From: Podospora anserina
Lineage: Eukaryota
DNA length: 64,000 bases
Reading direction: 5' to 3'
Assembly: GCA_017654855.1 (NCBI GenBank)
Contig: CM030332.1
Location: forward strand, 1,116,001-1,180,000
The position numbers and the translations under genes are program-made. Each line of letters opens with the position of its first letter. Position 1 is the first letter of the stretch. Of the stretch, positions 1-64,000 are shown one piece after another. The notes beneath the pieces were generated by a model. That model searched no databases. It was given only the letters and a program-made list of their open reading frames with translations, and was not told where the DNA came from.

Positions 1-2940
1 TCAACAACACCTTCCTCAAGCGGGATCAATCATCAATTTGGTTTTTTCTCTTCTTTGACGACCACCCAAGGAGAACAGAACGGATTTGAGGCAACTCTTT
101 CTTCACGATTTGAGGGGACACAGCCGGAGGAAGAGAAAGGGAAATAATTTAATCCATTTTTAGCCCTTAATATTTAATTTTTTTATGTACATAAAGAATG
201 ATGGGAATAGCTATGGGAAGGAACAAGATGGGGAGGAAGAGGAAGAGGAGGAGGAGGGGGAGGAGGAGGAGTAAGATGGGGGGGGAGAAGACATGAGCAA
301 GCGAGCGAAGAGGGAAAGACAAATCGGCGTCAATCAATTGGGAGGGATGGGCCTGGGTTTGGGGTTTGGTGGGTGGTGATGATGATGATGACGTTTATTT
401 GGTGGAGTGGGTAGTTGGGTGGAGATTTGGGGGAGAAGGAGTTCCAAAGTTTTAGTCTCTGAAAGATGGAGACGGCGGGAGGGTGGGGGGAGGTGTGGTG
501 TAGGGGAGAGAGAGAGAGAGAGAAAGAAATTCAGATCATGACGCTCGCTTGGCATGCATAAAGCTATTTTTTTTTGTTTGGTTTTGTTCTGGTGACTGTG
601 ACTTGTATGTATGTCTGGATCTTGTGTGGTTTTTGGATGTCGGCCTGATCTTTGAAGGTTCAAGAAGCGCCAAGGGGGAGGTGACGTTGGTGTTGTAGCA
701 TTGATTGTGGCTGTGCTGTTCTATCTAGCTAGCGAACGTCGGATTGTTGTTTTAAGATGCTAAACGTACTATAGTCTACTCGTACATGCGGAATTTTTAC
801 ACTAGTTTCATGCGGTTGGGTATGGGATTTGGGAATGGTATGGGGTTGGGGCGTCGTCATCATCGTTCGGAGGCGGGCCGTTCCCAGACAAGTTTGTTGC
901 ATTTCACGCTCATCCACCTACCCAAGAAACTCTTCGGAATATCGGCATACTCACTCCGGCGTCTGCGGCGCGCGGCTGACTGTTCTCTATGTATCTTGCA
1001 TGTCTTGTCGAATCCGAGTTTGACACAGGTAGGAACGTGGGGCGGTCGGTCTTCTCCATACCCTACCTATCTACCTACCTACCGACCCAAGGGTCTCTGT
1101 AACGAACCTGTATGGACACCCCCAATGCCACGCGGCTTTTGTATTATTGGGTTCGGAATTTGACGTAAACGTGGAGTTTTTGAGTTTTATTTCTCCGTTA
1201 AAACGGGACCCTGTCACGCTGTGTACTTGGGTGAGGTGAGCACCCTGCCCACAAAATAACCGAGACACAAAAGTAAGTCAACCCATATCATATACTATGA
1301 ACTATACCTCAGAAGTTAATAGGATTTTGAACGATCTTTCAAAGCCTGTTAACTATTTTTGAAGGCTTATAAACTATCTTCAAAGGCCTATTATAAATTA
1401 TCTTTAAAGGCTTATGGACTATCCGTTAAGGCATGTAAACCTACTTGTAGTATCTCGATTATTCTGTGGTGAGGGTGGTGAGGTGGTGCTTACATATTGA
1501 CATGTACACTGCCACTGTGGGATATCCACTTTTTGGATGGCTGGGAAGGGGGGAGATCGGCGGTTTTACTGGTGGTTGAGTTGGAACCAAGGCCTGATAC
1601 AATGCTTGGTAGGGGTAGGGGATGATTGGTATGTACAGATTGGGGATTTATTTATTGATTTAGTTTTTTTGTTGTCCAGATAGAGCGGGAGGGGGGACCT
1701 GTCTTGGATGGGGCTGGGTGTGGTGAGGGTGAGGGTGAGTAAGCTGGCTGCTTCAGCCTTGCTTTGTTTCGGAGGTCAGCCGTGTCTTGGTTGGGTTTGG
1801 TTGCTTAGGGGAGTGGGTTTGACATGTTTGTAGAGATATAATGGTTATAGGAGCTGTTAAACAGAGATAGAGGCCATCTATCCACTTGGTCAGCTCGGTC
1901 TTCATGATCCGGTGTTTAATTATCTCTGATGATGATGTGTACATGCTCTTCTAGTGGCTTTGCAATGATGAGGAAAGATAAAGCAAGCTATTTCGGTGCA
2001 GTATCGACACACTTCACTGTACAAGTTTGATGGTGTAAGGCCTGGTCTTGGAGCTTGACTGAAAGGTTGGTGATGAGAGCTCGGCGTTTACTCATATGGA
2101 CAGCTCTGCGGTATTGCTCAGATAACAATTGACTTGAGCCAAGGTTTCAGATTAAGCAGCAAATCCGATTCTCTTCATCTCAAACTCCTAGAAAACACCC
2201 TTTGACAGTCGCCTGAAGTGTGAGATGCCAAGCCGAGCAACTTGTTCTAGATTCTAGAAGCTCAAGTGGTGATCTCAGCAATCCATTATTCAGATTGCTC
2301 TCTGGATGATAGAGATTTCACAGAACGTCTACGAAGTGCAGAGAAGGCACGGGAGGTGACGTGCGGTTGTCGACCTGGAGCAGTGAATGGACCGGGGATC
2401 CATGTGGGGAGGCGCTTGTAAATTCTTGCAAGTCAACAAAGAGGACTCGAGAGAGTCTCGATGTCAAAAGCTGAAATATGAACCCGATTCCATGCTCAGA
2501 AAGCACCGATGGTGGCAGAATTCACTCAGGAAGATGGGAACAAAACACCTGCAGACATCTGCTCACGATATTCACCCTGGCGCATTGCTCCCAAGGCCAA
2601 TTCACTGTTGCGCCGCCGTTGGGTGGTGAATGTTGCAGCTCAGCTCTGTCCCACCAGATTGGCTGGGAAACCAGTGGAAACTATCGGCCGATAAGCCTTA
2701 TCGGATGCTGAAGTGGAGCCGCCCAAACTTTTTTTGTGGAGCCAACCTCGAATTGCTGCAGGTGGTTGCAAAGTGCTGGATATTTTTTTTCTGCTGCGAT
2801 TCCTGCACCTCTCTCTTCTTCTTCTCTGTACTCAACATCACCATCATCACATTGTCTGTCTGTTTTTTTTCAGCACATTAAATCGCATCGCCAATCCTTC
2901 TTTTAGTACATACCAAGTAACATCCTCTAACTCAGCCAAC

Positions 2941-4450
2941 ATGCCTCTTCTTCCTGTCGCCGTCTATGGCCAAGATGTCCCTCCCGGACAGCTTGTCCCA
3001 GCCGAGATCCAGTTCCCTGCGACCGTAAGTCTCTGCAATTCCAATCGCCAGGCCATTGCTAATGCGCAATTCTAGATTCGCATCACCATGGCTGCTCTTG
3101 ACCCTACTGCCGCCCCCGAGGCTGATGAGGAGGGCAACATCCCCGCCGTCCACCGCTCTACCCTGAAGATCATCAGAGTCGTCAACGACGACGAGGGCGA
3201 TGATGAGGACGAGGACGAGTACCTCCAGAAGCTTCTCGGCGGTGGCGACGACGAGGAGTCTGACGAGGAGTCCGATGAGGAGCCCAACGGCGGCCCCAGC
3301 GACCCCGCCAAGTCCAAGAAGGCGAAGCGCGCCGCTGCCATCAAGAAGCTGATGGAGGCTACCCAGGAGGAGTCCGATGAGGAGATGGAGGACGTCAAGC
3401 CCAACGGAAAGAAGGGCAAGGCCAAGGCCAAGGCCGAGGAGGAGAGCGATGAGGAGAGCGACGAGGACGATGAGGAGGAGGGTGAGCTTGAGGAGTTCGT
3501 TGTCTGCACTCTTGACACCGAGCGCGTACGTATTAGCTTCAACCAGCCCAAGAAAGCCTTGCACAGACTGACAAGCAACACAGACCTACCAGCAGCCCAT
3601 CGACCTTGTCATTGGCGAGGGCGAGAGGGTCTTCTTCGCCGTCACCGGTACCCACACTGTCTACGTCACTGGCAACTACGTGGTCACCGAGGACGAGGAG
3701 GACGAGGATTCCGATGAGGAGTCCGATGAGGACTACGATGACGACATGCGCGCCGTCCTCGAGGGTGACTCCGATGATGACATGAGCGATGAGCTCGACG
3801 AGATTGATGGTGCTGAGCGCATCAAGGAGATCGACACCGACGAGGAGGAGGCTCCCAAGCTCGTCGATACCAAGAAGAAGGGCAAGAAGAGAGCCGCTGA
3901 GGAGGAGGCCGAGGGCCTCGACGAGTTGATCGCCAAGGACGAGAAGAAGAACAAGAAGCAGAAGAAGAACAAGAGCGAGGCTGCTACTACTGAGGCCAAG
4001 GAGTCTCCCTCCACCAAGGGTGATAAGAAGGTCCAGTTCGCCAAGAACCTTGAGCAAGGCCCTACCGGCCCTGCTAAGGACAAGGCTGCTGAGAAGCCCG
4101 CCGAGAAGAAGGCTCTTGGTGTCAAGGTTGTCAACGGTGTCACCATCGACGACCGCAAGGCTGGTACCGGCCGCACCGTGAAGAACGGCGACCGCGTTGG
4201 CATGCGTTACATTGGCAAGCTCCAGAACGGCAAGGTTTTTGATTCCAACAAGAAGGGTGCGCCTTTCAGCTTCAAGATTGGCAAGGGTGAGGTCATCAAG
4301 GGCTGGGACATTGGTATTCTCGGCATGGCTGTTGGTGGCGAGCGTCGGTTGACTATTCCCGCCCACCTCGCCTACGGCAGCAAGTCCCTCCCCGGCATCC
4401 CTGCCAACAGCACTCTCATCTTCGATGTCAAGCTCATCGAGATCAAGTAA
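2941..4450 (+). CDS. fpr4: Nucleolar FK506-binding peptidyl-prolyl isomerase (nucleoplasmin-like N-domain, acidic/basic tracts, C-terminal FKBP); exons 2941-3024, 3076-3525, 3584-4450
   Basis: GT-AG introns 3025-3075 and 3526-3583 join in frame. NPL motifs ([19 protein letters not shown]) and FKBP motifs ([43 protein letters not shown]) are present. Confidence 0.95.
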
Positions 4451-5270
4451 AGGATCTTAGTGACTTGAATATATATGTCTCCTGAGCGCGGCGTCGGACT
4501 CGGTGGCATGTAGCCTTGTATTTTACAACGGGCACTTTTCCTTTTTTATTTTTGTTTTATTTTTATGATATCTCGAGGCTCTTCCTACGGGTTAGCCTGA
4601 TCGGTCTTTTTTGCTTCATATACAGCACCATGGAGACCTTCTGACCTGCGCACGATCTGTGAGGATTCTGTCCTCTTAGGCAGCAGAAAGAGACGGTGTT
4701 CAAGGGGATGACGAGGTCTGCATTGCATTATGGAATGGCGAACAAAACTTGGGTTTGGAGGTTTTTTTGTTACCTCTCAGGGAATTTTTTATGTTACTGT
4801 CTGCTTAGGGGAAAATAATACTCGTCGCTGTGGCGCGGCTATGAACTCAACACTGTGGTCGCCTGTGTACTTGCTGGCTATGTGTGTATCTCTTTCTCTG
4901 TCTCTTCTGTGTAATGTTCCGTCTTACCTGGCATGTCCAGCGTCCTGCTAAGCAATGGCAAGTGCGCCCATGAGGAAAGGTGTTTGTAGTCGACACCTTC
5001 CCAGCCGTCCTGTCTTGTTGGGCATTGCCGGCCTGTGGAAGGGGCTTCACGGAGGCCATGCCCCGTCGTAGATAGACCATGACGTCCCTGTTGTCCATCG
5101 ACAAACTTCTTCTTCACCCATCTTGTCCCCGTCACCGTATCATTCCATCTCGACCCGTCCCAAACCCCCGACTCTCGTTGGATTTTCTGGAAGGGGATTA
5201 TCCCGCAATACTTACCCGGCAGCATTATTGCACCCCGTAATTTTTATCCCATGGACAGAGGTGCACCGTC

Positions 5271-8200
5271 ATGACGAGCAGAACTGGCCAGCAGCACAGT
5301 GAGATCGCCTCCATCTCTCTAGGGGCCGGCTACAAACTGGACGACAACAACGCCTCGGTGTGGTCCCTTGCCCGCTCCGACCGTGCTTCCATCCAAGTCA
5401 CCACGGCCGCCGCTCGTAAAAGGTTCAAGATATTCTCCGCATTCAAGTCGTTGACCAATCTTGGTGAGTTTCCAAGCTTTCTTGTTGGGAATGTTGAGAA
5501 GACCGTTTGGGCTGATACGAACCGACGTAAAAAGCCTCTGACAAGCCACCCGCCATCACGACACCGACCGAGCCCCTTAGCGGCCACCGCGGTGCAAAGT
5601 CAATTATCCCAAGGGGCATACTTTCAAAAATGTCCAGCGCCCTCGTCCGTGGTGCTCCTTCTCCCATGGAGCCGACTGTTATTCATCGATCCACCCAACC
5701 GAGAAGTCGTCGACCGAAGCTTCAGCAGCAGACATTTCAGCAACGTCATCCTCATCATCATCATCATCATCCTCATCCTCATCATCATCATCACCACCAG
5801 CAGCAGCAGCAGCAGCAGCAGCAAGAACAAGCAGCAGTGGTGCAGCATATTGAATCTTTTCCGTTGTCACCACCGCAGGTCATCACCCCCGACGCCACCA
5901 CGACGGCGAAGAACACAGACACGACGACGGTTTCGAGCATGCCGAGCACGCCGCAGGATAATTCGGCGAACACCTCGCCCAAGAACTCGACTGGGCAGAC
6001 GTCGATGGATTCGTGGATGATGAAGGATCAGAGGCGAGGGGGAGGGGGAGGAGGGGGATCCCCGCCCGAGAGGTTGAAGCAAACCGCCCGGCACGGTAAT
6101 CACCAGCACAACATCGCGCTGCCGTTGTCGGGGGTGTCATCTTGCTCGAATCCAATCATTCGTCATCATGCCCATCATGGCCACAATCATGGCCAGCAAC
6201 ACCACAGGGAGAACCCGCCGCAGAACCACATTGATGACACTTCCACCTCTCCCAGTCCGGACTCTGTCTTGACGACTATACAGGAATCGCCCTTTGATCT
6301 TGTCACGCCTTCGATCGTGACGGTGGAGAAGGCGGCTGCGGCCAAGATTGCGCTGGAGGGGTATTTTCAGGAGAAGTTTGCTCTTGGGGCAACGGATAGA
6401 GAGAAGAGGAGGCAGGGGTTTGAGAATGGACTTTTTGTGGATGCGGCGGCTGCCAGGGGGGGGAAGGAGACGAAAAAGGGGGGGTTGCTGACCAGTGGGC
6501 AGATTGCCGCTGTCAGACAAGGGTTTTTCAAACAGGAGACTCGGCACCTGAGGGAGACGAGGGTTTTGAAGGCTAGGGGGGCGGGGTTGCTGATGCGGGA
6601 GGGGGTGGACGGGGCGAGGGAGAATGGGTTTGAGGAGGTGCAGATTTTGGGGAAGGGGAGTTTTGGGGTGGTGAAGCTGGTGAGGCAGAGTGGTGGTGGG
6701 GGAGGGGTGTTTGCCATGAAGTGTATACGGAAGGGGGAGATGATCAAGACGCAGCAGGAGGGGCATCTCAAGGCGGAGAGGGACTTTTTGATCGCGAGCG
6801 AGGGGTGTCAGTGGGTTGTTCAGCTCGTGGCGGCGTTTCAGGACTTGAAGAATTTGTACTTGGTTACCGAGTACATGCCTGGGGGGGACTTTCTGGGGTT
6901 TTTGATTCGGGAGACTACGCTCCCGGAAGAGGTGGCCAGGTTTTATGTTGCCGAGATGATTCTGGCGGTGGAGGCGACGCATTCGTTGAAGTTTATACAC
7001 CGGGACATCAAGCCTGACAACTTTTTGATATCGGCGAGCGGGCACCTGAAGATTTCGGACTTTGGGCTGGCGTTTGATGGGCATTGGTCGCATGACTTGG
7101 CCTATTTTACTAGTCACCGGTATTCGCTCGTGAATAGGCTGGGGTTGAACGTGGTGGGGGATAAGCAGGACAGGAAGGAGAGCAGGAGCACGGCTGCGGT
7201 GCTGAAGTGGACGAGTGGCATCATGACGGGGATTGGGAAGCATCAGCCCAAGGTTGGGGTTGGGGTCGGGGTGGAGGGGGATGAAAAGAGGGAGCCGTTG
7301 CTGAGCTGGAGGAACAGGAACGGGAACAGGGGGGCGGCGGTGAGTATTATGGGTACGAGTCAGTACATGGCTCCCGAGGTGGTCAAGGGGGAGTGTTATG
7401 ATGCGAGGTGCGACTACTGGAGCGTGGCGGTGATTCTGTACGAGTGCCTGTACGGGAGCACGCCGTTCTACAGCGAGGAGGGGAGGTCGGTGACCAAGAA
7501 GAATATTTTGAACCACCGGGAGACGTTTCGCTTTCCGAGGCAGGGGCCGGCGGTGTCGACGAGGTGTCGGAATTTGTTGGTCAGTTTGATTGTGGACAAG
7601 GAGGATAGGTTGTCTTGCAAGGCGTACAAGATGAAGGACATGATTGGGCAGATTGGGACTGGGCCGGGGGGGCAGAATCAAAGGGGGATGACGAGTTCGA
7701 TGTCGGCGCCGAGTCTGCCTGCTTTGGGGGTTGCTACTATGTCGGGGAATAGTAGTACTGGTGGTGGTGGTGGTGGTGGCCCGGCGCAGCAGCAGCAGCA
7801 GCATCAGACGCAGAAGGATACACGGTGGACGAAGGAATATGTGGACAAGTTTGTGTTCCCTAATGATGCTGAGGATATCAAGGGGCACAAGTGGTTTAGG
7901 TCAATTGCGTGGGAGCATTTGCACCAGATGCCGCCGCCGCATGTTCCCGTGCTGGACTCGCCGGACGATGCGACGTATTTTGATGACGAGAGTTTGAGTG
8001 ATTGGAGTGAGAGCTCTCTGGAGGACAAGCTGTCGGAGGAGGAGGAGGACGATGAGGATGAGATTGAGAACAGGAGGCTTGAGGAGGAGGGGTATCACGG
8101 GTTGAGCAAACGGGTGTTGGATCAGATGGTTGAGGAGCAGAAGCTGATGGAGGAGAGGAGGCGAGAAGAGGAAAAGGAGAGGTTCCTCGGTAAGCTGGGC

Positions 8201-9139
8201 AGGAGGCCGAGTCTGCAGAGGTGGGTGATGGAGGCGATGAGACAGGCGCCGTTTGACATTGACTATTACATGGGGTTGGAGAAAGAGATTGACAAGGCTA
8301 GCCCGGAGTGCGGGGTTACGGAGGAGGAGAAGGAGGTGATGAAGGCTTTTTTGCTTCGGTACGGGTGTCGGGTGTTTCGGGATGGGGAGCCCAAGGGGGA
8401 CGCCGCCAAAGATAAGAAGGAAGAGAAGAAGAAGAAGAGGCCGAGGGACAAGATTTTGAGGGACAAGGAGATGGGAAAGGTGGCGATGGGTGTGAGGAGA
8501 CGGACGGCGTTTGCTGGGTATGAGTGGGTTGGCTGTCGCGGGTTGAATGGGGGCGAGGTGCTTGGTGGTGGTGGTGGTGGCGGTGGTCAGGAGAATGTTG
8601 GGTTGGATGGGACGTCGGTGATGAAACCGAAGCCTGTCCAGCATTCTCCTCAGCAACAGGTGCAGATGCAGACACCACGGCAGGTGGTGAATGTTGGGGC
8701 GGTGGGTATGGATGGGGGGTATGACGGATCTCCCGAGAGTAATTCCTCGCCTACGTATCGATGGGGACCGCATCCGCAGATTCACTTACCGCCGCCTCAT
8801 GTTCATTTATTACCGCCTCATGCGCTGCCTCCCATGACGGGGCATGCGTTTCAACCTGATCCGTTTTGGAGACCACCACCGGTAGCTCCCCAGCCGCAGT
8901 TCACACATGCTCATCATCCTCAGTATCACCCACTACCGCCACGGCAGTTTTCACCATTTCCATTTCAGCAGCAGCAGCAACCGGATCCTCGACACTTTCA
9001 ACTACCTCCATTTCGTCCACCGCCACCGCAACAAGCCCGGAACTATTCCCCTTATCAGAGCCAGTACGTACAGAGTCAAGTCCCGAGACAGTTTTCCATG
9101 CCACCACAAGCACAGCCGCAGGCGCCACCACCGCGATAG
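5271..9139 (+). CDS. AGC/NDR-like Ser/Thr kinase, probably PUK1/stk-21 type; exons 5271-5463, 5535-9139
   Basis: Intron 5464-5534 (GTGAGT...GCTGAT...AAG) joins ORF 5271 in frame to the 1169-aa ORF. Motifs: GKGSFG, FAMK, HLKAERDFL, HRDIKPDN, DFG, a long insert before GTSQYMAPE (NDR hallmark), and DIKGHKWF. Confidence 0.9.
5745..5825 (+). repeat. (CAT/CCT)n and (CAG)n coding microsatellite giving poly-His/poly-Gln in the kinase N-terminus
   Basis: catcctcatcatcatcatcatcat...cagcagcagcagcag is visible directly. Confidence 0.9.
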
Positions 9140-9639
9140 GTTGGCGGTAATAAGCAGGGCGGTGGTGCTGGGGCTGGAGGGAATGATGCCGGAGTATGGG
9201 CTGGCGAGACAGGCTTTGATCTGAAGAACAAGGGCAGGATGGGTGTGTCGTGAGGTGATGATTATGAACGACGGGGGGCAATCTTGTTTTTTGGGCGTTT
9301 GTTGGGTAGATGGGATACGTATAACGACAGTATTATTAGATAGTAGACAGCCTACCTATGATACCACCAGAAGTAGAGTTAATAGTAGTTGTAATCTCTC
9401 ACTTGTTTCTGCAGACTCGAAGGGCGGTGTAAAAGACCCAACATCATGCATTGTAGTAGCTCGTCGTATCCATTAGTGTATATTTTCGTCATGCCAACGA
9501 CACCCATCCATCTATTAGCGCCTCATTTTGCCAACCTCCAACCCAAAGCAATTTCCCACATGATCTTTATGAAGTGGTGTGCGTGCTCTCGTGACTTCCC
9601 CCTCCATTTCCTCACTGTCCACCTCCAAACCGCAAACCT

Positions 9640-10322
9640 TTAGCCCAAAACAAGCTCATACACTATGATGAGGGTATTGATCACAATTAATGGTACTAAC
9701 TCTCTTGTTAGTGACGGTGGCGAAAGTGCGGGGTACGTGAGGAGAGTACATACTCCTCATCAAGGTCCGGATCGAGGCAATCAGCTGGATGGCATTGTAC
9801 TTGACGCTGCTGTCTACGCCGCCGGGGCCGCCGAAGGAGCGGTTGTGGGTTGCGGGGGTGAGGTTTACTGTCGGTCAAAGAGTCAGTGTTTCCTGTACTG
9901 GATAGTCATGTGCTGTTGTATGTCGTGGTGAAAGCAGCAGGGCCACTTTTCCGACCTCGTTGACTGGTGTCTGGTTTTGCTCCGTGTTGGTATCGAGCAC
10001 AGCATCCCAACGAGGTGGTACCCTCAAAGCGCGACCCTCCCGCCAGAGTTTGTTCAAGGACCCCCCGTTTGGGAAGGTTTGACCCTCTCTATCGGTTGAG
10101 CTGTGGTTGTCGGAGTTGGAATAGGACTATGGGTTCGGGAACACCGGAGGAATGTTGGGGATAAACGCACCGCGAGCGAGGAAGCGGTCCTCTGACAGGA
10201 CGACGATGGCGTTGAGAATCAGGACGGTCACTTTTATTTGCACAGACGTTAGCATGCTTGATAGAGAAGGGGGGGAGAACAAGGAGAAGCATACCATAGA
10301 GAATCTTCCCCAGAAAAGACAT
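9640..10322 (-). CDS. yos1: Yos1/IER3IP1-like ER-Golgi transport membrane protein, 85 aa; exons 10322-10295, 10230-10171, 9867-9754, 9695-9640
   Basis: Manual splicing over three GT-AG introns gives MSFLGKILYVTVLILNAIVVLSEDRFLARVNLTPATHNRSFGGPGGVDSSVKYNAIQLIASIRTLMRIPLIVINTLIIVYELVLG*. This carries the Yos1 signatures NAI.VLSEDRFL and IRTLMRIPLI. Confidence 0.95.
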
Positions 10323-12117
10323 CTTCGCTTTGCTTCAAGGGGGCAGCTCCCCTTCTTCTCGCAGTGGTTCGGGTGACAATATATCGCCGGTTATTGGTGT
10401 GGTATATATCGCTAGACAGGAAGTATGTTTGCTGCCGTCGCGATTGTCGTCGTGTCGCGGTGTCGCCAGTAAGAAGCACAAAGGTGGACGTTACAGTCAA
10501 CTGGACAGCTTGAGCTTCAACCGCCGTGCGTCAGCCAATGCGACGCGCAGAGGACAGATTTATTGTGGGCCAGCCGTTCATCAAAAAGGGAGTTACGTCA
10601 TGTGACAGTGTGCAGAGGTACAGTAGAACCCTAACCCCTGGAATAAGAGGAAAGTGGAGTTCAACCCCCTATTTACCCCTGAAATTGTGCTGGCAAACAT
10701 CCTCAGTCCATCAACAACCTGTTTATTTACTCCTCAACATACATCGATACATGCTGAATGTTACATTTCAGTCCCACAATAACAGAGATAGAAACACAAG
10801 AACCACAAAACTCTGTGAATACCAACTTCTGTCACTCATCACCCGTCCCATTACTCACCCCGCGAGAAAAACCAACTCCGACGGCGGCACCATATACCCA
10901 ACCCTACTAGCAGGCACCCTCACCACCCTGTATTCCAGATCAGGTAAGTAATCATAACACTGCCATTCCTCCCCATTCCAAAAGTTCTTCGATTCCTCGA
11001 CCGTGTCCAGGACATGCAGCAATGCATAGCCTGCAATCAGGAAAGTCTCGCAAGCACGAGCACACGCGCTGGAAAAAGCTGTAATAACAACTGGAGTTAG
11101 TCTCATCCCTGATCTTCAAGAGTGCGTTGCTGTGATCAAAAAAAAAAAAAAAAAACAATCAACGATTGCAACGCACGCCTAACAAAGACTGGTGTTTTCA
11201 GCTGTCAAAGCAAGAATTTCATCGCTAAATAAACAAACAAAACCAGCAAACAAGCCGTAAAAATGAAAATCTTCGCCTCACTTGACACAATGCTTTGTAT
11301 CCCAGTCCAGTGAAGTCCAGTTCCAGTTCCAGTCCAGCAGCCCAGAGAAAGTTCAACCAACGGTGTTTCAGGAAAAGACTCCATTTGATGTGTGACAAAA
11401 AAACCCACATTGATAAACTGAATGTTAGCTTTGTTGCAAAAAGAAAAAGGGTGTAGAAATTGAGCCCGTCCATCCTGAGTGTAGTGTGTGTAATCCATCG
11501 CTTTGCCCGCCTTTTGCCATGCTAATGCTCCGTTACTTGTAACTTCAAAGTTGTAAAAAGAGAAACCAAAAAGAGTTGCAGAAAAGAAAAACAAGAACAA
11601 AAAACCAACAGGCCAGATTCATCTCTTTTTGTTTTGCCCGATACGGTATCAAAACCCTTCCGTCCATCCATTCGAAACAAAACCCGCCTGCTGCTTCTTC
11701 AGCCCCTCCAAAATATTAAGAAAAATGCTAAAGTACCAACTAACTCGAAGCCAAACGGATTTCTAGAGGCTCTCCTCTTCTCCCAAGAATTATCCGTTTT
11801 TGCCGGTGTTTGCCGCAACAATACTGGTTAATGGTATATAACGTAATGATGTGTGTGCCGTAAATACGTGTTGTAGAGGTATCAGAGGATTAATCGACTT
11901 TGCAATGGCGGGACTGGAGAGAAACTCAAAAGTCCAACGCAGCATCGAAACCACGACCGCCCGCCTGCCTTGCAAGAAGGGAGAGAGGAGAAACAAGAGC
12001 AATAAAAAGCCACACTTTATAGGTTCCGGGGTATTGGATGACAAGGTGCGTAGAAAACAGCAAGCCAAAAAACAAAAGCATCAAAAAACCGAGGACAGCA
12101 AGGCAGGCATAGCCAAC

Positions 12118-15100
12118 TCAAGCACGGAGGTCACCATACCGCGCTTTGTACTCAGCTACCAGCTGGAACTGCTCGGCAACCACCTTGAGAACCTCGTCCA
12201 TCGGTCCCCGCAACGCGCCAAAATTGGACCCTATGCTGCTCTGCGAGACGAGGTGACGCATGTATATCGTGTTGATGCACGTCTGCATAATGTTAGCATG
12301 CATCATACAACATTACGTTTGTTCAAACCAAGACAAGAAACATACCTCGATCCGGCTAACCTGATGATCCAGGAAGTTGACCAAAAAGTCCTCCGACACC
12401 TCTCCTCCCCGTTGCCTCATCCTGTCTAGGAGACCTGTCTCTGGTGGCTGAAGCGCTTTGCTATTATCCTCCAACATACTGCACAACATTTCCAAGCGCA
12501 GAGCCACTCTCCAGAGACTCCATATGTCATCTGGTTCAACCGAAAGCTCGCTCCCGGGGCTCAAGATAGCAGGCCTGATCTCCCTGAGGTCCTGGGCTTG
12601 CTCCTTCTCGTGTTTGCTGTGGGTCTCGATTCTGCCGGAGAGTGCATGGGGATAGAGTGAGTAGATAAACTCGGGGTTTTCCAGGCCCTTTAGCTTCTTC
12701 TCGCCCATGTCCTTGACTTCAAACCCCTGCCCACTCAAGCTGCGCAGCTCACTCCGGATGGCGGTCGCGAAACTGTCTTCATTGAGGTCAACAGCCGTGC
12801 TCGTCGGCTCCTGATAGTGTTCGAGACACCGTTGAATTTCCGCAATGAAGTCAGAAGACACGGCAATCTGTCCGCCATCCGCACAGGCCGAGATACGACT
12901 AGCCTTGTTGACCATCGGGCCATAGTAATCCATCCGGCGAGTGACGGGGTCAGGCTCTGAGAGAGGCTCGCCCCAGTGAATGCCCATGCGCACCGACAGA
13001 CCCTTGAAGATCAGGTTATTATCACGATCGTACACTGGTTGGCAATTGACCGAGTTGTAGAGTTCGGCCGGCCAGTCCAAGTGGAGCAGCTTGCATTGGA
13101 CGGCAAAGCACCACAAGAGAGCTGACGTAGCAGTTGGGAAGGAGACCATGAAAGCGTCACCTTCTGTCTTGACCTCGAAACCACCAATGGTCCTCAGTTG
13201 ACGTCGCATAAGCTCATTGTGATTCTTGATGGCCGTCCTCATGGCTTCGGGATACGTTTCCCACAGTTGTGTCGAGTTCTTGATGTCTGTGAAAACAATA
13301 GCAATGAGACCTGTGGGAGCAGGCACCTCTGCATCGAGTCGTCCAAGCGTCGAGTCCAGAGGGCCATCCCTTGCCTTTCGGGCTCTCCTCATGCCAGTTG
13401 ACGAGCCGCCGTCGTCTTGAAGTGAGGCGTAGACTGGCATGCTCTGCCCCTTGTGCTGCCGTGAGCGCTCCCTTCTTGCCTTAAGGTTGGAAACGCCCAG
13501 CATCTGGACCGTCATCTTGTTCGAGCACCCATACGCCATGGCCAAATCTCGGACTTTTTGAGCTGCACGCATTGGATCCTGGCGCACCGAACGGGTGACA
13601 TCGACAAGGACGTCTTTTGGAAGATACTCCCACACTTCTCTGGTTGCAATCAAGATCATCTCATCATGCTCGCCGATCGTATGTTTCTCGATATTTGGTG
13701 CCGACTGGACAGCGGGCATCAGGTCCAAATAGCCAAAGGCTCGTGATACCTCCAAAAGATCGTTGAGTCGGCCGTTCCGAGATACCCACCCGCCGGCTTC
13801 TCGAATACGCGTGCGCTCGTTGGGGTCAGCAGGATCATGCTTCTTTGTTAACATGACGTGGGTGCTGTCTGATTTGATGATCATTGCCTGTACATCACCA
13901 ACGTTGGCGACATACAGATCCTGGTTCTGAATGTAGACAATCGTGGCGACACCACCCGAGTTCATATCCTCTCTGCTGAGGACAAGAGGGGCCGTCGAGC
14001 CGCGATGCACCATCAAAGACCTGTCCTCGGTGTGTGTGTTTCCGGCGGCAATGAGGTCCTTGTTAAGTGAGAGGAAGGACCGTCTCAGCGCGTCGGCAGG
14101 ATTCTCGGTATTCTTCAGGTCCCTCAACTCCTGAGAGAAGATATGCCCAAAGTTCTCTTGGAGATACTTGGCGATCTTAGAGCCACCACTACTGAGCGCC
14201 TGGCCATCAAACAAACCCAAAAGAGTTTCCGAATCATTCGAGTTGAAGCGCGGGACAACAAGATCGATGGTGGAGAGGTGTTCGTTCTTGCTTCCCAGAG
14301 TGTCGGCCATGCCATAGGGCATGTACCCTGCCAAAGAGCCAGACGTTCTTACACGGCGGTCCTCGCTTTGATCAGGCAGTGTAGAGTTGAGAACCGTCAC
14401 ATCCATCAAACCCAAAACTCGAAGATTGGTTAGTCTACCAAAGTCGGTGTATTGCTCGCGATTCTGAGCTGCCGTGGGAACGGAACTTTGCTTGATCTCC
14501 AGCCGTCTGTTTCCAGACAAATTGAGGTACCGAAGATTGGGATTAAGATTCCAATTCCAATCGTACGGCACATTGGCGATATTGTATTTGAGAGAGTTGC
14601 TGCCGCAGTCAAAAACAGTGAGCTTCTTGGCTCGAGAAATGTCGGCAGGCAAATTAGTGAACTTGTTGCCATTGATGTGGAGCGTCTGCAACATGCTGTA
14701 CTCCTCTAAGTCGTCCGCAGGCAGACTTGCAAGTTCATTCCCTGACAGGTACAGCTCGACCAGTTGTGGCCAGGACTTGATGGAACGCTGTGGCATGTCG
14801 CTCAAGTCGTTATAGGAAAGATTGAGGACACGAAGATTCTCCAGCATACACAGCTGATCGAAACAGTCATCGTCGAGCTGGTTGTCAGCCATATATAGGT
14901 ATCGAAGCGATCCGGCAAAGGTATTAGTTAGTCGCTGTGTATGACTCGAATCTTTCCTAGAGCTGGCTGTCGGCGTCGCCAGGGCGGTGCTGCTCTGTGT
15001 GGTTGATCTGGAGATGACGGAGGTTTTTCGCCCACCCTTCCCATAAACAGACACCATAGAGCTCTTCCTGTCAGCACCCCCTGGAACGGGAGATGGCCCA

Positions 15101-18100
15101 ACGCTGAGCAGGCTACTCGAAGCCTGACTTGGGCGTCTTGAAGGATCGTTGAGCTCCTCGGCGCTTGGTGTCTGAGACAGGGCGCCGGTTGGTGGTCCAA
15201 TTCTGCCAGTTGGGAAGCTCGTATTGCCGTTTGTTTCTCCAGGAGGATGGGGTGCGCGGGATGCGGGTTTTGGAAAATTCTCCAGCACGTTGGAGGATGC
15301 GTTGAGGTAATCCAATTTGTTTGCCCACCACAGCTCCATGGGAAGCTTTCGAATATTGTTGCCCCGAACATCCAGCCGCTTCAATTCGGTCAGGCATCCG
15401 ATCTCGGGAGGCAACTCACCTACCGAGTTGTGCGCAATGCTGAAGTACTCGAGCCTTCGAAGATTACCAATGTGAGCGGGCAGTGAGACGAAGTAGTTCT
15501 TGTCGAGCTCTAACCGTTCCAAGTTGGACATGTTGTGGAACGATTCGTCGATGCTTGCAAGCTGGGCGTTGGACAAGTTGAGAGCCTTGAGGGTAGGAAC
15601 CGGGGCCTTGATCTCAAATTTGGTGATGGGATTCCAATTCAGCTTGATGCTTCTGACCCGTTCGAACGTGCCGCTGAACTGGGAAATGTTGTTGCGGGTG
15701 GCCGAAAGAATCTCTAGTTTGGGCAGCTGGGAGATCACGTCAATATTAGAGATGGCGTTGTACTTGATATCAAGCTCACGGAGACTGCGCAAGTTCTTGA
15801 AAGACGGGGGCAATGAACCAGAGAGCTCATTATTGGTAATGACAAGCCTTTCGAGACTCGTCATCTGGCCGACATTATCTGGTAGGCTTTGGATCGTGTT
15901 GAAGCTCAGATCGAGATCCACAAGATTTTCCAGCTTGGCCAAGAAGGGAGGGAAGTTATTCAAGAGGTTGGAGGATATGTTGAGCGTTCGAAGCACAGCA
16001 AAAGCTTCAAACTCTCTCGGTAGTTGCTTGAGCTTGTTGTTCGCCAGGTTAAGCTTGAGAAGGCCGGTGAGATTGTGAAGAGCCGCAGATTCCAAGCTCT
16101 CCAGACGGTTGTTTGAGGCATCCAACATGGTGAGTCTGCTGGCATATCCGAAGCTCTTGGGCAAAGCTCGAGCCTCGTTGTTGTTGAATTTGATGTCGCG
16201 CAGATTTGGGCACACCGAGATGAAATCTCGCGGGACTTGGAGCGACAAGTTTCTGGACAAGTTGAGAGAGATTATTTCGTTCGCCCTTGGATAGAGTTGA
16301 ACCGGAATGGCAGACAGGCTGCGGCCTGATAGGTCGATGTGGTTGTTTTTCTGGGACCGAAGGAACTCCATTTGATCCATCACTTCATAGCTGTTGTCGG
16401 TGAAGGGGTAGAAAAGGAATCGACACAAGTAGCTGTTGTCTTCGCGGCCGATGTCCTCTATCCTGTCACGCTCTTCGAATCCCACTTGTTCCAAGAGCCG
16501 TTTTTGTAGCAGCAGTGGACGATCGGTGCTTTGGAGGACTTTGTAGAGATCATGTTTCTTCAAGACCAGCTTGAATTTATCCGGATCCTGCAAGTATGAC
16601 TTCTTGACAATTTGGTTGATGAGCTCTGAGACGCTCGTCAGGAGTGGCATCTGCAGGGTCGCAAACGTGCCATCTGCCCTGAACACCCGGATGCAATAGT
16701 TGTGTTGCTTTTCCTCCGGCCTCGGCGGGCTTCCAATGTCCTCTGTGTCTGGGAGCTGGGCCCCGGCGTCGTCATCTCGCAGTACAGCCCAGCTGTCCGG
16801 TGCATTCCATGCCCCATTGGAACTCGGGTAACTGATTGATCCCTTGCCTGAGCCGACCTCGTCAAAGATTTCATGAGCGTTCATGGGGGTGAGCGGCGCC
16901 GGTTTGCTCAAAATACCATCCATATTATTAAGATTGGTGTCGAGGTGAAACACAGTGCCGACATCTTGCCTATCGGTGGGGCCAATAGCTTCGTCCAGGT
17001 CATCCTGCGTCTTGCTTCTAGGGGCCTTTTTGGAAAGGGAAAACTTGTTGAACGTTTGAGGTCCATTAGCTGGACGGGCAAGATCCGGGCGAATACCATC
17101 CCGAACATCAGGCTGGTATTTCCCGTCCGCACCTCGCGCGAACTGGCCGTCAGCTTTGGAGAGCTCTTGTCGGGAGGGCCGGGAATGTAAAGAGGACTGG
17201 GACGCTGGACCGAGTTTCTTCAGATCTGGAGCATCGTCCTTTTCTTTGAGCCTTCTTCCAAGCCGTCCAAGGAAGCTCTTTTTCGGTTGACCGGGTGAGG
17301 TTTGGCCGTCGGTACTACCGCTCTTGTGGCCCCAATAACTACCGGTTGTGCTCGGAGCGGGACTCTGTGCGCGGGACCGGGTGCCGTACATGGTGGAGGA
17401 GCCGTTCCGATCCTTCGGAACGCTTATCGTCGAGTCTTCCCGGCTGACAGTGGGCCGAAGGGACCGAGGATCCTCGTTGCTCTTGTTGTGTCTGTGATGG
17501 TGTCCGGTCAAATGCACACCAATTGAGTGTCCGGAACGGCCCGAACCCGACGTTTTTGGCGGATTGTTTTGCTGGGAGCTATCATTGACGAAGCGTTCGC
17601 GATCCGGCCCACTCAGGATGTCTCGGACGGGTGCTTCTCCGTAGCGCGCGATATCCTAGGATGTGATGGTTAGGTAAACGAAGAACCGCAAGGTAAACAC
17701 GGACTCGGAAGATAATAGTGAGGTGCTGTGGGTTTAAAGACTGCACGGGTCAAATAAAGAAACATGTGCAATGGTAGGGGTAGCAAGATGAGAAGGGGTT
17801 GTAGGGTAGTAGCTTGAGAATGCCGAGACCAGATGTGGGGTTTAAACCTACGTCAGCTTCCTGATACAGGAAAGGCACAACTTCCGGCTTCGGTACGGGT
17901 GTTCGAGGCCTGGAGGCCGGTGATGCGTCCCTGCCGTGATCTGTGGCATTGGAGTAGTTGCGATCCCGATGTGGCCGTGCATGGCTGTAAGAATGCGAGC
18001 GGTGCTCTTTCCCCACGATGGGATGAGAGAGACTGATCTCGGAGGAATCACGACCCGGAAACTCCTCTCCGAAAAACCCCTGGAGCTTTCGAATCCCGCC

Positions 18101-19042
18101 TCTGGCACCACTCGCCCTCGAGCCCTGGCTACTTGCAGTTGTGGTGATGCTCGCAATCGACGGACGTCTTTCATCGGTGAAATACAAGGTTTCTGGGGAT
18201 TCAGTACTCCCGGTCGTCGTTTGGGACGGTCGCGCTGTGGCATTGCGGAGACCCGGCGAAGTTTGCGAGCTAAGTGACAGGTTGTCTGTCGAGTCGTTGA
18301 AAAAGCTAGTGGGTAACGGCCCTGAACTAGCCGGCGTCGGTGCGGCCGCCATCCAGGGCGCGATCTGACTTAGAGAGCCAGAGGACGGGTTGTTTTGTTG
18401 AGTTCGCGATGCCCTTCCTCCGGCGGGGTCGAGGATGGCCAAGTCGCGTCGGTAGTCAGCCAGGTCGCTCATTCGATGTTCGCGAATGGAATTGCTGGAG
18501 GTGATGGAAGAAGGCGAAAGCGCAAGGCGCGAGGTGGAGGTCGGCGAGACTTGAGCATCAGAATCCTTGAAAGACCTGTGGAAGGCACCCGTCAGTTCGT
18601 GTTCGTCCGGGGACCGCGGGGAAAGAAGCAACTTTGGGGAATGAAAGGGAGCAGGCGGGATGAGGTAGAGAGGTAGAGTAGGTCAGGGATGAGAAGTGAA
18701 AGAGCAAGCCGGCGGCGGTCTCGGATAGATGCGTGGTCTCAACTCGGCCAGTGCTCTCTCACTTTTCAGACGGCGTGCTGGCATCAAGTGCGAGACATGG
18801 ACTCACCGACTTAATTGGCCGTTCTCGTCAGTCTTGAGGCGCGAGGGGGCAGCCCTGCGCGAGCCATGAGAAGCGGACCGGGACGCATTGCTGGTTTGGT
18901 TTGAGGAGGCGGCGAAAGGAGAAGAGGATGACGCCGATGGAGGGAGAGAGGGGAGCGGCTTCACAGTGATGTTGGATCTCGCACTGTCGGTGCTGGAGCC
19001 CGTCATAGAGCTGAAGCGGGAACTGGCGTCATTCCGGGGCAT
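12118..19042 (-). CDS. cyr1: Fungal adenylate cyclase (about 2144 aa; RA domain, LRRs, PP2C-like domain, class III cyclase); exons 19042-18807, 18575-17852, 17655-12346, 12282-12118
   Basis: Three GT-AG introns restore one frame. LRR array, PP2C-like region (ANVGD, NGRLNDLLEVSRAFG), and cyclase motifs IVFTDIKNST, EVKTEGDAFMV, VRMGIHWG, DYYGPMVNKASR. Confidence 0.97.
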
Positions 19043-22000
19043 TGTCGCCAGCAACAGGCCGAGCGGGAACAAGGGAACCGATCAACCGTTAGCGGACCAC
19101 GGCCATTCCACGTCTCGGGGGTTATCAGTCTGTCAGGTCATGCCCGCCGGGTCGGTCGCTTGAGGAGTACAGGTCGTCGGCGTCGGGGATGGAAGATGGG
19201 CCGGGCTGAGGTGTTGGTGTTGATGTGGATGTGGATGCTATGGCTGCGATGGCTGACAGCGGTGCCGAGTATATGGATATGCGAGCGGGGACAACAAGTG
19301 TGGAAATCAAGGCTACCTACGGGTTCAGTTCGGCGAGGCACCTCAGTAGTGGCGGACAGTTCTTGGGAATCCTGTCTCGAGAGGATGACGGTGCGAATAG
19401 GCGAAAAGCGTGAGTGAGACGCCCACCCAGGCGGGCACTTCTGGTGGGCATCGGCTGCTGTGGATCTGTGGCCCGGGGCCTCTGTGGATTGTGGGCGCAC
19501 TCAGCAGCGTGGCATGGGGCGCGCTTGTGTGTGCGTCCGGGCGGGCGGTGCGGAGAGGCTCCATCTGCATTTCTTGTGTGCGCACAGCATCAGCAGGGTG
19601 GGGAACCCTGAATCCCATCACCTATGCTAACCAACGGCCTGATCAGAGACATCAAATGGCAAAAATCTTTCTCCAATGATATGGCCCAGCAAACACCAAT
19701 TGGAATTCCGCCAATCGTTATACCTACCTAACCTCCCAACAACAATTGTCCGATATCGAGCAGTCGAGCAGTAGTGTGTACACCAGTACTTGGTCTAGAA
19801 GTTGCTGACGGTGCCCATATCCTGTGATGTATGTATCTGTCACTAAATCTTCTGCTCTTCGTTTACAACCATCTCGAACCTCGATTGATACACCAAATCT
19901 GAAAAGACCGTGCGCTTTCAAGGCTGGACGGGAATCCACCCTCCAGCACGGATTCGCACCCGCGGAACATGACCCCGGGCAGTCAACTCAACCCTGAATC
20001 CCTTCAACCAAACAAGAGCAAGCCCTGCTCTGAGGTAATTGCTGCCACGCGTCCAGCCCTGCGAGATAACAAGATGATTTATTTTAATTAAAATGCGAGG
20101 GAAAATTGCGCATCGTTAGACGGCATCAACTGACGAGCAACGCAATTTGGGACCCAACAGCCTCATACAGAAATAGCCAAGCGCATCTGGACTGTGCATT
20201 TCCCGGCTGCCCATCTGCCAAGGCGCTTCTGGCGCCTCCTGCAATGGTAAAAATACCTAACCCCAAATCGCAGATCTGAATGTCGGTCAAAGTCGGGATT
20301 TCTGAGAGATATTGGTCAGAAGGCTGGTTTTGATATACGGAAGAGTACGGAATGGCCATCTCGGTCACCTCACCACTTGCATCGGACGAGAGCCTGCTGT
20401 CAGAGAGCCTGTTCTTGGTTCCCATTTGGGCCTAGCTATACCCAAAAGGCACAATCAATCTTCTTTGTCGTTCACCAGCCACACAAACTCTCAGACCGCC
20501 ACATCTCCCACTTTCTCGACACCTTGGACAGGCACATCTGGACCCTTATTGCGCCCATGGCACCGCACTTCCCAAGGTGCCGCGCCCGCCCCGGTCCCCA
20601 GATCGATTTGAGAACAATGAATCCATGTTTGAGCCCGCGATCGCTGAGACACCCCACCAGTCTCTGGGATCTCAGCTAGGGGCTCTTTATCTCCTCTCGG
20701 AAGCTCTTCTTCCCATTACCAAAAGCCGAGGAGATAATTCCTTCCTTCTCGGCCCCCTGGGCGTACCGTCATGTGGCTCTTTTGTGATGAGTCAAGCTCC
20801 AGCTCTTGATTTGATATCAAAGCTCACCCCGCACTGTGCTTAGAGCACGCTCCGTCAACCCCTCAACTTTAAGCCTCTAAAGCAGCCAAGATATCCCAAC
20901 GCGGATGTCAGTAACGGCAAAAACGTCTCTCGGAACTTTGGGCGCGGAACCGGAGGCATTCCGGGCGACACAACGACGGATAAAACGGGAGCGGGAAACA
21001 GGGCTAGCATCGGCGCATTATTGTCGGGTTTCTTTGCTCGGCGGGGAGTGGTAGCTCAGTGCCGGAGGCTAGGTGGTTCCCAGTAACCCACGTTGGGTTT
21101 GGTGGGGTAAGGTAAGGGGATCAACTCTGAACAGGACCCCTGAAGATCCCCCTACCCCTCCATCCCACCCGGGGAGTTTTTTTCAGTCAAGTGCATTGCA
21201 TCAGGGACACCAATGGAGGGGTTGGGTTGTTACAGTAGACGAGGTAAGGCTACTGGATATGATTAATAAGGTAAACGTTTTTTTGATGGCTGATGGGGGG
21301 GTATCGTGTCGCGAGAGGTAAGAACAATGCATTATCGGTATGCCAAAAGCAGATAATGCAAAGATGAGCATATCGAAAATACATGAGAAAAAAGAGGTGT
21401 CGCCCACCGTTCATTTGCTCACTTACAGCATGCAAGCAAAGCTCTTGAAGAAATGCAATGCATAAAATAAGACTACATACATATCACATACAACAACCGA
21501 CAGGCCACACTACCGCCGCTGACACATCCGATATATCCACATTCCATTCATCATATCCAAAAATATATGATCTCTGGTAACAGATTGACAAACAAAAAGT
21601 CTTGTTTCCCCAACCCAACCCAACCCCACCTCGGTTGTTTCGGTTCGTTGTGTACTCTACTTCCCGAACCACCTGAAACGTCGAAACGCATTGAAACAAA
21701 CAACAATGGAATGTTTTTTGTGCGTGCGCGAAACACACTCCCAGTGCTTCTCCAGCCGAGGGAGGAGTGTGCGTTGAAACTCCTGCTTTTCGTCCGATGT
21801 TTTATATGGTCAGTGCTTTGGTAAAAAAGGATAGGTGGGTAGCTTGGAAATGGATTGATGGGAGCATGTCATCAAGCATGATTATGGGCTGAGGCGTATG
21901 AGAGCAGTAAAGCTTTGAGCTGATATATCGATCGATGTAAGTGCTATGAAGCAAATAAGAAAATAATGCAATGATATCTCGACATAGTGAGATCCCTCTC

Positions 22001-22127
22001 CCAGAGAATGGCGATACACGTGATACAACAGCCAGCCCAACAACACCAAACACAATTACCAGCAACATCGCCGTCTTCCATACATGTAAAGAAACACCTG
22101 GACCACTTCATCCTACCACACATCCAC

Positions 22128-23900
22128 CTAATCACTCTCCTCCGAATCACTCTCAAAAACCACATCAGCAACCTCATCATTCAACATGTCCCCCACCCAG
22201 CTGCTCCCCTCCAATATCTCCCTCGCCTCCTCCTCTCCAACCTTCATATCCTCCATCACCAACCTCGTCGCCAACTCCGGCACCAACACAGCCTGCAGAT
22301 AGGCCGTATACCCCCTCGCACCAATCAAGCCATCCTCCAACGCCCTCTTCCTCAACACCGAAGAAAACTCGTGAATCAAATTCTCCGACATCTGCCGTAG
22401 CCCCCTGATCCCATAATACCCCGGCGTCAAGTTCTCATTCGACGTCCGCAACGTCTTGTTTTTCCCTCCCTTGATACTTTCCCGAAACCGCGCAGCGTAG
22501 TGCGACTCCTGCTTCCCCTTCAGGATAGATTGAATAAAAGGATAGAGCTTCTCAATCCGATGGTTGAGCTTCCGCCAGTCAATGTCTGGATAGCCATTCA
22601 ACTCCCAGGCTTCTCTCGCGGTGTCTTTCCTGTGTCCGGTGCAGAATATGTGCATGGACTGGACGGTGCGATTTGGGTTGGTCTTTTCGTATTTGGCAAG
22701 GAGGTCGCGGTCGACTTCTCCTTTGCAGAGGGGGCAGACGGACGGTTTGAGGATGGGAGGGAGTTCTACTGGCGAGGAAGGGGCATCCGATAGCGGGGAT
22801 CCTGGCTGGGAAAACTGGTATGTGACTGGTGAGGATCGGTTGAAGTGGTTGTTGTCATTTTCCCGTGTCCTGCCTCTGTTTGTGGCTGCTGTTGGGGTTG
22901 TGGTCCAGTCGATGTCTGCTCTGAGTGGGCTGTCGAGGAGATCCGGTATTCCATGTACTGGGAGTTGTGTAGCTGATTCCGGTGTTTCGTCTAGCGTTGA
23001 TATTCTGTTGGGAAGGCTGCCTCGTGGTTTCGAAGGAGAACTGCCCAGGTGATGTGGAGTAGAAATCGTAGGGGGTCCTGGGTTGGAGTCAGGGGCTGGA
23101 AGAGCCTCTGGCAAGGCTTTGTTCTCATCACCTGAGTGATTGGAGTCGTGATTTTCGTCATCTTGGGAACTCTTGTGCCTCTTAGACTCACGTTGAGATG
23201 TCGAGGTGCGGTCTCGCTTCTTAAATACCCCTGATCCACCGTCGCCGTGTTTCCTTCCGCCATATGTCCTCTGGTTCTTTCTGGGGTTAGGTTGGTCAAA
23301 TATTGGCTTCTCGGTAGTCTGTCCTACTGTTCGGACATCGTCTTTGGGCTTAGGTGCTGCTCCTGAGTTCGGGATGACTATCTTAGAGTCACTGGATACC
23401 AAAACAGCTGCCGAGGCGTCCTGAGCGAGCGTTCGGAAGGTGGTGGGACGAATATGGCCTCTCCCTATCCTGTCGTTGCCATCGTCGTCAGAGCTATCTA
23501 TGGACTCCGTTGCCTTCCTAGCAGTTTTACTTCGCCGAGCGGTTGCTTGGTAGGAGTTCTCTGGGGGCTTCGGGGGACTTGGTATTGGCGAGTCTAGAGC
23601 AAACTGGCCTACTGGAGAACTAGTGATTGCTCCTGGATCATGAGGGGGTTCTTCGACATCAGAGCCCCTTTGGGGGGATGAGAGAGGAGCCGGGAGCATC
23701 AAGGAATCCCTTTCGTTACCTCGGCGTGGTGTCGGTGGGCTATCCGGAAAGCGTCTGGCTGTAGATTCCTGCGAAGTTTGAGATATAGGCTGACCGTTCA
23801 CAAACTGGAAAAGCGGCTCGCCACTTTTTGTCAAGCCAACTGTGCGGCTCCTAAGACCCCAGGGAACCCTGACCTTCGGCTTCCCAGGATTGGTGACCAT
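22128..23900 (-). CDS. RTC4-like domain protein (disordered N-terminus, C-terminal RTC4-type domain)
   Basis: 590-aa intronless ORF. The C-terminus has CPLC..HIFC.GH, GYPDIDW, TPGYYGIRG and YLQAVLVPELATRLVMEDM. Confidence 0.75.
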   Translation of the reverse strand: MVTNPGKPKVRVPWGLRSRTVGLTKSGEPLFQFVNGQPISQTSQESTARRFPDSPPTPRRGNERDSLMLPAPLSSPQRGSDVEEPPHDPGAITSSPVGQFALDSPIPSPPKPPENSYQATARRSKTARKATESIDSSDDDGNDRIGRGHIRPTTFRTLAQDASAAVLVSSDSKIVIPNSGAAPKPKDDVRTVGQTTEKPIFDQPNPRKNQRTYGGRKHGDGGSGVFKKRDRTSTSQRESKRHKSSQDDENHDSNHSGDENKALPEALPAPDSNPGPPTISTPHHLGSSPSKPRGSLPNRISTLDETPESATQLPVHGIPDLLDSPLRADIDWTTTPTAATNRGRTRENDNNHFNRSSPVTYQFSQPGSPLSDAPSSPVELPPILKPSVCPLCKGEVDRDLLAKYEKTNPNRTVQSMHIFCTGHRKDTAREAWELNGYPDIDWRKLNHRIEKLYPFIQSILKGKQESHYAARFRESIKGGKNKTLRTSNENLTPGYYGIRGLRQMSENLIHEFSSVLRKRALEDGLIGARGYTAYLQAVLVPELATRLVMEDMKVGEEEAREILEGSSWVGDMLNDEVADVVFESDSEESD

Positions 23901-24512
23901 CTCGCACCGCAGCCCTGACGATAAACTGAAAGTTCGGTATTTTAGAATTTTGCTCCAGATATGATTTGTTCACAAGTGTCTTCCGCCGCAGGGCGTGATA
24001 TCATCCTGGTCTGCGATTAGATGCCATGTCAAAGAGAACTTCCGAAATAGGTCAACACCTACAAAGCACCCACAAAGCGTGCCTGAGAAATGGTGGGAGG
24101 CCACTTACACACAGGCTGAAGCAAATAGGAATATTTTCTGGAAACGATTTCGAAATGCTTCTCGCTTGAAACTGATCCTGGACCGACCCAGCGACATATA
24201 GGCAGCAGCAGTTTTTGGCGGAGACCCTGGTAGATTTCACTTGTGGAAATTTATCAAAGACGCTCTTTGCAAGCCGCGACTTGGGAGCGCGTCGTGCAGG
24301 GATCCCAAGTTCGCCGGCCCATAACGTTCCACAATATCGGGCCCCACCAGCTCCCCTGTCCACCGCCAGCTAAGCCCAGGCGGGAAACCGTTTGTTTGAC
24401 GTCCCAACATCCACTGTCAACAACCATACGAAGCGGTTGCTCCCAGAGTGCAATTAGAACAGCCAACAGCGCCCAGAAAGTCCGACAGTAAAGGGAATGA
24501 CAGACTAGCACA

Positions 24513-25920
24513 ATGGCTTCCAGCAGGAAATATGCGGCACTTCCAGACTTGGTAACTCAGCCACCGCCCGCCACAAACAAGCCGGCGAAACTAACTGAAC
24601 ATCAAAACGCCAGGATTCCGCACCCGATATTTACGAAACCCCCGAGCTTACTGATGATACTTCTACCATTCCCGTGAGTTGCTGGATAGTGGGGAATTCG
24701 TGGAACCCAAGTGCTGACGGTATATAAAGCCCACAACCGTGCGATCAGCCTCTGACAATGAGTATGACGACGACGACGATGCCGCCGCCATCTCTCGATC
24801 CAGACTCCGGATAGACCAAGCTCGGTCAAAGTTCATGCCGGCTGCCGTGGATCCCTCAGGGGTTGACTTTTCAGACCGTGTCAATGGCAAGCGAAAGTCA
24901 TACAAAGCGTCCAGCAGACGACACCGCGTGTTGGATGATGGAACCGAAGAGCTGGGCGACTTGAGCGACGAGGACGATGCTGGAAGTTTGGCGCGCAAGA
25001 TTGCGCGTTTGAGGCGCGAAATTGAGGAGGCAAAGGAGGAGTACGGCAAACAGAAGGCAGCAGCGGACGAAACTACGGACGAAACTGGTGTTCAAGAGCA
25101 GGAGATTGAGTCTCTGAGCAAAACTCTGGATGAGATGGCTAGACTCGGCGAGCCGCTGGCTCCTCGACCGGTTGCTACACCGACCCCCCGGATCACCAGT
25201 GCTGGCGGGCAGCCAGCAGGAGAAATCAAGGGTACTGCGAGCTATACTATTACCTATGCCCCTGACTACGAACAAACGCATGCTTTGGCTAAAGCAGCCG
25301 ACTTTGACCGCCGGCTTGTGTTCTTGGAGAAGGCATTGGGTGTTGGCTCAGCAGCCATGCCGGAATTTGACTCGAATGGTCTTCCCCGAGCTATTATTCC
25401 CCTGGTTGAGAACCTTCACAAGCAGATTTCAACGTTGTCTGAAGCCTCGACACCCACTCTGGATGCCATCAGCAGGAGGGTCAGGACCTTGACACAGGAG
25501 GCGGAGAATCTGGAGAAGGCCCGTAGAAACGCCAAACAAGCTCAGGAGGCTTTGGCATCTGCGGGAGCGGCACCATCTGGCGAAGGCGCCACACTCGAAG
25601 ACTCGGAGCAGATTGCGAAAGTCAATGCTCTTTACAGTATGATTCCGACCATCGAAAATTTGAGCCCTCTGCTTCCACCCCTGCTGGACCGCCTCAGGTC
25701 GTTGAGGATGATTCACGCAGATGCCGCAACGGCATCTGACACCTTGGCTCAGCTGGAGCAAAAGCAGGCCGAGATGGCCACAGATATTCAGCAATGGAGG
25801 GAAGGGTTGGAGAAGTTGGAGGTTATAATCAACGATGCGAGTGCCTTGAGGGAGAAGAATATGGGGGTGATCTCGGAGTGGGTGAAGGACTTGGAGGGTA
25901 AAATGTCTAAATTGTCTTGA
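24513..25920 (+). CDS. Dynamitin (dynactin p50 subunit); exons 24513-24551, 24614-24673, 24730-25920
   Basis: Spliced N-terminus KYAALPDLDSAPDIYETPELTDD, a VDFSDR motif, coiled coils and LPPLLDRLRSLR.IH. Confidence 0.9.
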
Positions 25921-26473
25921 GCGAGCATTATGCCATAGTGATACCCATGCTTATGACACATCAATGCTGTTTGTTTATCATCTGAGCTACAGATATCAGT
26001 GCTGACCGTGATAGGGTCGGGTGAGTGGGGCTCAGACCTTCGGCAAGCGGGGGCCGGATGCCCGTTATGTATGGGTCTCCATTCAGCCAATCAAGCTCCA
26101 CCAAGCTCTCCCTGCTCAAAGCATAAATTTCTCCAAGAGCTTCCCTTGAGCTTCAAACTTTTCCTTCATTCACATCCCAAAAGAAGCAATTGTTCAAGAG
26201 GCAGTGTCGCAAGCTGCCCATCTCGCATCGCACGCTGATTGCAATGGATTGAGAGCTCTCCGAGAGCCAGGAGAACGGCCTCAAACATCGCCATGGAAGC
26301 TCATCGCACGTGATGGAGCAGCAGCAGCTAGCTGCTCAAAGATTTTTTCTCAAAATCTTTTGATGAAGAGGGGCAGTTTTTCTTCTTCCCCTCCCTCAAC
26401 CATCATCACCACTCTACTTTGGTATGTTTTTTCCCCCTCTTCACTTCCTCAACAACAAACACATCGGTTTAGT

Positions 26474-26560
26474 GGGTTATCATGATGAACAAAAATGCAT
26501 GTATTATCTGAGTCTCAGTATGCTGTATCAATTTATCACCAAGATCTCTGACAATAACCC
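26474..26560 (+). ncRNA. Box C/D snoRNA with two guides (U45-type D' guide, U24-type D guide), located in the 5'UTR intron of cnxG
   Basis: Terminal stem GGGTTAT (26474-80) / ATAACCC (26554-60); C box ATGATGA 26482; D' CTGA 26508 preceded by GCATGTATTA; D CTGA 26548 preceded by ATCACCAAGATCT. It lies inside an intron with donor GTATGT at 26422 and branch CTAAC at 26609. Confidence 0.9.
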
Positions 26561-26643
26561 CACCATGATGTTTTGTTGTTGACGGTTTCTTATTTTGTTG
26601 TCAAGAAACTAACATTGTAAGAAAGTCTAGTAGGTAGTTGATC

Positions 26644-26934
26644 ATGTCTGCTACCCCCAAGCCCGCCGCCCCAGGGAACTTCACCATCCTCTACTTTGCC
26701 ACCGCAACCTCCTTCACGGGCAAGAACGTCGAGTCGCTTCCCGCGCCGCTCTCGCTCAGGAAACTGGGTGACGTGTTGGAGGAGAGGTACAAGGGTATCA
26801 GAGAGGAGGTTTTGGGGCACAGTCTTGTGACGATTAACCTGGCGTATGTGGATGTGCCTGAGGAAGGGGAGGATGATGTGATTATTCAGGAGGGGGATGA
26901 GGTGGCGATTATTCCGCCTGTTAGCTCTGGCTAG
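26644..26934 (+). CDS. cnxG: Molybdopterin synthase sulfur-carrier small subunit (MoaD/MOCS2A)
   Basis: 96-aa ubiquitin-like protein with ILYFA near the N-terminus and C-terminal GDEVAIIPPVSSG. Confidence 0.9.
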   Translation: MSATPKPAAPGNFTILYFATATSFTGKNVESLPAPLSLRKLGDVLEERYKGIREEVLGHSLVTINLAYVDVPEEGEDDVIIQEGDEVAIIPPVSSG

Positions 26935-26978
26935 TTCTTGTTTCCGTATTTACAATACAATAAGAGAGAAAGTTTTTA

Positions 26979-27557
26979 TCATCCGCGATATACGTTATCC
27001 CATTGAGAGTTTAGCAGCGGTTGTTGTTCTTCTTCTGGTGATGATGATGATGATGGTGCTACTGATGAGGCCCAACGTGATCGGCCACTGGTGCTGTGCC
27101 ATTTTGTCCAGAACTGGGGTTGGTTGAAGGGGATGGAGGCGCGGGTCCAGTCCCATTCGGCTCGGCGGAGGCGGCGGTAGGCGACGGTGGTGGTCCAGGC
27201 TAGGAGGCCGAGGAGGATGGTGGAGAGGATGGAGAGGAGGATGGAGAGGGCGGTGATGGCTGAGATGTTGCAGCCGAGGGGCTGGGTGCGGACCTCCCAG
27301 CGTTCGGACCAGTGGGGGCAGATGTCGGGTTGGGAGATGGGGGTCAGGAGGGGGAGGGGGTGGGTGTTGGGGGTGCAGGATTGGGTCTGGCGGGTGGGTG
27401 GGTGAGCAAAGGGGTGGGAGAAGGAGGGGGGTGGAGGGAAACATACGAAGGGACACCAGGAGCAGGCGTTCTCTGAGAGACAGGGTGAGCAGGATTGTTG
27501 GCGCCAGCAGCGGCGGAGGTGGTCGTCGGGGGTTTCGAGAGGGTTGAGGGAGGACAT
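26979..27557 (-). CDS. Small Cys-rich (PSI-like) single-pass membrane protein; exons 27557-27447, 27386-26979
   Basis: CW.QQSC.PCL...ACSWCP...C, CPHWSERWE, then a hydrophobic TM segment. 60-nt intron GTATGT...CAG. Confidence 0.7.
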   Translation of the reverse strand: MSSLNPLETPDDHLRRCWRQQSCSPCLSENACSWCPFVCFPPPPSFSHPFAHPPTRQTQSCTPNTHPLPLLTPISQPDICPHWSERWEVRTQPLGCNISAITALSILLSILSTILLGLLAWTTTVAYRRLRRAEWDWTRASIPFNQPQFWTKWHSTSGRSRWASSVAPSSSSSPEEEQQPLLNSQWDNVYRG

Positions 27558-27946
27558 TGTTGTTATATAAGATGAGGTGGTGATATGTACCGCAGAATGG
27601 ATGTTACAAACTAAGCTGGATCTCGTAGGTAGCAATTCAGTAGGTTACAAGAATACAAACAAGGTGTTTCACATAAGGAGGATGAGGAGGGCGGCTGAAA
27701 ACCGTTGGAAGTCGAGAGATATCCCATCAGAATGCGGGGCAAGCATATCCTCTGTGCGCAGCAAGCAGGAACAATACAACAAACATCACACCTTCCAGAA
27801 ATTCATCTCCAAAATTCCAAGCACGCTCTACATATTTTAAGAAGAGAAGCCTGCCACCCAAAATTTTGTCTAAACAGTATATAAATCAGTCAAAAACATC
27901 CCCACCGCTCAGCCTTTATCAAAACGCCCAATTACTTGTGACTGCA

Positions 27947-30511
27947 TCACTCCTCCCTCACAATATCCCTCGCCCTCAACTTCTCCTCCTCAGTCAAAAC
28001 CCACACCATCCCCCCATCTATCCCCTCCTCCTCCTCAGCAACCAACTCCTCCCACTCCTCCTCCTCCATGTTCGCCACCATCAAGATCTGCCCAACCTTG
28101 CCAAACACCTCTCTCACTCCGTAATTACCCTTGGACACCACGCCAATAATACCGTTGACGTCCCTTTCCAGTCTGATGGCACCATACGCGCTCAGCGCCC
28201 TACCAGCCTTGGCATAACTCCACACCCTCTTCTCCAGCACCTTTTGCGCCAAATACCCAGCAGTCTTGTCCATGAGCTGGCTGTACGTCTTTGGTGTCAA
28301 CAAACGTGAGATGGGCTTCATCAGCGCATCCCATCCGAGCTCAAATGTCAGCGGAACCTGTTCGAGGTATTCCTCCAGTGTCTTATCTGACAGCGCGGCG
28401 AGCTCGGTGAGTTCTTCCTCGGTGGAGATGGTGTAATCTGCGTCGCTGAAGGTGGAGGTGATGACAGGCCGGAGACGAGCATAAACTACCTCGCTAAACA
28501 GGGCTTCGATGCCCGCCTTGATGAGCTCGCTGGATTTGAGGTGGAACGAGGTTTTGAGGTTCTGGAGGCGGGTGACGATTTCCTTGGCGTCGTTGGCAAA
28601 GGGGAAGGCGGCGGTTAGTACTGATGACGGCTGCTGGGAGTCTGCGGGTGGGTTTTCTGGATGTCTCAGTATCCCGGATACGATCCGTTCCAAGTACTCG
28701 TTTGCCACGTCGAGACTGTTGATTAAGACGATGAAGGCGATGATCTTGTCTTCTGGGGGGAAACCGCCTTGGACGTTGGGTTTGGGCAGGTATTCGTCCC
28801 GCATCTTGCGCTGGATCAGGCCGACAAAGTCGGTACCGAGAAGAGCTTGGATCGTGGGGATGACCTCCTTGACGACATCTTTCTGGGAGGTGGAGATGGA
28901 CTTTTCGATGACGGTTTTGGCGATATACATCACGTCGTCAACAGCGGAGATGATGAACGGTGGGTTGCTTTCGATCGCCTTGTTTTGTCTAAGCGTAAGT
29001 CCGCTAGGGAACTCGTCCAGTTGAAAGGCCTTTTCGACAGAGCGCCGAAAAAAGAACTTGGTGAGCTCATTGTAGGGTGATACTAGCTTCCCAGAGACTT
29101 TTCGACCCAGGTTAGACTTGGTGAGGACCTCGGGCATAGTGAGTGGCGCATCGTCCGGTGACTCCGGTTCCTGGCGTTGTCAGTATCCCACTGCCATGAG
29201 ACTCATAATAAGACGTACCCTGCACTTTCCAGCGAGGAAACGAGAATACAGAGACCACCTTCCAAGCATTACGGCGATCTCGCTCAGCAAGGCGTTTACT
29301 TCCTTCATGTCCACCCCCTCATCCTCGCTCTGGCGTCCGTTATTGGTGCCGCCAACAGCAGGCGAGTTTACTCGTGGTGTTCCTCCGAAGCCTCGATTTG
29401 GTTGAGAAACGAAGCTCTGAACGAGGAACGAGAAGGGATAACTTCTGACATCAGTCAACCTCCTATCCACGGTCCTTTCATCGCTCCAAGAATCCAGGAT
29501 GATGCCTCCCTGCACATCTGCCTCCATCTGGAGCCTTTCGATAACCTTGACCATCTTCCCGGTTCCGTAATGTTTTTCCACCAGGGCCCCATGCCCATCC
29601 ACAATATGGGCAATGTGTTCGAACAACCTTGTGAGGGCATTGGCAAAAAAGAAGCCATCCTTTCTTCCTTGCCCACCAACCGTAGAAGCGCCTTCCTTGA
29701 GCACCGTCCTGGCCGTACCCGCAACACCCTGGCAGACATACTGCCCATACACATCCAGCCCAACATCACCCCTCCCAATCAGGGGGAATAGCTTGAAAAA
29801 CCTCGTCACCCTTGCGCCATCCCCATCCTCGGCAGCCTTCCTGAACTCTCTCAAGAACAAGTTACACAAGCTCTCCCTTGCCGACTCGAGGGTAACCCAA
29901 GGGGGGTCAGGCACCTCGACAGTCGGCACCACTGCAGCTGCAAAGCCTCCTCGGACAATCTCCTCAGGCACCTTGGAAGCCCGCGCAATGTACCCAGCTG
30001 CCGCCTCCCAGTCCTGAGGGGCGCCCATGCTACCCACCACGCCTGCGACACATGCTTTCAGCTCGGCAACCTGTTCCACCACGCGCAACGTGTCTTCCAC
30101 CCGAGATTTCTCCAAATCGAGGGTGCGGACCCGGCTGGAGAGGTGAGAGGCGGTTTCTGAGGCTGAGGCGAGCATGCTGTTGCTTATGCCGCGGGAGGCG
30201 ATCACCTGGGCGCCGAGCCCGGCGCGGAGGTTGTCGAGGCGGGAGAGGGAGCGGGTGAGGTCTGCTTGAGAGGAAAGCAAGTTTGTTAGACGGTCTGTGA
30301 GGGAGGATTCGCGGGTGTGAAGTGCCGCGAGGGCAGCGCGGATCTCGACCGGGGAGGTGGCATTTTGGATTACGGTGGATGGGTTGGTGTTGGCGGGGCT
30401 GGTGGTTGGTTTTGGTGTGTTGAGGGTTGGGAAGCTGGTTAGGGCGGGATTAGGAGACGCGGTGGCAGACATTTTGGTCGTCGTAGCGGCGCCATTGGAG
30501 AAAGCAGACAT
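27947..30511 (-). CDS. cog4: Conserved oligomeric Golgi complex subunit 4; exons 30511-29219, 29170-27947
   Basis: Intron 29218-29171 joins two ORFs in frame. Motifs TRFFKLFPLIG, IERLQMEADVQGG, FFRRSVEKAFQLDE, VDDVMYI, GAIRLERD. Confidence 0.92.
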
Positions 30512-31704
30512 TGGAATAGTATCGGTGCATCGCTCTTCGTGCAGTCAGTTGCGCGCCGGGATGGGGGTTGGTCAGGAACCCGTCAAGGTAAATGAACCCA
30601 GTGATGCCCCACTGACACCGGGCTGGCAGTTTGGGCGTTGTGGGTTTGCCAATTTGGCACGGAGCTTGGGGACAGGGGCAGCTAGCGCCCCACTTTATCG
30701 GCCGTTGAGACACCCGACCACGCCGATGCTTGACCTCCTCCGTGTCGGTAGCTCCTTCCGGTCCGGAAGATATCCCGGCGTGCCTGCCATTTTTAGACAG
30801 GAAAGCAACCGCTATATAACTAGACCATCACGGTGGAATTGAAGTCAATTTTGATTTAACCCAGACTTGAACCAAATTTCTTACTCTTTAATCCTTGCAC
30901 CCACCACAGCGTCATTCGCACCCAAGTCTCACTCTACCTAAACAACAACAAGTATTCGCTGTGTGCCTTTGTTCACAATGTCTCAATTGGCATCGTCCTT
31001 GCATTCTGTGGTAGTGGTGAGAAATGGCTCGGTGCAGACTCTTTGCTCCTTGTCCCATGTGTCTTCACCGACTTGAATAGCATCCAAACTCGAGGCTTCT
31101 GGGTGAGGCCTACAGTCCGCCAGCAAAAGGCAGATGTCAGCCTTAATCGTCGCCGGATTTAGGACCAATGCAATGAGGGGTCTGGTGTTTGCCCATCTCA
31201 ACATTGAGGCCTACAGCGGCCGCTTTCCGATATGCCCCCAGCTCAGCGAATCAAAACTGCTCATCTCGTGCAAACAGAGCCTCGTCTCTATCCATGTCTG
31301 CCTCGCTTCACTCTGCCCATCCGTTTGCTCTTTCTTTATGCAGATATCCTACTCAATGTCGCATGTTTTTATCGCCATTCTTTGACTTTTGCAAAGTCTA
31401 GGTACATCGGGATCGCTATGGCCCTCCAGAGCGCGCACCGGATCTGTCATGACGGTAGAGGTCTATCTCGAACGGAAATGTCACCAATACATCCATGGAC
31501 TTGTCAAAGGAAATTCTATCCTGAGGCGTGACTCTTGGAGTGTTTTACGGCTATATATGATGGGAACATCGCGCCCTTCTTGACCTCGACCCGAAGCTTT
31601 CAGATCCAACCCACCGTTCGACAAGGCAGGCAGCAACGCACATCTCGCCTCAAACAAGTGCCCCTTTGTCTTTGGCTTGACCAACTTTATCCCAATCATT
31701 CACC

Positions 31705-34013
31705 ATGAAACAGGAAAACACTCCCCAAGATAACCTGCTTGCTAGTCCGAGCCTCCTTCGCAAAATCGACCAGCTCCGCGAGAGGAATATCGGCCAGCAT
31801 GTCCCTCTGCCCCAGGCACGTATACCCCCTTCAGTTTGTTCGGCATGGCGAAGCTGACATGTCGATAAGCTCGTTGTTGTGGGTGACCAGAGCTCTGGCA
31901 AATCATCTCTTCTGGAGAGTTTGACTGGAATTCCGTTCCCGCGTGATGTTGAACTCTGCACGCGTTACGCCACTCAAATCACCCAACGCCGCGATCATTC
32001 AACTCATGTCAACATCACTATAATTCCTGGTCCGAATTCATCCGATGAACACAAAAGCCATGTCGAGGCGTACCATGGCAGTGCCCTGTCTGGTGAGGAT
32101 TTGCGCGCCAAATTTCCGGCAATTTTGCAAGAGGTAAGCTTACCATACCTCATACGAGCCACTCGGTGTGTTGACCAATTATCCAGGTCAACGCCAGAAT
32201 GGGCATTCGAATGAGCTCATCTGCCAAAGGCGGAACCGTCTTCAGTGAGGACATCCTCAAGATTGAGATTTGCGGTCCCAAGGAAGACTATTTGACCGTC
32301 ATTGACGTTCCCGGTATCTTTCGTAACTCAACTGAGGGCGTCACTACCAAACAGGACATCTTGTTGGTTCGGAATATGGTCACCAACTACATTCGAGATA
32401 ACCGGACCATCATCCTGGCAGTCTTGCCTTGCAACATCGATATCGCTAACCAGGAGATTCTGACTCTCGCGGAGGAGTACGACAAGAAGGGCGAACGGAC
32501 CCTCGGTATTCTCACAAAGCCAGATTTGGTACCCGAGGCCAGCGGCAAAGATACGATTTGCAGCATCGTCGAGAACAAAAGGAAGCAGCTGACTTTGGGC
32601 TATTATGTCGTGAGGAGTCGTGGCGCAGATCAAGACGACTCTGGCTATGAGTCCCGCGAACAAATGTTCAACGAAGACCCCTGGCGTCGCCTTGACAGGG
32701 GGAGAGTTGGTGTTCGCGCACTCAAGACAAAACTGGGTGAACTGCTAGGCGAGATGGCGAAGCGTGAATTTCCCAAGTTGAGGAAGGATATCGGCGAGAT
32801 GCTCAGTCGCGCGGAAAAGGAGAGAGATGGGCTCGGTCCCGCTCGTGGCACTGATACCGAACAGCGGATATTCTTGAGCCACATCGCAGACAAGTTCCAG
32901 CAGTTGACAAAGGCGAGCCTGGAGGCTCGCTATCATCATGACCCGGCATTTGAGGCGTCCTTCCATCTCAAACTCGCCACCCTCATGGCGTTCCTTGCCG
33001 AAGATTTCAGTCGCGAGTTTGAAGCAAAGGCTGCATTCCGATACTTTGAGAACGAAGACTCTGACACCGACGACTATGACGATGACTACGACGAAGTCGT
33101 TGATGAGGATTTTCTGCCCATGAATCCCAACCAGACATCGCCTGCCGCGAATGCAAAGAGGATTCTGAGGGCCGCAACTCGTGATCTTGACCCGGAGGAG
33201 TTTCCCGAGCTCGACGACATCATCAGTCACAGGTACGAAGTTGAGGATCCAGAAGATGGTATCATGGACTGGATAACAAATCTTTATGTGCGATCACGCG
33301 GCATGGAGCTTGGTCATTACACCAACGCGGTGCAGGCAAGTGCATGGAGAGAGCAATCCAGTAAATGGCCTATCATAAGTCGCGCTTTTACCAGCCGCGC
33401 GATCATGATCGTCCAGCGCTTCATCACAGACACGCTCAGCATCGTGTGCCCCGATAGCACGCTTCGGGATACCTTGTGGTCATGCATCCAAGAGGAGGTT
33501 CTCGAGCGATACAAGAAAGCGACTGGTTTTCTCGAGTACCTCCTCTCCGTTGAGCGTGAGCTCAATCCTTACACGCTCAACAAGCACTTCAACAGGACCC
33601 GTCAAGAGGCTCACGCGGACAGAGCAGCTTCCCACATTCTCGCGACACTGCAGGAGGCAGAACAAGCGGGCGGAGACAACGCCACCGTCACCATCGGCCA
33701 AGTTCGCAGCTCGACTAGAGACAAATCCAACATACAAGATGTGGCCGAGCAGCTCCACGACGGCCTGAGCTCGTACTACGACGTTGCTCGGAAACGCTTT
33801 ATCGACAACGTCTGGACTCAGGTTGTTCAGTCCCACCTGCTTTTTGGCTCCAACACTCCGCTCAGGGTCTTCACCCAGGACTGGGTGATTGGGCTTGGTG
33901 CCGAGCAACTTGATGCGATTGCTGGGGAGTCGTCGAGTGTCAAGGAGCAGCGGGCTAACTTGGCTCGCAAGATCAAGGACTTGAAGGAAGCGAAGAAGAT
34001 TTTGTCGTTCTGA
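31705..34013 (+). CDS. Mx-like dynamin-superfamily GTPase with GED; exons 31705-31815, 31870-32133, 32187-34013
   Basis: LPQ|LVVVGDQSSGKSS (G1), CTR (G2), VIDVPG (G3), TKPD (G4), and a C-terminal GED-like YYDVARKRFIDNV. The first intron is GC-AG. Confidence 0.9.
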
Positions 34014-34401
34014 AGAGCTGGCTGTACAGCAGTTTGAGGTGTGTGTTTACGCTAGGACTTTGTTTCGTATTGACTTGAACGGGTAGCTATTAAATATCAT
34101 AGTTTTCAATGTGTTTTTAGGATACATATGTAATAACAAAAACAAAAAAAAAAAAAAAAAAACAGTGTGCATGCTCTGCTTGATCCAAAATCCAAATTGT
34201 GGTCCTCTATCCCTATCCCAATTTCCCGGTTTTTGTTTCTACAGAAGGTTTCAGGATATATCTAGTGAGAAATTCTGGCGGGAGCTGTTGTGGAATGTGT
34301 GGGTGTGAGGTTGAGCTCAGGGGCTGACGACGGAAAGCGAAGTTTCTTCGCGGCCTCTTGGAGACGCTTCCCAACTGCAGCCTTCAACAAATCAATCGAT
34401 A

Positions 34402-34489
34402 GGTCCGCTGGCGTAATGGCAGCGCGTCTGACTACGATTCTAACAATCAGTTAATCAGGAGGTTCCAGGTTCGACCCCTGGGCGGATCG
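34402..34489 (+). tRNA. tRNA-Arg(ACG) with a 16-nt intron (34438-34453)
   Basis: Acceptor stem GGTCCGC/GCGGATC, D-arm TGGCGTAATGGCAGCGC, anticodon ACG at 34434-36 in stem TCTGA/TCAGG, T-loop GGTTCGAC, and a T6 Pol III terminator at 34491. Confidence 0.96.
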
Positions 34490-35155
34490 ATTTTTTGGGG
34501 TCATTTATTTGTTGCTCGGTCTCCACACGATGATGGGTTGGGAAGTTACCTCTTTTTGCTGGGAAAACGGGACTACTTCTTTTCACTTCTTCATTTGTCA
34601 TCAATTGCTTAGTCGGCTTATTTTTCTGGAAGAGCGGTACTGTTGGTTATTTTGTTTGGTAGGACGGTATTAAGGCATATCTTCATGTATGGATGGGCTT
34701 GGACATTTTTTGTCGGGGATATGCAAGAGGTGTGGGTGAGCTTATCGCCGATGGCGGCTGAATAGCATGTTCGTTATAGAGACCCCTTTTCGGCGATAGG
34801 GCGAAACATCATTGGTTTGTGTTTTATCTTTGTGCCAATGCATGTTGGGCAGTCAATCTGAGGCCATCGTGAAATTTGCTGATGGGGGGTGTCAAATCGC
34901 CTAAGTCCTTTCTTTCTCCTTTGGGGATGTGTTACTTCCGAGATGTAATATGACGGTGTTTGTATGATGGTTTTTGGTGGTATATAAACAGTCGTCATCG
35001 GCCACCATGAGAAGAAGACTCTCTGGCTTGAACAAACAACATTAACAGTTTCAACAACAAAAACATTTCATCCATTTCCTACAGTCTTCAAAACCATACC
35101 TACCTGACTTCGACTCATTGTTTCTTGCATAGGATAACTTACCAGCTCACACACC

Positions 35156-36080
35156 ATGTCAACCACCGAAAACCCCGTCTGGCTCATCACCGGCGCCTCC
35201 TCCGGCTTCGGCTTCGCCCTCGCAAAAGAAGCCCTTTCCCGCTCACACACCGTCATCGCAACCTCCCGCTCGACCTCCTCCGAGGGAATGATCTCTCTCT
35301 CCTCTTGGGGAGCCATCACCCTGCCGTTCGACGTGACAGCCTCGGAGGAGGTTCTCTCGGGTGTCATCGCCGAGGCGGCGAGTTTGGTCCCAGAAGGGAG
35401 AATCACTCATGTAGTCAACTGCGCTGGTTACATACTTGAAGGAGCCGTTGAGGAGACCACGCAAGAGGAAGTGAGAAAGGTTTTCGAGACGAACGTGCTG
35501 GGGAGTGTGAACATTGCCAGGGCTGTGGTGGGGAAGCTGAGGGAGACGGGAGGGGTGTTGGTGCAGATGGGGAGTTTGGGAAGTTGGATGGGGGGTGGGG
35601 GGTTTGCGCTTTGTGAGTTCTTCACTGTTGACATGAGGGAAAGGGGAAAGGGGCTAATGATATACAGATTGCAGCACTAAATGGGCGGTTTCGGGGTTGA
35701 CGGAGGGGTTGGCGGATGAGCTGAAGCCGTTTGGGATTCGGGTTTGCTGTGTCGAGCCTGGGTATACGAGGACTTCGTTTTTGGCGGAGGGAGGAGGGCA
35801 TAGGGTTAAGGCGAAGAATGTGATGGAGAGGTACGATGGGTTGGGGTTTAGGGAGGGGTTGAATGCGTATGATGGGCAGCAGCCGGGGGATGTGGACAGA
35901 TGTGCGGTTGCTATGGTTGATGTGTTGACTAGCACGGGGATGGCTGACGGCAAAGAGATTCCGGTGAGGCTGGTGTTGGGGTCGGATTGCTTGAAGGTTG
36001 TGAGAGACAAGTGTGAGAGTACGCTGAAGCTGGTGGACGAGTGGGAGGCTGTTACCAAGTTTGCGGATGGGCAGAAGTGA
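35156..36080 (+). CDS. Short-chain dehydrogenase/reductase; exons 35156-35612, 35668-36080
   Basis: WLITGASSGFG and NCAGY are present. Splicing restores the catalytic YCSTK (YxxxK); VEPG follows. Confidence 0.92.
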
Positions 36081-36829
36081 TAGACGACCACGTCAGCTTT
36101 TGGGTTCTGTGTCCGATGTTGAGTGTTTGATAGACGATATAGATTCCTGTTTGACCTTCGGTGTGGAGCCTTGTGTTGTCTTGGATGTTGGTGAAATGGT
36201 GATAATTGGGTGTAGGTTGTCAATGGAGGCCTCGCTGGGCTGCAGAATGGCCGTTGCAGCGGGGAAAACTCCGTGCCGTTCTGCCGTCATCGGGTGCTAA
36301 TGCAGGCCAAGATGCCGCTAACTTACGGCGCCTTGCGGGTCTCGAACACTCTAGCGCCCATCTGTTCCGGTATATAAACGACGACGATAGCTTCGTGACT
36401 GTAACAGCCGTCAACAGAGACGACACTTCTGCACACGCGAGACAGTTTATGCCTCGCTAGAAGCGATATGGACCTCACAAGGCCTTTTGTGGCCGGGAAT
36501 AACAGGTGACAAGCCACAGCTGTGTCCAAATTCCGCCGGGATTTTCACTGCAGTGCTCTCAGCTCATCCTCAGCTCCTCCCACTTCCCGCTGCCAACCGT
36601 TTGGTGCTGCGAGCTGCGCCTTGGCAGGATTCATATGAGTGCCGAGCTCCCGATATGTCCAGTTGTGATCATCAGCAGGCAGTGAGAAGGCAGACTATGA
36701 TAAATAAGCGGATCCTTCGTCAGCATGACAGCTCTGTTAACGACAGCTTCAGCTTTGCCTGTGACAACTTGAGCTCTCGCAAGCAACAGTCCCCTTGAGG
36801 CTGCAAGACAGACGTGTTGGCGCTGAAAA

Positions 36830-38686
36830 ATGGATGTAGACAAAGCAGGAGCCGCGACGTCGTCGTCAACATCTGTAGCCAGTGCCCCAGCAGATATGCC
36901 CTCCAGGTCCAGACCTCCTTCGTTGGCACAATCTCACCGGCCTCGACTCTCCAAAACAGACTCTATCGCTTCTGTCTTGTCAGCCCACAGAAATTACCTG
37001 GATTCCCTTCCAGTCCCCACCAAGGAAGAGTTCGACCAAATAAACAAGATCCAAACCAAGCGTGAGGCCGAGCACAAGAAGCAATTCCGGCGGAACCAAC
37101 GACAGCAAAGCATCGAGCTCGTCAACAGTCGCAGAAACAGCCTCATCAGTGAAAATGGAAGCGTCACCAAGGCAGCCACCGTCATACAACGAACCTACCG
37201 TGGTTACCGAGCTCGCCGGACGCTGGCAGGTCTGGGGATAGACGCCTCAACCCGCTGGATCCACGCCGTAAGAGAAGCCCAATGGCGAAGCCTCACCCGC
37301 CCCCGGCCCCGAAGCGAATACCTCGACAGCGACAGCCTCTACTCCCCCAGCTTCCTCTCTCCATCATTATCATCACCAGGGGACACCAACAGCGACGCAG
37401 GCAGCAGTATCATGCTCGCCGGAACTCGCTCTCCCACCGCCCGCCTCAACTGGAAAAAGGCCTCCACCATAGCCCGACGAGCAGGCGGGGATGCTGACGA
37501 AAGCTCTTCCACTTCATCATCATCCTCCTCCTCCTCCTCCTCTTCCAGTAGTTCCTCCTCCGAATCAGAAGAAAAACTCTCCAAATCCCAGAAGCAACAC
37601 CTCAAGCAACGCCGCGCCGAGTCCAAAGCCCGCCGCAAAGCAGCCTCCCGCACCATGGGGCTGCAATACTTTCTCGAAATGATCGACCACAAGCACCGCT
37701 ACGGCTCCAACCTCAAAGTCTATCACGAAGAATGGCAAAGAGCCGACACCCAAGACAATTTCTTCTACTGGCTTGACCACGGCTCGGGTCGGAACCTGTC
37801 ACTGGAAGCCTGCCCTCGGGAGGTTCTGGAACGGGAACAAGTCCGGTATTTATCCAGAGAGGAAAGACAGGCGTATCTAGTAGCTATCGACGAGAGCGGC
37901 AGGCTATGTTGGGCCAAGAACGGGGCGCCGATCGACACCACCGAAAAGTGGAAAGATAGCATCAACGGGATCGTACCCAGCGACGACCCCACGCCCGCTT
38001 ATTCACCACCCTCGTTGGAGTCAACCACCAACTTCCTCGGTGACTCCTCCACCGAATCTTCCCAGTCATCATCCGAATCCCCTCCTTCACCACATCCACC
38101 ACCCTCCAAGAAATCATCATCCTCCGCCCGGCGTCTCTTCAAAATGTCCCCCACAACCATGCTCAACAAACTCCTCCGCCACTCCGTCACCCCCAACACA
38201 TGGATCTTCGTCGCCGACACCTCCTTCCGTCTCTACGTCGGGATCAAGAACTCGGGCGCGTTTCAGCACTCGAGTTTTCTTCAAGGAAGCCGCATCTCCG
38301 CTGCGGGGCTGATCAAGATCAAGAACGGGAAGTTGCACAGCCTGAGCCCGCTGAGCGGACACTACCGGCCGCCGGCGAGCAATTTTAGGGCGTTTGTACA
38401 GACGCTCAAGGGGGAGGGGGTGGATATGAGTCGGGTTAGTATCAGCAAGAGTTATGCTGTGCTTGTTGGGTTGGAGGGGTATATGAAGGTTAAGAAGAGG
38501 GGGAGGGAGATTAAGGGGTTGGTGGGGAGGGGAAAGGAGAAGAAAGGGGAGGTGGTCGGGAGGGTTGGGGAGGGGGGTGAGGGGGAGCAGGAGGAGAGGG
38601 AGGGTGAGGGGGAGCAGGAGGTTGTGCCCGGGGATGGAGGTGGGCTGGCGGGAGGGAGGGGGTCTATCACTGATGAGAGAAGTTAG
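36830..38686 (+). CDS. IQ calmodulin-binding motif protein (IQM-like)
   Basis: IQ motif AATVIQRTYRGYRARR; conserved blocks KHRYGSNL.VYH, FFYWLDHG, FQHSSFL.G, SGHYRP. Confidence 0.85.
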   Translation: MDVDKAGAATSSSTSVASAPADMPSRSRPPSLAQSHRPRLSKTDSIASVLSAHRNYLDSLPVPTKEEFDQINKIQTKREAEHKKQFRRNQRQQSIELVNSRRNSLISENGSVTKAATVIQRTYRGYRARRTLAGLGIDASTRWIHAVREAQWRSLTRPRPRSEYLDSDSLYSPSFLSPSLSSPGDTNSDAGSSIMLAGTRSPTARLNWKKASTIARRAGGDADESSSTSSSSSSSSSSSSSSSSESEEKLSKSQKQHLKQRRAESKARRKAASRTMGLQYFLEMIDHKHRYGSNLKVYHEEWQRADTQDNFFYWLDHGSGRNLSLEACPREVLEREQVRYLSREERQAYLVAIDESGRLCWAKNGAPIDTTEKWKDSINGIVPSDDPTPAYSPPSLESTTNFLGDSSTESSQSSSESPPSPHPPPSKKSSSSARRLFKMSPTTMLNKLLRHSVTPNTWIFVADTSFRLYVGIKNSGAFQHSSFLQGSRISAAGLIKIKNGKLHSLSPLSGHYRPPASNFRAFVQTLKGEGVDMSRVSISKSYAVLVGLEGYMKVKKRGREIKGLVGRGKEKKGEVVGRVGEGGEGEQEEREGEGEQEVVPGDGGGLAGGRGSITDERS

Positions 38687-39372
38687 AAAACTAGACATCT
38701 GTAGGATAAAATGATGATGATTATAATGTTAATTGAAGTATATATATATATTTATTTGTGACAATGCTGGGGCGCTCCTGTTTAAATAGTAGGCTAAATG
38801 GCATCGGACGAGTGATATAAGATCATTAAGTTGCGATGGTAATTATGGGAGAAATTATGCGGAATGAGTATGAGAAATATAATATAAGTAAACTCAAAGA
38901 AAGGCGAAGCATTGTAAAGAAGTGAAACTAAGTCAGGCATGAAATGATCCGGAAATCAACACCCTGCATAGAAGCACAAGATGAGCAACAAGTGCGAATC
39001 AACAATGCAACAGGCAGACAACACATGAGGTGGGTAGTATCAAGTGGATACACAGTAATATAAATCAGAATAATATGATTGAGCACATATACAGACAGTA
39101 AAGCGAGTAAACAAAAGACTCGCAATGACCGTAGAAAACAGACCATCAAAATTACCCAAAACATGCTCACGGGAAATAGCCAGACCTCTACCTCTATCTA
39201 TGCCCCTTGGGCTTCTGAATATCAAACCCCTCGACAAAATGAAACTATCCGGCTTCAGCAAAACAATAGCCGGCAGATTGTACGAGATGTTCACTTTCCG
39301 GCAAATTCCCAACATTATTATCCCTTGCTCTCAGTCACCAGAACCGATAGTGAGTGACCACATCACATCACA

Positions 39373-41262
39373 TCACTTACACCTCTTCAACAACTCCGCC
39401 AAACCCTCCCTATCAACCTCCTTCACCCCAACCTCCCTCTCATACTCCTCCAACCTCTGCACAACCTCCCTCAACCTCAGCCTCCCATACCAGTTCCCCT
39501 TCCACTCCCCCCTCCCCTTCAACTCCTCCCGCATGGTCAAAAACCTTTCCGCCACCTCCACTTCCACCCTCCACCAATCCCTCGCCGCATCAAGCACCTC
39601 GAGCGGTGTGCAATTCACATCCACCAGACCATCCTTCCGACGAAGCACCATCTTGCTTCCCACCCGAGTGACAAGCTTCGACAAAGTCTCCCTCCTGCCC
39701 TTGGTGCACCCATCAATGAGATCCCTAATCGGAAGGGGAGTGTGCCGATACTCAGGAAACTCATAGTCAGGCTCCCGCTTGTAAGACTGCCAAACAGCAG
39801 CGTGCTGCGGTGCACACTGCCCCTCAAAAATACACCACAAGACCCGCCCGAGCATGTACACCTCAGCCGCCTCCTGTTCCGCCTCATCAAGCGCCAGCCA
39901 GGGGATATTATAGCTCTTATACCCATGGGGAAGCGGTGTGTACATTTCATCCTGCTCCAAAACCTGCCAGCCGGGGAGGATCCGGCTGAGAAACTCGGCC
40001 CACCGGTTGGGCCTCTCCTCACCAGGAATAAACTGGTTGTGCAGAAGTCTGCTGTCGTCCCCATGATCTTGCTCTAACCCTTCCTCCTCCGCTCCCTCGT
40101 CCACAGCCAACGTATGCACATAAGCAATCGCGTTCACCTCAGGCGCAGCAAACTCGCACCACACACCCCGCTGCTCAAAGTCCACCATGACCAAGTCCCC
40201 CCCGGCCGTGAGAACAACATTATCAAGCCGGAGGTCGGGATAGTAAATCCCGCCACGTTCGCGGACGTGCAAGACGGCAGAGGCAAGCTGCCTGGCCCAC
40301 ATTATTTGCATCTCCGGCTTGAGAAGCCCATGGATGTGAAGCAGAGGAATCGTGTCCCGGAGGCTGCCGGCCGCGTAAAACGGAATGATGAAACCCACCA
40401 CGGCCGTCTTTCCCCCAAAGCGGCAGTACTTGGTGACTAGGTACTTTGGCTTCGAAACAACATGCGGATGAGGCTCCATGAGCAAAAGGTTGCGCAGCTC
40501 GCAAACCAGATACTTGGTGTTGCTGGTGAGGGCCTTGAAGATCCACAGCTTCTGGCCATCTTCTGGTTCATCATGATGACGAATGCGCACCAGGCAGACA
40601 CTGTCGTGCAGCTGCTGGACAATGCTCAGGTTCGAAATGTCGATGGTTCCCGGAATGACCTCCTTGGGCAGTCCCAAGGTCTCAACCAGCGCCTTTGGCC
40701 TAATGAGCTGCTTCTCCACGTGCCAGGTTGTGGCGACGGTGATCTTGACGCTCTCAAGACTGAAGCCAAGTTCGAGAATGATGCGTGTACCAAAAGGCTG
40801 GTCCTTGTACAAGGCAGCAATGTGTTCTGCCGTCCCTTCACCCTCCAATGACCACTTCTGCAAAGCTCTGAGAATGTGCCTGGTGACCCCGAGACGGTTC
40901 AGTCTCGTCGAGTCTTTTGTGTGGAACGCGGCATCCAGGTCTAGGACGTCCCGAAGGACAGGGTCCCGTGTGGTTTCCATGGGGAGGAACACATCGAGGC
41001 GCATGGGTGGGACCTCGCCCACGTGCAAGGGTAGGGCATAATACTGCGTGCCTATGGCGGTACAGCCGTCGATCCTCCAGAGTGGGTTGGGAAGGGGGTC
41101 AAGGCTGTCAACCCGGTTCTTGGGGTTCAGCTGGGATTCGAGCCAAGAGGCTTGTCCAGTGTCATTGCCGGTGGGCGAAGCAAGCTCGAGCGCTGACCGG
41201 TTCTGGGCAAAGGCGGCGGTCGGGTGGATGGCATCGTGGATTGTGGTGGAGTTGAGCTCCAT
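39373..41262 (-). CDS. Atypical protein-kinase-like domain protein
   Basis: Long intronless ORF; likely start MELNSTT at 41262. Kinase-fold motifs IFKAL, YYPDLRLDNVV, VDFE, APE and EVYMLGRVLW. Confidence 0.75.
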   Translation of the reverse strand: MELNSTTIHDAIHPTAAFAQNRSALELASPTGNDTGQASWLESQLNPKNRVDSLDPLPNPLWRIDGCTAIGTQYYALPLHVGEVPPMRLDVFLPMETTRDPVLRDVLDLDAAFHTKDSTRLNRLGVTRHILRALQKWSLEGEGTAEHIAALYKDQPFGTRIILELGFSLESVKITVATTWHVEKQLIRPKALVETLGLPKEVIPGTIDISNLSIVQQLHDSVCLVRIRHHDEPEDGQKLWIFKALTSNTKYLVCELRNLLLMEPHPHVVSKPKYLVTKYCRFGGKTAVVGFIIPFYAAGSLRDTIPLLHIHGLLKPEMQIMWARQLASAVLHVRERGGIYYPDLRLDNVVLTAGGDLVMVDFEQRGVWCEFAAPEVNAIAYVHTLAVDEGAEEEGLEQDHGDDSRLLHNQFIPGEERPNRWAEFLSRILPGWQVLEQDEMYTPLPHGYKSYNIPWLALDEAEQEAAEVYMLGRVLWCIFEGQCAPQHAAVWQSYKREPDYEFPEYRHTPLPIRDLIDGCTKGRRETLSKLVTRVGSKMVLRRKDGLVDVNCTPLEVLDAARDWWRVEVEVAERFLTMREELKGRGEWKGNWYGRLRLREVVQRLEEYEREVGVKEVDREGLAELLKRCK

Positions 41263-44200
41263 GGCGGGCCAAAGGTGGTCTTCACACGACGCAGAGAAGG
41301 ATGGCCTGATGCAAAAGCTTACAGAGAGAACCACAGAATGAAACGAATGGAACCGGGGAGGAATATGTTCCAGGTCGGACATCGAGCCTGGCTGCTCTGG
41401 ATCGTGTATAACTTGGACACCATCCCGGTGCTACTTACCAACCACCCTACATCAATGCAGCTTCCCTCGGCCTCTGCTGGCCTGATCATCCACAACGCAG
41501 GAGAACAGACTAAAGAAGCGACCGCTGTGAAAGCATAGGTAAGTATGCAGTTGTTCCTGGCTCGAGAGCAAACTCTGAATCCGACCCACTCACGGCTCGA
41601 TATCGTTCTAGTCTGCAAGCAGGAAGCCGTACAGGGAGTGCCACTTGCCAATGTCTTTTGACCCGACGACTGAGCTGTGCCGCTGCAAGACAAGATGCTT
41701 GGTGAACGAATTGGGGGTGGACAAGAGGTCAAGAAGTATCCGCGAAGAAGCTGCATGCTGTGGTGGTAGTCGTTGATGCTGGTCACTCAAAAATGATTGG
41801 CCAATCTCTCCTGCTTAGCTGGAGCGGAGCAGCCGGCCCGTCCCTACTGTCAACCAGCGAAGTCGCTCAGGTAAATCGTGGTTGTTAGGTATACTGTACT
41901 GCTTTTGTCTCGTACCCCTGGAAGCCCTATCCATAAACATGATAGGAACTTCTGAGCCGCGTTAGGCTATCTGCAAGAGGACCGATTAAGGGGAGATGTG
42001 ACTTTGGCTGCGACGCGTCTCCACTCATGTCCTGTCATCACACACTTGGTAAGAGATGGCTAATCAAGGGGGGCAGTGGATGCCAAAATCCCCCCTCTAG
42101 CTGCTCTATAAGAAGACATAGTCGACCAAGAGCCAACCGGAATGGGGCCAAGAATAGGGCGAGCTTAAAACTTGAAGCTGGGAGTGGAGGTGTCGGTCGG
42201 GACAGTTCCGGCGAGAGAGTGCAGATGCGAAGGGTGTTGTCGTGCACAGTGCCGCAGAATGTCGGCATTATCTACTCCCTTCGTGAGAGAATCTTGGCTG
42301 ATATCCGGAAGCATTGGCGCTTAGCACGGCCGATGAACCTTTTTTGATGCGGAGGAGAAGGTAGATGAAAGCCCTTCGGCGGGGATCTATGAAGTCACTG
42401 AAACATCTCTTGATATGTCAGCGGCATTGTGGCTCGGGTCTGGACCGCGACTTCGTGCCCAATATTACCTCACCCTATCACTCCACGGCTTCAATCGTGG
42501 GACAAGCCTAGGCCGAAAGCCTGGGCGTGGGATGAGGGCCGAAGGACCCCCTCGGCCACACGATCTTGCTTTGGGCCGCGAGAGCCCATCTCGGTCGAGT
42601 ATTTGATTCAACGCCAATGAATGGGTTCGGTAGATCGATGGCTAACTAACAGCTCGGGGTGTTGGTTGTAGCGGACACACCGAGATGGGAAGTCATCGCA
42701 GCCTGCTGAAGCCAAAAATGCATCACGCTCGAAGAGGAACTGGTCGAATTGGGGGACCCATCATTCCGCCCAGCCGCTGCAAGTATGCCTGATGGCTGTG
42801 GTTGTGTCATTGAATCGTCGGCGTTTTGTGGGGTTTGATGGGGAGTTCTGCATGCTGTGGCTTGATTCATATCGACGGGCACCATCCACATCGCGCGTTT
42901 CCACCTTCCAGATCAACTCGAGGCACAGGCTGATATCGATTGCATTGGTCAGCTCGTGTCTGGATGATGGATCGAAGGGTGTATGCCAGTAAGGGTGTAG
43001 CTAGTCGACCAACTTTTGCTGAAATCATAGTTCCTTCGACCGGCCGCGGGCGCGAACGCAAGTAGGATTGGTTTTGAAAAGCTTCGAGACGAGAGGTGAA
43101 AGTTGAGTTAGGGTATAGATGGTTGTTGAATGTGAGTCTGCGTTCGCTCCAACAGTGGTTAAGCATTGCAAGAACCTTGTAAACGCACCATGAGGTTGTT
43201 GTCAGGAGCTTCGGGCACAGGGTAGTGGACAAGCGCACGACGGAGTTTGGGTGGACCATCCAGGGGCAACCCATGCCATTCCGAAAGAGAGGGGGTTGCT
43301 CAAGAAGCCATGGTACAGCAAACCCGAACCAGCGGGGTAGCACGCGTTTCCCACCTAACCACCGAGAGATGTGAACTCAAAGCTCTTTTATGTTCTTGAG
43401 CTAGTCGAAAGCATCTCGAAGAGAAAAGTCATCCTTTCGCTTACCATCTTCAAGATGGGTCCGGCTCCATTCTGGAGCTGGTTAGGTGGGCCATCGAGTT
43501 TGCGACCCTCAGCCTCTCCGGGCAATCCGCTCTGTGTCGTTGATTGAGCACCATCATGGTCTGCCTGACGTCCATGAAGTTGAGATCTTGAAATCGAATC
43601 TTGCCTGGTTGTTTGCGCTGCTAAGGAGGCGTGTGCGCGCTAGGTAATCACAGTATGGGACTGTGTATGAGGGTGAAAAGATCACCCAGTAGATTTCTCC
43701 CCCTAGGGGTTGATAGGCGGGCTGAAACGTCCCGAGAGGACGGTACAAACGCTCTGCCCAGAGCGATGAACAGCATCCCTTCACAGTGGCAAAGCCAAAA
43801 GAACCCTACTGCTTCGTAGTTGTAGCTTGCCCTGCCCCGAGGAGAAGCCCACGGGTAATGTGCCTGTGATCTCTGCTGAGCTAGAGAGACCCATCAAGGC
43901 TTCCATTTCATAGTCTCGGTAGTAGGCAGTAACTGGTCTCTAGGTCGCACAACTGCATACGACATTCGCGAACCCCGTCATGTAGTGCAGTAGTCTCTCG
44001 ATGTTGAAATAAAGATCCATGGTTGTAGGTGGCTGCCGAGTTGAAACCCAGAATATTCCCTCCGGAACCCTGAAGTTCGGAAAGTTCTCAAGGGCACCGG
44101 GACAGGTACCTAGATGCATCCGATACATTGATTACTGGCGCCATGATGTCTCGCAAGATGCCACGGCGGGGAGACCTAGGAGTGTTGTACTCGGTCTCAA

Positions 44201-47200
44201 TGTTGTGAAACCAAGCATTGTAGCTGGATCAGAGGAAGCTAGTTCCTGTGTTTTTTGACCAGGCCCCATTTCCAGTGCTTGATGCTCATCAGGGCCGTGA
44301 TAAAGATTGCTAAAATCCGACACGCCTCGGGCTGTGTTCAGTTCGTCCTATAACGAAGGCCTGTAAATGTCAGTTGGGGAAACTAAAATTGGCTCGGATT
44401 TCAACGGCCATTTAGCAATATGAGATTGGTCGCTGGGTGGTGTAATGTGTGGTGTCGAACTTGCGTTTACTTATCCTCTGCGTCAAGGAAATGTGTAGTT
44501 TGTCAAACGCACTACTATCTGGGCTGGATGGCTGGAGCCAAGACCTGGTGGATCCCGGGTCGAGCCCCGGATATTTATGTGGAGCTTTGCGAGGGCAAGG
44601 GTTCTCCAGGTTGTGGGGTTTGGGCGGACACCTCGCACCAGAAAAATTGCGGGAAAGTTGACGACGGACGACCCACGACCAAGTACCTACATATCGAATG
44701 AATCAAAGTACTGTAGGATCATACTGTAGTCAAAAGTGAAGCTTAGACACAATGCATTGCAGGTATCTCTGCAAGCCACAAACTGCCTAAGGGTGTTTGT
44801 CAGACCGTGCTCCTTCTCGATTCGCTTCTGTGCATAGAAAGATCGGGTATGACTACCCCGCGGTTTTGTGTTCACCATCATGTCTTAATTCTCCCGTGAC
44901 ACCCTCCATTTGCGTGGCCCAGTCTGACTGGCAGCGGCTTGCGTAGATCTGCTGTACCCTTCTGACGTCTCCCTGATTTGACGATGGCTATGATTGAGGG
45001 TGGCAGTCGGTCCTACCTGATCTCAATGAGTGGGTTTGCCGTTTGGGAATCTTATAGCAATTTCTTTTGACATCAGACATACCCACTATGAGGTTTGACG
45101 TGGACGCTTGAGGCTCTGACATTCCTTTGCCAAGTTCCCGAGTCAAGGAAGAGCCCCCGGATGCCCTATGGGTGGGTCAAACGGTGTTCCTTTCAAGGTG
45201 TGGGGTTGTGGGAGCGTGGCGGGTCGAAAGCAGGAACCAAAATTGGCGTCAATCAACGTTTCATGCTGCAATGGATGGGCAGCACTTTTACACTATAGGG
45301 GATCCATTACGACGTGCCTGAAGGCCTTTCAATCCCACCTACTCTCACATGCGACAGTCGTTCTTGTAAGTTGAAGCCGACTGTCAGTTGAATTGTTGGC
45401 ATACTGACCGATTGGAATTGCATCGCGGCAGCCACGTGAAGGGCACCAAGCAGTAGAATCCAGTTCACTTTGATTCGTCCAACATTCAGGCCCTGGTCCA
45501 TGCCACTGACATTGTCAAAATGTAACCGAGCTGGACAATGCATTTGTCATGTCGAGTCAAAGCCAATGAACTCGAAGAGGTCACAGTCCGGAACCGTGGT
45601 TCTGTTACCAAACGGAAAGGGCGGGGTCAGAGCTCAACCAACATAACCACCGGCACCGCGTTTTTCTTCTAGCATACCCCATGATCCCCAACTCCCGCAC
45701 TTATCATATCAAGTCAGGGCCTCATCTTCAGGTCATCAAAGACTGCGTGGAGCATGGAAGTCTGCTAAACTAGTGTACATCGATCGGATTGGTAGAGCTG
45801 ATTGGTCAAGATTAGTTTCCGCCATTTTGAAAAGGTTTCCGTATCAGATCCGTTTCTGTGAATGGCACCCCATTCACGACACCATCAGAAATAGGATGGG
45901 CAATTTACAAGCCGAAGCATGTCGAGCGGGTATTAATCTGGATGGGAGCGGGCGGCCAGCAACGAGACCGGTGAGGTATGCACCTCGACGACTGGACGTA
46001 CAACCAACAACCGGGCAGTCAGTTGTCTGTCAGTTATCACATCGAGCTTATCCCCTGTCCTCCCGTCGCATCCAATGCCGCTCTTTTTCCCACCCTCGAT
46101 GGCCTGACCAGATGACCGCTTTTGCACCGCGCATTGAGGTTCCATCGACATCCATGCACGCACTTTGCAACTTGCGTTATCTCGAGACTCACGGACCCGG
46201 CTTTGCTGCCCCATGTCCGCCCAATTTTTGGGTGGTGCTCATTAGCCAAGCACTGGTCAGCTTGCGCCTTCCCGGCGACCGGTGAATCACTTTTCTTCGC
46301 CCATCTCCTCCAAAGCTCACACCGATTCCCTTCCTTTGCAAGTAAACGAGACAATCGCATTCAACCCCCGACAATTCCAGTCCCCACCGCGCAACAAGGA
46401 ACCTTCAACCCCGTCCGGCCCGTAAGACAACACGCGTGTATTACCGCGAACCATTGGGTGGCACAGGACAACTCCCGCCGCTGAGCCTTGACCGGTGCCC
46501 TCACCGACTTGCCCATCAGCATCACGCCCCTCACGCCCAACCTCGACTCCACTCCCGTCCAGGAGCCTCTGACCTGCCCCGTCAACAGGGCCCATATCGC
46601 CCGCGCTGCTGGCGCAATTGCGTGCCGTCACCAGATTTGTGGACCTGAGAGGAGCCGTACCATAGTCTCGGCTACCACACCCTGGCCAGCTCCTCTCTCT
46701 ACGACATCCTTTCTCTGACAGCACGGCGCCGTCTGAAAGCAACGACGACGGCCAAAAGACGGCACTAGCGGGCGAGGGAACACACGCAAGATTTCCCCTC
46801 CAAGGCTGTTTTTGCGCAGATCTGGGGATGGTGGTAACCGAGCAGTAGATTGTGTTCCCCCTTTCTGCTTGCTTGCCTGCCGACCGAGGATCTTGGCTTG
46901 GATTCATGCCCCTCTCCTCCTCGCGAGCCCCCTTGTCACCCCTCCTCGCCTCGTGTCGTTCCGACTCTTCCTGACCTAGTTCCGTCCGCAGCCGGCTGCA
47001 CCGACTGCTGCTCAGTTGTGTCTTGCTGCAGCTCCCCATCGGTCGTACGGGGCTGTCGTCCCCGTGGCGATGGCGCTTTTGTGAGACGCCTACGTTTCTG
47101 CGTCTTGCAACCCCTCTCACCACCAGTTCGAGGGCCACCTGCCTGACCTTGGGGCCGGAGCAGGTTCCCCCTTGGTTGCCTTTGTGCGCCGCCGGGTGCT

Positions 47201-47342
47201 GCTGCTTGCTCACATTCCCAGAGTTTGTGCTTCCCTGCTTGCCAGGGTCGTATCCACACCGGTGTACATACCGACCAAGTACACCCTAGGTCTCTATTGA
47301 CCTCGGATTGCCCAGTGGAATACCTCTTGATTGTCCTTCACC

Positions 47343-50309
47343 ATGGTAAGAAGACTGTCTCTCGTTGTTGAGCTCGCTGCCGGCAGGCTGCATGGTGGCA
47401 GTCACCGACTTCTGCCTCTGAACTTGGTCTTCCCTGCACATGTCCCCGAGCCATGTCGCCGCCTGCTTTCACCTTGACCTCACATTGGTACTCTACACGC
47501 CAAACACATCTCCACATATACGCTCCCCTTTCACTCGAACCAACTCACCTTGATCCCCTACACCCCTCCCTCACGTCACTCACATATTTCCTCCCCCTCA
47601 GCCCCCTCCGAATTCCTACTATGACCGGGGCTTGCTCACCGGCCCTTACCTTGTGAACCACCACCTCATTGTGCTGCCCCCCTTTTTGCTTTCGTTGTAC
47701 AGCCAGTTGATTATTTTTTTTTGTCTAGAACAACGCCGTCAGAAAACGGAGGGCTCATCCCTTCGAGGATCCCCCTTCAGAGCCAGTGCTCCAGGATTGG
47801 ACTTATTCCTCAGCGGAGCCACCTGCTCTATTCCACCTCAACACCAAGCTTGATCAGTACACGCCGCAAGACTTCTCCAACATATACGTTGAGCTTCCGC
47901 TGGAGGACGTGTGGTGTCATCCTCCGCTACGCGAGAGCGCCGCTTCCTATCTCAATGTGTCTGTGAACCAGGTCGAGAACTGGTTCGACTCGAGCAACTG
48001 GCACAACCCGCACAAGAGACAGCGTCTCAGCACCCCAAATCTCCTCATGGCGCCCAATTCTGGAGATCTTATCGGCCAGGGTGACCACGAGAAGTCACCT
48101 CTCTCGGGCGACGGCTGGCCTGGATGGACCAGCCAGAGGCTGGCGCAATGTTTTTCGAGCCTTTGCTCCCCATGTGACCCCGCACCAAGTAAGTTTTCAC
48201 ACAATCACGCCTGGCCCTCCGTCTCCTTGGTGTGGTGCTGATGCTGCCTCCAGGCTATCGGCCGCTTCCTCAGACACCAGTCTATGAATATGGCCCAGCC
48301 ATGGCGCCCGTCCCTGGGCCCAGTATGGCTCCCATTTCACCGCAGGAGCGCACCCTGACGATTTCGCCCTCAAATCAAGCAAGTGTTCTCGCTCGTGATG
48401 ATCCGGCAGCCATGGCTCGATATTACCCGCCTCTGCGGCCGACACACGTAGTAGGCATGCCGCCATCCACAACAAGGGAGGAGATGGTCTATCCGGTTGC
48501 GCCGCCGGGGCTTGGAGATGGTCTTCATCACGGACCTAATTACACAGCTCCAGGATCGCACTGCCTTATGGGCTCCACCATCAAGTCCGAAGCTCTTTCT
48601 GTCATGTACGGTGGGGGGGTTGTCACCACACAATATGGCGCTTCAATTGGAGAACTGGCTGGTCTTCAGGACCTCTACGGCCTGGGTCTCAAGGACGACA
48701 CTGATAGGCCAGATGGCCCAAACTTTGACACGTATCCTGCGCATAGAAACGTCCCGGCAAGACGAGGTGCATTCAAGGATCAAGAGCTGAGAGCCAAGAC
48801 CGCGCAGACCAGGAAGATGGGCAGCTGTATTCGATGCAAGATGCAGCGCATCCGTGTGAGTCTTTTCCCTTGATCTACAGATCAGTTCAGTGTAAAACAC
48901 GTGCTAATCCTCACCAGTGCAATCTGGACCCTGAAAACGAGAATGGTCCGTGCATCGCCTGCAGAAAGGTCAACGTCAGCACCAGAATTTACCGGCTCAA
49001 CTGCTTGCGGTTGAAGATTGTCGACTGCAAACTCTACAAGCCGGGCCAGGTTCCTGGTCATGAGTGGACCAGCCGCTGGAAGGACAGCGTGCTCGATGAT
49101 ATCGAGGTCTGGGCTCCTGGAGAGCAGAGGACGATTCGTGTGACGGAAGGATACACAAATATGTTTGTGGAGCTGCGCGTCAGGGAGTTTGTCCCTCAGC
49201 CAGGAGACAAGTTGGAGAGAACCTGGGTGGACAAGAACGGCGTGAAGCAGAGGCGAAAAATCCCGCCGTTCGCCATTGTCGATCTCGAGGATGCGAAAAA
49301 CTCTTACAGCCGCTACATCAAGCGCGGTCTGGAAAACTGCTGCATGCGCCTGCTGGGTGCTCGGGACAAACTGCTTCACAGAACATACTTTTTCGCCATC
49401 AGCAGAGCCAGAGATGACCGAGACCATTCCTTGACGGAATCAGAACGGGGTCTCTTGGGACTCACTCTTGACCTTTGGATGACGGCACGGCTCACCACGA
49501 AGACGCTCGAGATTATCGGGAACGAGAGGCTTGGCATGCCCCTGGACTTGATCAACGACCCGACCAATGACATGCACCGGAAGACGCCTGTCCCACCTGT
49601 GCTCGGGGCCCAGATCGATTCGTTCTTGATACACCAAATTCTGTCACACCTCCGCCGAAAGACGCTTGAAGAACTTCAAAAGATGACACAGGAGAAGAAG
49701 CAAAAGACATGGCTGACTACCTACCTTGTGACTTTTATTTTACTGCACAACATCGGTCTTGTTACGAAGCATGATGCAAATTATGCCAGGAAGCACGGGA
49801 TGAAGGTTGGTGACCCCGCTATCTGCAAGTCATGGGTTCCTGGAACTGACAAGATGTGATCACAGAGACATTGGGCGAGAGAAGACAGCGTCAAGGAGTA
49901 TGAAATGGGTTAGTCCATGCTCATGACCAGTTGTGATGGGTAACACTGACGGCGCGTTAGGAGCCAACACCCTGCTTGCCTACTTCCACTACTGCAATAA
50001 GGGCATCTACCCTTTCTCTGCCGAGTGCAGGGATGCCGACCTTCGAAGTCTGGCAGAACTTGATGACGATGCCATTGAGCTCGTTCGCTACACCAGAAAG
50101 TACGTCGCGGAGCATAGTAAGTACTTCCACAGACTTCCATCTGTCTCGTGGAACCAGCAGCTGACCCCCGGTGTGTAGAAGCGCAATGGGAAAGCATGTG
50201 GAAGAACGAAGGCGATTGGAAGGATCAGGGCCTCAAGAAGTACGAGCATGAGTACTATTATGTGAGCCAATTGTTCGAACCGAACTGGCAGCCACGCAAC
50301 ATGCCCTAA
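47343..50309 (+). CDS. Zn(II)2Cys6-like transcription factor with an N-terminal homeodomain-like segment; exons 47343-47345, 47729-48188, 48254-48855, 48918-49805, 49866-49908, 49961-50116, 50179-50309
   Basis: All introns are GT-AG and frame-consistent. Spliced cluster CIRCKMQRIR|CNLDPENENGPCIAC..C. The first two exons are less certain than the rest. Confidence 0.8.
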
Positions 50310-53300
50310 GGGACCTAATGCAGGTGCAGAGAAAGAGGATGTGAGAAGGGGTCTTTGGGAGTTGACTTTGGAATCTTTGTTGGAAACAGATGGACGAGCC
50401 GGGCCTCTGATGCTCATGAAACATTGCCGGCGGGGAGTTTGACGGTCTCCTTTGGGCTTCGCGCGTTCCTTCAGCTTGTGTCACTTTGTACGACTACTCC
50501 TCTTGTCACTATAGTCACCCCCCACCAACAGCATTGGCGATGGGGAAGGACACAGTATCAAGTGTTTTGCCTGTTCATTCGACCACAGCATCTCTGCCCA
50601 TTTGACACGGAGTGTGTGCATAGTGACCGGATTGATCCGCCAAACAGCCGCTTTTTGTCATCAGATCATGGCAAGATGTAATGTTGGTGTGCCTCCGTCA
50701 CCCCACACTTGCAAGCCAGCGTCGTAGCGGCTGCGGTTGACTTGCTGGCTGGGCTTCATCGAGGCCCCCCCGCATTGAGCTAGTCCCAGAAAGGAATAGC
50801 TCATTTGATCATTGAACCAGGGCTGAAGTGTGATCGCCAAGCCTTCGAGATTCCTGTCCACTGCTCTCAGTATCTCTTGCCTACGCAACGACACGGCACC
50901 ACGATCCATATTCCCAACAAACAAAATCTGTAAATGGATCGTGTAGAACCGCTGCTCTGCGCCTTTCCGAGGTCCCTGATGCGGCTCGTCCGATTTTTCT
51001 TTTTTGTTTTCTTGTGTGACGAGACAGCAGCGGCAGTGAGCCGTCCCGCTGTCCCGGCCCTTCCCATCATCCTCTTCTTCTTTCGGCCCGAGCTTCGCGA
51101 CCTTGACCGGCCGGCAACCTACACATCGAGGGTGCCAAACATGGACAAAAAAGGCATCTACGGCACCTGCTCTGCGTGCTTGGCTCTGTAGATGTTTACC
51201 AATGCAGAGTAGCCTGGCTACTGGCCTTGCGCCTCTGCTGCAGTTGGAGCTTGCATATGCAATGCGGTATCCCGCAGCTCATTCCACAAGCGCCTTGAGA
51301 TTTTCGATTTCCTTGTTTCAACAAAGGAACTTTTTAGACTCCCGTCGTGGATAGGCACCAATGCTGTGGCAGCATGCAAGATCGCCCGGCCGTGATACTC
51401 AACTGCGAGTTCCATGGTAAGCCATGTCTCCCCAAACCCCCTTGTTCCTTTCCCATACCACAATGGCCCATTTGACACGCTTTTAGATGGCTATTTTGTT
51501 TTCCATCCATTTCCCTTTTCCCATGTTGCACTGTTGCACTGTTTAAAACCTGATCTGCTCTTGGCTGGGCTGCTGGAAGATCTTTTCCTTCTTTTTATTG
51601 CCGCCCTAGCAGGCAATGGAAGAGGCCTTCCTGCCCAGCTTCACATCTCGACATCGCGCCACCTCACTCATGTCGTGCCCGGAAACACACAGACCGGTTA
51701 TCGTATCTGTCGGCAGCTCCCATCCAGAGAACGGCACCGATAGACGCATTGGCGGAGCTCTCCCTCTCACCGGTCGACTCAGCCAGAGGGTTTGCCGCCA
51801 ACAGTGGTGCCTTCCGTTCTCGTCTCATGGGGCTATCGTACCTACCAAGGAGAGTCGTCCGAGTTCTTTTCCCGCTCCTTCCCGCCATACCTACCTACGT
51901 ACCTACCTAGTGTCCTGAAGCCAGACCCCGCCGTCGCGATCCGGTGGTGTGACAGCAACTAGCGGAGTCTCTGGTGCGCCGTCGAGAACCTGGAAGGACC
52001 GCATCCGATGGATGGATGTTCTTGCCTCTGTCTCCACGATATGCTCCATCTTCGCCCATCGCCCTCGCGCAGGGCATCGGCCGGCTGGGTCGGCCTTGCT
52101 TGCTGCACCATATCATGTGGGAGATCAAGGAGATCCCGCCCCGTTGGCCACTAGTTCGTGTCAAGGTACCTATCACTTTGCAGTCTTTGGTTTCCACGTC
52201 CGGGTCCTGCCCGACCAGCTTCGTCAGGGACCGTCGTGTAAGGCAAGAGTCTCGATCTTTCATGGTTACACCACACCACAGGGCACCTTGATGAGGAGCT
52301 TGTCAGAGGCAAGTGCCCAAAGCAGCGAATCGTGGTGCATCGGGCGGAACTGCAATCGAAGCTGCTTTCACCTCTCCACGGGCGTTCGTTTCAATTACAT
52401 GCTCAGGCTTTTCTTCATGAATCCATTCCTGCTTGGTCGTCCTCTCCTCTCAGCAGCGACTTCCGCTTAGGCTAGCTTGGGCTGGCCCGAGACCGGTCTA
52501 GTCGTAATTGGGATTTCCCGCTTTTGGTTCCATACAGTTGTCACTGCCAACCCCACACTTCATAGCTACCAGACTGCTAGGAGTTAGGAAAGAACGTACT
52601 TGACTGACCGAGTCATGTCGATCGACCCAAACGGTCAGGACACCTGCATTCAAAATCATGAAGCCTCCAACCGCATTTTTGCGCGGACAGGGTCAAGAGC
52701 CTGGAGCAAGTACTCGCATAGCACCTCTCCCACACCCCTGGCTCCCATCTTTCTACATCCCACTCCGTCGCGAGTCATCCACCTTGGTTAGGCCAGGGCA
52801 ACGTCAAGTGGTGCTCTCTTGGACAGCTAAAGACGGCCGTTTTTCCATTGGTGACCTGAAACTCGCATGGCTGCTATCAGCACTTCGGAGGAAGTTCAGC
52901 ATCTTTCTGTCTGTCCATGCCCAAGTTCGAGTATCGCTACTCCTTGTGCCTGCCGGGCATACTAAGCGAGTTAAGATATCTCTACTTCATGCCGTGCCTC
53001 ACAGGCCCTGGCCTGAGCAGCCCTGTCTGGGTAGCATGTACCTTCCTGCCAGCTTCCACTGGCTACCCGTGCGGCTGCTTCTCAACATCATCGCCTGTTC
53101 CTTTCGTTCTTGTGTAAGCACCACAACCTGCCTTCCGGCCAGGTCAATGACGGGACGGCTACGGTCCTCGCCGTGTCGTTATTTCCCACCAGCTCACCGG
53201 TTTCCTGGGTTCGGACAGCGGCAGCAAGTGGAATTGGGCAAGCACAAAGAGGTCAAGTTGACAAAACTATATCAGTGCGACTTTCTTCCCCCAAACCTGA

Positions 53301-53504
53301 CTTCTCTCTCGTTCTTTCCCTCCTCACTTGTCTTCATTTCATTTCTCTGTCCTGTGTCTTCGCATCCACAGCATACACGTCCGAGCACCATTGGCTCTCT
53401 TTTCGAAAACCTTTAAAGTCTATTCTCGGTCATCTGTTAGACCGGTACCGACCTGCTCCCACCTGTTTACGTTACATCGAACCAGCTCTCAACATTTTCC
53501 CACC

Positions 53505-54880
53505 ATGTCTGCTCTTGTATCCGGACCCATCTCCCGGGCGGCTGTTGCCCCAATCACCGACGTCAATGTCAACCTTGTTGCTGCCCCAGCACTGCCGTCT
53601 GGCTTTCCGTCTCACCTCGACAGCGAGCTGGCCTGGACTCCCGCCTCCCTGGCGGTGGCCGCTGACTTTATTCTTCGTCTGAACGAGGATGACATCACGG
53701 AGGTGAATGCGGCTGTTGCTCACTTCAAGAGTGCGTTCCTACTTGGAGTTATTCCTGCAGGATCCTGTCGTGTCACTGACGCATCGTTGTAGCCCTTGAC
53801 CAGGATGGAGATCTCGTTGAGCCTACCAACTTCCCTCTCCCTACCCTTGGGCCGAAGCTCGAGAAGCTCGGCCGCGAGGTTCACAACGGGAAGGGGTTCT
53901 CTGTCATCCGCGGCCTCAAGCCTGCATCCTATCCTGTTGAGGATCTCAGCCTGGTTTACCTTGGCCTTTCATCGTACATTGCCGAGCAGCGCGGTCGCCA
54001 GGACAAGCGTGGCAACATGCTGGGTACGCATGTCTTTGGGCCTCGAAACCTTGACCTTTTAACTGACACATTCTGGCGCAGTCCACATCGTCGCTGACAA
54101 CAGCACCAAGTTGGCCGCCGAGCACCACAGACACTCGAACAAGTCGATTGTAAGCCACCAATATTTCGCGCGCTTTGGGGCTTCACTGACATGTGGCAGA
54201 CTTTCCACCATGAGGAGGCTGGAGATGTCATCAGCTGGTTGACTCGCAGCACTGCTGCTGCCGGCGGAAAGTGTATTATTTCCTCGGCCTACACCGTTTA
54301 CAACGTTCTTGCGGCCACTCGCCCGGATATCATCCGTACCTTGGCTCGCTCTGATTGGCCATTTGCGCTGTAAGTTATTGCTTCTAACTGGCTTGCCGTT
54401 TGTGGAGCTTTGCGGCTGACCACCACCCTGTCTGCCTGCAGTCCTCGCTTCCAGTGCCGTCCTGTCATTTTCTACCAGGATAACAGGTTGATTATGAACT
54501 TTGGCCGTGCTGCTCTCCTCGGCAATGAGGCTCATCCCCGGTCCAAGAACCTCCCATCCCTGACCAGCAGTCAAATGGAGGCTTTGGATGCCATTGAGTC
54601 CATTGCTCGGGCTACGGAGATGGAGATTCAAACTCAGGCCGGCGACATTCATTTCATCAACAACCTGGCCATCCTCCACCGTCGTGAGGGCTTTACTGAC
54701 GGTCCCACGGAGAAGCGCCACCTCGTCCGCATGCGTCTTCGCAGCTCCCGAGAGGGCTGGACCATTCCCACCGCTTTGGAGCATGAGTGGGAGCGTGCCT
54801 TCAAGGAGCAGGGCACCAAGAACTGGCACCTGGACCCCATGCCCGATTTCTACTTTCCTCTTCGTTCTCAGCCTAACTAG
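53505..54880 (+). CDS. TauD/TfdA (clavaminate synthase-like) Fe(II)/2-oxoglutarate dioxygenase; exons 53505-53730, 53793-54023, 54082-54149, 54200-54369, 54442-54880
   Basis: GKGFSVIRGL, H-x-E ligand motif (FHHE), distal NNLAILHRR and RHLVRMRL. Four canonical introns. Confidence 0.88.
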
Positions 54881-56748
54881 ATTGGGGATAGCATCGCACT
54901 TTTCTTGGGCATCTTGTGTGTGTGTGTGTGGGTGGGTGGGTGGGTGTGTGTACATCTTTCATTGCTAATTCTATCTCGGGACGACAGTGTGCATGGAAAG
55001 GATCTAAAACTGGCGAGATGGCGTCTGTGTTGTTACTGTGCTATGGGTGGGAAAAACGGAAAAGGAAAAGGAAAAAGGGGATATGGTTCAAATGAAGGGG
55101 GGCAGTTGGGAAAAAAAGGAGAAGGCGCAAATCGTGTGTTTTCTTTTGGTGTTTTAGTATTATTCACAGGCTGGTTTTGCTGGACAAGCGCCTACTGGCG
55201 GCCCTCAATCAAATCCATTACCAGCAAGACCACGTTTTTTCTCTTGATCGTTTTTTTCTTTTTTTCTTTTTTTCTTTTTTTGTTTTTTTCTTTTTTTTTT
55301 TTGTTTTTTTGCGCGACGTAGTCTCTCGGCGGCGGCATGTGGCTGATCATTGCCGAATGGACACTTTGCTGCATCTCAGTTACTGCCAGACTCCATTACC
55401 ATTTCCATTACTCCAAGGTACTATCGAGATCAGACTGCAGCCATCAGGCTGGTAGTGTTTGCTTAGGCTGTGGCTGGGGGGAGTTTTCAACCCCGCAGGC
55501 CACATCACCACATGAAGTGGGGCTCGCTATCTATCGATCTGTCTTTTATCAGATATCATTTTGCGACCTTTGTTCTTCAGCTCTCGTCCCTGCACTGGCG
55601 ACCCAGAATGGCTAGTCGAGATATTGGTATGAGACTGTTGATTCAGCCATGACATCACGTATAAGTCGAGCATGTGGGGGGGAGGGGGAGGGGGAAGAGG
55701 AAGGGGGAAGGGGAAGGGGTCCACACACCAAGCGCGGGGCTTGGAAAGAAGGAGGATTTTCGATGGCATATCATGTCCCAGATCGAGGGATTCAGGGTTG
55801 TATCGGGCAAGCTGGAGGTGCTTCCCCGTTGTGGTCTTGTCGTTTGTGGTTTGTGGTTTGTCGTGCATTGTGACCACTGACCACAGGGTTACATGTCACT
55901 TTGTTGCCTTTTTCAGACCTTATTAGGAGAGTATTTCCGATTGTTTACCGAGGGGAACCTTGATGGATGGATGGATGGATGGATGGAATCAAAAGGCTCT
56001 CTACTACTGTATGCCAGGGTTGTACGGAGTAGATACACGACAACATCTTTTCCCCCCCGAGGTAAGAAATACACACGTCCGCCTTGTGTCAGTGTACTTA
56101 GTCGGCAAAGAAATGATAGCTGGATATCTATCACATATCAGCCGATCTCCCCCCATCCTTCGGGGCCGCCCCACCGACGATATGTGAGCTGTCGAGTTGG
56201 CGGCCTTTACGCACACACACGCATTCCTCTCGGTGGGTTGTATATATCCGAATCTTGCGGCCCGTGCACATGCAGGCGCGGCTGGGGGGAGTTCAGGTGG
56301 TCAGTGACATCCCAGCCAGCCCAGTTCCATTTATGCATGGGACGGTGGGGTGTGTGTGCTCCCGGTAGATCAGAGACGGCGACGATCACCGTCCCGAGCT
56401 GATGGGTCGGTCAGCAGGGTCATCCTGGTTCTGCTGCTGCTGGACTGAGGACGAAAAGCTGCGGGTTAGGGGTAAGCGAGCACGAGGCATTTAATTATCC
56501 CTCGTTACACACTTCTGGTTTTTTTTTGTGCCACTTTTGATTGATGAGACTTAGTACCCGGGTTCTTTGGGAATCGGGTGAGCATTCGTGTTGTTGCGGT
56601 TATTTTATGAGGTTGGCGACAGTTGATGGTTATTGAAGGGGGCAGGTTTGTTGCGTCACACCGCCTGAATGTTTTCTTTCTTGGACATGGCTAATTCTTG
56701 TAGTCTGTGGAGAGAAAATACTTGACATGTGGGGAGGGGGTTATTGAC

Positions 56749-56890
<142 letters not shown>

Positions 56891-56902
56891 CCGGATGTTG
56901 CT

Positions 56903-56934
<32 letters not shown>

Positions 56935-59194
56935 GTTTTGTTTTGCGTTCGATCTCCCATGTGGTTCGTCACACACACCCATTTTCCAAATACGAGACAG
57001 CGACAGCTAGCCGGATTCCAAACCTGCAGCTACCCCTCCCGCTCTAGAGTGGCCTGTTGCTTTTGGTGAAAATACAAACTAGGCCCGCGGATGAGGTGAA
57101 GTTAAACCCCCCCTGTTGACAGATGATTGGCTGCCACTGAAAACCCTCGTTGGTGGTGGTGGTTGGGAGAACGAATTTCTTGAGAACGGGTAGTGTACCG
57201 TGGAGTACCAGGCATTTCTTTTTTTTTATTCTCCCCTCACAACGCCATATTTTGGCTTGCCAACTAAGCCATAGCGAATCATGGTGCTTGTTCGGTGTTT
57301 TTTCCCATCAACCATCAACCGCCGATTATGTACCTTGTTGGACTTTTTTTTCTTGGGAGTTTTGGATACTTTCGGCAGCTATGATAGGAAAGGGGGAAAA
57401 GGGGAATTGCTGCGGAGGATTTAGGTTTACTTTCTTTTTTCTAAAAGACAACAACAATGGCAGGCAGAAAGCGAAAACGAGAGATATCAACTACACGGAT
57501 GGATCATTTTGGGGGCGGAAGGTGTTCGAGAGGTTACTGAAGTTTCACACTGTGGTTGGTTGTACTTCTTATTCGTATCATCTCCCGGACCCGGAGGACG
57601 GACATAACGCGACACCGCAGCACGGCACCAAACCCTACGGGAGCAACAGCACCGGGGTCTTACTGGGACCCTTATGCGTGGGCGCTGCCGTTGTCGTCGT
57701 CGTTGGTGTCCTTGTCGGAGGTAAGCACCCGATTATCATCACACCGCGCAAAGGCCGGTGAATAGTTTTGGGATAGTGTAAGTCGAGGTCGACATCCGAT
57801 GAGGAGTAGAAGGGGGAGCGGTTTTCACACTGGGTACATGTACCGGCGGATACTGTGACAAGCATCGCGAATTCTGTCTGTGATACAGTTTGTCACATCA
57901 CCATGCCTAACTGTGCTGGCGGTCTCAGTCAATGTGCATAAACACCTCACGTTTTTGGATGGTGAGAGTGGGGATTCGGGCATATTTCCGGAGGTACAGA
58001 TTTAGAAAGATGGATCATCACCCACCAACCGGGTAGATCACTTGGGGGAAGAAAAGGTGTGGTGCCACGACAGCAAGCCGGACGCCACGATACAAGGCCA
58101 CACTTTTGACGGCTGGAAACGGGAGGGGGGATCTCGAGGGGATCAAAATTCTTCAGTGATGGGTGGTGATTGGTGACACAAATTGTTTGCGAGCAAACAA
58201 CGCCACGAGGACGCCACACTTTGTTGGCTTGAACGGATGAGTTTGCGAGCGGAAGCTGGACAGACACATACCCGGACAGCCACTTGATTATTGAAAGATG
58301 CCGAAAGAGAAGCCGGTGAGGGGTGATCGGTGCCGATAACCTGGTTGATGTAGCGCGTGCCGATGAGCGAGGTTAACGCCGTTGAGGTTCGGAAATTATA
58401 ACATGTGTAGACCGGCCAGAAACACACTGTTTCCGCTGCGATCGTACGTTCAGCAAGCCACGTTTTGATCGGTGAGGAGGCAAACACGGAGACAAAGATG
58501 CAGGAAGGTGCACATCGGGGTTGTTTGTCTTTTTAAGGAGCGTAAAAGGTCGGATCGAGGACTTGGTGTTGGCTTGATGTTAGTGTGAAGCAATTGCAGA
58601 TAAGGCTGAGGTGGGTGGGACTAACCATGGGGACGACAAGGGGGTTGTAGTGTGAGTATGTCGTCATCTATTGACTTGTTAGATCCGCCGACATAGGGGG
58701 CTTGGCAGAAGAGGAAGGAGGGAAGGAGGGAAGGAGGTATTGGTGTTTCCGTGTGACTGGGATACCTAGGATAGAGAAGGTAGAGAGAAAAGGGGTAAAT
58801 AGGGGTAACGTGGAGCATCACAGAGGTGCAACCAAGAGCACACCCACTTTACTTATCAACATCAGATGCTCTGGAGAAAAAGTTGAATAGCAGTCTGCCA
58901 ACTCGTTTGGTGTTCGATAACATTATCATCAACTCGCCCCACATGTCATCGATGCCATGACTCTGTTTACTTTTGTATAACCGCCCTTGGGCATGGCAGT
59001 TGAATCCCAGCCATGGATTGCGCTGTTGAGACACGAAGGGATAAATAAACAAAATGTTGCGTTTCTTGATGAGTTGCTACATAGAAAATAACTAGAGAGT
59101 GTCTACTTGTAGTGCTGTTCTATCCTTTAACTCTTGTCTCTGTTTCCACACCTCCACTCTAAACGGGTATCACCAACGCGCCCATCACCACCCC

Positions 59195-62100
59195 TCAAGC
59201 AGCCTTCGCAAACCACCTCCTCCAAAACGGCACCCTCACCTTCCCATCCTCCTCCACAAAATTATCCCTCACCACACTCAAAAACACCCTCTCCAACGTC
59301 GGCGCGCCCACAGTGTAATCCTCCAGCCCCAACCTTTCCTTGCTCTCCTCAATCAGCTCAATCAACCTCCCCACCCCCCCCCCCTTCACAACCTGCTGCT
59401 CCGTCTTGCTGCTCACGGCAGAGACACTATCCCGCTCATCGTCCTTGCCAGTAACAGTCGCCACCCTGGAAGGCGCCGCCGAAACAAACAAACTGGGCAC
59501 TACAAACCTCACCTGCCCGCCCAAGCTCCGACCTTCAAACACCGTCCCCTCTCCAAACTGCCCCCTCACCCATTGCTCCACCGTTTCGACTTCTTTCTGG
59601 GTAGGAGTAGGTGCTGACCTGAGGACCAGCTGGACACAAACACTGTCACTATATTCCCGTCTCAGCTCCTCCGTCGTTCCCAACGCGAGTAATTTTCCCC
59701 CAGCCAAAATCGCCGCCCTCGTAGCCAACGCGTCAGCCTCTTCCATACTGTGCGTGGTCAACAGCAGCGACCTTCCAGGTGCAGAAGCGATATGGCTAAG
59801 CACCTTCCACATCTTCCTCTTGGCGGCTGCGTCCATGGAGCTGCTCGGTTCGTCGAGCACCAAAACGGCAGGGTTGCCCATCAGAGCGATAGCCAACGAC
59901 AGCTTCCTCTTGTTTCCACCGGAGAGCTTGGTGGCAAGCTTATCCGCGTGGGGGGCCAAGCCAACTTGGTTCATCACCTCTGTGACGTTGAGTTCGGTCT
60001 CGCTGGGGGGGATGCCCTTGATTTTGGCGTAGAAGCGGAGGTGCTGGCGGGCGGTGAGGAGGTCCAAGGCGTCGAACTGGGGACAGACCCCGATGGCGGA
60101 GTTGATGGTTGATTTGGCCGAGGAAGAGGAGGAGATGTCCTCGCCTCGGAGGAAGACTTGGCCGCTGTCGGGGGCGAGTTCGCCGCGGATGAGGTTGACG
60201 ACTGTGGTTTTGCCTGCTCCGTTGGGACCGAGGAGGGCGATGATCTCGCCCTGGGAGAGGGAGAAAGTTACATCGGAGACGGCGGTGTTGGTGCCGAATG
60301 ATTTGCTGATGTGGGAGATGGAAAGGAGCTCATTTTCGGCAGGGGTGGAGTTGAGGCTGGGCTGCAGCTTTGCTTCTTGGTGGGAGGGGAGTGTTGCAGC
60401 GGTGTTGTCGGTCACGGGTGAAGTCTTCTCTTTCCGTGAGGGCATCAAAGAAAGAGAGAGGTCTTTGTCGAGAACACAGAGAATGAAGGCAAAGGCAATC
60501 ACCTGAAGAACGAGGTAGCAGATGGGAAAGCCGTACCCCCACCACGATCCAGCAGGTGCTTGAAAGTCCGAATCACCGCGGCAGCCGAGCTGGTACAAAT
60601 TCCATCCGACGGCCATGGCGCGAAACAAACTGCCGGCTGGGAAGAAGATGCCCAGAACATGGGAGATAATGTCGGCATTTCGTTGTACAACAAGCGGATC
60701 GCTCAAGACAGAGGGTAGCTAGAGAAAGAACCGTCAGTTTCGACCTTCAAGTCCGGTTAGTAGACGAGATGAACTCACAGTATACGCCAACGCCAGCCCA
60801 AAATACGCCAGCAAGTTGAATCCCAGTGCCCACAGAAACGACGACAGTTGAGACTCGGCCCACGTCGACACAATGTAGCTGACGAAGATGCTCGTGATGC
60901 CATGCAAAAGACATATAATGAACATGTACTCCGGCCCAAACCACACCGGAAACTGCATCGAAATGGTCACAGTGTACGCAATCGACACCACCAAAACAAA
61001 GCACAGATCAAACAAAAAGTACGCCGTCCACATCGGCAGCGGCCGCACCCCGTTCGAAATCTGTAGCGCCCTGACCTTGCTCGACCTCTCAAAGGCCGGG
61101 TACAGCGCGAAGAAGCACGGGTACACCGTGAAGATGAACGCGGCGTAGAGAATGTACGTCCAACTCCCATCACCATAGCCCCCGCCATAAAACGGCTCCG
61201 CCGATGTCGAGACTCGGATCTTGACCCCGCTCCTCACCGAAGAATACAAGTTCAAAAGCGCCATTATATTAGGGGGGTGTTGTGCATTCTCGATTGCCCA
61301 GGCCAGCGTCGGGCTGGGCTCACCGTCTCCACCCATCCACAACGCTTTTGTGTTCCAATGACCAGAAAAGCCTCTGGCATGTGCCAGGTGGATGTAGGCC
61401 GAAAAGTCTTCCCAGTGCGTCATCTGTTGCCAGTCGTCGCCAAATTGATCAATAGAATAGGGCTCACTCCATACGGGATACTGGTCGCTGATGTTAGGGG
61501 CGGGGGGGTTGCCGATGGGAAAGTCCCTGAGGACAGTATAAAAGGTGTCTGTGAACGAACTCGGGCCCATGGCCGAGCTCAGGCCAGTGGAGCTTGTCAT
61601 GTAAACAGGGGAAACATAAGGATCGAACTGTTGCGAGGGTTGGAGTTCGGCGTATAGATTCTTGCAGCCCGGCCGGGTGAAGTCCTGGGCGATGAACCCG
61701 TTGATCGGGGGCATGCAGGCTATCGGAAGAGCAAGAACGAGGAAAGCCCCAATCCAATATCGGGGTATGATGAGAAGGCGTTTGAGGAGAAGCGCGCGGA
61801 CTTGTTGAAAGAAAGTTGGGCGCTGGCCGAAGCTGAGTTGTTGATATTGTTGTGCCGGTGTGAATGATGCCGTCTTCTCGATGTCGACCGCTGTTCTTGA
61901 AACCTTCTTGCCGTCCTCTTCAACCGCAGCGATATCGTCTTGGGCAACCCGGAGAAACACATCCTCTACTGTCGGTCCGGCAACCTGGATGTCAGTCTGT
62001 CCTGCTGCTTCCAGTCTGGCGATCAACTGAGCGGCGGACTTGGAGTCGGGTGTCTTGTAGAGAATCCGGTCTTGATGGATGCCTCTTGGCGCATCGAGGT

Positions 62101-64000
62101 CCAGCTTGTCCGCCATCGTGCTTCCACCCATGGGAATGCTCACCCGATACCCCCCGCCGAGCTGATTCTTGAGAGCGGTTCCGGTGCCTCGACATTTGAT
62201 CTGGCCCTTGGACAGGATGATGATCTGATCAGCGAGAACCTCGCCTTCGTCCAGGAAATGAGTTGTGAAGACCATCGATCTCTTGGAACGCTCAGCCAGA
62301 ATGATGTTCCAGATAGTCCGTCGAGAAACAGGGTCTAAACCGGTTGTGACCTCATCCATCATACAGACAGTCGTATCACCAACGAACATGCAGGCGAGCT
62401 GAAGCTTTCTTTTCTGACCGCCGCTCAGCGTGCCAGCCCGACAGTGTGTCTTCTTGGTCAGGTCGCAGGCAGCGATGAGGTCATGAAGCGCTCGTTTGTC
62501 TTCAAGTCCGCCTTTGAGCTCGCGCCAAAATTGGACATGCTCAAAGACTGTAAGGCGGTTGAACAAGACATTTCTCTGCGGGCAAACGCCGAGTCGAGGG
62601 TGACGAGCATTAATAGTGATTGATCCTGCCGTTGGTGCTCCAGCCCCCGATAGCAAGTCTAGAGTCGTAGACTTGCCTGCCCCATTGACACCAAGGAGGC
62701 ATAGTATTTGATTCTTTGGCGCGACCAAGTCAACTCCATCGAGAGCTTTGAAGGTTTTGCCTCTCTGACCGCAGCCAAACAGTCTCCTGATCCACGAGCC
62801 AGAGTAGACTTTGGTGAGACCAGTTGCTCGAATAGCAACAGTTGGGTCATCAGCCGCCTCAGACAGTGTCCGATTTTTGAAGTTGGTACCGTGCATGATC
62901 CGCTCGGTGATGATGGCCAGGATGGGATAGACCATGATTTGGATCACCAAGAAAACCCAGAATGTCCAAAGGGCGACCTGATAGTTCCCACCCGGAATTG
63001 GCTGGCCATTCCATTCTTGAGGTATTGTCAGGATGGCTTGCGACATGTTCACAGGCTGAGCGGTATAAGCAAACTTGGCCATCTGTCAAAACAATGTCAG
63101 TAACTTGTCAGATCGTCTGGAGCAATATAGCCGTCAGTCTCACATGTGACAGGGAAAAGATGTAGTTCATCTGAGGGAACAACAGCGACAGAGGAAGCAC
63201 CTGTGGCGTTTCGGCGACCCGATTCAACATGATGGCGGCACCGCCTCCGAGGCAACAGAAACAGATGATGACGAATATGCTAGAGATGATACGCTTCGTG
63301 AAAAAAGAGGCACCAAAAATGGCAGCGTTGAGGAAGGCCAGACCATTGAAAAGCTGCCAGAAGATGGGAACTGCTGCGTTGGTTTCGGGAAAGAGTAGAT
63401 TTTGATAGACTGGATAGGGTCGGTCGAGTTAGTCCCTACTTCTCTCGCAGCCTCTCACGCAGTTGTTTGAACAGGACTTACGACACCCAGAGATAAGCCA
63501 TGTCGGAAACTGCACCACACTCAGTGCAAGTATGGTACCGGTGACACGGCCAGCCGGACCTCCTCCCATGGCATCGATCAACTCTGCCGTGCCACTCGCC
63601 CTATCGCCCGACACGAAGCTCACAGTATGGTAAACAGGGACAAGTGTGCTGAGGAAGAAGACAATGGCGTAGGTCCCGATGACCAATCTGGAATACCAAG
63701 CGTCAAGGTTGTCGTTGAGGTACTGCTGGGACGTCCGGCTGTATGCCCACTCCCTCGGTCTCTCATTGTTATCGGTAATAGCATTGTCGACAGCAAGCTG
63801 GACAGGTAGATGGTATATTTGGATGGCACTATCATCGTCATACACGCTGCTGTCGAGAGTCATACCGTAGTGGCGTATGGGGTCGACGATGACTGTGTAG
63901 TCCCATGTTTGGTTGTTGGAAATGCCCATTGTCAGCGGTGAATCTTTGAAGACGATAGTTGCGTAGCAGTTGGACACTCCTCGAAAGTTGGGTGTGCAGT
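59195..64000 (-). CDS. ABCA-family full-size ABC transporter, 5' end beyond the window; exons >64000-63482, 63409-63144, 63082-60779, 60718-59195
   Basis: Two NBDs (GVNGAGKST/LSGGQKRKL/TTHFLDE and GPNGAGKTT/LSGGNKRKL/TTHSMEEA), GVCPQ Q-loops, TLERVFL, and TM segments. GT-AG introns join in frame. Confidence 0.93.

What the first reader, a model, noticed from the sequence alone, without database searches (positions are those of the whole stretch)
47858..48030. Degenerate homeodomain fused upstream of a Zn2Cys6 cluster
Seen: exon 2 of the transcription factor encodes YTPQDFSNIYVEL...HPPLRESAASYLNVSVNQVENWFDS. Counting back from WF (48/49), residues fall at the homeodomain consensus spacing: R31, A35, L38, V40, Q44, V45, with Y/T at about 8/9 after one inserted residue. 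Known: canonical homeodomains need N51 and R53 for base and backbone contact. Here these are S and N, with a basic patch (HKRQR) slightly downstream. Inference: a homeodomain fold kept for protein interaction or altered DNA recognition, spliced in frame to a Zn2Cys6-like domain. I do not recall this two-domain architecture being described, and gene predictors starting at a later ATG would miss it.
Basis: partly seen in the sequence, partly recalled or inferred. Interest (0 to 1): 0.7.

Follow-up and report, generated by a model that had tools for sequence, protein, structure and literature searches.

The report
Fungal regulator's false homeodomain
The stretch is a real coding exon of a fungal zinc-cluster gene regulator that the reference annotation misses, but its homeodomain look is peculiar to this one lineage: in relatives the same stretch is a small greasy two-helix motif, present once or twice between two nuclear-import-like signals, that lacks the marks of a homeodomain.

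Summary
The exon is real. Spliced contigs in 4 of 4 runs join an ATG-only first coding exon (47343-47345) to exon 47729-48188 and use junction 48188/48254, giving a 760-aa Zn2Cys6-type protein. It is Pa_1_3130 of the Podospora anserina complex, annotated 170 residues short. The homeodomain spacing is there as stated, but it is not a homeodomain. In 102 homologous units from 90 orthologous proteins W48 and F49 occur 0 times, N51 twice. The family profile does not match homeodomains (hhalign 0.2%), and AlphaFold gives no helix 1. The block is the second copy of a conserved ~22-residue hydrophobic helix-turn-helix hairpin: one copy in Xylariales, two clean copies 27-30 aa apart in 12 proteins, first copy decayed in Sordariales. 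It lies between two basic patches and is followed by a fixed Met. Best reading: a protein-contact hairpin inside an N-terminal import module, not a DNA reader; the WF is a lineage-specific substitution. Homeodomain plus Zn-cluster proteins are already catalogued (35 of 191 genomes, Shelest 2017). What is new is modest: a corrected gene model and an unnamed motif.

The parts
46254..46397 (+). Conserved non-coding block near the 5' end of the long leader
   Evidence: blastn 75% over 145 nt to L013, 68% over 150 to L022; contigs of X1 and X4 begin at 46102-46290, X2 and X8 run past 46000
47343..47345 (+). Start codon; the only coding bases of exon 1
   Evidence: joint 47345/47729 in 4 of 4 runs; same ATG|GTAAGA layout in 9 of 16 related loci examined
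47346..47728 (+). Intron 1 (383 nt) with conserved blocks at about 47381-47408 and 47570-47584; also present unspliced in contigs
47729..48188 (+). Exon 2 (residues 2-154), holds the whole N-terminal module
47741..47752 (+). First basic patch (residues 6-9), NLS-like
   Evidence: aligned segments were cut at this patch, so its conservation is partly by construction; present in 64 of 121 proteins together with the second patch
47849..47914 (+).
   Evidence: aligns with copy 1 of orthologues; only a 5-residue helix 59-63 in the model
47921..47986 (+).
   Evidence: helices 66-75 and 80-89, pLDDT 75-85; family unit profile built without Podospora finds it
48011..48028 (+). Second basic patch (residues 96-101), NLS-like
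   Evidence: found behind the last unit in 88 of 90 proteins
48047..48049 (+). Met108, position-fixed Met behind the second patch; possible second start
   Evidence: Met within 15 residues in 57 of 63 proteins against 38% expected; weak context, C at -3 in 8 of 8 loci
48254..48855 (+). Exon 3: low-complexity linker and first half of the Cys6 cluster
   Evidence: pLDDT under 50 for residues 91-313
48826..49004 (+). Zn2Cys6-type cluster, C-x2-C-x6-C-x10-C-x2-C-x13-C (residues 346-384), split by intron 48856-48917
   Evidence: PF00172 15.9 bits, cut-off 21
48918..49805 (+). Exon 4
   Evidence: 209 homologues
49287..50306 (+). C-terminal helical domain (residues 479-760, exons 4-7: 49866-49908, 49961-50116, 50179-50309), Upc2 ligand-binding-domain-like
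   Evidence: best two of 48,161 chains are Upc2 domains, Z 8.5 (rmsd 5.4, 191 aligned) and 7.0 (3.4, 149); below the tool's trust level for helical bundles

Best explanation
The gene encodes a 760-aa Zn2Cys6-type transcription factor conserved across Sordariomycetes. Its first ~100 residues form a module: basic patch, one or two copies of a ~22-residue hydrophobic helix-turn-helix hairpin, second basic patch. SHOWN: gene structure, conservation of the hairpin, tandem duplication, absence of homeodomain residues in relatives. PREDICTED: two helices at 66-75 and 80-89. INFERRED: the hairpin is too hydrophobic to stand alone and has no basic second helix, so it packs on a partner (its tandem copy, another subunit or another protein) rather than reading DNA; the two patches are nuclear-import signals which the hairpin positions or masks; DNA is read by the Cys6 cluster; the C-terminal domain may sense a lipid-like ligand, as in Upc2. 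In the Podospora line copy 1 decayed, about 8 residues were lost, and Leu/polar became Trp-Phe at the end of copy 2, which happens to recreate the homeodomain WF spacing.
For: Ala at positions 34/35 in 94-95% and hydrophobic residues in 85-99% of 102 units at 30, 31, 38, 40, 42, 45, 46, 48 (positions 30-38 are partly fixed by the seed pattern). Homeodomains of this genome are mostly polar at 42 and 46. Mean 0.79 K/R and net charge -0.19 in the second helix; none in the window. Two clean copies 27-30 aa apart in 12 proteins, modelled as four helices. Podospora nests inside Sordariales on a tree of 72 proteins, all other sampled units lack WF, so WF is derived by parsimony. The profile over 1.84 billion proteins returns 29 hits: 24 family members, one MerR/HTH_17 repeat protein, four unrelated repeats, no homeodomain. 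Upc2 model of a masked N-terminal NLS: passage read in PMC12926077.
Against: No binding partner, localisation or mutant is known; NLS consensus is recalled, not tested. The two-copy model has pTM 0.37 and no significant fold match. The Upc2 likeness is weak. The full-length model used an alignment of orthologues and leans to the family fold. N-termini of the closest relatives (Triangularia, Apiosordaria, Cladorrhinum) are missing from their models, so the date of the WF change is unknown. The hairpin is eroded in some orthologues (P0021, P0039, P0053, P0094, P0118, P0119 gave no ungapped unit).
Confidence: 0.6

Rival explanations
1. Degenerate true homeodomain fused to a Zn cluster: descent from a homeobox.
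For: Spacing as stated; weak homeobox hits; 76% over 22 columns; Atlas first hit a homeodomain cluster at 0.75, under the chance level of 0.8.
Against: W48 and F49 in 0 of 102 units; family profile against homeodomains 0.2%; not among 9 PF00046 matches of the genome at E<=10; no helix 1; collinear with orthologues, so no insertion is needed; the seven P. anserina homeobox genes have orthologues in N. crassa and M. grisea (passages of PMC3360767).
Confidence: 0.04
2. Convergent mimic: in the Podospora line the decayed tandem repeat now folds as a homeodomain-like three-helix bundle, with residues 46-58 as helix 1.
For: The window has homeodomain-like residues where the family does not (R31, V45, W48, F49: 1, 4, 0, 0 of 102), and a fitting hydrophobic spacing at F50, I53, L57 (sequence). 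It tops 94 scored units on the homeodomain profile, 12.0 against 4.7 bits.
Against: pLDDT 36-47 and no helix over residues 41-58; no N51, R53, no basic residue in helix 3; equal score on MerR-type HTH.
Confidence: 0.07
3. The units are leucine-rich nuclear export signals between two import signals, a shuttling module.
For: Hydrophobic residues at offsets 0, 4, 8, 10 in 56 of 102 units (80 if Tyr is allowed), a spacing I recall as one NES class; flanked by two basic patches.
Against: Such spacing is common in amphipathic helices; the near-invariant Ala-Ala and turn suit a packed hairpin; the window itself has Glu at offset 8 and Trp at 10.
Confidence: 0.12
4. The hairpin is a remnant of a DNA-binding HTH or ribbon-helix-helix/XRE-type domain and adds DNA contact with the basic patches.
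For: Only structured outsider hit is a MerR/HTH_17 repeat protein; weak Pfam HTH hits for the window; RHH and XRE proteins recur among fold hits.
Against: All fold hits E>=2 or Z<=3.6; second helix neutral to acidic; the outsider's E-value sums 7 repeats.
Confidence: 0.1
5. Two isoforms: intron 1 retention or a start inside intron 1 removes the whole module and translation starts at Met108.
For: Fixed Met in 57 of 63 and in 19 of 22 further fragments; intron 1 sequence in contigs of 4 of 4 runs; conserved blocks in intron 1. Not exclusive with the best explanation.
Against: First ATG has A at -3, second C at -3, in 8 of 8 loci; several ATGs lie before Met108 in the retained form; contigs cannot show starts or levels.
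Confidence: 0.2

Closest known systems
Homeodomain (PF00046), e.g. PAH1-PAH7 of P. anserina (Coppin et al. 2012, PMC3360767; passages read)
   Same: Helix-turn-helix spacing A35, L38, V40, V45 and, in Podospora only, W48-F49.
   Different: No N51/R53, no modelled helix 1, no basic recognition helix; orthologues have Leu at 48, polar at 49, hydrophobic at 31, 42, 46; unit is tandemly repeated.
Dual-specificity factors Zn_cluster+HD and Zn_cluster+C2H2+HD (Shelest 2017, PMC5415576, Table 3; passages read)
   Different: Those carry a detectable homeodomain-like domain; this protein does not.
Zn2Cys6 factors with a Upc2-type C-terminal domain (PDB 4n9n, 7vpr)
   Same: Cys6 cluster plus helical C-terminal domain whose best two fold matches are Upc2; N-terminal NLS-like patches.
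   Different: Cluster lies mid-protein with a 13-residue last spacer; fold match weak; no sequence match to PDB; ligand unknown.
Generic bacterial HTH (MerR/HTH_17, XRE) and ribbon-helix-helix proteins
   Same: Two short helices joined by an N/G-hydrophobic-S/P turn with Ala in helix 1.
   Different: No significant profile or fold match; second helix is not basic.

Membership tests
Homeodomain PF00046 | Score above the Pfam cut-off (22.9 bits) | tested here: not met
   No PF00046 hit for exon 2, the 67-aa stretch or the full protein; absent from 9 genome matches at E<=10.
Homeodomain PF00046 | W48-F49 conserved in the family | tested here: not met
   Present in the Podospora complex only; 0 of 102 units in 90 other proteins.
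Homeodomain PF00046 | N51 and R53 (positions recalled, as in the finding) | tested here: not met
   S89 and N91 in the window; N51 2 and R53 13 of 102 units.
Homeodomain PF00046 | Three-helix bundle with helix 1 | tested here: inconclusive
   Model has helices 59-63, 66-75, 80-89 and pLDDT under 50 for 1-56; a prediction leaning on the family alignment.
Homeodomain PF00046 | Helix-turn-helix at helices 2-3 | tested here: met
   Helices 66-75 and 80-89 at pLDDT 75-85; shared with all HTH kinds.
Homeodomain PF00046 | Sequence-specific DNA binding by helix 3 | not testable with these tools
   Needs a binding assay.
Zn2Cys6 cluster PF00172 | Six cysteines C-x2-C-x6-C...C-x2-C...C | tested here: met
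   C346, C349, C356, C367, C370, C384 after splicing; five of them (all but C370) at 90% or more among 76 aligned proteins.
Zn2Cys6 cluster PF00172 | Score above the Pfam cut-off (21 bits) | tested here: not met
   15.9 bits; atypical spacers; sources still name relatives Zn(2)-C6 proteins and list PF27566, for which no name appeared in my Pfam scans.
Upc2-type ligand-binding domain | Fold match of the C-terminal domain | tested here: inconclusive
   Z 8.5 and 7.0, ranks 1-2 of 48,161, under about 13 advised for helical bundles.
Ribbon-helix-helix or XRE-type HTH | Significant profile or fold match | tested here: inconclusive
   Foldseek E>=2, Z<=3.6, on a model of pTM 0.37.
Zn_cluster+HD dual-specificity factors (Shelest 2017) | Detectable homeodomain-like domain with a Zn cluster | tested here: not met
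   Homeodomain not detected in Pfam; the paper used InterPro-type models, which I did not run.

The most novel reading that the evidence does not exclude
A non-homeobox tandem hairpin has, in the Podospora line alone, converged on a homeodomain-like three-helix fold (gaining R31, V45, W48, F49 and a helix 1 from the decayed first copy), inside a module that an ATG-only exon and a conserved second Met can switch on or off: a homeodomain look-alike caught arising from an unrelated repeat.
Probability: 0.07. Interest if true: 0.65.

Novelty: new variant of a known kind. Interest (0 to 1): 0.22.

Why it matters
As it stands: it corrects the gene model of Pa_1_3130 by 170 residues (many orthologue models are cut the same way, because the first coding exon is a bare ATG), and names a small conserved N-terminal motif in an unstudied Sordariomycete regulator that can be tested by deletion in Podospora or Neurospora. 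It is also a clean case of one sequence mimicking a homeodomain that its orthologues disprove. It does not add a new domain architecture.

Tried and rejected
Pfam scans of exon 2, the full protein, 17 homologues and 21 module stretches: no homeodomain. Word-based search with residues 30-105: only the Podospora cluster; a search for short relatives of exon 2 found none, so close Podosporaceae N-termini stay unseen. ESM Atlas: 0.75 for the window part, no usable hit for the two-copy part of P0058. PDB by profile: nothing for the full family; designed toroid repeats and E>=0.19 hits for the module. Foldseek: no match at E<=0.001 for either model. Homodimer job for residues 42-100: no verdict, score 0.01, alignment not used; no evidence either way. 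Five paralogous loci of the genome: no clear unit in the stretches fetched (best 4.3 bits on the unit profile, 9.0 on the two-copy profile over 19 residues). Rfam on 45800-47800: nothing. No holder was on record as RNA; the four runs laid are guessed RNA, judged spliced by their GT..AG joints. Literature: six locus tags found no relevant paper, PF27566 none, architecture terms only general papers (listings seen); MGG_11561 appears in expression tables of PMC4192604 (2 of 3 places seen; four supplements unreadable). bioRxiv supplements were closed and may hold expression data for Pa_1_3130. Earlier findings of this scan: none.

Full report
Gene and organism. The window is part of a 35.96-Mb, 9-contig genome. 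Exon 4 is 99% identical to a Podospora pseudopauciseta protein and has 209 homologues at E<=0.001, of which 120 were listed; the 90% cluster holds PODANS_1_3130 of P. anserina. Contigs of four runs from four studies, guessed to be RNA, skip six GT..AG introns; five joints are in 4 of 4 runs and one in 3 of 4. The exons 47343-47345, 47729-48188, 48254-48855, 48918-49805, 49866-49908, 49961-50116 and 50179-50309 give 760 aa without a stop, identical to stored protein P0130; the 590-aa reference model starts at residue 171. The first coding exon is the ATG alone. The same ATG|GTAAGA layout is seen in 9 of 16 metagenome loci examined (about 7 distinct; 4 of the 20 loci were left out for lack of upstream DNA, 6 of the 16 are cut short, 1 gave no match). 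So the exon is real, coding and in frame with the Cys6 cluster at residues 346-384.

The homeodomain likeness in the window. The numbering in the finding is right. The likeness is weak but above chance: homeobox chains are 4 of 5 PDB hits at E 0.43-1.5; hhalign against seven homeodomain stretches of the same genome gives 76% over 22 columns; the stretch is the best of the window's six frames, 8.6 against 7.2 bits. True homeodomains left out of that small profile score 10.8-53.2 bits, the window -1.7 to 13.2. Pfam gives only weak generic HTH hits and PF00046 does not list the place among 9 matches. The Atlas hit to a homeodomain cluster, 0.75, is under chance level.

What orthologues show. A plain scan for W-F/Y before the cluster in 121 proteins finds it at this place only in the two Podospora entries. 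64 of 121 proteins keep both basic patches, and the block aligns as I-L-x-Q-A-A-x-x-L-x-x-P-x-x-x-L-L-x-L. A unit profile built without Podospora finds the window's block. Of 143 family proteins screened, 90 gave 102 ungapped units; most of the rest are models that start behind the module. At homeodomain numbering: W48 0, F49 0, N51 2, R53 13, R/K31 1; A35 97, L38 99, L45 94, L48 83 (31-38 partly fixed by the seed pattern, 45-53 not). On a tree of 72 proteins Podospora groups with Triangularia and Apiosordaria (support 1.0) inside Sordariales, so WF is derived by parsimony; the models of those nearest relatives lack the N-terminus, so the date is open. The family profile against homeodomains gives 0.2%. 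Against 1.84 billion proteins it returns 29 hits: 24 family members, one MerR/HTH_17 repeat protein, four unrelated repeats, no homeodomain.

Structure. AlphaFold with 76 sequences gives helices 59-63, 66-75 and 80-89 at pLDDT 75-85 and under 50 for residues 1-56: a helix-turn-helix, no helix 1. A two-copy module folds as four helices with uncertain packing, pTM 0.37; fold searches give only non-significant ribbon-helix-helix, XRE and designed-repeat hits. Eight positions of the unit are 85-99% hydrophobic, two are Ala, and the second helix is neutral to acidic. The C-terminal domain's two best matches are Upc2 domains at Z 8.5 and 7.0, suggestive only.

How it most likely works. Shown: gene structure, conservation and duplication of the hairpin, flanking basic patches (second patch behind the last unit in 88 of 90). 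Inferred: the hairpin buries its greasy face on a partner and positions or masks two import signals; the Cys6 cluster reads DNA; the C-terminal domain may sense a ligand, by analogy with Upc2, whose N-terminal NLS is exposed on ligand loss (passage of PMC12926077). I put this at 0.6. Rivals: export signals 0.12, DNA-binding HTH remnant 0.10, convergent three-helix mimic 0.07, true homeodomain descent 0.04. A separate, compatible idea (0.2) is a short isoform from Met108: Met is fixed behind the second patch in 57 of 63 proteins and 19 of 22 further fragments, and intron 1 is present unspliced in 4 of 4 runs, but the first ATG has the stronger context in 8 of 8 loci.

Known context. Shelest 2017 lists Zn_cluster+HD in 35 and Zn_cluster+C2H2+HD in 64 of 191 fungal genomes (passages), and locus L005 of this genome has a Cys6 motif, a homeodomain and C2H2 motifs in one frame. 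Coppin et al. 2012 found seven homeobox genes in P. anserina with orthologues in N. crassa and M. grisea (passages). I found no paper on this gene or motif in the searches; that library lacks most subscription journals. NLS, NES, Kozak and homeodomain position rules are recalled, not from a call.

Verdict. Real exon, useful gene-model correction, unnamed small motif; not a homeodomain and not a new architecture. Interest 0.22.

Noticed in passing
window 46254-46397: Non-coding block conserved at 68-75% in L013 and L022, about 1 kb before the ATG near where two runs' contigs begin; no Rfam match. Promoter or leader element.
   Followed up: partly
window 46043-47728: CACCG/CGGTG is 2-3 times enriched in the leader and intron 1 of the window, L013 and L022 (11, 12, 10 against 4.9, 4.7, 3.0; p 0.012, 0.005, 0.002; motif chosen after seeing the alignment). 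Could be Zn-cluster half sites, perhaps autoregulation.
   Followed up: partly
window 46000-47345: Leader of at least 1 kb with upstream ATGs (46828, 46906, 47070 and five more before 46290); the stretch round 47070 aligns with L013 and L018.
   Followed up: partly
window 47346-47728: Intron 1 has conserved internal blocks and a TTGA(C/T) branch-like site; intron contigs in 4 of 4 runs.
   Followed up: partly
window 47712: T in the window, G in three of four runs; G matches the related loci better.
   Followed up: no
L005 (G000:C4:1689809-1692976): Cys6 motif, homeodomain and two C2H2 motifs in one 1053-aa frame: a genuine homeodomain plus Zn-cluster protein of this genome.
   Followed up: partly
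L031-L035: Five more distant paralogues of the Cys6 plus C-terminal-domain family, 26-32% identical, without a clear N-terminal hairpin.
   Followed up: partly
window 46317-47285 (-): 322-aa open frame antisense to the leader; not examined.
   Followed up: no
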